A stretch of 46,430 nt of DNA, taken from positions 1 through 46,430 of the IMG/VR virus record IMGVR_UViG_3300024286_000008, one strand, 5' to 3'. The DNA comes from a virus (Duplodnaviria > Caudoviricetes). Shown here piece by piece: positions 1 to 46,430 of the stretch. How positions within the stretch are numbered: the stretch's first letter is position 1; each line of letters opens with the position of its first letter. Position numbers and translations under genes: made by a program. The notes beneath the pieces were generated by a model. The model was not told the origin of the DNA and made no database searches. It worked only from the letters and a program-made list of their open reading frames with translations.

Positions 1-146
1 GGCCAGTACCCCCACACAGCGCCTGCCTTGCTGGTGGCCCCCATCCGAGAGGAGCTGGTCAGGCAAACCCAAGGCGAAAAGTGGCAGGAGGGCACAGCCC
101 CTGATGAGCTTGAGGAGAAAATCCGCCGCCACCAGGCAGAGGTCAA
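1..146. repeat. Terminal direct repeat, copy 1 (circular assembly overlap)
   Basis: 1-146 equals 46285-46430 except one mismatch (C20 vs A46304); unit genome 46284 bp. Confidence 0.97.
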
Positions 147-1575
147 AGACAGATCTCAAGGCACCCACACGGCACGAATGGGTCAGCTGGGCAGGCAGGG
201 ACCGTACACAGAGCAGGAGATAGCCCTCTGGTGCACACGCCTCAAACTACGCAGCCCCGAGGATCTGTCACTGCAGCTGATAGTGAGTGTCAAAGGGGAC
301 TGTTATGTATTCTTTGAGGGAGAATACCTGCACGCTGGCAGCCGTGAGCACGCTGAGGAATTCGTGCGCCACAGGCTGCAGCCTGCCACCAGCCTGCCAG
401 GCGTAACGCTGATGGAGCTGGATAAAACTAAGCTGGGTTATGCCGTCAAAGAGAAAGCCTGGCCCCAGCTGATGCGATCCTATGGCACCACGGTGGAGGC
501 CATCAGTGAGAGCCTAACGCTGCCACACACAATGGTCGATTTGACTGTCAGACCCAGCCGTCTGTTAGTTGCGTGCTCACCCCGGAATGCAGCTTGTAAA
601 CCAGAGCAAAGCTCAAGGGTGGCCCAGGCACTGCAAACGATGGTGTCTGACAGTCATACCCATGAGATCTTACTATCCTGGTTGGCCACGGCGCCAAGGC
701 TGGAGCGTGCAACAGCAGCCCTGTACATGCATGGGCCCAAACGCAGTGGCAAGACCCAGCTGGCAGAGGGCCTGGCCCATCTCTGGGGCCATCGGCCAAC
801 AGAGCTGCAGGAGGCTGGGGCAGCTTTCAATGAGCACTTGACCAAGTGCCCTGTGGTCTTTGCCGATGAGAGCCTACCCCGAGAGTGGGCAGAGGATACC
901 GGCAAGCTGAGACGACTCATCACCAGCACACAGCACCCCATACGTGAGAAGTACAGGGCCAATCGGAACCTGGAGGGGGCCCTACGTGTGATCTTGGCCT
1001 CCAACTCTCTCCACATGCTGGCCAAAACCCATGAAACGCTGGAGCAGTGGGATATCGAGGCTATCTCAGAGCGTATCCTCTACATACCCTGCAGCAGCAC
1101 CCCAGCCCCCCACCTGTCAAGGGGGGAGATTGCCAACCACATCCTGTGGCTGGAGCAGACCCACCAGGTCACCCCGGATGGCAGGCTCTGGGTCTCAGGG
1201 ACTGACTCACCCCTGCACAGGGCACTACGGACCCAGGGACGCAACAGAGCTCTGGTCTGCCAGTGGCTGCTCAAGTTTTTGGAAAATCCGGCAATCTGCG
1301 ATAGCTCGCAGGAGAAGTATAAATACGACCTGGGGCCAGCCGGCTTATTCATAGCCCCCAGGCTCATTGCCCATAAATGGGACCAGTACCTGGGCACCAC
1401 CAGGCCCCTGGAGCTCCCACAAATAACGGCTGCCCTGTATGAGATTGCTGAAAAGGGTTTGAAAAAAGGCCTGGTCAGGGTACGGTTAGAAGACCTGTAT
1501 CAGTTTGCAACTCACCACACCTGGGGCATCGACTCCCTGGAGGAGTTGCAGGCCATGGTATGGGATCCCAAGTAA
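1..1575 (+). CDS. Primase-polymerase/SF3 helicase, C-terminal helicase part (continues from 45472 across the junction)
   Basis: Walker A GPKRSGKT, Walker B VVFADE, motif C ILASN; the frame is open back through the terminal repeat into the ORF starting near 45472. Confidence 0.88.
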   Translation, partial: GQYPHTAPALLVAPIREELVRQTQGEKWQEGTAPDELEEKIRRHQAEVKDRSQGTHTARMGQLGRQGPYTEQEIALWCTRLKLRSPEDLSLQLIVSVKGDCYVFFEGEYLHAGSREHAEEFVRHRLQPATSLPGVTLMELDKTKLGYAVKEKAWPQLMRSYGTTVEAISESLTLPHTMVDLTVRPSRLLVACSPRNAACKPEQSSRVAQALQTMVSDSHTHEILLSWLATAPRLERATAALYMHGPKRSGKTQLAEGLAHLWGHRPTELQEAGAAFNEHLTKCPVVFADESLPREWAEDTGKLRRLITSTQHPIREKYRANRNLEGALRVILASNSLHMLAKTHETLEQWDIEAISERILYIPCSSTPAPHLSRGEIANHILWLEQTHQVTPDGRLWVSGTDSPLHRALRTQGRNRALVCQWLLKFLENPAICDSSQEKYKYDLGPAGLFIAPRLIAHKWDQYLGTTRPLELPQITAALYEIAEKGLKKGLVRVRLEDLYQFATHHTWGIDSLEELQAMVWDPK

Positions 1576-1772
1576 AGGCAAGCACTAGTGACACGCCACA
1601 GTCAGGAGTAAAAACAGATCTTGTATAATTCAAAAATACTTGAAACCCACTGCCACTGCTGTGGTGAGTGGGCTGACATCCTGTGCACGGAAGTCTGGGA
1701 CGATACCGGGCATTATTGGGTGCCAGTGGGCAACTGCGAGAAATGCACGCCTCAGGAGCAGGACACTGCAGC

Positions 1773-3212
1773 ATGAGTAGCCCAGCCGTTCGACATCTGC
1801 CCCTGGTCCAAAAGTGGCCAGTGTCCCCGAGTGCTATAAAGACCACCCAGGGCTGTGAGCGAAAATGGGTCCTGGACTTTACGGCTGAGAGACTCGAGAC
1901 AGAGAAGCAGAAGCTTGGGACTGAGCTGCATGGGGTGCAACAGGCCTACTTGACCGTAGGCAAGGCCCAGGATCGCAGCACGAAAGTAGGGGCCATGGCC
2001 TTGGCTGGGCTGCCACACATGCCACCCCCCAAGTCTGGCCATGTCGAGACCAAGGCCACGTTGACAAAGGGCGGTATCCAGTATGTGCTAATCATGGACT
2101 ACCACGGGCCCAGCTCTCTGGTCCCTGGTGCCCCACCTGGCATGCCAGCAGTTATCGACCACAAAACCAGTAGCGACCCAGCCCGCTATGGGCTCTGGGG
2201 GCACGATGCTCTGGTGCAGGATCCCCAGGCCCTCATTTATGCAGCCAAGGCCCTGGAGGATGCCCCCACAGCTGACAGGGTATTCCTCCGATGGTTGTAT
2301 TATTGGACAAGCCGAAAATCCAAGGCCTTGCCCTCAGACACCATCATCACCAGGACAGAGGTAGAGGCGTACTGGTGGATACACGTGCACCCCTGGGCCC
2401 AGAGGATAATCGAGCTACAGACCCAGATGCCTGAGGGCAGGACAAATGCCCTAAAAAATAGCAGCCTCATAAACTTTGGAAATAGCCTGCCAGGCAACAC
2501 CCAAGAGTGTGATAAATACAGCGGCTGTCAGCACGCTGAGTCTCGGGGTGGCAGCTGCAGGCTGAGTCCCTCGGAAAAGCTCTCAGCTTGTTTTGAGGGC
2601 CTGGATGATGCCAAGGTCTCTGCTGTAACTAACCCAGTAATTCGACTAAACACGGCACAGAACGCTAACAACTCGGAAAACGGAAAAACCATGGATTTGT
2701 ATTCACGTTTGACACAGGGTCTCGGTACTTCCAACGGTGCTACCCAGGCCACTCAGGCAGCCCACGCAATCGACACAAAAAAGTCAACAGACATAATTAA
2801 TGCCCCTGAAAAGCCAGCCAGTGTGGCAGCCCCGGTCAAAGGGGCAGACCTCCTGGCTCACCTGCAATCTGTGGGAAAGAACGCCACATCCCAGGGAAAA
2901 AACACCACGGCTGTGTCAGTGCCTGCGCAGGCAGCTCCTGTTATTGTTGCTACTCCTACAGCTGAGAAAAAGACCCAAACTCCAGCTCCTGATATACGGG
3001 CAGCTGCTGGAAAGGTAACGGTAGCACCCAAGGTACCGGACGCAGTGCCTACAGGCGTGGTAGCTTCTCCAGCCACGTCTCCAGCTAACCGAGATGAGCT
3101 AGCCCACACACTAGCCTCTCACTTGGCTGGCAACCTGGCTCTGACCCCCACCCAGGTGGCTGCCAGAGCCTACGCAATCGCCGATGCTCTATTGAGTGTG
3201 AAAGCTACTTGA
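1773..3212 (+). CDS. PD-(D/E)XK exonuclease, Cas4/RecB-like, with long Ala/Pro/Thr-rich tail
   Basis: SPSAIK..GCERKW N-terminus, MD...IDHKTS catalytic motif, QALIYA, C-terminal Cys cluster; ATG 1773 preferred over GTG 1683. Confidence 0.8.
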   Translation: MSSPAVRHLPLVQKWPVSPSAIKTTQGCERKWVLDFTAERLETEKQKLGTELHGVQQAYLTVGKAQDRSTKVGAMALAGLPHMPPPKSGHVETKATLTKGGIQYVLIMDYHGPSSLVPGAPPGMPAVIDHKTSSDPARYGLWGHDALVQDPQALIYAAKALEDAPTADRVFLRWLYYWTSRKSKALPSDTIITRTEVEAYWWIHVHPWAQRIIELQTQMPEGRTNALKNSSLINFGNSLPGNTQECDKYSGCQHAESRGGSCRLSPSEKLSACFEGLDDAKVSAVTNPVIRLNTAQNANNSENGKTMDLYSRLTQGLGTSNGATQATQAAHAIDTKKSTDIINAPEKPASVAAPVKGADLLAHLQSVGKNATSQGKNTTAVSVPAQAAPVIVATPTAEKKTQTPAPDIRAAAGKVTVAPKVPDAVPTGVVASPATSPANRDELAHTLASHLAGNLALTPTQVAARAYAIADALLSVKAT

Positions 3213-3249
3213 CAGCTGGGCCACGTGAGGCCCCACCAGGTGCACACCC

Positions 3250-5079
3250 ATGAATGCAGTACCACGGACACCCCCAGGATCCATTGAGGTCCCTGACCAC
3301 TTTGACGCACTCATCGAGAAGTTTGGAGAGCCTAAAGACCCTCGGATCCCTAGAACGATGGAGGATCGATCGGTCCGTGTGTCCCCCGAGTTTCTAAGAA
3401 TCCAGGGGCTCCCTAAACGCCAATGGGCAGAGGCCCATGAGCTGGGCCACTTAATGGCTCTGCTTACCGAGGGCCTTAAGACACCTGGTGGAATGCAGTC
3501 TTTAAGGCCTGTCCAGGCAGCTGCTCTCCGAGAGGCTCACGACTTAAGAGGAGCTCTGCTCCCCATTCGAGTTGGAGGGGGCAAAACCCTGGTCTCTCTT
3601 TTGGCTCCACTGGTGCTGGGAGCTAAACGGCCAGTGCTTTTCGTGCCTGCTGCCCTCCGAGCAAAGACACGTATCGAGGCACGAAAGCTGGCCCTCCATT
3701 GGAGGATCCCAGCCGGAATAAGAGTCTTCTCTTACGAGATACTCTCAAGGGCTGCCCCGGGGTGGCTCGACACCTGCTGTGCAGGACAGCCCCCTGATTT
3801 GATCGTGGCTGATGAGGTCCACAAGCTCAAAAGCCAGGACGCTGGATGCACACGGGCAGTGAGGGCTTTCATGCGAAAGCACAAGCACGGCACCCCCACT
3901 CACGTGCCTTTCGTAGGCATGTCAGGATCGATTACAGCAAGAGGCCTAAAAGACTACAGACATATTCTGGTGTGGTGCCTGGGAGAGCACGCACCAGTGC
4001 CCAGAGATGCCTACGAAGGCCTGCTGTGGGGGCTGGCTCTGGATGAGAAAGTTGCGCCAGAGCAACGGGCAGACCCTGGGCCACTGGAGCAACTGGTGCC
4101 TGGAGAGACCTTTGAGGGAGACGCTCTCTCAAGAGCTCGACAGGCGTTTGGCTCTCGTTTGGTTTCCTCCCCAGGAGTCGTAACGACAAAAGAGGACATT
4201 CCTCAAACCGGTTTGACGATCACTGCCACCCACATGGATGCTCCTCCGAAGATAAGAGAGGCCATTGAGTGGATGCGTCAAAGCTGGTGCACGCCAGACG
4301 ATCACCCTTTCGAGAGTGCGATCCAGCTTTGGCAACACGCCAATGAAATGGCTGGTGGCGGTTTCTATTACGTCTGGGATCCACGTCCCCCCTCCGAATG
4401 GCTGGAGGCTAGGAAAGCTTGGTCAAAGTTTGTTCGTGGCATCCTGGCTCACAGCCAGAGCCTCCACACCCCTTTGCACGTGGTCTCTGCCATCCACTCA
4501 AAGCAAGTGGACGATGGGGGGCTTTACGCTGAGTGGAAAGCAATCGAGCCTACTTTCGAGCCAAATAGCGTCCCTGTCGGAATAGACGACACGACGCTTA
4601 ACTACGCTGCCAAGTGGCTTGAGGAGCATCCAGACACAGGACTCGTTTGGGTGTCGCACAAGTACTCTGGGAGAAGACTCTCGGAGCTCTCTGGAGTGCC
4701 TTACTTTGGAGCCTCTGCGATGGATGTCCGGTCTGGGAAGCTGGTGGAGGAGCACAACGGATCGGCGATCGTCTCCATCGCCAGCTGTCGAGAGGGACGC
4801 AACCTGCAGCGCTGGAATGCCAATCTAGTTCTGGTGCCCCCCACTGTTGGCTCCTGGTGGGAGCAGCTCTTGGGCAGGACTCACAGAGACGGGCAGGAGG
4901 CTGATGAGGTTACTTGCGAGATACCGCTCATGTTGAGGGAGCAATATGAAGCCCTCCAGCAGGCTATCCAGGACGCTGAGTACACCCAGCTAACCACGGG
5001 CATGCCACAAAAGCTGGTGTACGCGACCAAGGACATCCCTGACCTAAGGGAGGCTATCGAGAGTGGGTTTCTGCTGTGA
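3250..5079 (+). CDS. Superfamily 2 (SNF2/DEAD-like) helicase
   Basis: Q motif LRPVQ, GGGKT, DEVH, SGS, GRNLQ, QLLGRTHRDGQ. Confidence 0.9.
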   Translation: MNAVPRTPPGSIEVPDHFDALIEKFGEPKDPRIPRTMEDRSVRVSPEFLRIQGLPKRQWAEAHELGHLMALLTEGLKTPGGMQSLRPVQAAALREAHDLRGALLPIRVGGGKTLVSLLAPLVLGAKRPVLFVPAALRAKTRIEARKLALHWRIPAGIRVFSYEILSRAAPGWLDTCCAGQPPDLIVADEVHKLKSQDAGCTRAVRAFMRKHKHGTPTHVPFVGMSGSITARGLKDYRHILVWCLGEHAPVPRDAYEGLLWGLALDEKVAPEQRADPGPLEQLVPGETFEGDALSRARQAFGSRLVSSPGVVTTKEDIPQTGLTITATHMDAPPKIREAIEWMRQSWCTPDDHPFESAIQLWQHANEMAGGGFYYVWDPRPPSEWLEARKAWSKFVRGILAHSQSLHTPLHVVSAIHSKQVDDGGLYAEWKAIEPTFEPNSVPVGIDDTTLNYAAKWLEEHPDTGLVWVSHKYSGRRLSELSGVPYFGASAMDVRSGKLVEEHNGSAIVSIASCREGRNLQRWNANLVLVPPTVGSWWEQLLGRTHRDGQEADEVTCEIPLMLREQYEALQQAIQDAEYTQLTTGMPQKLVYATKDIPDLREAIESGFLL

Positions 5080-5217
5080 GTTACCTATAAATCAAATATA
5101 GACTTTTCGTGCTTTCCAGCAGTGCCCACTGGACTCAGCGTGGCCAGTTGGTGCATGCTGGGTGGGTCGACACTGGCTCAAAAATCAAAGATAGAAAAGA
5201 CGGGGATTTAGACAAGC

Positions 5218-5736
5218 ATGGACTATGACGCGCTATTCAATGGTCTCAATGAGGCACACGTAACCGAGAGACTACCCAAGATCACGGATGGAGATTTTAC
5301 TTTCCAGGTGCTGGAGCTGAAAAACGTGGATGGGCACCACGGCTTTAGCCTGGTTATCGAGTTGAGAGTATTGGAGTCTGACAATCCAGACTTCCCTGCT
5401 GGGTCTATGGGGAGCATCTCTATCAACGGCCTACGGTCTGACAATAAGACCAAACGTCAAGCTGCCCTGGGCAACGTCAAAGGTTTTCTTGGAGCAGCCC
5501 TGCACATTGACCCTGACTCGCCACAGCAGTGGATGGGCATCGCAAAGATGATGATTGAGAGGGAGCTCCTCCAGGGGGCTGTCCTGTGCACGCTGGCAGC
5601 CACGGTACAGACCAAGCCGGACCAGACGGGCAAAAGCTACAACTACATCCGGCATACGTATCGAGAGTTTGCGGAAAACCCCAGGACCATGACTGCCATC
5701 CTGGCTGATATGAGCCAGCAGCAGGGTGCTGCGTGA
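5218..5736 (+). CDS. Probable phage ssDNA-binding protein (OB-fold type)
   Basis: Size, beta-rich pattern (DGDFTFQV...LVIELRVLES) and position between helicase and PolA. Confidence 0.55.
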   Translation: MDYDALFNGLNEAHVTERLPKITDGDFTFQVLELKNVDGHHGFSLVIELRVLESDNPDFPAGSMGSISINGLRSDNKTKRQAALGNVKGFLGAALHIDPDSPQQWMGIAKMMIERELLQGAVLCTLAATVQTKPDQTGKSYNYIRHTYREFAENPRTMTAILADMSQQQGAA

Positions 5737-7982
5737 GTGCTGATGGAGACCGGGCAGGACGCCTGGCCCACTCTCACCCAGCCCTGACCCTTGGCTCACT
5801 CAAGCTGGAGGAGGTCTCACTCAAGGCCAGCGCTCCAAACATCGTGGCCTGGGACACTGAGACCTTTCTCATGGACAGGGCCCTGGTGGCTCCTCCCATG
5901 GTCTGCCTGCAGTATGCAGACGTAACCACGGACTGGAATGGCAGGGTGTTGCATGCCCGGCTGGCCCCTGACTCAGAGGAGGCCCTGGCCTTACTCGAGG
6001 AGTGGCTGGCATCAGACGTGGTGATGGTGGCCCATAACCTGCCCTACGATGTGGCGGTTATCGTGGTGCACTGGCCCCACCTAATACAGTTGGTGGTGGA
6101 CAAGTTTTTCCGTGGCCAATTCCACTGCACTGTCATACGCCAAAAGCTCATCGACTGCGCATTAGGCTTGCTCAAGGATGAGGGCAATAACAGGAGTTAC
6201 AGCCTGGAGGCTGTGGCAGCCCACTTCAAACTGCTCAAGGATGGAGCTGACCCTTGGCGTTTGCGTTATGCAGAGCTGCACGATGTCCCTGTCGAGCTCT
6301 GGCCCCCAGAGGCCCATGCCTATGCAGCCCATGATCCTGTGCCAGTGGCTGAGATCTGGCTCAGGCAGGAGTGGTGCGATATGCAGTGGCTCACGCTGCA
6401 TGGGAGCAGCATCCTGTATGCAGGTACGTCCTGGGGTGGGGAGTGTGCCCTACGTACCGAGACAGCCTGGAATCTGCACTTAGCCCAGTGTGGAGGCTTT
6501 CGCACGCACAGGGGCAGGACTGAGGCCCTGAGAGACAAGCTCACAGCCCAGCTCCAGCGCTGGAGGGTGGAGCTCCAGGGGGTGGGACTGGTCCGTAGCC
6601 TAACGTCCGCTGGGAGGCGCACAGCCGTTCGACGGTCCCCCCTGGCTGCCGATGATGCCACCATCGGAGACCACCTGTTGGCCCAGTACCTGACCCCAGA
6701 GGAGTGGCAGCAGTACCAGGACCCTGACCCCAGCAAGCCCAAGGCTGTGGCCAAGGCCAGGCTGCTGAGGGCCACGGCTGACAAGCCCCATGTCCGAAAG
6801 CTCACGGACACTGGCTTTGAGCTGGCCAGGAGTCGAGCCAAAAACCAGGGCCTCAGACTCAAGGGCCCTGAGCTCTGGGCCATGCTCTCCGAAAAAGAGC
6901 GGTTTGACTACCTGTGCACTGATTACGATGCCTGTGTCCTGAGTGGGGATGAGCAGCTGGTGACACTGGCTGAGTACGGGTCAGCTGACTTGCTGCTGGG
7001 GGGCATTGAGGATCTGGCCCATGGCTATCAACTGCCCCTGCAATCGGGGTTTGACCCGTTGAAAACCACGGGCAGGACCTCCAGCTATAAGCCCAAAAAA
7101 GGGGGGGTGCTCAAGGGTAAGCAGCTCCAGAATTTTGGGTCTGACCTGGGTGTCAGGGAGTGTGTGATCCCCAGGCCTGGCAACGCCTTTATCCAGGGGG
7201 ACTACCCAGGAGCAGAGCTGCATACGCACGCTCAAAACTGCCTGGAGCTCTTTGGAGCCTCAGCCCTGGCAGACATGCTCAAGGCAGGGATTGACCCCCA
7301 CCTAAAGTTTGGGGCCAAAACCATTGGCCTAGACTACAGCTTTGCTATCGAGCACAAGGCAGACCCTGTACTGCAAAAAGCACGTGGCAGAGCCAAGCCT
7401 GCAAACTTTGGTTTTCCAGGCTGCATGGGGCCTGAATCGTTTGTTGTTTACAGCCGTGCTCAATGGGACACCATTTTTACGCTGGATGAGGCTGTCCAGA
7501 TACGGGCTGACTGGCTGCAGGCATTCCCCGAGAATGAGGCCTATTTTCAATGGGTACAGAGCACAGCCTCTGACCACGGTGGGGCCATCCAGCAATTCAA
7601 ATCTGGCAGGTGGCGTGGTGGGGCCACGTACTCAGCCAAGTGCAATGGGTACTTCCAAGGACGTTGCGCCGATGGAGCTCTGGCTGCCCTCAGGGTGGTG
7701 GTGCGTGAGACTTTCGATAAACGCAGCCCCCTGTACGGATTCAAGTTAGTCAACTTTGTCCATGATGAGCTCATCCTGGAGGGCCCTCTGGACAGGTGCA
7801 GCCCAGCCGCTCAAAGGCTGGCTGATGTCATGCTGACAGAATTCAATGAGTGGGTGATTGACGTACCTATCAAGAAAGTTACGCCATGCGTAATGCTCAC
7901 CTGGAGCAAGAAAGCCCAGACGATATGGGCAGCCGATGGCCAGACGATACTGCCTTGGGACCTCCAACAGGTGGCGGCATAA
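5733..7982 (+). CDS. polA: Family A DNA polymerase with 3'-5' exonuclease domain
   Basis: ExoI WDTET, ExoII HNLPYD, TTGRTSS, motif A DYPGAELH, motif B RGRAKPANFG, motif C VHDE; GTGA overlap with upstream stop. Confidence 0.93.
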   Translation: MSADGDRAGRLAHSHPALTLGSLKLEEVSLKASAPNIVAWDTETFLMDRALVAPPMVCLQYADVTTDWNGRVLHARLAPDSEEALALLEEWLASDVVMVAHNLPYDVAVIVVHWPHLIQLVVDKFFRGQFHCTVIRQKLIDCALGLLKDEGNNRSYSLEAVAAHFKLLKDGADPWRLRYAELHDVPVELWPPEAHAYAAHDPVPVAEIWLRQEWCDMQWLTLHGSSILYAGTSWGGECALRTETAWNLHLAQCGGFRTHRGRTEALRDKLTAQLQRWRVELQGVGLVRSLTSAGRRTAVRRSPLAADDATIGDHLLAQYLTPEEWQQYQDPDPSKPKAVAKARLLRATADKPHVRKLTDTGFELARSRAKNQGLRLKGPELWAMLSEKERFDYLCTDYDACVLSGDEQLVTLAEYGSADLLLGGIEDLAHGYQLPLQSGFDPLKTTGRTSSYKPKKGGVLKGKQLQNFGSDLGVRECVIPRPGNAFIQGDYPGAELHTHAQNCLELFGASALADMLKAGIDPHLKFGAKTIGLDYSFAIEHKADPVLQKARGRAKPANFGFPGCMGPESFVVYSRAQWDTIFTLDEAVQIRADWLQAFPENEAYFQWVQSTASDHGGAIQQFKSGRWRGGATYSAKCNGYFQGRCADGALAALRVVVRETFDKRSPLYGFKLVNFVHDELILEGPLDRCSPAAQRLADVMLTEFNEWVIDVPIKKVTPCVMLTWSKKAQTIWAADGQTILPWDLQQVAA

Positions 7983-8096
7983 GTGGACTGTCTATGCACC
8001 TGGGGGTGGGTACTTGGATGCATCGGCTATCTAATTCTGGTGGTGCATTTTGTGGCAGCTAAACAGTCCAAGTCTGAGACATGGTGGCAGCCGTGA
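7983..8096 (+). CDS. Small putative membrane peptide (37 aa)
   Basis: GTG directly after the polA stop; hydrophobic stretch WGWVLGCIGYLILVVHFVAA; below the ORF-track cutoff. Confidence 0.4.
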   Translation: MDCLCTWGWVLGCIGYLILVVHFVAAKQSKSETWWQP

Positions 8097-8124
8097 TCAC
8101 ACCCGCATACAGGGGGGTACATAA

Positions 8125-8784
8125 ATGGTAGCCCATGCACCAAAGAGCTTGAGATCTTTCTACGGGGCCAGCGATCGTCTGGTGCACCACGAGCCTACAA
8201 GTGCTGCACACCCTGAAACTGTGCGTACGCTCATAGGCTCTCCCACCCAGGATAGGCCCCAGGAAGTGTATACACCCCCTGAGATACGAGACCTGGCCCA
8301 GGCAGTTTTTGGTGGCCCCATTCGATTAGACCCTTGTGCTGGCCCTGACTCGATACTGCAACCAGAGAGGGCATATTATGGTCAGCAGGTGCCCACTGGA
8401 AAAATCAAAAAAGATGGAACCCCAGTATATAAATGGGAGGGTCCAGGGCTGACTGCCCCCTGGTGTGACTCCACCTACTGCAACAGCCCATATGATGAGC
8501 TGGAGCCATGGATGGAAAAGGCAGCCAGGGAGGCCACAAAAAACTTTGAGATCCTGCAACTGGTGCCTGTCCGGTGCCATCGGAAGTGGTGGAGGAGGAT
8601 TGCCCTCAGGGGTGCCGACGCCATCGGCTGGCTTGACCCCCTGCAGTTTTTGGGCTTTGCCCAGACGTTCCCAGCACCCCTGGCCCTGCTGTACTGGGGC
8701 ATAACACCGGCTGTGTTTTGCGCACTATTTGAAAACAAAGGACTTGGAGATGCAGAGCTCAGATGCAGGCCATTTTGTGGATGA
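8125..8784 (+). CDS. Phage Dam-type DNA N6-adenine methyltransferase
   Basis: YTPPE, LDPCA (SAM-binding) and YCNSPY (NPPY-like) motifs, LVPVR. Confidence 0.8.
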   Translation: MVAHAPKSLRSFYGASDRLVHHEPTSAAHPETVRTLIGSPTQDRPQEVYTPPEIRDLAQAVFGGPIRLDPCAGPDSILQPERAYYGQQVPTGKIKKDGTPVYKWEGPGLTAPWCDSTYCNSPYDELEPWMEKAAREATKNFEILQLVPVRCHRKWWRRIALRGADAIGWLDPLQFLGFAQTFPAPLALLYWGITPAVFCALFENKGLGDAELRCRPFCG

Positions 8785-9235
8785 GCAGAATATGACATCC
8801 CTCACCAGGTACAGCCGAGTGCTGGCCATCGATCCTGGGGTCAAGTACCTGGGGTTTGCCTTTGCCACAGGTGGGCAGATAATCAGATGTGGGTATCTGC
8901 CTGACATCAAAGATGCGGCATTCTTGAAAACTCTGAATGCCCAAATATGTATTTTAGAGAAACCCGTGCAATATGCTGGCTCCAAGGCCCCGAGGGCTGA
9001 TATCTCTGACTTGTCTATGGCAACGGGCAGAATTGAGGCTCTTGTGGGGTGCCCCAGGACACTGCTCTGGGCACCGTACGAATGGAAGGGCCAGACACCC
9101 AAGGACATCCACCAGGCCAGGATCGTGGCGTGTCTCCTCCCAGACGAAAAAAGCCAGCTGCCAGAGGCCAAGGGCCACAGGGGCCACGTAATCGATGCCT
9201 GTGGGATGCTACTAAAGTATATGCGGCGTCTGTAG
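8729..9235 (+). CDS. RuvC-like Holliday junction resolvase
   Basis: VLAIDPG, ILEKP, P..WKG, HVIDA; true start may be 8777 or 8792. Confidence 0.75.
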   Translation: MKTKDLEMQSSDAGHFVDEQNMTSLTRYSRVLAIDPGVKYLGFAFATGGQIIRCGYLPDIKDAAFLKTLNAQICILEKPVQYAGSKAPRADISDLSMATGRIEALVGCPRTLLWAPYEWKGQTPKDIHQARIVACLLPDEKSQLPEAKGHRGHVIDACGMLLKYMRRL

Positions 9236-9249
9236 CCCAGCTGGGCCCC

Positions 9250-9279
9250 TTGACCATTCGACAAAATACACGGCACAAT
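9250..9279 (+). promoter_or_regulatory. Sigma70-like promoter
   Basis: TTGACC-18 bp-CACAAT in an AT-rich intergenic gap. Confidence 0.5.
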
Positions 9280-9343
9280 AAATGGCTACGTCTGAGTTTT
9301 GTAAAACAAAAAGGTAGGTGTTTTGGTGTTCAATATCACGCAT

Positions 9344-10207
9344 ATGGCAAAGCCTGGTCTGTGTAAGGCACGCCGCTGCAAGTTTGTGGTGGTCTCGGAT
9401 GGGCTTTGTGAGAAGCATCTGGCCGAATGGAATGCAGCCGGGCAGCCTCCCTTTGCCACCACGGGCAGCGCCATCGTGAGCACAAACCTGCTGAGCCACG
9501 GCACCCAGGAGGGCCTGGCTGAGGAACGTGTCAACGCTGAAAAATCCTTGTCCCTGATTGAGACCTTTGAGATCACATCTCAGGAGACCATGGACATGGC
9601 TGGGCAGTTTCTGTCTGGTGTACGTGAGGCTGGGGAGGGCCTGACTCGGAGGATGGAGGAGCAGCTAGCTCCCCTGAAAGCCAGTGAGGAGTCAATCCTG
9701 GCTGTCTTTGGGCCTCTCAAACAAATTTACGCCTCCTGTGAGAGCAGCCTGAGGGCCAAAATCAACGGGCATATCCGTAGGCAGCAGGAGCTCCAGGATG
9801 CAGCCCGGATGGAGGTAGAGGCAGCTGGTGGCTCTGTCGACTCCAACACCCTGACCATTGCGCATGGCATTGAAAACGTGGCCCTGCCCGTGGGCATGGG
9901 TGTGCGTGAGACCTGGTCCTATGAGGTCACAGACGAGTCAGCCCTGAGGCGTGCAGCATCTGTGGGGGAGCTACGCAAGCGCATTGTGGAGCTGGGCAGG
10001 GAGGAGGAGCTGGAGGGCTTTCTCCAGGCAGTGCAGGAGCTGATGGGAGTCGAGACACACGTCTCCACTGCCATGCTGGCTGTCAACCATAAGCACCTGG
10101 CAGCAGTGGCACGGTCCCTCAAGACAGAGGCCAACATCCCAGGCGTGAGAGTCTTCTCCGAGACCACAGCCACAGCCCCGAGACGCAACGGCAACGCTAC
10201 GGCATAG
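9344..10207 (+). CDS. Coiled-coil phage protein with N-terminal Cys/His motif and IPGV-type C-terminus
   Basis: CxxxxC...LCEKH, long helical middle, ANIPGVRVF; ATG 9344 (track start TTG 9323). Confidence 0.7.
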   Translation: MAKPGLCKARRCKFVVVSDGLCEKHLAEWNAAGQPPFATTGSAIVSTNLLSHGTQEGLAEERVNAEKSLSLIETFEITSQETMDMAGQFLSGVREAGEGLTRRMEEQLAPLKASEESILAVFGPLKQIYASCESSLRAKINGHIRRQQELQDAARMEVEAAGGSVDSNTLTIAHGIENVALPVGMGVRETWSYEVTDESALRRAASVGELRKRIVELGREEELEGFLQAVQELMGVETHVSTAMLAVNHKHLAAVARSLKTEANIPGVRVFSETTATAPRRNGNATA

Positions 10208-10347
10208 AGGCCAGCCCGTGCCACCCAGGGCCAGCAAATAGCCTGGCCCCATACGGTCCCAGTAAAAGCACCAGACCAAAGATAGAAAATAGAAAATGGC
10301 GAAAGATGCAAACCTGGAAACCCGGGCATGGGACCCCATGAACTAGC

Positions 10348-10728
10348 ATGGACTATCCACCAGGTGAGGTAGTTCCAGGCAGTTTTGATCACAGGTCTGG
10401 CGATTGCCCCACGCATGGGAGCAACGTTGTATTTGCCCGTCCTGCCCGTTCCACCGTTGGCTTTCAATGCGTGGCCTGTTTATTGTCTGCTGTGGTGGCC
10501 AAAGCTCCAGCACTCCGGGCAGCACCTGTCAGCCATGCCATGTTTATCAGGCTGACAACTAACAGAGCTCTACCAGGCAATTATGGAAGGTTGTCAGCCG
10601 CTAAGATCGGGGCTGCGATGGATGCCTTTGCAAATATCCAGCTTGCCCTATCCGAGGATGCTGACTGCCCTGACAGGTTTACCGCCACCAATGGCCACCA
10701 CCAGGACTGGTATCCAGATGGCAAATAA
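10348..10728 (+). CDS. Hypothetical protein with possible Zn ribbon
   Basis: CPTHG...CVAC; fills the gap and overlaps the next start. Confidence 0.55.
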   Translation: MDYPPGEVVPGSFDHRSGDCPTHGSNVVFARPARSTVGFQCVACLLSAVVAKAPALRAAPVSHAMFIRLTTNRALPGNYGRLSAAKIGAAMDAFANIQLALSEDADCPDRFTATNGHHQDWYPDGK

Positions 10729-11002
10729 GCCCAGGCGTAGTGCCCACGATCTATTTGACCGGCTGGCAGCACTCGAGAAAAAGCTGGCTGAGGTCACTAC
10801 AGCCCAGGGCCCAGCACTGCCCAAACTTCTAACAGTCCAGGAGCTGGCTGACCTGCTACGTACCACCCCCAAGGCTGTCCGATTGATGCGAGACAAGGGG
10901 CAGCTCCCAGAGCCCCTGGACATTGGCAGTAAACGGCTGTTGTGGCGTGAGGCAGTTGTGATAGCCTGGTTGGGCCATACGGAATTGCGGGCAGGGAAGT
11001 AA
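10718..11002 (+). CDS. xis: Excisionase / AlpA-MerR-like HTH protein
   Basis: LLTVQELADLLRTTPKAV...GQLPEPLDIG.KRLLWR; sits upstream of integrase; ATG 10718. Confidence 0.82.
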   Translation: MANKPRRSAHDLFDRLAALEKKLAEVTTAQGPALPKLLTVQELADLLRTTPKAVRLMRDKGQLPEPLDIGSKRLLWREAVVIAWLGHTELRAGK

Positions 11003-11009
11003 CGCCGCA

Positions 11010-11222
11010 ATGACAGTCAAGATAAGACCAAGTAAGGATAACAAGAGCTGGGAATACGACATCCACGTCACAAAGCTGGATGGAACAAAAATAAGGGAGC
11101 GTCGCAAGATTCCTGGGGTTAGTAGCCGATACCATGCCCAGCGATGGGCAGAGGAACGTGAGTATCAGTTACTGATACAGATTCTGGGATACACCCCCAA
11201 GGACTCTGGGGGTGCCAAATGA
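11010..11222 (+). CDS. Stand-alone paralog of the integrase N-terminal arm-binding domain (70 aa)
   Basis: About 31/55 identities to the integrase N-terminus by manual alignment; intact ORF; ATGA overlap with int. Confidence 0.85.
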   Translation: MTVKIRPSKDNKSWEYDIHVTKLDGTKIRERRKIPGVSSRYHAQRWAEEREYQLLIQILGYTPKDSGGAK

Positions 11223-12397
11223 CCGTCATAGTCAGGCCCTACAAAGATACGAAAGCCTGGGAGTATGACATTATCTTTGAGCTGCCAGACGGCACAGAGA
11301 TACGTGAGAGACGCAAGTCCAAGATAAAATCCAAGTCAGGCACACAGGACTGGGCAGAGAAGAGAGAGCAGAAGTTGTTAGCTGAGGCAATGAAGCCAAA
11401 ACCTGTCGAGCGTAAGACAGGCCCAGTACTAATAGACCAAGTCCCGGAATACATACAAACCTGCAAAACAAATAGACTCAAGCCAAGTACAATTAGGGGT
11501 AAAATAAGCAGTTTCAAAAAATGGATTGCACCACTGGAGAAACCAGAAAAGCCACTGCCAGACCATGCCCTCACCAATGTCCCACTAATGGACATCACCA
11601 CGGGTAAGGTCAACATCCTCAAAGAGGCCCTGACGTCCCTGGGGGCAAGTGCTGCCAATAACGTGCTGGGGGACTTGTCTGCCCTGCTACATCAGGCAAT
11701 CGAGGAGGATATAATTGAGGTAATGCCGTGCAGGATAAAGCTGTTTCCTGAGCTCAGGTCTGAGGAGACAGAGGCAGCATTTTATGAGCACGACGTATTC
11801 CGCAAACTGCAGGCAGCTGCACAGGATGAGCACAAAGCCATATTGCTCCTCTTGGGAGCACATGCAGGGCTGAGGGCTGGGGAGATTGTGGGGCTGGAGT
11901 GGTCAGACATAAACTGGGACCTCAGACTCATCACTGTCCAGAGGGCTGTGTGGCAGGGCATCGTGGGGCTACCTAAAAGTAACAAAATACGTCGTGTGCC
12001 AATGTCAGGGACTCTCTACCAGCGATTGCGAGCCTACCGTCACCTGAGGGGGCCACGTGTTCTGTACCAGGCTGACGGTAGCCCCGTGACAAGGGCTGTC
12101 CTGTCGGACTGGTTGGCTGACTGTGAGCAGGCAGCAGGCTTGCCTCCTGATGGGCACGTACACCGCCTTAGACACACGTTCTGCAGTCACCTGGCCCTGG
12201 CTGGGGTGTTTCCACACGTAATCCAACGTCTGGCAGGACATCACAGCCTCATCATCACAGGACGCTACCTACACCTGTCCCCCGACAGTATGGAGAAAGC
12301 TGTCTCCAGGCTGGATGCAGCCAATGCCCAGCAGCAGGACGCTCGTGGTGATGGAGATATCCTGGAAACGGCTTTGAGCAAGTTGGCAACTGGTTGA
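11219..12397 (+). CDS. int: Tyrosine recombinase / phage integrase
   Basis: GLRAGE, PKS, HRLRHT, LAGH and ITGRY catalytic motifs; N-terminal arm-binding and core-binding domains. Confidence 0.96.
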   Translation: MTVIVRPYKDTKAWEYDIIFELPDGTEIRERRKSKIKSKSGTQDWAEKREQKLLAEAMKPKPVERKTGPVLIDQVPEYIQTCKTNRLKPSTIRGKISSFKKWIAPLEKPEKPLPDHALTNVPLMDITTGKVNILKEALTSLGASAANNVLGDLSALLHQAIEEDIIEVMPCRIKLFPELRSEETEAAFYEHDVFRKLQAAAQDEHKAILLLLGAHAGLRAGEIVGLEWSDINWDLRLITVQRAVWQGIVGLPKSNKIRRVPMSGTLYQRLRAYRHLRGPRVLYQADGSPVTRAVLSDWLADCEQAAGLPPDGHVHRLRHTFCSHLALAGVFPHVIQRLAGHHSLIITGRYLHLSPDSMEKAVSRLDAANAQQQDARGDGDILETALSKLATG

Positions 12398-12586
12398 TTT
12401 GATTGACTTATAACGCCTGGTGGTTTAGGGACACCCCCTAATAGTTACTGCGAAAGAGTCTCGCAATTCCGCATGGTTGGCAAGGTAACCATTGGAGACT
12501 ACTCTCAAAACCACCAGGCGTTTGACCTTCCAGATACTCCAGATGCCTCTACATTCCTCCCCCTGTGTGGAGAGATTCTGGAGAAG
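12352..12586. other. Probable attP region
   Basis: Imperfect direct repeats TGGAGATATCCTGGAAA (12352) and TGGAGAGATTCTGGAGA (12568); inverted TCCAGAT pair ~12530-12544; perfect IHF consensus AATCAAccagTTG on - strand 12387-12399; lies at the end of int. Confidence 0.6.
12412..12522. repeat. 15-bp perfect inverted repeat enclosing four small hairpins (candidate structured RNA or cruciform)
   Basis: AACGCCTGGTGGTTT 12412-12426 and AAACCACCAGGCGTT 12508-12522. Confidence 0.8.
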
Positions 12587-12635
12587 CCAGGCCAGGCTGG
12601 GTGTCCTCCCAGGAATGTCAATACCTGGCTGCAGC

Positions 12636-13817
12636 TCAGTACCATACCAGGGCCTCCATTGCAGGCACGGATGGGCCACCACCACCACCACCAGTGCCAG
12701 CAAACGTTACCCCCGTGTTGCCTGACTCGAGCCACACATAGGACACAAGCCCAGTAGGCGGATTCCACCCTATCTCGGTAAAGAGGACATCTGCAGGGAT
12801 GGCAGTGCCCACAGAGCCCTCTCCAGTGCGTCCACTGCTAGCCGTGGTGCTATTGACACCGATACCGATCCTGACTTTGACAGCCGTGGCATTGCTGGAG
12901 CTGGCACTGGATACAGCGATCACACGTGTAGCATTACCCCCGTCTGCCCCCCCGATGCCTGTGACCACATCGATCTGTGCATTGCTGTTGCCTGCCAGCT
13001 GCCTAAAAGCAGTGGACGTATAGGCATAGCTGCCACTGGGTCCCAGGATCTGGAGGGCCAAAGGTTTCCTGTTGTCCACATTCCAATAGTCGCAACTGAT
13101 GAGCTGGCCGTCGTCTAAAAACGCCCCAGTAATAAACCGGTAGCTGGTGGCAGTCCTGGGCCTCACGGTGCCAAGGTAGCGTCTGGTCACATCCCCAGAT
13201 TTTACCCACACCCCCCTCAGTTTGGCCAAAGCCACAGCCGGATTCCTGGAGGAGGATGAGCTCCAGTTAGCGACATCGAGGGCAACGGCTGTCCCGTTGT
13301 AGTATGCAAAAACGTCAAATGGCAGGTTGGCTGTCCTGCCTGCTAACGTGTACAGAACACCACTGGCTGCAAAGGTTGTCCACACCCCCCCATAAATTAG
13401 AGATATACGGTCACTCTTGACAGGTGCCAAATAAATCGTGGTGAGGGCTGTACCATCTGCATGTGTAGTGTCCGTGGGAGTGCTGGAGAGACGAAAGCCG
13501 TTTACCCCAGGGTCCACAGTGGCTGTCGACTCTGGGTGCTGGTGATCGTCTCTCGACAGTAAAGAACTCGCGCCCGGAGCTCCAGACAAGGACGGGGGCA
13601 GTGGCGTAGCGTCTGAGGCCAGGCTGGTGCCTGTGGAAAAGTTGGCCTCCAGGCTCCACTCACCATCGATCTTTACCCAGACGTTGGCAGTGTCGAGGTC
13701 AAGGTAGGTGTCACCAGTGGAGCCCAGGGCTGGCAGAGGATCCCCATGGTCAGACCAGAACGCTGGGCCATTGCTACCGATGGGGGCCACGTCTATGCCA
13801 CGCCTCCTCTGGTTCAT
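12636..13817 (-). CDS. Tail fibre / receptor-binding-like protein
   Basis: GSTGDTYLDLDTANVWVK..GEW fibre motif, Gly/Ser/Thr-rich beta sequence, last gene of the tail operon. Confidence 0.7.
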   Translation of the reverse strand: MNQRRRGIDVAPIGSNGPAFWSDHGDPLPALGSTGDTYLDLDTANVWVKIDGEWSLEANFSTGTSLASDATPLPPSLSGAPGASSLLSRDDHQHPESTATVDPGVNGFRLSSTPTDTTHADGTALTTIYLAPVKSDRISLIYGGVWTTFAASGVLYTLAGRTANLPFDVFAYYNGTAVALDVANWSSSSSRNPAVALAKLRGVWVKSGDVTRRYLGTVRPRTATSYRFITGAFLDDGQLISCDYWNVDNRKPLALQILGPSGSYAYTSTAFRQLAGNSNAQIDVVTGIGGADGGNATRVIAVSSASSSNATAVKVRIGIGVNSTTASSGRTGEGSVGTAIPADVLFTEIGWNPPTGLVSYVWLESGNTGVTFAGTGGGGGGPSVPAMEALVWY

Positions 13818-15073
13818 GGGTAGACGCCAGCAGGGGGTGCGAATGGCTCAGCCATACGGTACACCCCAGCCCCTACCCCTGCCATGCAGGTAGTCAAGAA
13901 AATCTGACCACCTGACCCCCGGCCTACAAATGCGTGCCGTTGGCAACGTATGGGCCTACGTTCATTGATATTTGTAGGGGTAAACCCCCCCAGTCCCAGA
14001 TTCTCAACAAATCGCTGAGTTACGCCATCGTATGTCATTACACCATAGGGTGGTTGATACTGAAACGCCAAAAATCCACCAGGTATGGGGACAAGACAAT
14101 ATGAGTAGTCTACAGGTACCGCAGGGGTAATTGTTGTCCAAGTAACCAAGTCTGTAGACTTGAGCATTCCACCAGACTCGCAACCAGCGACCCATTCAAA
14201 GCCTGGCTGCCCCGTGTAGATAATTCTTCTTGCTGATGCACCACCGGGCAACGTAACTGCCAGCCAAGTTGTCCCATTGTTGCTGGTACGCTTAACCTGA
14301 AAATTGTCACACACAGCTATGTAACCAGTGCCAGACACTAGGCCTGTGCATAGATCACCAGTAATGGTGCCCACACCTAACTTAACACCGTTGTCTGTCC
14401 ATGTAGTCAAGCCTGTTGCCCTGGTCCACATCTTGCCGGCTGAGTCTATAGCCATGTAAAAGAGACCATCAGGTGTTAGACACATAGACAGGATATCCGC
14501 ACCACCATTTTTTTGTCTTGTGTAGGTGGGGATGTTGCCTGCAAATGTGGCAGCCTGAATTTCACCAGCCATGCCATATACCATGTGATCACAGGTACCT
14601 AAGAGCAGATTGGCATACGCACTGGCTGGAGTGGCAGATGCCCAGCTAAGCCCGTTATTGTTGCTAAATCTTATGCTAGCTGCACTACCACTAGTTCCCC
14701 CTACTGCTACATAGTGCAAAGCATTCCCGATATTCCGAATGAGGATGTCCGAGGTTACGCCAGTAACACCAGCACCAAGCGGGGTGAGTTGCAAAAGGCC
14801 AGTTCTAACCTCATTTTGAGCACTAGCAATTACACCCCGTGTGTATGCAGCTGCCAGCACAGTAGACAACTGGTCATACTTGGCAGCATCCAGAGCTGTG
14901 GCCCCAAAGACCTCAATAGCGTTTGCCAACTCCCCCACCACATGGTTGAGGGTGTCGTCTGTCACTACCGTGGCAGCCTCAACTCCAGGCGTGCCCTCAG
15001 TAAAGCCGGTTTTACCGGCTGAATAAAAGTTGGCCTTGCCAAACTCTGGGGCACCTGTGGCTGGTCTTCTCAT
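13814..15073 (-). CDS. Tail fibre with Mu-like N-terminal anchor and beta-propeller-like C-terminus
   Basis: GFTEG.PG..AT.V....LN....EL anchor motif; Asp-box-like repeats (SNNNGLSW, SNNGTTW, STDLVTW). Confidence 0.8.
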   Translation of the reverse strand: MRRPATGAPEFGKANFYSAGKTGFTEGTPGVEAATVVTDDTLNHVVGELANAIEVFGATALDAAKYDQLSTVLAAAYTRGVIASAQNEVRTGLLQLTPLGAGVTGVTSDILIRNIGNALHYVAVGGTSGSAASIRFSNNNGLSWASATPASAYANLLLGTCDHMVYGMAGEIQAATFAGNIPTYTRQKNGGADILSMCLTPDGLFYMAIDSAGKMWTRATGLTTWTDNGVKLGVGTITGDLCTGLVSGTGYIAVCDNFQVKRTSNNGTTWLAVTLPGGASARRIIYTGQPGFEWVAGCESGGMLKSTDLVTWTTITPAVPVDYSYCLVPIPGGFLAFQYQPPYGVMTYDGVTQRFVENLGLGGFTPTNINERRPIRCQRHAFVGRGSGGQIFLTTCMAGVGAGVYRMAEPFAPPAGVYP

Positions 15074-15081
15074 GTCCTACC

Positions 15082-15630
15082 TCACACAGTCTGGAATATG
15101 ATCGTGGTGTTTATCGGGGCTATGGCCCTGACAGTGGCCTCAAAGTTTGGCTTGACTGGGGCTGGGTACGTGATCACCCAAGTGGTCAGGCCCTGGACTG
15201 AGCCAAGGGGTTTACCCACCACATACCCAGCCAAAAACTGTGGGTAACTGCCTAGCGTGATAGTGACCGTGCCGATGCCCAGGCTGTTGAGGAGTGCCAG
15301 GAGCGCCGCATAGCTGGGAGACAGAGCAGAGTTGAGTTTGGCTCGAATGGCAGCCACACGCTGGACAGGGGTGGCTCCAGCAGGGACGTTGATGCCCAGG
15401 AGCTCCTCCCACTCTTCGAGCAGCCCATAGCCCATGTCAGCAGTCGGGATAAAGTCTTTGAGGATCCCCCACAGTGCTGTGTCGAGCCTGACAGGCTCCT
15501 GAGCCATGGCAGTCAGCAGTGACCACCATACAGGCGTGGTGACTGGGTCAATGGGCCAGACTTTGCCCCGGGGCAGCAGCCGCTGATACAGCCACGTGTA
15601 ATCATCTAGCGTGTGCGTGCCCCCACTCAT
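15082..15630 (-). CDS. Baseplate wedge protein, Mu gp48/YmfQ-like
   Basis: LLPRGKVW, LLEEWEELLG; synteny. Confidence 0.85.
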   Translation of the reverse strand: MSGGTHTLDDYTWLYQRLLPRGKVWPIDPVTTPVWWSLLTAMAQEPVRLDTALWGILKDFIPTADMGYGLLEEWEELLGINVPAGATPVQRVAAIRAKLNSALSPSYAALLALLNSLGIGTVTITLGSYPQFLAGYVVGKPLGSVQGLTTWVITYPAPVKPNFEATVRAIAPINTTIIFQTV

Positions 15631-16685
15631 GGTGGCCAGGTCCTTGTGCCCAGGCCTGGCAGCTCATTGGTGGCACACACGATGTCAGCAGACGGGCTGG
15701 ATAGTGTGTGAGAGACCTCCCCCACAGCACTTGAGATAGCATCCTCCAGCCGGGATAACGCTATCGTGCCTGCTGGAGCTCCCTCACGTAACAGGAAGTC
15801 ACCCACAGAGACATCGATAGCTTGCTGCACAGCTACGGTATTTGGTGTCAAAGCCGTAAAAACCAAATTTACGGGCTTTGCTATCAGCGTTATAACCCTG
15901 ACCTCCACTGTGATGGGGGCCACGCTCTGAATATGGGCCAGGGTGGTGGCAAGCTCCCCACTGTCAGGGATGTTGGTGACAGGGTCATTATCCCGAGCAA
16001 AAGCAACAGAGACAGAGTTGTTAGCCTCCAGGTTGGCAAACTCCCAGGCCCTGGTGTTGCCCGGTACCTCCAGAGCCCAGGCCACGTAATCCCCAGGGCC
16101 ACCCCCCTTGGGTGGGTTGCGCAGTCTGGCCAGCAATCGAGGCAGGCCCCCAGTCTGCCAATCCTCGACATCAGCCCCAGACACTGTGGAGCTCTGGACT
16201 GTGGCATCGGTATCGACTCCAGCCAGGGGCGTGGTCAGGGACAGGATCTGCCCATCTGGGTTATTGCCTGCAGCCCCTGGGGTGGAGGATGTGACACTGA
16301 TGGTGACAGTACCCCCACCACCCACTGCAGCGGCTGCAGCTGTCTTGTAGAGCTCACCATCAGCTCTGCCCCATTCGGTATTTGCAGGGATGGAGGCAGC
16401 TGGGGCCCCAGTCACCAGGATATTGCCAGCCCATGCCGTGGCTGGGAGCTGGTCAATCCCCCAGACACTGCCCCATCTCCAGCCGTAGGTCTCATCGGCT
16501 GTGTTAGGGAAGCACTGAGCAACCAGCCAGGTAAAGGCCCCATAAAGGCCTTTGCTGACACCTGCAATGGCCCTGGCCAGGCCATACTCCACTGTAGCCC
16601 TGGGGGTTTTTCCGTTGGCATCAGCCCCCAAGTCAGTCTGGACTCGGCTGAGGATCTTACGGTAAGTGGGTACCGAAAAGCTCAT
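15627..16685 (-). CDS. Baseplate J-like protein (Mu gp47)
   Basis: FPNTAD, GAAGN, PPKGGGPGDYVAWALEVPG; ATG 16685. Confidence 0.92.
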   Translation of the reverse strand: MSFSVPTYRKILSRVQTDLGADANGKTPRATVEYGLARAIAGVSKGLYGAFTWLVAQCFPNTADETYGWRWGSVWGIDQLPATAWAGNILVTGAPAASIPANTEWGRADGELYKTAAAAAVGGGGTVTISVTSSTPGAAGNNPDGQILSLTTPLAGVDTDATVQSSTVSGADVEDWQTGGLPRLLARLRNPPKGGGPGDYVAWALEVPGNTRAWEFANLEANNSVSVAFARDNDPVTNIPDSGELATTLAHIQSVAPITVEVRVITLIAKPVNLVFTALTPNTVAVQQAIDVSVGDFLLREGAPAGTIALSRLEDAISSAVGEVSHTLSSPSADIVCATNELPGLGTRTWPP

Positions 16686-17128
16686 AGCGTGTAGCTCCAA
16701 ATGGTGTACCACTCAGGAGCCAGGGCCCCACGTACCTGGACAGAGACTTTGGACTCCCACCTGTCTGGAGCCACCCTGGTCACTGTGGTGGCCACGCTCT
16801 GGGCCAGCCCATCGTCAATAAGCCACTGCAGCTGGGTCAGGGTCTCCTGCTCTATCAGCCTCAAGGCTCCAGCCGTAGCCTTGCCCCGGGATAGATGAAA
16901 AAGCCTGCCCCCCAGCTCCCACCCCGAGATGTCCGAGAAACTGTCACCCCACCAGCCACCCAGTGGGCTGCCCGTGGCCACATCCTCTGGCTGCAGCCTG
17001 CCCTCAGTAAACAGGGACAGCAAGATCGGGGTACGCAGTGACTGGTCAGTCTCCAGGTGGTTACCCTTTGTAGGGTCCCTGCGCAGATCGTAATACATCA
17101 GGTTTTGCTGTAGGAAAACGCCGAGCAT
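16682..17128 (-). CDS. Baseplate protein, Mu gp46-like
   Basis: SLFT, GWWGD, LGGRL, LQWLIDDGLA. Confidence 0.9.
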   Translation of the reverse strand: MLGVFLQQNLMYYDLRRDPTKGNHLETDQSLRTPILLSLFTEGRLQPEDVATGSPLGGWWGDSFSDISGWELGGRLFHLSRGKATAGALRLIEQETLTQLQWLIDDGLAQSVATTVTRVAPDRWESKVSVQVRGALAPEWYTIWSYTL

Positions 17129-17679
17129 TACTCACACCTGACCTTGTCTGAGGCCACGGACTCGAATGGGTGCAGGGTGATGGAGGCAGCTGCAGCCTTG
17201 AGAGCTGCTCCACCGTCCTGGGGCACAGGTGTCCAGGTTTGCAGCGCATTTAGGATAGATGAAATATCCGCTTTGGCGTCCTGGATTTGCTGGTCCGTTT
17301 TTGCTGCCAGAGCCACCCAGTCAGCTGGCGTTTTTGAGCCCAGGGAGAGCTGCCCGTCCGATCGGAGAAAGAGTTTCCATTCTCCGAGATAATGCAGGCC
17401 TCCCTCACCCTCCCCAATTGCGTCATTGGGTACGATGCCACCCACAGAGATGAGGACACCCCCATCTCTCTGCCCACCACAGTTGATAACCACCCCACCA
17501 GACTCACTGGCAGCACGGAAGTGGAGGCCCTGGCTCTCCAGGTGCTCCAGCCCTGAGCTCACACGATCGCCACCCCACAGGACCTGGTACGTGCCTCCTG
17601 CAGCCTCTGACCTATCCACAGCCACACGTGTGGCCAAATTCTGGATAAGGATCCTGAGTCTGCGCAGTAGCTCATCCAT
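17128..17679 (-). CDS. Baseplate spike, Mu gp45-like
   Basis: EHLESQG, GGQR, GEGEGGLH; synteny. Confidence 0.78.
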   Translation of the reverse strand: MDELLRRLRILIQNLATRVAVDRSEAAGGTYQVLWGGDRVSSGLEHLESQGLHFRAASESGGVVINCGGQRDGGVLISVGGIVPNDAIGEGEGGLHYLGEWKLFLRSDGQLSLGSKTPADWVALAAKTDQQIQDAKADISSILNALQTWTPVPQDGGAALKAAAASITLHPFESVASDKVRCE

Positions 17680-17686
17680 GGGGTGC

Positions 17687-18781
17687 CTAGCCCTTTAAGC
17701 TTACACCCTTATTTAGCTGGCGTACAGGCAGGGGTAAAAGGCTGTAAGCCTCTGGGTATGTCAAGGAAATTCGTGTCTCCAGCGTGCTGTTGCTGCACCT
17801 GAGCTCTGCCAGCGTGAGGAGCAGAGTCTCCCTCACTCCGAGTGCACGATCGTCAACCAGTACCAGCATGGGGGGTGCCCAGGGCTGGCCGTCTGGAGCC
17901 AGGCCACCAGGCAGGGTATAAGTCATAGTGAGGGCCTTGCCTGCCCGTGTATTCCGCTCCCAGGTGGCCTGGGTCTGGAGCTCTGCCACACGTGCATGGG
18001 TATCGGACCCAATCACGTAAGGCCTGTATCGAGTCACGTTTTTGTCCGTGGCCTCAAACTTCTCCAGGGCTGCATGCCGTGGTGACTCCTCTTTGTTGGC
18101 TCTGCCCGTCTGGTTTCTCAGCCGGTAAACTGAATAGGTGTCCTGGTCCACACGCACCAAGCCACGGCTGATGGCCTGCCCCACCTGGAGCTGCACGCTA
18201 CGCAGCCCAGAGCTTGCACCCCCAGTGATCCGAAAGAGCCTCAGGTCCCCAGTGGGCTGGGATACGGCTGTCACCCCTGTGGCCCTGAGGAGCCGCTCCA
18301 TGGCATCGCTGACCCTCTCACCCTCATCTATCTCAAAACGGCTGAATTTGAAGGTATCGGCGGCGATCTGGGGGTCAGCTGTCACAGCAATACCGAACGG
18401 CTGACACAGGTCAGTTACGATCTGCACCAGGGTACGCTGGAGCCATTGCCCGGTTTTATGCACGGCTGCACAGTCAGCCAGGTCCCCAGACTTTGACCTT
18501 CCACTGCAAGATGTGCTGTAGCTGCTGGCCTCGATAGCGATGTCTGACTGGTTGACATACCCAGTCACAATTCGATGTGGCCCATAGTCCACAGCACAGG
18601 CAGCACCTGGCTGGATATACCGATTATCGACAATGAGAGCTTGTTCACGGGCTGCATAAGTCAGCTGGAAGCTGTCAGCCAGGGAGTCCAGGGCCCTGGT
18701 CACAGCGACATCTGACCACCCCGAAAAACGCTGGCCCTCCACCACAAGAGAGACCGGCTGGGCTTGGTTGACAAGTGTCAC
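17687..18781 (-). CDS. Baseplate hub, Mu gp44/gpP-like
   Basis: FSGWSDV, GRSKSGDLADC, RYRP, ATWE. Confidence 0.9.
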   Translation of the reverse strand: MTLVNQAQPVSLVVEGQRFSGWSDVAVTRALDSLADSFQLTYAAREQALIVDNRYIQPGAACAVDYGPHRIVTGYVNQSDIAIEASSYSTSCSGRSKSGDLADCAAVHKTGQWLQRTLVQIVTDLCQPFGIAVTADPQIAADTFKFSRFEIDEGERVSDAMERLLRATGVTAVSQPTGDLRLFRITGGASSGLRSVQLQVGQAISRGLVRVDQDTYSVYRLRNQTGRANKEESPRHAALEKFEATDKNVTRYRPYVIGSDTHARVAELQTQATWERNTRAGKALTMTYTLPGGLAPDGQPWAPPMLVLVDDRALGVRETLLLTLAELRCSNSTLETRISLTYPEAYSLLPLPVRQLNKGVSLKG

Positions 18782-20058
18782 GTGGCTAGCACCTGCAGAG
18801 GATTGACAATGAAGCTGGGGTTATCCAGCTGGTTGCGTCGCTCAATCTCCTCAAACCTGGAGGCATCCCCATACAGCTCATAGGCCAGCTGAAAGCTGCT
18901 GGTCACATCTGCAGGCACGTACGTGGTCAGCTGCTCCAGCTCCAAGGCAGTGAGATGGGCAAAGACAGCAGCCCGGAGATCCTGCAGGGCAGAGATGGGG
19001 TCTGCATCATGCTCAATCCCAGCCACCACAGAGGCTGCCTCATCCTCCAAGGCTTTGACCAGAGCATCCCGGATGGCCAGGGCCTGCTGGGAGCTGTCAA
19101 ACGTGGCATTACCTGAGGCCTCAGCCGTGGTGGCCAGGGCCAGCGATCGCATCATGTGTTTTAGGGCTGCATGGTTGCGTCGAATATCCTCGGCTTGGGC
19201 ATCTGGCTCTGGGTCTGTGCCCAGCTTGCCTGCCCCCTGGGTGGTCAGGGTCAGGGCCATGGTGCTGGCTGCCAGAGCATCCACAGCAGCCACGAAAGAG
19301 GACTCAGGCCTCACACTGTCAGGGCCCACAGCTGCTGCCACAGTGACCAGGGAATTGATCATCGATGCCAGGGCATCCTCGATAGCATCGGCACATTCCT
19401 GGGGGGTAAAGATGAGCTGCACGGACTCTGCTGCCAGCTGGGCAATCTGGTGAGCAGCATGGGCTGGCACAGCCAGGGCAGTGGAGACCGTGGCATTGAG
19501 CTCCCTCAAGTCAGCAATCATCTGGTCTAGCGTCTCGAGATTTGCCTGCTGCACGTAGTCCCTGACATCCTCCAGACTGAAATTGCGCACATATTCTGTT
19601 TTGGCAGCTACCTGGACTGCAGCTGCAGCAGTCTGCAGGTTGCCCCGAGTATCCTCCACCACGGCTGGGCCAGCAGTGACCAGCAGTGCTGCCTGAGACT
19701 GGACTGCCGAAAAACTAAACTCAGCCAGCCCCCCACTGTCAGTGGACTCAGAGACGCTTATCTCTGCCTCCACTTCCACCATCACAGAGCCCAGATAGGG
19801 ATGCACCAGGAGGCCTGGGCCTGGGGCCTCAATGGCCTCCATCAACTTGTCTCTGTCTCTGTCGTAATCTCCTCCGATTACAAAGACAGTCAGCTGGTAG
19901 CGTCTGGCCTTGCGTCCAAGGGGCAGGCCCTTGACCCCATCATCATTGAAAGGCAGCTCATAGATAGCCTTTCGCTGGCCTACGGTTGTAACCGCTGAAA
20001 CGGTTTTGAAAGGCACACCACGAAAGCTGCCATCCAGGTATCTGTCTCTCCAGGGCAT
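18778..20058 (-). CDS. DNA circularization / tail initiator protein, Mu gpN (gp43)-like
   Basis: WRDRYLDGSFRGVPF, GPGLLVHPYLG, C-terminal LAYELYGDASR...N. Confidence 0.92.
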   Translation of the reverse strand: MPWRDRYLDGSFRGVPFKTVSAVTTVGQRKAIYELPFNDDGVKGLPLGRKARRYQLTVFVIGGDYDRDRDKLMEAIEAPGPGLLVHPYLGSVMVEVEAEISVSESTDSGGLAEFSFSAVQSQAALLVTAGPAVVEDTRGNLQTAAAAVQVAAKTEYVRNFSLEDVRDYVQQANLETLDQMIADLRELNATVSTALAVPAHAAHQIAQLAAESVQLIFTPQECADAIEDALASMINSLVTVAAAVGPDSVRPESSFVAAVDALAASTMALTLTTQGAGKLGTDPEPDAQAEDIRRNHAALKHMMRSLALATTAEASGNATFDSSQQALAIRDALVKALEDEAASVVAGIEHDADPISALQDLRAAVFAHLTALELEQLTTYVPADVTSSFQLAYELYGDASRFEEIERRNQLDNPSFIVNPLQVLAT

Positions 20059-20061
20059 GGG

Positions 20062-21993
20062 CTACCTAGCCCCTGGGGGTGGAGCCTGGCCAGTACGAAG
20101 GGGCACACCACCCTTGCTCTGGGTGCGTACCTTGACCCTATCGTCCGAGACAGTGACCTCAATCTGGCCACTCACAGCATTGAACTGGCCACCAGGCACA
20201 GCTGAGAATGGCTCCCCAGTGCTGGGGGTGGTGCCTTTCCAGGTGGCCTGCAGTGCCTCTGTCTCGTTTTTGTTCCGTGCCAGGTTGCCGCTGTAGGCAC
20301 CCCCTGTAAAAAAGTCCATGAATTTGCGCCAATTCTCAGCCTGGGCTGCAGTCTGATAACCAGCCGCACCCTGCCCAGACTTTTGCAAGGCTGCTGCCTC
20401 TCCAAGAGTCTCGACAGTGGGGCCCTGAGTCGTGGCCTGCCCAGCCTTGATTGCTATGTGGGCAGAGAGCAGACCATTTTTGAGGTCAAGGGTCTTACCG
20501 ATGAGCTCATCCAGCATCGTGCCAATTTCCCACCCTAGGGCAAAGGCACCGGCTGCACCAAAGAGACGTGTGGCTGCCACAGTGGTCGCACCCAGGTTGC
20601 CACCCAGGCTTTGCGTGGCCAGGTCAACAGAGCCGATCATCTTTGCCGTGAGTCTGAGAGGAGCTCCCAGGGCCTGCACTGCAATCTGACCACCTTTGAT
20701 ATTCGTGCCAAAAAAGCCGGCTGCCAGGGCTGCACCCTTGAGGGCAGCTGTAACCCCGATAAGCCCCACAGTCAGCTGTCCCAGGTTGGCCACCACCTTG
20801 GGGTTTTTGGCAATCCACTCCCCCATGGATGTCAGCCAGGGCCTTGCCTTATCGGCTGCCTCCAGCAGTGCAGGGGCCAGCTGCTCCCCAGCTGCCACCT
20901 TGAGGGCATCCACCTGGCTCGTTAGCCTCTTGAGCTTGGCAGCCGTGGTGTTGCCCAGGACGGCACTAGCATCGTCCATGGCCCCCTTGGTTTTCTCCAT
21001 GGCATTGGCCATTTTGTCGAAAGCCGTGCCATTTTCGTCTGCCTTTTGCCCGGCTGCGATGAGGGACAGGACGGTTTTGTTCGTCTCCCTACCAAATACC
21101 TGAGTGACAAGGGCCATCCTCTGAGCCTCATCAAGGTGCTTTTTGTCGAAAGCCTCCCCCAGTTGTTTCAGTACAGAGATGGGGTCTTTGACACCCTTAG
21201 CCAGGTCCTTTGCTGAGAGTCCGATAGCCTTGAGGGCTGTGACAGACTTCTTACTGGGGGCGGCCATGCCTGCAAGCATGCTGCTCAGCCCCGTACCAGC
21301 CATGGATGCCTCAATGCCAGCGTTACCCAACAGAGCCACCATAGCGGCTGTATTCTTGAGGCTGATGCCTGCATTAGAGGCTACAGGCCCCACGTAGGTA
21401 AGAGACTGGGCAATGTCCTCCAGGCCGATGGTGGAGGCATTGGAGGCCTTGAGCAGGATATCCCCAATGTCTCCCACATCCTCAGCATGCAGCCCAAACT
21501 GGGCCATAGCATTGGCTGCGATCGCAGTGGCTCTCCCCACCCCTACCTCACCAGCCTGGGCCAGTTGCAGGATCTTAGGTAGGGCCTCCAGCTGCTGCTT
21601 TACCGAGAAGCCAGCAGCTGCCATCTCTGTCAGCCCGTCTGCTGCCTCAGTGGCAGAGAAACCAGTGGCTGCCCCAGCCTCCAGAGCTGCCTTTTTCATA
21701 GCAGCAAAGCCCTGGGCTGTGACCCCATCCATCTTGGACTTGGCCCGTGCCATGGCCGATTCAAACTTGGAAAACTCCTCAATGGGGGCACTCAGCAGCC
21801 CCGTCAGAGCTCCCTGGACTTTGCCCAGGCCCTCAGCTGCCTGGTTGGCAGTGGCCCCAAACTCAAGGGCCTTTTTGAAGTCCTTACCCTTTTGGGCAAC
21901 CTTGGCGAATTCCTCATTGACAGCCTTGAGGCTGTTGACACCCAGGGCACGAATATTGAGCGTGAGGCTGGCTGTGAGGCTGGATGTGGACAT
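20062..21993 (-). CDS. Tape measure protein (TP901 family core)
   Basis: FESAMA, T.FSATEAA, GIEASMAGT, Ala-rich helical sequence. Confidence 0.93.
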   Translation of the reverse strand: MSTSSLTASLTLNIRALGVNSLKAVNEEFAKVAQKGKDFKKALEFGATANQAAEGLGKVQGALTGLLSAPIEEFSKFESAMARAKSKMDGVTAQGFAAMKKAALEAGAATGFSATEAADGLTEMAAAGFSVKQQLEALPKILQLAQAGEVGVGRATAIAANAMAQFGLHAEDVGDIGDILLKASNASTIGLEDIAQSLTYVGPVASNAGISLKNTAAMVALLGNAGIEASMAGTGLSSMLAGMAAPSKKSVTALKAIGLSAKDLAKGVKDPISVLKQLGEAFDKKHLDEAQRMALVTQVFGRETNKTVLSLIAAGQKADENGTAFDKMANAMEKTKGAMDDASAVLGNTTAAKLKRLTSQVDALKVAAGEQLAPALLEAADKARPWLTSMGEWIAKNPKVVANLGQLTVGLIGVTAALKGAALAAGFFGTNIKGGQIAVQALGAPLRLTAKMIGSVDLATQSLGGNLGATTVAATRLFGAAGAFALGWEIGTMLDELIGKTLDLKNGLLSAHIAIKAGQATTQGPTVETLGEAAALQKSGQGAAGYQTAAQAENWRKFMDFFTGGAYSGNLARNKNETEALQATWKGTTPSTGEPFSAVPGGQFNAVSGQIEVTVSDDRVKVRTQSKGGVPLRTGQAPPPGAR

Positions 21994-21997
21994 GATG

Positions 21998-22138
21998 TCA
22001 GCTCAGCACTGCTAGCCAAAAGGCCACATCCCACATATCCATTGCCAGCAGCTCACTGGGGGGCCAGTGCCTGGCCAGGATCCTGAGTGCAGCTATCAGG
22101 TCTGGGATGGTGGGGCTGGTGCCCCCCTGGCTTTTTTT
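21998..22138 (-). CDS. gpE'-like tail chaperone extension made by -1 programmed frameshift
   Basis: The -1 frame after A AAA AAA (22138-22132) reads ...LARHWPPSELLAMDMWDVAFWLAVLS*, ending 4 nt before the TMP start. Confidence 0.8.
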   Translation of the reverse strand, partial: KKSQGGTSPTIPDLIAALRILARHWPPSELLAMDMWDVAFWLAVLS

Positions 22139-22389
22139 GCAGCTGCCACAGCAGCCCCGATAGCCCGAAAATCATCAGCGTCCATGCGCTCAATGTCCGA
22201 TGGGAGCAGCCCACAGAGCCTGGCAAAAAGGGCCACGTCCTGGAGAAACCCATTGTCTGAGGCCTTGTTAGCCTCGATTAGGTCAGCCACCAGGACCCTG
22301 TCCCGTACCTCCACCACGCTCACAAGGCCCTTGCCTTTGATGTCGATAGGGTACTCAAGCGTAACTTTGATTATGCCGTTTCCGCTCAT
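22096..22389 (-). CDS. Tail assembly chaperone (gpE / Mu gp41-like)
   Basis: LEYPI, LFARLCGL, MDADDF; between tube and TMP. Confidence 0.87.
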   Translation of the reverse strand: MSGNGIIKVTLEYPIDIKGKGLVSVVEVRDRVLVADLIEANKASDNGFLQDVALFARLCGLLPSDIERMDADDFRAIGAAVAAAKKARGAPAPPSQT

Positions 22390-22391
22390 GC

Positions 22392-22736
22392 CTAAAACGC
22401 TGGGTTACCCTCAAATTCTACGTCTGCCTCACCCTCAGTTTTCAGGACTGGGGGCTTAGTGCAGCAGGCATCCCGGACTGTGTAATCGACACCTGTGTCA
22501 GTGGAAAAAACCAAAGTTACGGACTGCGCTGCAGCCACCTTGGCCAGGTCTGTGTCTCCACCGTGGATGATGGTGCCTTTGATTTTTCCAGCGCTGGGGG
22601 TCTCTGTGTACCCAACACGCCTACCATCGGCAAACTTGGAGGCTCTCTCCTGACCACCCATGTCCAACTCGGAGTTGACCATGCGCAGTGAGAGGCCATC
22701 CATACGAACAATGCAGGTGCCTGTCAGTTTTGCCAT
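22392..22736 (-). CDS. Tail tube protein (Mu-like)
   Basis: MGGQER, GYTETP, FSTDTG..Y, VEFEG; follows sheath. Confidence 0.87.
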   Translation of the reverse strand: MAKLTGTCIVRMDGLSLRMVNSELDMGGQERASKFADGRRVGYTETPSAGKIKGTIIHGGDTDLAKVAAAQSVTLVFSTDTGVDYTVRDACCTKPPVLKTEGEADVEFEGNPAF

Positions 22737-22745
22737 GGTCTAGCC

Positions 22746-24218
22746 TCAGCGTGTAAATGCGATCTTCATCGCACCCACCAGGAAGTTGTTTATGCAGTCA
22801 GGTGGGACAAACATGTTGAGTCGATTGGGGTCTGAGGCATCTCGCTCCACAATGAGCTGCTGCTCAAACGTGGCGAAATTCTCCACCCAGCCCTTGTCTT
22901 CTAAACAGGCCTTATACCAGGCCAGGACCTCAGTCCTAACGATCTTCGGGGTGGCGATCGGCTGCCCAGGCTGCTCATTGCCATCGTCTGCCAGCTTGAA
23001 GCGGGCAAACTTGGTACCGATCACAGCTCTCAGCGTGTATCGGAGAGCTGACAAAGTCCTGACAGTAAACAGATCCATGTAGGCAGTGTCAGGGACGTTG
23101 GCTGCGTTTTTCTGGTAGGTGGTGATAAACCTCTCAGCTGCCATCCTGCCATCAGAGGCAGCCATGACAGTGGAGATGCCCTTGCCCAGCAGGGTGTCTC
23201 TCTGGGCCCGAGTAAACCGGACACCACGATGGGCAGAGGCACCACCCAGCATCAGCCCTGTGACTGCCTGGGCTGGGTCGATTTGCGTCTGCGATGCTGA
23301 GACAGCTGCAGCACGGGCAGTGACCTCCCAGGGCAGTGGAGTCAGCCCAGAGATCTCACGCCCCACGATGCTGAGGGTTACTGAGTTATAGGTGGGCCCC
23401 AGTGTGCCCAGGTTGGCAAAGGTATCAGCCTTGGAGATGAATAACTGGCCATCGATGGAGCGCATGGCATTCCACCTGGACTCCATCTCAGTGATGAGCT
23501 TAGCCACTTCCGTGCTGGAGTCCGTGCACAGGGCAATGGTGTGATATTGATCTTCACCCATGGCCGTAACTGCCAGGCCAAAGTCAGGATCTGTGGCACC
23601 TGCAGCCGGCTGGGTAACCGTATAGGTAAACCCTGCCAGAATGCGCTCCCCAGGCGTGAGGGCAACACCCAGCTTGATACCGTTTCCAGCCGTGCCCTTG
23701 TGGACAGCCACAACGTCAATGCCCGTGCCTGTGTTGCCCGCCACTGTCACGGGCAGGTCAGTCTGGAGGGCCAGGGCTGCCAGCAGGTTAGTCTCCAGCA
23801 CCGTGGCTGTCATGCCTACGGTAATGCCTGTGGTGACTCTCCTGCCACCAATGTAAAACGCCTGTTCCCCAGCCTCTGTGGCAGTGCCAGCCCAGGTAAT
23901 GGAGCCTGTGGCTGCCACACCACCACCAGCATCAGCCAGGGGAATGGCCCAGAGCTCTGTCAGGGGGTCTACTGCCTTGTAGGCCTTGACTGCCTGGGCC
24001 AGCATGGACTTGGGCCCGAAAAGCTGGATAGCACTCTCAGCCGTATCCACCAGGACAGGGGTGCTGGCCTGGGCTGACCCAGTGGCCAGCATCTGGCCGA
24101 TAATCAGGGCCACGTGTGGCAGTGGTGGGAGACCACGGGCAGCACGTGAGGAGTCAAACTCAGCAAACATCCCCGGTGTATTAACCACCAGTGGAATCTG
24201 ATTAAATGTGATCCCCAT
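22746..24218 (-). CDS. Contractile tail sheath protein (Mu gpL-like)
   Basis: ITFNQIP...PG.FAEFDSS, FGPKSML, ITTYQKN, KLADDG, DPNRLN. Confidence 0.95.
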   Translation of the reverse strand: MGITFNQIPLVVNTPGMFAEFDSSRAARGLPPLPHVALIIGQMLATGSAQASTPVLVDTAESAIQLFGPKSMLAQAVKAYKAVDPLTELWAIPLADAGGGVAATGSITWAGTATEAGEQAFYIGGRRVTTGITVGMTATVLETNLLAALALQTDLPVTVAGNTGTGIDVVAVHKGTAGNGIKLGVALTPGERILAGFTYTVTQPAAGATDPDFGLAVTAMGEDQYHTIALCTDSSTEVAKLITEMESRWNAMRSIDGQLFISKADTFANLGTLGPTYNSVTLSIVGREISGLTPLPWEVTARAAAVSASQTQIDPAQAVTGLMLGGASAHRGVRFTRAQRDTLLGKGISTVMAASDGRMAAERFITTYQKNAANVPDTAYMDLFTVRTLSALRYTLRAVIGTKFARFKLADDGNEQPGQPIATPKIVRTEVLAWYKACLEDKGWVENFATFEQQLIVERDASDPNRLNMFVPPDCINNFLVGAMKIAFTR

Positions 24219-24267
24219 GTGCACCCTCTAGCAGGTAAACGGCAAAAATGGAATTTGATTTTAGACG

Positions 24268-24864
24268 TTAGCCACCACTGGGAGGCTCCCAGGTAGGTGG
24301 TAGGGATGTAACCCCTGTCCAATCGCCACCAGCATCTGTGGCGTGAGGTCTCTCAGGATCTAGCTCAGGCAGCAGATCCCAGACTGCATACCAGCGTTTC
24401 CACTCTGCTGTGACATCATCCCCCACCAGGTCAACACTCTGTTGGAAGCCCAGGGCCCACATGGCCACTCCTGTTTTATCCAGGGGGGTGCCAAATAGGT
24501 TACGTGCAGAGATCTCCGATGGGGGTGTCAGTGACAGGCTATCGACCCACCAACGATCCTTGAGTGCCCGGATAGCAGCATCCACCAACTCGATACAGCG
24601 GCTGTGCTGGTCCTGCCCGGCTGTGGCCTTGTTTATGCAGACCAGCCCGAATGAACAGACCCCCACCTGGGCTGGGCCCTGCCTCACCACTTCCACATTC
24701 AGGAGGGCCAGGGCCAGGGCTGGAGCTGAGACAAAGTACCGTTTGAGATCTTCGAGCTTGAAGTCACCACCATGGACAAACGTGGTGGCAGTCAAGGCCA
24801 CCAGCCCAGGATCCTCGGATAGGCCTTGAGCAATACCATCCCTGAGCTGGAGAAGGGCTGTCAT
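24268..24864 (-). CDS. Tail terminator / completion protein (Mu gp37-like)
   Basis: HGGDF, APAL, ARNLF..., GVAMW; synteny. Confidence 0.7.
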   Translation of the reverse strand: MTALLQLRDGIAQGLSEDPGLVALTATTFVHGGDFKLEDLKRYFVSAPALALALLNVEVVRQGPAQVGVCSFGLVCINKATAGQDQHSRCIELVDAAIRALKDRWWVDSLSLTPPSEISARNLFGTPLDKTGVAMWALGFQQSVDLVGDDVTAEWKRWYAVWDLLPELDPERPHATDAGGDWTGVTSLPPTWEPPSGG

Positions 24865-24867
24865 GCC

Positions 24868-25338
24868 TCAGGAGCTCCTGGCAGGGTCACACCAGTCCAG
24901 AACCATCTCCAGAATCTCATCCTCATTGTCCTGGGACAGGCCTAGGTAAGGACGGTCCGGGATGTTTCTCTCTTCCCATCCGTACTGGTGCACGTTGGCA
25001 TAAACCATGGATGAGCCAACCACCACAGTGTTGCCATTGAGGGCCTTGCCTACAATGGAGTCCCTGAGCCTGCCCTCAAATAGGAGCAGGGAGTGGTTAG
25101 CCTTGCGCTGCTCTTTCGTGGAGTCAGCCCACCCATCCCAGGCCTTGCCCTCAGGATCGGTTTTTTCGTCCTGGATGCGGCGTCGGACTTGGGTCTCCAT
25201 CATGGCAGCAATGCCACTGGCCAGGCCCTTGGGCCTTCGTAGCCTGTCACCCCAGGCAGCCAGCTTCTCCCTCATCCGGTCAAGCTGCTGAGTGCTGACC
25301 TGGATGGAGGGCCCCACTGGCTGCTTGACCGTGGTCAC
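24868..25338 (-). CDS. Virion morphogenesis protein (Mu gpG / tail S family)
   Basis: DPEGKAW, GRLRDSI, VYANVHQYG, IPDRPYLGLS. Confidence 0.92.
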   Translation of the reverse strand: MTTVKQPVGPSIQVSTQQLDRMREKLAAWGDRLRRPKGLASGIAAMMETQVRRRIQDEKTDPEGKAWDGWADSTKEQRKANHSLLLFEGRLRDSIVGKALNGNTVVVGSSMVYANVHQYGWEERNIPDRPYLGLSQDNEDEILEMVLDWCDPARSS

Positions 25339-25808
25339 AAGCTCCTCAGCGTGTCACGTGTAAACCGTCTGGCCCCACAGTCAGCTATCTCCAGGGTCTC
25401 ACGCTCGGTTAGCGTATCAGCCTGGACTGCACTGTTGACCGTGGCACCCACGATGTTTGGGTCCGTAGGGTCTGGGGCCACCAGCCTGATTTTGTTCGTG
25501 GCCACCATCTCCAGGTACCTGACAGCTGCATCGTATCGCTTTGAGATCTCCTCAGTCAGCACGTCTGCAGTGGGACGGCTGCGATACATGGCAATGTCAA
25601 CGCAGTAAATGGCAACATTCTTGGGCACTGGGCTCAATGGCAGAGTCACTCTCCCAGCCAGATATCCATCAATCTCATTCGTGGCAGCATCCAGGAAAAG
25701 CTCAAAAACCCCAGTGTCCCTAGCCCCGTCCTTGTCCCTGTCCGTTCCGACAATGACAGCATCCTCACCATAAAGGCTGATAGCTGTTAGGACGGTAGCG
25801 TAGGCCAT
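25335..25808 (-). CDS. Head-tail adaptor (Mu gp36/gpJ-like)
   Basis: MAYAT, EIDGYLAGR..LPL, DIAMYR, RYDAAVRYL. Confidence 0.88.
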   Translation of the reverse strand: MAYATVLTAISLYGEDAVIVGTDRDKDGARDTGVFELFLDAATNEIDGYLAGRVTLPLSPVPKNVAIYCVDIAMYRSRPTADVLTEEISKRYDAAVRYLEMVATNKIRLVAPDPTDPNIVGATVNSAVQADTLTERETLEIADCGARRFTRDTLRSL

Positions 25809-25811
25809 GGG

Positions 25812-26231
25812 CTAACCCCTCTTGGAGCCACCCTGCCACAGGTCCTTGACCTCCAGCTGGGTGTCTGCCTGGAGCTTCCGTAGCTCCTCACCATTGAAAA
25901 AAGCAGCCTCAAAAAGCTGGGCCTGGGGCGTGAATAGCTGCCCACACCGGTAGCGCTGGGCCTGTGTTGCCCTAATCTCCCATCGATACACGACTGCAGG
26001 GGCCTGATCTGCTGCTGGTGCGTGTGACGTCTCGGAGGGTCCTGGGCTGGAGCTGACAGCACTAGCTACCAGCACGTCAAAGCAGGCCCCTGCAATCTCA
26101 TCAGGGAGGCCACGCATACGGGGTATGGCAAAACCCTCCGTACGCATGAGCTGGGAGAGCTCACCCTTACCCAGCCGTGCAGCCTGCGTAATAAAGGCCT
26201 CCCTAGTAAACCCTTTCCACTGCCTGGCCAT
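25812..26231 (-). CDS. Mu gp35/HI1506-like protein
   Basis: C-terminal RYRCGQLF...LQADTQLEV motif; follows capsid gene. Confidence 0.65.
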   Translation of the reverse strand: MARQWKGFTREAFITQAARLGKGELSQLMRTEGFAIPRMRGLPDEIAGACFDVLVASAVSSSPGPSETSHAPAADQAPAVVYRWEIRATQAQRYRCGQLFTPQAQLFEAAFFNGEELRKLQADTQLEVKDLWQGGSKRG

Positions 26232-26234
26232 AGA

Positions 26235-27146
26235 TCACGGCAACCAGGGAGCGCAGATAATGCGAAAGGCCTTGTAAACCGGGTTTGGGGTGTAGGCCGT
26301 ATCCACAAACTGACTGTCAACAGCCTGAGTCAGGACATCGTGCTTGCTGCGCCCGCAGATGATGAGGTCTGGGTCAATGCCCAGCTCTCTGCCCTGGTCA
26401 TTTTTCATGCTGCGCATACGCAGCCGGAGGTCAGTCAGCTCAGTCCTGAGCTCTGCCACTGTGCTGCCAGTCTTGGAGCGCATGGCCTGTTGCCAAAAGC
26501 CGTAGCCATAGTTACCCCGGGCACGGGCACCATAGAGAAACTCATCAAACTTGAATACGTGGTCAGAGCTGGTGTCAGTCAGACTGTCAAAGCTGACATC
26601 CTCACGCCGCTGAAAAATAATCGGCTTGAGTGGCTTTGTCGTATCCAGGAGATAGAAGTAGGCACCAACGTTGCCACCATTCGGATTGTCATTGCTGACA
26701 ACAGTGATGGCAGCATCCATCCCTACAGGGTGGTCCGTATCGAAATAGTTTTGCTTATCAAAGCAAAGACCATTCGAGACCAAGGCCTCAAAGCAGAGCT
26801 TATTGGGCCACAGCTTGGCAGCATCAGCCAGCATCTGGGTCCGGGCTGAGTAGATACCGATCACATCGTCTCTAAGATCGTCAGCCTGGGCACGTAGCGT
26901 GCGCTCAAACTTACGATTCTTGACGTTGTAGTCATGGCTGGCCAGTTGAGTCAGGACTCGACCACCAATCCACTCACGCAGTTCCTCAGCTTCTCCGAGC
27001 CACGTGTAATCGTTACGGGCTGAGGAGCTGGGCACGATGGTGGCGAATTGCAGGTACTGGTCGGGGACATTGGTGACCATTGCCCCACGAAAAACCGCGC
27101 TGATGCCACGAAAGAAGGTGTCCAGGTTTTGCCGGTTGATATCCAT
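26235..27146 (-). CDS. Mu-like major capsid protein (gpT)
   Basis: YTWLG, LREWIG, NYFDTDHPV, KPIIFQRR, GYGFWQ. Confidence 0.95.
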   Translation of the reverse strand: MDINRQNLDTFFRGISAVFRGAMVTNVPDQYLQFATIVPSSSARNDYTWLGEAEELREWIGGRVLTQLASHDYNVKNRKFERTLRAQADDLRDDVIGIYSARTQMLADAAKLWPNKLCFEALVSNGLCFDKQNYFDTDHPVGMDAAITVVSNDNPNGGNVGAYFYLLDTTKPLKPIIFQRREDVSFDSLTDTSSDHVFKFDEFLYGARARGNYGYGFWQQAMRSKTGSTVAELRTELTDLRLRMRSMKNDQGRELGIDPDLIICGRSKHDVLTQAVDSQFVDTAYTPNPVYKAFRIICAPWLP

Positions 27147-27168
27147 GTTTGGTTTTTCGCAGTTCCTA

Positions 27169-27591
27169 TCAAACGGAAGTGGACAGGCCTACCGCCACAA
27201 CAGCGTTGCCAGTGTCAGCAATATCGAAGAGGATGCCAGCAGCAGCTCTGGTCCCAGTCCCATCGGTTTTGCCGACAGTCTGGTCATTGATGGCATAGAC
27301 CTTTTTGCCAATGTCATTGATCGTCAAAGCATCAGCAGCTCCAGCGATCGTGAGCTCGACAAAGCCAGACCGGATGGGCACGGTTAGGATGCCATCCCCG
27401 ATAACCTTTTTCTCAGCGATGCCCAGGGCTACCCCAGTAGCCAGAGGCCCAGCTTGCTCCACCAGACCCGTGGCTGGATTCAAGACAACCAGGGCACCTT
27501 TCCACAAGGTGACACCGGACTTGACAACCTTCTCACGCTCCACCCCAGAGTGGATTTTAGCGTCTCGGTTAGCTGATAAAATGCCTGCCAT
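27169..27591 (-). CDS. Capsid decoration/cement protein
   Basis: KGALV, DIGKKVYA.NDQTV, R.AAG; directly upstream of capsid gene. Confidence 0.75.
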   Translation of the reverse strand: MAGILSANRDAKIHSGVEREKVVKSGVTLWKGALVVLNPATGLVEQAGPLATGVALGIAEKKVIGDGILTVPIRSGFVELTIAGAADALTINDIGKKVYAINDQTVGKTDGTGTRAAAGILFDIADTGNAVVAVGLSTSV

Positions 27592-27637
27592 GACTAGAGC
27601 CCTTTACGGTCAGAATTCTTAGAGGATGTGACTCAGG

Positions 27638-28645
27638 TCAGGAGGTCAGCTCACTACGGCTCTTGAGGAATTCCTCCTCAGACACCTGGAGGTCTTTGCA
27701 AATCGCTTGCTGCTGGGGGGTGAGCTTGCTGCCACCACCACCGTTGCCCCCATTGCCGCCACCCACGGGCCCAGCATTGGTAGCCACGAGCACGGGCAGG
27801 GACGCAATCAGCTCCTGGAGCAGCTTGAGGCTCTCGAGACTGGAGCCACCTTGTTTGACAAAGGCCTCACGTGAGCCTGGAGCTACCTTGCCAGCTGCGA
27901 TGCCTGAATCCACAACGGCATTGACAGCAATCAGATGGGCCTCACTCGGGGCAGCTGCATTCCCTGCCACGGCTGCCACGGGGCTACCAGTGGAGCCCTT
28001 GGCAGCCACCAGCCCAGCTAAGGTGTCCTGGATTTTGGAGAGCACGCTGCCAAGCTCTGGAGCAACACCAGCCTTGGGCTGGGCCTGCACCACAGCCACG
28101 ATCTTGGCTGCGATCTGCTCATCTGTGGCATCTGCTGCCAGCCCCAGTGCCTGGAGTTGTTCGGCTGTCAGTTTCATGTGTGTGTGATCCTGAGAATTGA
28201 GGGCTGGCAAGTCCAGATTAGGGGAATTCGTAAGACCCACAGAGTGCAGCCCACGCACAGCCCCCAGCACGCCACTAGCACTTTGTGCAGTGTGAAACAA
28301 GGCAGGTGAGACGTATCTGTATGCCTTTTTTGAAAAAAGGTCCAGGCCGTAGGGGGTCCACTCAACAGCAGCCTCCAGCCCCTGGTCCGTAAATGAAAAA
28401 TCGGAGAGCCACCCAGCTGCAGGGCTAGGCTGCCCGTTCGGGGCTGCATGCACAGAGGCGTGATTTTCATCCAGGAGGATGGGCCTCTGGGAGAGCTGGA
28501 CCAGGATAGCTGCACGATCCTTGACGGCCCAGGCCCTGCCATCTCTGCCACGAATCTCAGGCCCTGAGGGCAACACCACGATACGTTTGGGAGGCTCTCC
28601 TCCAAACGCAATAGGCATCGCAGCACAGAGGGCTACAAAATTCAT
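27638..28645 (-). CDS. Mu-like prohead protease gpI with C-terminal scaffold (probable internal start gpZ at 28177)
   Basis: GRDGRAW, DENH, PAAGW, VEWT, YRYVSP, GLTNSPNL. Confidence 0.93.
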   Translation of the reverse strand: MNFVALCAAMPIAFGGEPPKRIVVLPSGPEIRGRDGRAWAVKDRAAILVQLSQRPILLDENHASVHAAPNGQPSPAAGWLSDFSFTDQGLEAAVEWTPYGLDLFSKKAYRYVSPALFHTAQSASGVLGAVRGLHSVGLTNSPNLDLPALNSQDHTHMKLTAEQLQALGLAADATDEQIAAKIVAVVQAQPKAGVAPELGSVLSKIQDTLAGLVAAKGSTGSPVAAVAGNAAAPSEAHLIAVNAVVDSGIAAGKVAPGSREAFVKQGGSSLESLKLLQELIASLPVLVATNAGPVGGGNGGNGGGGSKLTPQQQAICKDLQVSEEEFLKSRSELTS

Positions 28646-28689
28646 GAGATGCTGGAGAGTGGCATAAAATCAAAAATACCACCAGACAT

Positions 28690-28914
28690 TTATCTCCAGC
28701 CACCCACATACGGCTTTGCACCCTTGGGCCGTAAAAGCAGCAGGGACTCAGCTGCGATATCCGAGGGGACAGCAACTTGCCCAAACCACAGCTGATACCA
28801 GATGGCCTCAGGTAGGTCCCCAGTCTCAGCGATAATCCTCTGGGCACAGGCCACCCTTTGGGCCCAGGTGTGCAAGGGCAGCATGCCAGTCAGGATTTTG
28901 TCGGCTTGAGTCAT
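28690..28914 (-). CDS. Small protein coupled to MuF (possible immunity partner)
   Basis: 74 aa; ATGA overlap with the MuF stop; fills the gap before gpI. Confidence 0.6.
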   Translation of the reverse strand: MTQADKILTGMLPLHTWAQRVACAQRIIAETGDLPEAIWYQLWFGQVAVPSDIAAESLLLLRPKGAKPYVGGWR

Positions 28915-30620
28915 GGGGTGGGGGCTGGGGTGGCGGGCTTTTTTATCCGTAGTTCACTGATAGCCAGGGCCAGGACTGCAGGATCGGCAGTTGGAAACTC
29001 CACCCTGAGACCCTCGATAAACGTTTTGGCCATGCTGGAGGTAGCTGTCCAGGACTTGAATGCGACACTAGCACGTACCAGGGCTGTATATATGTCACCC
29101 CTGGACATAGGCTCAGGCAAGGACTTGGATATCGCGCTGACAACATCCTCAATCTCCCCCTGGTAGGCCTTTGAATCAGCCTGAGGCACCAGCTCTCTGG
29201 CCAGGACCTCTGTGGTTACCTCCTCGATAACCGCCCCCTCTGCCACGTACATGGGCACGTTAGCCCGTAGGGGGCTATGCCCGTGCAGCTCCTCATGTAC
29301 AAAGATCTGTACAGCTTTGTACCATTCGAGCTCTTTGCCCAGCTGGGCCTCCAGCTCTCCAATCCTGTCTACGATCTTTGAGCGTGCCTCCTGGTCAGCT
29401 GGGGTGAGAGTTTTCCCAATGTAGTCTGAGAGCTGGCCACGTAGCAGCTCCAGGTCACTCGACACCGTAGGCCGTGGCCCCTGCAACAGCTGGCCTGTCT
29501 TGGGACTCAGAGCGATCCTACCCGTGGCCTGGTGCACTGCATCGTTGTGGGCTCCAGTGGCCTTGGCGTCGATTGCCGCCTGGCTATCACTGGCCTGCAC
29601 AGCCCTCACCAACGTGGGCAACTGCTGGGCTATCTGCTGGGCTATCAGGGACCTTGTCTGTGAGAAGTCCCCAGCCTGGGCTGCTGGAGTCTGCAGGGAC
29701 TTAGCCACATCCCCGATAACATCCGAGTGCAGGGGCTGAGGCTGCCTGGGGTCTGGGGTGGGCTGGGGTTTTGGCCTGGCCTTGGGTTTGGGGGGTGCTG
29801 GTGGCTGAGGCTGCCCTGGTGGCTGACCCCGGGCAGGACGCTTTATCACTCCAGCCTGGACTAGGCCTGCATTCCTGTTTTTGCCAGCGTTGTAGGCAAA
29901 GGTAGGTTGCACCCCTTTTATCGTGGTGGTGGTGACACCAGTCCTGGGATTTTTGACAACGATGGGGTCTGTGTCGACATCTGAGTCAGGTGTAACCCCC
30001 AGCTTTTTTGCCTGGAAACTAGACACCTGCTCCACCCAGCACGTGCACCGGTACCCATTCGGAGGGTAGGCGTAATTCCACCAGGGGTGGTCAACGGGCA
30101 GGACCCTCCCATCCCACGCCACGTGGTCAGGCCTGGGCCTTTCTGGATTGCCGTGCCTGTATCGGAGATAGGGCAGGGCCTTTTTTGCTGCCTCGATACG
30201 CTGCCATTGCCCGGCTGCCCTGGCTGTCCTAACATTGGTGTCATAAATGATTTTTAGACGTGCTGGGCTCCCCAGCTGCACGTCTGCAGTCTCCCCAGTG
30301 ATGGGGTCCACACGTGACTGCCTGCCCCACCAGCCCCTATCTGCCAGGATCGGGGTGATCCGCTTTTGGAATTCCGTGAATGGGAGGCCCTCTCTCAGGG
30401 CCTCAGCCACTGCTGTCTGCATGGACTCGATTACGTCCAGCTCAGTGGCCTTGGCCACGGCAAAGGCTGTGGAGTGCTCCTCATTCCACACGTCCTGGTA
30501 CGAAAAGGAGGGCTTTACCCCCTTTTTTGTCACGTACTCAAGGACCTCTGTAGGCACCACGCCTGGGTCAAACTTGGCATGGTTAGGGCTGACCTTGAGT
30601 CCATGGGCAGGGCAACTCAT
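28911..30620 (-). CDS. MuF (gpF) head morphogenesis protein with C-terminal HEXXH metallopeptidase-like extension
   Basis: AFAVAK, GWWG, RLKIIYDTN, PPNGYRCTC; Pro-rich linker; VHEELHG...IEEVTTE. Confidence 0.9.
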   Translation of the reverse strand: MSCPAHGLKVSPNHAKFDPGVVPTEVLEYVTKKGVKPSFSYQDVWNEEHSTAFAVAKATELDVIESMQTAVAEALREGLPFTEFQKRITPILADRGWWGRQSRVDPITGETADVQLGSPARLKIIYDTNVRTARAAGQWQRIEAAKKALPYLRYRHGNPERPRPDHVAWDGRVLPVDHPWWNYAYPPNGYRCTCWVEQVSSFQAKKLGVTPDSDVDTDPIVVKNPRTGVTTTTIKGVQPTFAYNAGKNRNAGLVQAGVIKRPARGQPPGQPQPPAPPKPKARPKPQPTPDPRQPQPLHSDVIGDVAKSLQTPAAQAGDFSQTRSLIAQQIAQQLPTLVRAVQASDSQAAIDAKATGAHNDAVHQATGRIALSPKTGQLLQGPRPTVSSDLELLRGQLSDYIGKTLTPADQEARSKIVDRIGELEAQLGKELEWYKAVQIFVHEELHGHSPLRANVPMYVAEGAVIEEVTTEVLARELVPQADSKAYQGEIEDVVSAISKSLPEPMSRGDIYTALVRASVAFKSWTATSSMAKTFIEGLRVEFPTADPAVLALAISELRIKKPATPAPTP

Positions 30621-32236
30621 GCCTTGCCCACAGCCACGATCCTGGTCTCTGTGGCGGCGATCGCCAGCTGCTTTACAAACTCATTCGAGTCAGCTGTCTC
30701 GGGGAAAGCTTTGAGAAGCTCAAGAAACTCAGCAAACGAGCCAGCACGCTGGGCCATGGCCTCGATAGTGTCTTTGTAGGGCACCAGGATCGGCTGCCAC
30801 TCTCGCATGGCAGCATCCACGGTTTGCTCTGCAGTGCGCACGCTCTGAGGCTCCTGGGCATTCAAGGCCAATCGATTGGGCTGGGGCTGCTGCCCAGGCT
30901 GCCCTGGTGGGGGCTGTTGACCTGGCTGTCCTGGCTGTTGGCCTGGCTGGAGCATCAGCTCCTCCTCAGGCGTACGCATGAGGTCTCCCCCCACCAGCTC
31001 CTCACCAGGTTCTGGATCAGGTATCGCAAACTTGGAGCGTACAAAGGCAGCAGGGACCTGGAGGCCAGCCTTGACCCAGGGCACCGCTGACTCTGACCAG
31101 GCCTTGAGATCCTCAGGGGGGCTAGTCTCGGGGTAGCAGTTGGGTACTGCTGCCTTGGGCCCGAAGTTGAGCATGACAAACGGCTTTATGACATGGGCCA
31201 TAACCGTGGCTGCCAGGTTATGCCCATCGGCCTGGGCAATGTCCTGTCTCACATTCTCATGCACGCTGGCCTGGGCCAGAGAGCTACCATCGTCGGATGT
31301 CATGGTCTGGCCCAGGACACCCTTGGAGAGCTGTTTATCAAAATACTCAGCAAGCTCCAGGTATGGACTCTGCCCTGACCCTGTACGTCCTGACAGTATC
31401 TCGAGCTCCACCGTATTGGGCATCAGCGCTGCAGCATCGTGGCCCAGGTTTGCCAGAGCCCTCTTTATGCTCTTTTTCTCATCATCCGTGGTAACCCCTG
31501 GCTCATATTTGGCCACCCTGATGGGCATCCCATAGACCTCAGAGAATGCCATCCAGTCCTTGACTGAGAAGGTCTTAAACATCCAGGTGGTAGCTGCCAG
31601 CATGGCAATGCCACCCCGTATAGGGACAGAGGCCCTCAACCTGGGGTAATGGATAATCAAGCCTGGAGGCAGTGGATCCCCACTCTGGTCAGCACCTGGG
31701 GTTTTGAGCCTCAGCTCAGTCATGGTGTCGACATCAAAGACAAAGCACCTGGGGTCCACTCTCCGAAACTCTTTGTAGGTCCACATCTTTGGGTCACTGA
31801 TGTCCCAAACCGGCTGAGACACAGCAAAGCCCTTGGCTATCGCATCCATGAGGTCAGCCACTAGCCAGGTAAAGTTAGGGCTCTCCAGCACGTGCTTTTT
31901 GACGGCTGCTGCCACCTGGTCCTTGTCTGAGTCCACATCAGCACCGGGCATGGTCGACTCACAGGCCCAGTCACAGCCGGTAATGGCCAGCTTTCGAGTC
32001 TGCAGGAGGCTGTAATAATGGAGGTCTCTCTCCTCCATAAACTCAGCCAGCTCCAGGTACGCCTGGATGTCGTTTGCCCTGGCAGACCTCAGGATGGCAG
32101 CCAAATCGACAGGCCCCAGCCCATCAGCCACCCTGGATTCCTGGGTCGCTTTTACATTGGTGATCTCAGCCAGGGCTGGGGGGTGCTCTGGGTTAGTGCC
32201 ACCAAAAAGCGATCGCCAAATATCCGACAGGGGCAT
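30617..32236 (-). CDS. Portal protein (Mu gp29/DUF935-like)
   Basis: MEERDLH, DAIAKGF, KDW..F.EVYGMPIR, SKGVLGQTMT, VHENVR; PGQQ low-complexity insert. Confidence 0.94.
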   Translation of the reverse strand: MPLSDIWRSLFGGTNPEHPPALAEITNVKATQESRVADGLGPVDLAAILRSARANDIQAYLELAEFMEERDLHYYSLLQTRKLAITGCDWACESTMPGADVDSDKDQVAAAVKKHVLESPNFTWLVADLMDAIAKGFAVSQPVWDISDPKMWTYKEFRRVDPRCFVFDVDTMTELRLKTPGADQSGDPLPPGLIIHYPRLRASVPIRGGIAMLAATTWMFKTFSVKDWMAFSEVYGMPIRVAKYEPGVTTDDEKKSIKRALANLGHDAAALMPNTVELEILSGRTGSGQSPYLELAEYFDKQLSKGVLGQTMTSDDGSSLAQASVHENVRQDIAQADGHNLAATVMAHVIKPFVMLNFGPKAAVPNCYPETSPPEDLKAWSESAVPWVKAGLQVPAAFVRSKFAIPDPEPGEELVGGDLMRTPEEELMLQPGQQPGQPGQQPPPGQPGQQPQPNRLALNAQEPQSVRTAEQTVDAAMREWQPILVPYKDTIEAMAQRAGSFAEFLELLKAFPETADSNEFVKQLAIAATETRIVAVGKA

Positions 32237-32288
32237 GGGGGCAGGCTAGCACAGCTGGGGCCAAAGATGGAAAAAGGTCAGGGCCAGC

Positions 32289-33065
32289 CTAGGCTGGGAA
32301 GTAGCTGTGTACGGGGTACCGTCGAATGTAATCGACTTCTGTCCAGGCCACGTAATTCGGAGGGGTGCTGACCTGGACACCTGCGTAAAGCGTGGGGCCA
32401 TAGCCCGTGAGAGTGCCCTGGGCAGTGGTGACGACGGTGCTGCGGCCATGGATATTGATCTCAGCGTTGTACTTGAGATCCCAAGTCACAGGCGTTATCT
32501 CAGCATCTATCCAGTGCACTGATGGTCCAAAGTCCGTGGTGGCTGTTGTGACTAACGTGGATAGTGTTGACTGCCAGCGTGCAATATCGTGGGGGGTGCC
32601 TGTCGCTTGCACGGCTGTATATATCGTACGGTCTGTTGCACCCTGGGCAGGGTTTAGGCTCGTGGTGAGAGCCAGCCCCCAACGATGCCCCGTGCCACCG
32701 GTGCGTTTTTGGAGTATGCGAGTAGCGTATGAGGCTGAGTCCGTGGTCGTTGCTTTCAACAGCACATACGTAGTGCTTGCCGTGGTGGGTGTCTGGAGTA
32801 GCAACATTGAATCACGGATTGACGATCGGTATTCCGTGGCTGCCAGCACTGGAGCAGTCAGCGGGTCAATCTCGCCTACTCGAGTAGTGAGCTCTCCTGA
32901 TGCAGCACCCCAGCGCATGAGACGCAAACCACGATCGGCAAGCACAGGAGAGCCTGAGTCGAATTCATCATTCCATGAGTCCGGTGCAGCTGGTGCCTCG
33001 ATATAACGATCTTTGTAGCGCACTGGGAGCTGTGCACTGCTGACTGGTCGTGAGTAATAGGGCAT
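32289..33065 (-). CDS. Virion-associated lectin/beta-sandwich-like protein, paralog A
   Basis: WNDEFD N-terminal and DYIR C-terminal motifs resemble ConA/GH16-like folds; paralog of the adjacent gene. Confidence 0.7.
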   Translation of the reverse strand: MPYYSRPVSSAQLPVRYKDRYIEAPAAPDSWNDEFDSGSPVLADRGLRLMRWGAASGELTTRVGEIDPLTAPVLAATEYRSSIRDSMLLLQTPTTASTTYVLLKATTTDSASYATRILQKRTGGTGHRWGLALTTSLNPAQGATDRTIYTAVQATGTPHDIARWQSTLSTLVTTATTDFGPSVHWIDAEITPVTWDLKYNAEINIHGRSTVVTTAQGTLTGYGPTLYAGVQVSTPPNYVAWTEVDYIRRYPVHSYFPA

Positions 33066-33074
33066 GTTTTTAGC

Positions 33075-33854
33075 TCACGCTGGAAAATAGGAGTGCACGG
33101 GATAGCGGCGGATATAGTCAATTTCGAGCCAAGTCATATAGGTGGCAGGTGTCGACACCATCACACCTGCATACAGGGAACCTGGCCCAAAATCGATAAA
33201 CGGCCCTAGCTGTGAAGCTGTCACAACACCAGTTCTGCCATGCACGTTTGTTTCACAGTTATAACGAAGGTTCCAGATTGCATCTATCTGGCAGTCTGCC
33301 CACAACACCACAGGGCCAAAATCCTGCATGGCAACAGCAAGTAAGTTTGCAAAGCCAGCCTGATACCGTACCAAAGAGTGGTTTCCAGTGTCGGTTTCGA
33401 CAAATACGAAGATCGATCGGTCGGCAACTGCCCCAGCTGGGTTTAGTGAGTTGCCCACCGTCACACCAAAGTATTGATTAGTTAGTCCTACACGCCTGGG
33501 AATAATGCGAGCAGCATACGCATATGACGTTGGTGGTGTTGGCTTATTCAGAAACCAATTTACATCAGTACCCAGGGGCACCTGCAGCAACAAACAAGAA
33601 TCCCGCAAAGACGATCGATACTCCGTGATAGCCAATGCTGGAGCAAACATGTCCACTTCTCCAACACGTGTTGTGAGCTCACCAGTCCCCTGATGCCGTG
33701 TAAGCCTCAGCCCCCTGTCAGCCAGCACGGGGGAGCCTGAGTCGAATTCATCATTCCATGGGTCTGGGTTACTAGGTGGGTCGATATACCGATCGCGGTA
33801 GGCCAGTGGTGGGAGCTCACCCCCACCAACCTCAGGTGGATAATACAGCGGCAT
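33075..33854 (-). CDS. Virion-associated lectin/beta-sandwich-like protein, paralog B
   Basis: Shares WNDEFDSGSPVLADRGLRL and DYIRRYPVHSYFPA with paralog A; ATG 33854 follows the upstream stop. Confidence 0.7.
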   Translation of the reverse strand: MPLYYPPEVGGGELPPLAYRDRYIDPPSNPDPWNDEFDSGSPVLADRGLRLTRHQGTGELTTRVGEVDMFAPALAITEYRSSLRDSCLLLQVPLGTDVNWFLNKPTPPTSYAYAARIIPRRVGLTNQYFGVTVGNSLNPAGAVADRSIFVFVETDTGNHSLVRYQAGFANLLAVAMQDFGPVVLWADCQIDAIWNLRYNCETNVHGRTGVVTASQLGPFIDFGPGSLYAGVMVSTPATYMTWLEIDYIRRYPVHSYFPA

Positions 33855-33855
33855 A

Positions 33856-35262
33856 TTATGCAACCTCCGTAACTAGCGCTGCACCCACTGCAGACACCCA
33901 GGCACCAGTAATAATGCCCGTATACCCATACGGCGTTTCATAGTAGGAGCCAGCTGCCATCAGGCACGTGTAACTGACATTCGAGGCAGTGCTGCCCAGC
34001 TTGAGATACAGAGCTGAGGCTGAGTCGTTCTGCACCGTGGCACCTTTACGGGCAGTGTTACTCGCCACCAGAGTCACAGGTGTGATGGAGGCAGCGACGC
34101 TGGCCACAGCAGCCGTGGCAGGGCCTGCTGGAGCTGCTGTAACCACGTTGATTGCAGGCTGGTCGCTGGCCAGCACCACAGGAGCTGAGGCTGCTGCTGT
34201 CTTTTGACCCAGCGTGTTAGTTCGTGCTGCGAACGTGGCCTCTGTGAGGCGTGTGGCTAGCGTGGCCTCTGTCGCTGCACCAGCTGGCAGCGGCAATGCA
34301 GCGGCGGACACAGGCTGCGTGGCTGGGAAGTTCGAGACGCTAACAGCGCCATCCACAGTCAGTGAGCCACCCCCATCAGTCACGGACAGGGCTGACTGGT
34401 CGCTGGCCAGCACCACGGGCGATGAGGCTGCCCCGGTTTTTTGCCCTACCGTGGGAGTACGTGTCGTGAATGTGGTCTCTGTGAGGCGTGTGGCGAGCGT
34501 GGCCTCTGTCGCTGCACCGGTCGGCAGTGGCAGGGATGTGGCAGACACAGGTTGCGTGGCTGGGAAGTTTGTGACTGAGACCGTGCCATCGATAGCCACG
34601 GCCCCAGAGGGAGCTACCTTGACATCGACGTAACCACCACCACCCTGAGTCGTTTTGCCCGTGATAACGGATTTGACGGTAGTCGCATCAGACTCTGGAC
34701 TGGTTACATCTGAAACACGAGTAGTGCCTGTGCGTACTACCGTATAATGCAGGATCGTTTGTATCTGCAGCGTGGTTTGAGCAGTGCCGCCGTTCGTGAA
34801 AACTACGCGGAAATATGCAGCTCTAGGACCAACTGTGTATGACCCTGCAATGCTAGGCAGCAACGTAAATGCCAGGGTCTCAGCCCACACCACGCCATCG
34901 ACAGACCATTGCATCTTGAGGCCATCGACAGCAGAGCCAACGTTCGAGTATACGAATACACCGATTGCCGCAAAGTCCTGCACAAATACAGGGGTGCCAG
35001 TAAATGTCCCGTTCGCACCCAGGGGTGTGTTGGTGCTGTTGCCCGTGTTAGCCACGGATGGCACAGAGATACGCAACGGTGTGCCACCATCGGAGATCTT
35101 GACCCTCCCATCGGCTTCCGTTGCGATGAACTGGGCATGATTAGTGCCATCCACACCTGCAATGAGCTCTGCTGCCTCAGTGCCCGTCAACAGGGCACCA
35201 TCCTCCACTGCAGTTGTGGACATGCCTGGAGGAAGATCAATCTGTTTTAGTTTGATAGTCAT
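33856..35262 (-). CDS. Fibre/decoration-like protein with internal 79-aa tandem repeat
   Basis: Thr/Ala/Val-rich; NFPATQPVS...LASDQ occurs twice at 237-nt period; C-terminal RKGATVQN.S...LYLKLG domain. Confidence 0.72.
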   Translation of the reverse strand: MTIKLKQIDLPPGMSTTAVEDGALLTGTEAAELIAGVDGTNHAQFIATEADGRVKISDGGTPLRISVPSVANTGNSTNTPLGANGTFTGTPVFVQDFAAIGVFVYSNVGSAVDGLKMQWSVDGVVWAETLAFTLLPSIAGSYTVGPRAAYFRVVFTNGGTAQTTLQIQTILHYTVVRTGTTRVSDVTSPESDATTVKSVITGKTTQGGGGYVDVKVAPSGAVAIDGTVSVTNFPATQPVSATSLPLPTGAATEATLATRLTETTFTTRTPTVGQKTGAASSPVVLASDQSALSVTDGGGSLTVDGAVSVSNFPATQPVSAAALPLPAGAATEATLATRLTEATFAARTNTLGQKTAAASAPVVLASDQPAINVVTAAPAGPATAAVASVAASITPVTLVASNTARKGATVQNDSASALYLKLGSTASNVSYTCLMAAGSYYETPYGYTGIITGAWVSAVGAALVTEVA

Positions 35263-35269
35263 GGCATGC

Positions 35270-36235
35270 TCACGCTGTAGCGAGTGTCAGGTATGAGATC
35301 ACATCGTTCGCATCTAGGGTAAATGGGAGCCCACTGCCCTGATACAGCAAATCGCCAGTTGTCAAATTTGCGATCGCTTTAGGTGTGTTGCCCGAGTCAG
35401 ACGAAAAATAAAAGTCGCTTGTCCGTAACGCATCCCCGATTGCGTAGGCAACACCATTGACAAAAACGTGCAAGTACCCATCGGAAGTTGGGGTAACCGC
35501 AAGAGGCGTTGCGCATGCGAGCATGTGTGGTGCTGTAGTGAGAGATGCCACCATGTTTTTGTTAGATAGTGGAATCGCCACACTACCTCCAGCACCTGGG
35601 GGACCCTCAGGTCCCTCTGGTCCGATGGGCCCTTGAGGCCCCTGGGCTCCATCAGCACCGGCTGGACCTTGAGCTCCATCAGCACCGGCTGGGCCTTGAG
35701 CTCCATCAGCACCCTGGATGCCCTGGGCACCGGCTGGGCCAGGGTCTCCCTGGATGCCCTGAATACCCTGGATGCCTGGGTCTCCCTTTGGTCCGATGGG
35801 CCCTTGAGCCCCAGCAGCACCATCAGCACCGGCTGGGCCAGGCTCGCCTTGAGGTCCCTCTGGTCCGGCTGGGCCCATGGGCCCCTCAGGACCTCCAGCT
35901 GGGCCAGGCTCACCCTGTGGACCCTCTGGTCCGATAGGGCCTGGAGCCCCATCAGCACCTGCAGGGCCATCAGCTCCAGCTGGGCCAGGCTCACCTTGAG
36001 GTCCGGCTGGGCCCATAGGTCCCTCAGGGCCACCGGCTGGCCCTGGCTCCCCTTGTGGTCCCTCTGGTCCGATAGGACCTGGAGCTCCATCAGCCCCAGC
36101 TGGCCCATCAGCTCCAGCTGGACCCACGGGGCCCTCAGGCCCAGGTGGCCCAGCACCCCCAGCCTGCGATACCACCACGCTAAAAATGGGGGTTTCTGGC
36201 ACCACCACATTTATTACACAGCAGTCAGATGGCAT
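35270..36235 (-). CDS. Collagen-like (Gly-X-Y) fibre protein
   Basis: About 190 residues of G-X-Y triplets, with a 138-nt internal DNA duplication. Confidence 0.9.
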
Positions 36236-36252
36236 AATGCAGTCCTATTGCC

Positions 36253-36609
36253 ATGGCCCAGACAAACCAAATCAACCTAGTTCCTAATGAAATTTCGCTA
36301 CGTTGCGCGATTGGGGCGTCTGTTGCCATACGTCTCAGCGCCTATGCCCCAGGGGGAGCACCATTTATCCTGACACCCTACGATATTTCAGCACCTTTTG
36401 TCAGCAGTAACGCCACCTCTCCCCCAGTGGGGGCCTGGACACTGGCTCTCGAGGAGTCAGCGATCCTGATGACGCTCACAGAAACAGACACAGCAGACCT
36501 GGCCCCCACAGGCACGATTAGCTGGCACTGGAATGTCTGGCTAGACCATAAAACCGAGCCCCAGAAGATCCTTTTTTGCCATGGCAGCCTCATCCTGGTG
36601 GATCCCTAA
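36253..36609 (+). CDS. BppU-N/LtfC-like fibre adaptor protein, on the opposite strand
   Basis: Pattern P..ISL...G...PFILTPY...LTETDTADL...W.V...HGSL; followed by a terminator. Confidence 0.65.
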   Translation: MAQTNQINLVPNEISLRCAIGASVAIRLSAYAPGGAPFILTPYDISAPFVSSNATSPPVGAWTLALEESAILMTLTETDTADLAPTGTISWHWNVWLDHKTEPQKILFCHGSLILVDP

Positions 36610-36633
36610 GCTCGAACGGGGCAGGGTCGATAA

Positions 36634-36674
36634 ACGAAAAAAGCCCGTCCTGATCTGGGACGGGCTTTTTTCGT
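36634..36674. terminator. Bidirectional rho-independent terminator
   Basis: ACGAAAAAAGCCCGTCC-tgatctg-GGACGGGCTTTTTTCGT: perfect 17-bp stem with a T-tract on both strands, between convergent genes. Confidence 0.92.
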
Positions 36675-36688
36675 GGTGGGTGGGGTGG

Positions 36689-36994
36689 TCAGACAGTCCA
36701 GGGAAACATCCTGACCAGGTCTGCCAGCTTGCCCAGGAGCTCCTCCCTTTGCTCTGGCATAAGCGTGTCTGCCTCCTGGATTTTTACCCCCACCTGCATC
36801 ATGGGCACAAACTCCTGATACGCATCCCCCAGAGGGCTGACAGGCTCCAGGAGCAGCCTCACGTGCAACGGCTGCCAAATATCATGCTCACGTGCCCAGG
36901 CATTGGTGTGGAGCTGCAGGAGCTCCTGACAGACCATGACAGAGCTCAAGATCTCCGATGCCCTACGCTCAAAATAGTCCATGGCCATGCTCAC
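36689..36994 (-). CDS. Hypothetical protein
   Basis: Overlaps the upstream stop; ends just before the terminator. Confidence 0.6.
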   Translation of the reverse strand: MSMAMDYFERRASEILSSVMVCQELLQLHTNAWAREHDIWQPLHVRLLLEPVSPLGDAYQEFVPMMQVGVKIQEADTLMPEQREELLGKLADLVRMFPWTV

Positions 36995-37176
36995 ACCACC
37001 TGGTCAGGAAACCTGGGGACGATCTTGCCCGTCTCTGTGTTTTTGTATCGGACATCCCGTGAGGCATCGATTGTCTGGCCGAATTTATGAGCCTCATCAA
37101 ATGAGGCGTACCTGTGCAAGATAGTTCGCCAAAACTCTGAGCTAGCTTTCATTCTCGTTTGAATTACCCAGGTCAC
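36991..37176 (-). CDS. Hypothetical protein
   Basis: GGAGG RBS upstream; operon packing. Confidence 0.6.
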   Translation of the reverse strand: MTWVIQTRMKASSEFWRTILHRYASFDEAHKFGQTIDASRDVRYKNTETGKIVPRFPDQVV

Positions 37177-37195
37177 TCGTTAGCCCTCCAATAAA

Positions 37196-37918
37196 CTATT
37201 TTAGAACGTAATCGCCAGCTGGGTATAGCCCCACATCCCTGGCAGCACGCTCCGGCCCCACACGTTCCACTCCCTGGAGCTCTCCCAGGGCCAGAGTTGA
37301 GTTGAGTATCAACCAGCCCAGCTGAGAGGCTGCCTGCAGGTCCTGGGGCACCAGGTCTACCTCAGCCTCTGGTGCAAAGTGGTTTCTATCCCCAGTATCT
37401 TTACCATCCCGCAAAAACTCAGCAGTCCTGGCAAACTGGGTAAACTCGACAGAACTACCAGCAGCAAAAAAGCTCCACAGGTCCTCCAGGTAAACCACCA
37501 CCAGGGTATTAACAGGGTCAAGCCTGCCAGACCTGGCCACCAGACTAAGCCTTGGCAGTGGAGGCAAACGGATTAGCCAAGTACCCCAGGGGCCCCGTGG
37601 CCTATAATCGGACTGGGGCTGAGAGCTGATAAAAGCCCTCATCCTCTCCTCAGAGACAGCAACGGTAGGCAGACCGGAACGGCCCCAGCTCCCAGCTATC
37701 GCCAGCATCAGCTGTGAGCCTGCATCGTAGGTACCAGCAGACACAGGAGCTCTGACTGTAAGACCCTCCACATACGAACAACTTCCAAAGTACCAGCCAC
37801 GTGCATCCGTATACGCAAGGGCTGCCAGTGTGTTCTCACGTTCTTTGGACACTTCTCGCCTCAGCTCCCTACCGTCGATTGTACGCCTGACTACCCTGCC
37901 ACCAAGCTCACGTGCCAT
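37196..37918 (-). CDS. Hypothetical protein
   Basis: 240-aa ORF tightly packed in the operon. Confidence 0.7.
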   Translation of the reverse strand: MARELGGRVVRRTIDGRELRREVSKERENTLAALAYTDARGWYFGSCSYVEGLTVRAPVSAGTYDAGSQLMLAIAGSWGRSGLPTVAVSEERMRAFISSQPQSDYRPRGPWGTWLIRLPPLPRLSLVARSGRLDPVNTLVVVYLEDLWSFFAAGSSVEFTQFARTAEFLRDGKDTGDRNHFAPEAEVDLVPQDLQAASQLGWLILNSTLALGELQGVERVGPERAARDVGLYPAGDYVLK

Positions 37919-37921
37919 GGC

Positions 37922-38140
37922 TCAAAGGTCCCGTAATCGGCGCCGGATAGTCATGGCACTGCACCCAATCTCCACAGCCAGCTGCCCTGTGGTCAACTCC
38001 CCATCCCGGACTCTCTGGAGGTCAGCGATACTGATTTTTGTCCTTGGCCGTCCTGTATGCACACCAGCTGCCTTGGCTTTCCGTAGGCCACGTTTGGTCG
38101 CTATCGATATTTGGCGTCTACAATGATCACACAGTGCCAT
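37922..38140 (-). CDS. Stand-alone serine resolvase/invertase-type C-terminal HTH protein
   Basis: TKRGLRKAKAAGVHTGRPR followed by HTH (GQLAVEIGCSAMTIRRRL); no catalytic domain. Confidence 0.75.
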   Translation of the reverse strand: MALCDHCRRQISIATKRGLRKAKAAGVHTGRPRTKISIADLQRVRDGELTTGQLAVEIGCSAMTIRRRLRDL

Positions 38141-38146
38141 CAGGTC

Positions 38147-38377
38147 TCAGTCCGATAGCTTGGCTAGAAAGTCTCTGAGCATCTTGATTGCATCGTCCCG
38201 GTTTGAGTTTGACAGGTACGTGGTACCGCCACCAGCCCCCTGGTTAAACATGAAAAAGCAAAAACCCACACCCTCTGGCATTACGTGGGCAATGGCCTTG
38301 CCTATCTTTCTGCTTTCAATTTCCAGGGCTACACGGCTGTAGGCCTGTTCTGGGGTCTCGGGTTTATTGTCAGTCAA
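38147..38377 (-). CDS. Hypothetical phage protein
   Basis: GFCFFMF...YLSNSNRDD; TTG 38377 overlaps the upstream stop (track start 38413). Confidence 0.6.
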   Translation of the reverse strand: MTDNKPETPEQAYSRVALEIESRKIGKAIAHVMPEGVGFCFFMFNQGAGGGTTYLSNSNRDDAIKMLRDFLAKLSD

Positions 38378-38813
38378 CCTTACCCCCCATTGGGTCAGGT
38401 CTATGTCCGACAATCTCTGTAAAACTGTTGACAGCCCACTCTGTCATTTCCACACCCTGGGCTGTCAGATTGTCGCGCAATTGGCGAAAAAATCGAGAGT
38501 AGAAACTTGACACGTCACCAGAAACGTCCTTAACAACCTTGATAAAATGCAAGCCTAGTTCTGCTTTTTCGTGCTGGTCAGGGTCAGTCCTAGCAGCCTT
38601 AAAACGCATGCCAGCTCTGTTAGTGGGGTCAGTGTCTGGCTGCAATGCACCCCACTCAGGCAGGACTGTAATCCAGGACCCTGCCTCTTTTGAGACTGTG
38701 ATGAGCACACCCCCACAGTTATGCCTGTGCAAAACCTCCAGCAACTCCCTGTTTACTGTCTCACGCAAAAACCGCTGGGCCTCATTGTCGTGGTTGTACT
38801 TGCTAAAGCTCAT
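38370..38813 (-). CDS. Hypothetical protein
   Basis: ATG 38813 overlaps the end of TerL; operon packing. Confidence 0.65.
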   Translation of the reverse strand: MSFSKYNHDNEAQRFLRETVNRELLEVLHRHNCGGVLITVSKEAGSWITVLPEWGALQPDTDPTNRAGMRFKAARTDPDQHEKAELGLHFIKVVKDVSGDVSSFYSRFFRQLRDNLTAQGVEMTEWAVNSFTEIVGHRPDPMGGKVD

Positions 38814-40356
38814 CACCCTCATCCTCCTCAGGGTCTCCATAAAAAAACCTGTTGTCTACTGACCTGTTAGGGTCTCGGATGTCCGAGTCCCAGGCAGATG
38901 GATTGACCCTGTGTGTGTCCAAATCCATCACTACACCTGACAGAACGTCCACACAATCATCATGAGGCCTTTTCGACATGGGCAGTCCCAGGGCTGGGGG
39001 GAAGGATTCTATTTCATTGAAAAACTCAGCCCATTCCAGGTCATTGCCCACCACCCAGAGCTCCCCTGAGTAAGCCAGCTGGCTGGGCAGGGTGGCATAT
39101 TCACGTTTGCTTTTGACCTGAGGCCCCAGCACCACGCCAATGCCCTTACGATTGAGGATCCTTTTCATGCGCTGGGCCTGGTCAAGGCCTGCCTGGGCAG
39201 GGTCTACCCACAGCCCCACCAGCACTCGAGGGCCATCCTCCTGGGCCTGTCGGACGATCGCTGCCTCGATTGCTCCAGGTGCATCCCTGTAGCTGGCCAA
39301 GTCCTGGAGCACGATCCTGCCCCTGTCATGTACGTGGATGGGCCTGGTCAGCCCTGCCAGGAGGCCCCGAGTCCAGTCAGGGTTACCCTCACGCCTGGCT
39401 CGAAAATCCAAGGGCCTGGGCACGCTGGGGACCAGGTTGCCCACCATCGGAGTAGCAGCTCTGTCCCACCACCTGACCTGCCTGGAGAAAACCAAGGCCC
39501 TGGCCTCAACTGGCTCCAGCTTGGGGAACCAGCCACGCTGGAACATGTCCCCAGCACCCTCCCTGATACGCCAGTTGCCCTTGAGCATGCGTGCCTGGAG
39601 TATCGGGGGCAGGTTTTTTAGTTTTGTCAGGTAGGTTTTATCCAACTCCAGGAGCTTGCGATTGTCAGTGACCTTGGATGCGATAAACGTGACTGAGACC
39701 GTGGCATCCCCAGACCCCAGGGCCAGGAGCTCCTCCCTGGTGTCAGCCCAGAGCATCTCCCCACTGGGTTTACGCCAAAAATAGCGCTTGACCCCATCCC
39801 TCTCAGGTACGGGGTAGCCATCAGGCCCTATCCACCAGTCAATGAGCTCAGTCAGGACAAAACTGTCAGGATCTGGATTGCATGTAAGCAAAAACCGTCT
39901 TGGCACACCTGAAGTAGTGCGCAGCCGGGAAAACAAAAACCAAAACTGGTCTGAGGTAAAGTGGCAGGCCTCATCAAAGCAGATTCGAGCATAGGCCTTG
40001 GACTGGTGCTGCCTCACGTCCTGGGAGTGCTGCAGGTGCCTGGCCTCGACACGTGCACCCCCTGGAAACTTCCATTCGAGCACAGGGCTTTGTCTGCTCA
40101 CAGCCCCAAAGTACGGATAAAAGCCCTCCATCTCAGACCAGATGGAGCCTGAGCCTGTGAGCTCTGGGCTGGTACGTCGAAAAGCTATCCCGCCATAGCC
40201 CTTGACGTGCCCATATTTGCCCAAGTCATAGACCGCTAACCAGGACTTGCCACCACCTGCAGCACCCCCATAAACCAAAATATCAGCATCTGATTCCGCT
40301 GCCTTGGTCTGGGGCCCTGGCTGGGCATCTATGGTTATCTCGCTGGGGCTGGGCAT
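38803..40356 (-). CDS. terL: Terminase large subunit
   Basis: QPGPQ, YGGAAGGGKS, ICFDE, TCNP, RWWD, HDDCVD. Confidence 0.95.
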   Translation of the reverse strand: MPSPSEITIDAQPGPQTKAAESDADILVYGGAAGGGKSWLAVYDLGKYGHVKGYGGIAFRRTSPELTGSGSIWSEMEGFYPYFGAVSRQSPVLEWKFPGGARVEARHLQHSQDVRQHQSKAYARICFDEACHFTSDQFWFLFSRLRTTSGVPRRFLLTCNPDPDSFVLTELIDWWIGPDGYPVPERDGVKRYFWRKPSGEMLWADTREELLALGSGDATVSVTFIASKVTDNRKLLELDKTYLTKLKNLPPILQARMLKGNWRIREGAGDMFQRGWFPKLEPVEARALVFSRQVRWWDRAATPMVGNLVPSVPRPLDFRARREGNPDWTRGLLAGLTRPIHVHDRGRIVLQDLASYRDAPGAIEAAIVRQAQEDGPRVLVGLWVDPAQAGLDQAQRMKRILNRKGIGVVLGPQVKSKREYATLPSQLAYSGELWVVGNDLEWAEFFNEIESFPPALGLPMSKRPHDDCVDVLSGVVMDLDTHRVNPSAWDSDIRDPNRSVDNRFFYGDPEEDEGDEL

Positions 40357-41126
40357 AAATCGAATACTGTGGGTGTGGGGACGGGCAGCACACGAAAGAG
40401 GTACTCGGTAGCACGCCTGGAGGCAGTGCCAGCGTGCCAGCGATTGTCAATTACGCGTAGCTTAGCGTAGGACCATACGTGCTCATGAGGTACGGGGCAG
40501 ACATGCTCACTAACAAGTACTGTCGTGTACCTGGCCCATTCCTGACACCGTCCCCAAAACCGGGAATGGTCAAAGGGTGGTGTGCCGGAATAGCCCTTGG
40601 TACCAAAGTACGGTGGATCGCAGTAAACAAGGCAAGGTGTGGATACAGGGTCTGGCTCGATAAAGTCCCCCAGCGCAATACCAAAGCCAGTAAGCCGATC
40701 TAGTAGACGAAGTGTGGAGGCTGCAGCTGCTGCAGGATTATTTACCCAGCGCTTTCCACTTTCTGGCCCACTCAGAGCAACACGATCACGTTTTTGCTCC
40801 AAACCGGAAAAATAGATTCCATACATAGAACAACCAAAGCCCACAAAGGCCTTAAGGGGGTCGCGATCCGGTAAACTACGTGCTGTCAGCCACTGCTCAC
40901 GGTCAACTGCCTCTGGTGGCCTCCAGCCAGCACGATAGCCAAGGTACAGGGATATCAAAGCTGGGTGAACGTCTGACAACAGGCCTCTGCAATCTGTCAG
41001 CATGCGACTAAAGCCTAACCCACCACAGAAAGGCTCCCACACCAGGTGGTTATGGGCCTGGATATATGGCTCCATAGCAGCCCGTAATGGCCTGGCTATT
41101 CTGTGTTTGCCCCCTAGGTAATTCAT
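40335..41126 (-). CDS. Dam/D12-class N6-adenine DNA methyltransferase
   Basis: YLGGK, EPFCGG, YCDPPY, FDH, LVSE. Confidence 0.92.
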   Translation of the reverse strand: MNYLGGKHRIARPLRAAMEPYIQAHNHLVWEPFCGGLGFSRMLTDCRGLLSDVHPALISLYLGYRAGWRPPEAVDREQWLTARSLPDRDPLKAFVGFGCSMYGIYFSGLEQKRDRVALSGPESGKRWVNNPAAAAASTLRLLDRLTGFGIALGDFIEPDPVSTPCLVYCDPPYFGTKGYSGTPPFDHSRFWGRCQEWARYTTVLVSEHVCPVPHEHVWSYAKLRVIDNRWHAGTASRRATEYLFRVLPVPTPTVFDLCPAPAR

Positions 41127-41165
41127 AAATCCAAGAGGCTACCCCACCGTAGCCCTTGCCCCCTA

Positions 41166-42167
41166 TCAGATCTCATCCTCCTGGGCATCATCTGACAAGT
41201 CGGTTATGTCATCCTCCTCCAGGATGCTGTGCACGGCTGCATCCACAGCCTCACGCACTGCAGAGGCCCTGGCTCCTACGCCCCCAGGCCCCGAAGTGGA
41301 GGGAATGCAAATCTCGATAGGGATAGTCACACACACCTGCCCGTCCTGAGGGTCAGCCTCAGGGTCTGGCTCTGGCTCTGGCTCTGGCTCAGGATCTGGT
41401 GGGTCGATATTTGCGTCGATAACGGTCACACGTGGCTGAGGGTTTTCCTCTGGCATAACACTTTCCCATTCTTTCAAAAGACCCAGGGCACGTGCCTCAC
41501 CCTCCAGGTCTGAAAACGTTTTTATAAGCTTGCCCCCATCCTCTCTGGAGACAATACCCCAGAGCTGCTGCACATGGTCCCAATAGAGGGAGCATTGGAC
41601 GCGTTTGAGGGTCCTACGCATGCGAGCAATCAGGGTCCTACGGCCCACCAGCACCCTGTCAGGGGGTGGGGGCAGCAAGACGGTCTGGGTGGCGGCTGGA
41701 GCCTGGGCCTCCTCCCTCTCCCCCTGCAGCCTGTCGGCTGCCTGCACCATGGCCAGGAGCGTGTGCAGGGGCATCTGGTAGCCCGCACTGGCACGCCTGT
41801 GGGTGCGTCCCTGGAGGATGCTGTAAATCGCAGCCCCGGACACCTGCAGGGTCTGGGAGATGCTAGCCACACTCGAGTTGCCTGAGAGGTACAGGGCACG
41901 CACCCAGGCTGCTGCCATGTCCGTGATCTTGGCATTGGGCCTGGGGGCCCAGACGTGCCCCCTGTGGCTCCAGTGCTGGGGCCCTCTTCGGCTGGCGTAC
42001 GCATCAAACTCGCTTTTTATGCTGCTGGTGGCCGCAGTGTCCCTGTCCTTGGTTTTATCAAGAAACTGCCTGAGCTTGCCTACCTCCAGCAAGGCCTCTG
42101 GTGTGCGTTGTAGCCCCATTCTCCAGGCTTTACGCACATTCTGCACACTTTGCAAGAAAGATCTCAC
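41166..42167 (-). CDS. DNA-binding protein with HNH-associated-type HTH and acidic (PE)n tail
   Basis: PNAKIT...VRALY..G.SSVASIS..LQVS..AIYSILQGRT; (TCTGGC)4 at 41365-41388. Confidence 0.65.
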   Translation of the reverse strand: MRSFLQSVQNVRKAWRMGLQRTPEALLEVGKLRQFLDKTKDRDTAATSSIKSEFDAYASRRGPQHWSHRGHVWAPRPNAKITDMAAAWVRALYLSGNSSVASISQTLQVSGAAIYSILQGRTHRRASAGYQMPLHTLLAMVQAADRLQGEREEAQAPAATQTVLLPPPPDRVLVGRRTLIARMRRTLKRVQCSLYWDHVQQLWGIVSREDGGKLIKTFSDLEGEARALGLLKEWESVMPEENPQPRVTVIDANIDPPDPEPEPEPEPDPEADPQDGQVCVTIPIEICIPSTSGPGGVGARASAVREAVDAAVHSILEEDDITDLSDDAQEDEI

Positions 42168-42266
42168 ATAGCCTGGATTGGCTAGTTCGGAGGATCGGAT
42201 GGGCTAAAAATCAAAAACCCCAGCCAGAGGCCAGGGTTTTTGCTGAGGGCAGGATGGGCTGGGAGG

Positions 42267-42641
42267 TCAGCCCTCCACCAGGGCCAGTATCTTTGGATTG
42301 CCCAGGATAAAGGCCCTGGAGGTCTCGTGGTCACAGAGGTCGCAGTCAGCCAGCCGCACCCACTGCCCCAGGCCATCAGCATACCTAACACGCACTGTGT
42401 GCCCATTGAGCTCAGTGACCAGCGCTTTTTCCCCGATCACACTGACCACGGAATGCTTGATTATCGAGGGCTTTTGCAGGGCCTGTGCTGTCAGACCGGC
42501 TGCTGCCTCACGATCGTCTGCCTGCTGGCGAAAAGCCTGTGCAAGCTCATGCTGGCCTGCATCAAAGGCCTTGGCTGCACACTCACGCTTTACCTGGGCC
42601 TCAGCTCTCAAGGACTCGATACTGGATGTGGACTTGGACAT
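42267..42641 (-). CDS. Hypothetical protein
   Basis: GAGAGG RBS upstream; 124 aa. Confidence 0.6.
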   Translation of the reverse strand: MSKSTSSIESLRAEAQVKRECAAKAFDAGQHELAQAFRQQADDREAAAGLTAQALQKPSIIKHSVVSVIGEKALVTELNGHTVRVRYADGLGQWVRLADCDLCDHETSRAFILGNPKILALVEG

Positions 42642-42707
42642 ACCGATAGCCTCTCAAAAATCAGAACACGTGTCTATGCATCAAAGATGAAAAATGGGAG
42701 CTAGGCC

Positions 42708-42974
42708 TCACTGCACAGCCGCTGCCACGGCATCGCATTTGCGCAGGGCTGCACCACTATGGATGGCCTCCTGCAACAGGTCCATGGCCACCCTGTCCCT
42801 CCTGGCTGCAGCCTCATGCAGGAGCCCCTGGAGCTGGGCCACGCAATGGGCCCGGGCTGCCTGCTGGCGTTGCTGGGTCTGCTGCCTGGCCTGCTGGAGC
42901 TCCAGCTCCTCCTCACGCCAAATCTGCACCCCGAGCAAGGAAACAACACCCACCACAAAAACGAGATACTTCAT
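42708..42974 (-). CDS. Small membrane-anchored coiled-coil protein
   Basis: N-terminal hydrophobic helix MKYLVFVVGVVSLLGV, then a Gln/Ala-rich helix. Confidence 0.6.
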   Translation of the reverse strand: MKYLVFVVGVVSLLGVQIWREEELELQQARQQTQQRQQAARAHCVAQLQGLLHEAAARRDRVAMDLLQEAIHSGAALRKCDAVAAAVQ

Positions 42975-43007
42975 AAAGTGAGTATCCAGCTGGTGCAGTG
43001 TGGGTGT

Positions 43008-43559
43008 CTAGCCCTCCAAGTCCAAGCCCACCCCCCTGAGTATGATCGTGGCCTTGGGCATGTCGGCTGCTGAGTCTCGGAGCTCTTTGGGTGCATCAAA
43101 GTGTCTGAGGATCATATCTAACAGGCTTGCTTTCTTCGTAAACCAGTATTTCCATGCCACTGTGGTGCCCTCCATCGTCACCACAGGCTCGATACGCTCC
43201 AAGCACGCAGCCAGATCGTCTGGCAGCTCCCAGGGGGGCAGCTGACTCCCATTCCGAAAGGCCGTCCGGGGGTCAGCACATATCATGCGCCACAGGAGCA
43301 GCATGACATTGTCACGTACATCTGCATGCCTCTCACGTCTCTCCCGGAGCATGTCTCCGAGGGCAGCACGCACACGGTCAATCTTGAGCCAACGGGCCCC
43401 CATACCAGCGGGCATGTTGCAGGCCTCCTCTGCTGCCTTTACCGAGAAGTTAGGATCTGACATCAGAGCAGACAGGAAACTGTATTGCTCGTTTGATAGT
43501 TGTGACTTGGTCAACGCATCGGCTGCTGAGTCTCTGGTCTGCTGCTGGCCCACGGGCAT
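43008..43559 (-). CDS. terS: Terminase small subunit
   Basis: LSNEQYSF...NFSVKAA...GARWLK...VRAAL HTH pattern, ADPR.AF, K..LL.MI.RH; ATG 43559 with AGGAG RBS. Confidence 0.75.
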   Translation of the reverse strand: MPVGQQQTRDSAADALTKSQLSNEQYSFLSALMSDPNFSVKAAEEACNMPAGMGARWLKIDRVRAALGDMLRERRERHADVRDNVMLLLWRMICADPRTAFRNGSQLPPWELPDDLAACLERIEPVVTMEGTTVAWKYWFTKKASLLDMILRHFDAPKELRDSAADMPKATIILRGVGLDLEG

Positions 43560-43954
43560 AGATCGTAGCTCCTGGCAAGTAAAAACGCCTGACCTATACC
43601 ATGGCCATTTGTTCAGATAAATAGCCCGGATGGGCTGGCCTGGGGCCTGCCTTGGCTGTGGCAAAAAAGCACGAGATGCCGCTCTTTATCACGTTTGATA
43701 GCACTTTAGGACCGTAAGGAGCACACGTATACACTAAATTACCAGAACAAAACCCACAATTATAGCCAATTCAGGCTATTCGCAAAAATGTTTTTTGGTA
43801 TATTATGAAATATATAAAAGCAAAATATCATAAAACCACCTGCTTTACCATGTTCTGCACTTGATACCTGCAATATCTGTGTGCTCCTTACGGACTTCCA
43901 ACAAGAAATTATAGTAAGGATCACATTCTTCCCTGGCCGCCACATGCATAAACC
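43560..43954. promoter_or_regulatory. AT-rich divergent control region between late (-) and early (+) arms
   Basis: Visibly the most AT-rich stretch (43780-43835); palindromes TATCA-N4-TGATA (43687-43700) and TAGCC-N6-GGCTA (43763-43778). Confidence 0.65.
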
Positions 43955-44866
43955 ATGCCAGACAAACCAAAGCCCGTATCGCTGAAATTGCTTGACAACC
44001 TAGACAGACTGGAGATGTCGGAGGAGCTGTTAGCCAGGATCACCACACCCCCTGTGGACAACAGGCGTGCAGCCCCTGGACACCATCTGCACAAAACCAG
44101 GGTGTCAGTACAGTTTCGTCTCCCCCTGCCACTGCACACCTGGATTACAGATGTGATCCTGGAGAAGTCAGGCTGGGGCTGGAGGCAGTTCTGTGAATCA
44201 GCCGTGTTAGCAGCCCTGTCACCCCAATGGGTGCACCCCACATGGCACGTGAATTTCGTATTACTTGGCATGCATGGTGCCGTGGTTGACTCCTCACGCA
44301 TGCACAATTTCACACCATTCCAAGATCTCATCCCTGACAATCGTGGTGCGAACAAAAACCTAAATCCATTTGATTGGAGTGCCCAGCACCTGTTATTCCC
44401 CAGCCCACCACAGGGCAGGACGCCAAAAACCAAATACTACGGGCTGGTCAACTATGCCTGGTCCGGGCACCAGCATTGGTTCTGTGACCAGCTGACACGC
44501 ATTACACCCCCTTACACGTACAGTGAGAGAGCCAAACGTGTTGGGGAGTTTCAAATGAGCGTGTCGGACCTTGTGAGACAGTGTGTGATTGCCCACTTCG
44601 TTGCTGGGGGCATTCCAGCAGCCCGAGAGGCCATTTTCCAATTGTGGCGGGAGTACGTGGGAATTCGCCTTGGCGTGTCTCCAAGCCCCTTGCCTACAGT
44701 GGACGCAATCATGCGATACATGATAGAGCGCAGGATCTGTAACAGTAACCACTCAAACGTACGACTCTGGGATGCCATCGTGGAACCATTCCAACAGTAC
44801 CAGCAGTTTGAGTGCCAATTCTGGCACCCCAGCGTTGTCAAGCAATTCGTGCCACTCCAGCTCTAG
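43955..44866 (+). CDS. Hypothetical protein, possible regulator with ribbon-helix-helix-like segments
   Basis: 303-aa first gene of the early arm; SVQFRLP and MSVSDLVRQCV segments. Confidence 0.65.
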   Translation: MPDKPKPVSLKLLDNLDRLEMSEELLARITTPPVDNRRAAPGHHLHKTRVSVQFRLPLPLHTWITDVILEKSGWGWRQFCESAVLAALSPQWVHPTWHVNFVLLGMHGAVVDSSRMHNFTPFQDLIPDNRGANKNLNPFDWSAQHLLFPSPPQGRTPKTKYYGLVNYAWSGHQHWFCDQLTRITPPYTYSERAKRVGEFQMSVSDLVRQCVIAHFVAGGIPAAREAIFQLWREYVGIRLGVSPSPLPTVDAIMRYMIERRICNSNHSNVRLWDAIVEPFQQYQQFECQFWHPSVVKQFVPLQL

Positions 44867-44900
44867 CCCAAGTACCAAGCATATAAACCAAGGGGGATAT

Positions 44901-45389
44901 TTGATTTATACACCGTGCAACATCTGCGGCAGTCCAGCCTTGCCCGTATTCCTAACCGTGCAGTGCACCAGGCCAGGATGCCCAAACTACCTGCATCCTC
45001 GACACCCAGCAGGGCCCCAGCCAGCTGGCAGCTGGCAGTGGGCATGCCAGGAGTATGATCTGGGCTATGTGCTCTGTTACTACCAGCCCTGTGCCCTAAA
45101 CGTGACTTGCCCCGTGAGCCCCTATGCCATCCACCAGGCTGACTCTGAGGCCCTGAGCTTGACGTGGTATTACCTCTGGCTGTCCGATTCCCTGGAGCTC
45201 CAGGATCCCAGGGTCACAGCTGCCCTGCAGCCAGGCAGCTACACATGGGCCCTCAACCAATGTGCACGTGGCAAGCGTTTGGGATTCAAAGACCCAGACA
45301 ACGCCACACCTAACACTCTTTTTATCCATGCACCCACACGGCACTTTGGCCTCAAAGTGCACACTGTGATCTGGCAGGTGGTGCCCTGA
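44901..45389 (+). CDS. Hypothetical protein with N-terminal Zn ribbon
   Basis: CNIC...CTRPGC; TTG 44901 after AGGGGGA. Confidence 0.55.
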   Translation: MIYTPCNICGSPALPVFLTVQCTRPGCPNYLHPRHPAGPQPAGSWQWACQEYDLGYVLCYYQPCALNVTCPVSPYAIHQADSEALSLTWYYLWLSDSLELQDPRVTAALQPGSYTWALNQCARGKRLGFKDPDNATPNTLFIHAPTRHFGLKVHTVIWQVVP

Positions 45390-45471
45390 GCCCAAATGTC
45401 AAGATAAATAACCTCATCCTGCCCCCACTGCAGATCTTGCATTTTCCAAAAACCAGGGGCAGGGTGCAGGC

Positions 45472-46430
45472 GTGCACTCAGTCCCCTTCTCGCTTGTGCG
45501 CAGCATCCACAGCACCCAGGTGCACCCAGTGGAGATGGGCTGGGAGGAGCTGGTGGGATGGTTACGCACTGAGCACTCACACAGTGGCCCAAAAGAGGAG
45601 CTGCAGGGCTGGATACCTGCCCAATTCAATGAGCCAGTCCGGGGTGAGCAAAATGTCAAGTGGGTCACTGCTGGGGTCCTGGACATGGACAAGGCCTCAC
45701 CAGCAGAGCTGCAGCAGCTCCATCATCGGCTGCAGGCCTGTCAACTCGATTACGTTTGGCATACCAGCTTTAGGCATCTCAGGACGTGTGGGGACAAAGC
45801 CCACGATACGGGCTGCCCCGAGACTTGCCCCAGGCCACGCCTCCCCAAGTACCGGTTTGTAATCCGCCTATCCAAACCTGTCGCTGCCACGCAGTGGCCC
45901 CGGATATGGGCAGGGCTGGCTGAGCTGGTCCCTGGTCTCGACACCCAGTGCAGGGACCCTGGCAGGCTCTACTTTGTACCAGCCAGGATGCCCGGAGCTC
46001 CCTGGGAGTCAGGCAGCCATGAGGGTGGCCTGGGTCTGGATGTAGATGCCATCCTGGCCCACGTGGTGGAGACCCAGGCCCCTGCCCGTGCCCTGAGCCT
46101 GGTGGGAGACGCTCCCACCCTCAAGGGCTGGCTGACCCTGGGCAAGCGTAACGCTGGAGGGCAGTCAGCAGCCCGTGCTCTGGGTGGCAGGGCAATGGTG
46201 GCCCTGGCAGAGGCCAAGGGGGAGGCCTTTGCCCCAGAGGGTCAGAGGGACACAGCCCTGTACCAGGTGGGGGCTATCCTGGCAGGCCAGTACCCCCACA
46301 CAGAGCCTGCCTTGCTGGTGGCCCCCATCCGAGAGGAGCTGGTCAGGCAAACCCAAGGCGAAAAGTGGCAGGAGGGCACAGCCCCTGATGAGCTTGAGGA
46401 GAAAATCCGCCGCCACCAGGCAGAGGTCAA
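45472..46430 (+). CDS. Primase-polymerase/SF3 helicase, N-terminal AEP and PriCT-like part (joins 1..1575; about 795 aa total)
   Basis: Manual translation: GVLDMD, WHTSFRH, PKYRFVIRLSKPV, CRDPGRLYFVP, EGQRDTALY; no stop to the window end; absent from the ORF track. Confidence 0.85.
   Translation, partial: MHSVPFSLVRSIHSTQVHPVEMGWEELVGWLRTEHSHSGPKEELQGWIPAQFNEPVRGEQNVKWVTAGVLDMDKASPAELQQLHHRLQACQLDYVWHTSFRHLRTCGDKAHDTGCPETCPRPRLPKYRFVIRLSKPVAATQWPRIWAGLAELVPGLDTQCRDPGRLYFVPARMPGAPWESGSHEGGLGLDVDAILAHVVETQAPARALSLVGDAPTLKGWLTLGKRNAGGQSAARALGGRAMVALAEAKGEAFAPEGQRDTALYQVGAILAGQYPHTEPALLVAPIREELVRQTQGEKWQEGTAPDELEEKIRRHQAEV
46285..46430. repeat. Terminal direct repeat, copy 2
   Basis: Matches 1-146 with one mismatch. 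Confidence 0.97.

Follow-up and report, generated by a model that had tools for sequence, protein, structure and literature searches.

Why would a phage that encodes an intact tyrosine integrase, complete with its own arm-binding domain, carry a free-standing relative of that domain in a separate gene just upstream? The question is raised by a tailed phage assembled as a single contig, which was analyzed at its full length (46,430 nucleotides, hereafter the window). Terminase, portal, sheath and tape measure genes lie on the minus strand of this genome, and primase, helicase, PolA, methylase and resolvase-like genes precede, on the plus strand, the following three genes:

10718..11002, plus strand: xis-like gene, 94 aa from the ATG at 10718, with an N-terminal helical extension and an HTH_17 domain
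11010..11222, plus strand: stand-alone arm-type domain, 70 aa, basic (pI 9.9), without a core-binding or catalytic domain
11219..12397, plus strand: tyrosine integrase, 392 aa, intact, with its own arm domain (PF00589, E 9.5e-25)

The runs containing this stretch are soil or rhizosphere metagenomes, with no RNA dataset among them. The xis-like ORF matches HTH_17 in Pfam (E 2.2e-6) and the excisionase family PHROG 66 (E 1.5e-6), and the integrase residues R219, K253, H315, R318, H341 and Y350 are invariant among 28 aligned sequences. The best match of the integrase among INPHARED phages reaches 27%, and the closest bacterial integrases (~40% identity) belong mostly to Acidobacteriota and Myxococcota genomes. 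As the preliminary description of this DNA had it, the 70-aa ORF sits between xis and int, and its TGA overlaps the int ATG (ATGA). On the other side of the module, a 126-aa Cys-containing orphan (10348-10728), conserved at 62-95% in relatives and without a match in Pfam or PHROG, overlaps the xis start with its end.

The resemblance of the small ORF to the integrase N-terminus, which had been noticed by eye, is borne out by alignment (32 of 63 positions identical, E 7e-17). Among 1101 stop-to-stop frames the small ORF is the only non-self match to Int residues 1-70 below E 0.4, the next best having 0.43. A profile search with the small ORF gave 302 matches at E<=0.001; in the 150 of these that were listed, its own cluster and that of the neighbouring integrase lead, and the rest are mostly integrase N-termini. 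Pfam and PHROGs assigned the small protein to no family and detected no nuclease domain in it, and Pfam likewise found no arm family in 15 aligned N-termini; an Atlas feature search ranked Arm-DNA-bind_4 first (0.95, with 158 of 256 features shared with the small protein), and the structure rows returned by Atlas are mostly integrase N-termini. The AlphaFold2 model (pLDDT 81) predicts strands at residues 2-7, 14-21 and 27-34, a helix at 40-58 and a disordered tail, which is the beta-beta-beta-alpha fold of arm domains. In a structure search, lambda Int (1z1b, residues 14-69; Z 4.4, rmsd 2.9, 54 aligned) appeared at rank 11 and HPI (3jtz) at Z 4.1, both tied with unrelated folds; Foldseek gave nothing at E<=0.001, and the best hit of a three-allele profile among PDB sequences had E 0.17. 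Judged from its sequence, the small ORF is homologous to the integrase arm-binding domain. Other identities were considered and set aside. The ORF is not a tyrosine integrase, as it stops at 70 aa, after the helix and a short tail, without core-binding or catalytic (RKHRHY) domains; it is not a Xis/Cox-type factor by fold, the HTH belonging instead to the upstream 94-aa ORF; it is not an arm-domain GIY-YIG nuclease, the nuclease domain being absent; and it is not the split Int(N) of an integrase with att inside its gene, int being whole with its own arm domain kept.

Homolog searches returned four 70-aa alleles that form a single 90% cluster and, at 64%, a 72-aa allele. A metagenome scan found five loci:

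L002: small-ORF allele identical to that of the window
L003: small-ORF allele with 97% identity
L004: small-ORF allele with 94% identity, on a contig that ends at codon 64
L005: small-ORF allele with 65% identity, 72 aa
L006: plain integrase

Syntenic homologs, which the preliminary description had proposed to look for, thus exist at 97, 94 and 65% identity. In both L003 and L005 the small gene follows xis and precedes int, with an ATGA overlap at each of its two borders; the overlap of xis with the small gene is also present in L004, and the window-type and L005 alleles end 70-72 codons in, with the ATGA overlap on int. The small protein had no tblastn match in INPHARED phages or PLSDB plasmids, and scans of viral contigs with it and with P0285, P0206 and P0286 gave no locus. 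Several short profile matches (P0131-P0136 and others) look like truncated or frameshifted integrases, P0160, P0285 and P0273 cluster with longer integrase forms, and a double match in L124 is a frameshifted int; the short matches come without genomic context and were left out of the homolog count. A total of 86 entries contain a complete family integrase preceded by 400 nt or more of sequence, one phage being represented twice (L001 and L007); four of them have the small gene (the window, L002, L003 and L005).

Its absence from close relatives is clean. Locus L001 is syntenic with the window (int 74% identical, upstream gene 93%), and there xis runs into int across a junction that matches the start of the small gene in the window. 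Likewise, in a 278-nt contig of run X16 (depth 6.5) the end of xis is followed directly by the start of int; since its int differs at only 9 positions in 102 nt, a relative closer than L001 also lacks the small gene. The xis-like gene is kept in L001, L003, L004 and L005. The small gene is an optional ATG-to-ATG unit of one phage clade, and the three-component switch suggested earlier is not supported as an obligatory one, given these direct xis-int junctions: the small gene would be a tuner and is not a required third component of the switch. In L001 an additional 87-aa ORF (3054-3317) stands between a 293-aa and a 133-aa gene, with none there in the window; this position is another variable slot beside xis.

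Around the end of int lie the following elements, listed together with one at the end of xis:

12352..12369, plus strand: tandem arm-type repeat of period 11 at the int 3' end, where it encodes the GDILET motif of the family
12412..12522, no strand assigned: attP-like symmetric region with an outer inverted repeat (12412-12431/12503-12522) and its centre near 12467
12568..12585, plus strand: second tandem arm-type repeat, offset from the first by 216 nt and in the same orientation
10975..10989, plus strand: box of 15 nt in the 3' end of xis, which repeats 12462-12476 in inverted form with 14/15 matching

The two tandem repeats, already pointed out in the preliminary description, are the only tandem copies of their pattern in the window. 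They lie on either side of the attP-like region, where two gene ends converge, and their offsets from the int stop are -45 and +171 in all four loci compared (window, L001, L003 and L005). The nested inverted repeats of 12412-12522 are kept in the same number of loci (4/4) and fold strongly (z -4.9), both strands folding alike, so that the symmetry may be read as one of RNA or of DNA; searches of this region with Rfam at gathering level and for tRNA gave no match. A minus-strand sequence at 12387..12399, with the same offset in 4/4 loci and at most one mismatch, matches the IHF consensus. Across the bacterial members of the family, the tandem-repeat motif at the int 3' end was present in 57 of 74 loci and in none of 74 control stretches, the conserved GDILET tail of the protein being this DNA repeat in translation, and in many of 30 bacterial loci inspected by eye a tRNA- or tmRNA-like sequence follows the motif. 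The window, unlike most family loci, has no tRNA or tmRNA fragment after int, and contains 0 tRNA and 0 tmRNA genes. The two tandem repeats of the window have the appearance of genuine arm sites.

Variation within the family bears on what reads these repeats. We surveyed residue 15 of the arm domain at 89 loci, and at 60 of these both the repeat and the residue could be assigned to a class. The GGAGAC class of repeats occurs in 54 of the 89 (Myxococcota and Acidobacteriota genomes and phages), and a second class is GGCAAC. Residue 15 was E in 52/52 loci of the GGAGAC class and something other than E (H, Q, M or I) in 8/8 of the GGCAAC class. On a tree of the remaining protein, residue and repeat class each changed 7 times, and the independent pairs agreed in 5 of 5 cases (p 0.06). 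This covariation supports the view that the arm domain reads the repeats. Both small proteins carry E15, which matches the GGAGA-class repeats of the phage, and the P0286 lineage has Q; because E is already the majority residue in the family (86%), E15 in the small proteins is modest evidence.

The box at the end of xis is a separate observation. Its inverted match to the attP-like centre extends over 15-17 nt with one mismatch in the window, L001 and L003, which are the top three of 71 loci tested (the null reaching mostly <=13). The box at 10975-10989 is invariant in 5/5 aligned loci, and the differences seen in the L005 xis-end box would still permit G-U pairing on the plus strand. Scanning for the pattern of the box gave five loci, one of them (L168) being L001 again and the other four unrelated. 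The two copies could bind the same protein in autoregulation, or they could pair over a distance as RNA and thereby release the start codon that follows xis. Another short likeness links the small-ORF tail (11191-11198) with the attP-like region (12431-12438), which have an 8-nt stretch in common that may be due to chance or may be the trace of an att-like break point.

The reading that we favour, tentatively, is that the small protein is a non-catalytic competitor for arm sites, co-translated with Xis and Int, which damps assembly of the attP intasome. In lambda, Int residues 1-64 bind the arm sites as a separate domain, and the folded attP requires Int on arm and core both (PMC9791396). By analogy, the small protein would bind the two tandem TGGAGA repeats on either side of the attP-like region and compete there with the full integrase; arm sites filled without bridging to core sites would damp intasome assembly, as expected from lambda, and this in turn would likely limit re-integration of replicating genomes. 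The xis, small and int genes appear to stand last in a series of replication genes with the same orientation, and within the trio stop and start codons overlap or adjoin, which suggests that the small protein would be produced together with Xis, and earlier than Int, in lytic growth. The direction of its effect on recombination is our guess. A complex prediction of Int with the small protein (score 0.00) speaks neither for nor against binding. It is possible, if somewhat doubtful, that the free arm domain serves as a second directionality factor by sitting on the att arm sites as a dominant-negative or biasing subunit, so that Int, Xis and mini-arm would act here and plain Int and Xis in the sister phages. 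Repression from attP, another role that had been suggested, is unlikely, as the repeats sit between converging gene ends; there is also no tandem copy near the xis start.

Between the window-type and L005 alleles, dN/dS was 0.29-0.40 by NG86 (dS 0.9-1.1) and omega was 0.17-0.24 by codon maximum likelihood (p 8e-6 to 3e-4), as compared with 0.12-0.16 for the Int N-terminus and 0.30 for xis; close alleles gave omega 0.26 (p 0.14) and 0.43 (p 0.36), which are not significant, and every deep comparison depends on the one L005 allele. The small ORF is under purifying selection between the two deep alleles, at values well under 1, which argues against the remnant of a displaced integrase that the preliminary description had contemplated. 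We rejected a decaying integrase pseudogene on these grounds (p<=3e-4), the alleles being intact at 70 and 72 aa, and such an omega indicates that the ORF is not a freshly decaying stub. The residues conserved in the family (R6, P7, W14, E15, D17, I18, G25, R29, E30, R31, W46, R50 and E51) are retained in both alleles; Y8, conserved at 76%, is replaced by S in both, and H19 is also shared by the two. Identity between the alleles was 25/33 at family-conserved columns versus 13/23 at others (p 0.11, no significant enrichment). In the same phages, divergence (t) was 1.83 for the small-ORF alleles, 0.38 for int and 0.73 for xis; as the small-ORF alleles are far more diverged than their neighbours, the selection signal could predate the stand-alone state.

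The word copy, as applied to the small ORF in the preliminary description, overstates the relation, as the ORF is no recent copy of the adjacent int. Synonymous sites between the two are saturated (pS 0.82-0.93), and in pairwise scores the window allele is as similar to other family integrases (P0006, P0012 and P0286) as to the neighbouring Int, which together argue against recent duplication. The best full-length match among 1.84 billion representatives was the neighbour's own cluster (67 bits), and none of the full-length integrases fetched, including the best 120 Int homologs, was close to either allele. In trees of 60-64 alignment columns, the small proteins formed one clade (99/94; 51 of 206 domains) whose sister, not firmly supported (92/74), was a group of ten integrases including the cognate ones; a second tree, of 39 rows, placed them with a foreign frameshifted integrase, P0286 (96/94). 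In the AU test, a clade with the cognate integrases (p 0.36) and a clade with the P0172 fusion (p 0.36) were both retained. The arm domain of this family also occurs fused to T5orf172/GIY-YIG-like nucleases, in P0206 (T5orf172, E 7.7e-7) and P0172 (Atlas, 0.91), each on a contig of ~1 kb. Among 229 proteins, the tail of P0172 was the best match to that of the window allele and fifth for the L005 allele; neither fusion is sister to the small proteins. The origin of the small ORF is old, and an old duplication, a displaced integrase or an arm-GIY-YIG nuclease minus its nuclease are the candidate sources.

Two of these sources invite a different account of the gene, in which the ORF is a stub whose protein does little and whose open frame passes ribosomes from xis to int, opening a hairpin at the int start. 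Two predicted hairpins are relevant:

10984..11011, plus strand: predicted mRNA hairpin at the start of the post-xis gene, which is the small ORF here and int in L001
11191..11214, plus strand: 8-bp hairpin predicted by folding in the small-ORF tail, over the G-rich stretch preceding the int ATG

Such a relay would suit a unit that runs from ATG to ATG and fills the slot where int begins in L001 and X16, and the hairpin covering the int start region is found with both alleles, positions -15 to -5 of the int ATG having an unpaired probability of 0.23-0.32. However, in the window neither hairpin has an energy better than that of shuffled sequences (z -0.76, and -0.48 for the upstream one, which has z -3.56 in L001). 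As to a stub, frameshifted and truncated integrases are common in this family, one tree joins the small ORF to the lineage of P0286, and the nuclease fusions, with the tail of P0172, offer a second source; against it stand an omega of ~0.2 at a synonymous distance near 1 with no stop or frameshift, the lack of a close full-length integrase beyond the 67 bits of the neighbour's cluster, the fifth rank of P0172 with the L005 tail, and the nucleases not being sister to the small proteins. We consider this account rather unlikely.

Three further roles are less probable than this. As a positive cofactor, the free arm domain would join the Int arm domains on the tandem repeats, where mixed occupancy could occur, and stimulate one direction of recombination. 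An engineered binary lambda Int recombines with N64 supplied separately, but unmodified lambda N- and C-terminal domains do not recombine as separate chains (PMC9791396), and the archaeal precedent of SNJ2, which raises integration with two small co-transcribed proteins (PMC5861418), has to be weighed against an Int that here has its own arm domain and sister phages that do without the small gene; we think it improbable. Quite improbable, in our view, is a weapon against competitors that would mask the arm sites of other elements in the host and block their excision or integration: the GGAGAC-class repeats that it would target are common to 54/89 family loci, and patchy presence and fast allele turnover would fit a conflict gene, but the phage's own repeats are of the same class, so that the protein would hit its own phage, and placement within the xis-int unit points to a role in cis. 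The least probable is that the domain was repurposed as a transcription regulator and now has another target in phage or host. The shared Y8S and H19 and the repression by KplE1 IntS of its own gene via attL sites (PMC2951348) could point to this, but tandem arm repeats are found nowhere in the window except at 12352 and 12568, between converging gene ends, and sigma-70-like promoters in 10100-12800 numbered 0 versus 1.7 expected.

The competitor that we favour can be set beside known systems. Its closest counterpart is the arm domain of heterobivalent integrases (lambda Int 1-64 and the IntTn916 type), with which the small ORF shares homology, a predicted fold of three strands and one helix, the pattern described for IntTn916-type arm domains (PMC8138268), and an attP-like region flanked by tandem repeats. 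The datasets of that study may classify the present integrase family. In contrast to lambda, where the free N64 is an engineered fragment (PMC9791396), the small ORF is a gene of its own before an intact int. The uoi-int pair of Myxococcus phage Mx8 likewise has an HTH gene beside int, and the integrase relatives found here occur in genomes of Myxococcota and Acidobacteriota; however, attP of Mx8 lies inside int and its use swaps the Int C-terminus (PMC6070905), whereas here the attP-like region follows the int stop and an extra arm-domain gene precedes int. The pleolipovirus SNJ2 resembles the window in that two small genes, Orf2 and Orf3, are co-transcribed with int and absent from some relatives, but they encode a coiled-coil and a MarR-like winged helix in an archaeal family (PMC5861418), and the small ORF is an integrase domain. 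Archaeal suicidal integrases also yield a free N-terminal piece, Int(N), which arises when integration splits the gene at att (PMC8371274), whereas the window has an undivided int, and its free arm domain is encoded by a separate gene under selection. The fusions P0206 and P0172 use the arm domain of the same family outside an integrase; the small protein differs in lacking the nuclease domain and is not their sister. In KplE1, att overlaps the int promoter (PMC2951348), whereas the repeats here lie between converging gene ends. The arrangement xis, free arm domain, int was not found in the literature searched, which consisted mostly of open-access articles.

Directionality control of arm-binding integrases is credited to Xis-type DNA benders and host factors. 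If the favoured reading is true, titration of arm sites by a naturally occurring free arm domain would be a control principle of another kind, one to which only engineered lambda fragments are known to have come close, and integrase tools could gain from it an inhibitor that can be tuned. Its scope is a single small phage clade in which the gene is dispensable and its function proposed; since near-identical modules occur with and without the small gene, the clade offers built-in controls. More widely, the correlate between residue 15 and the repeats across ~60 loci is a testable recognition rule for a large, unstudied family of integrases in Myxococcota and Acidobacteriota.
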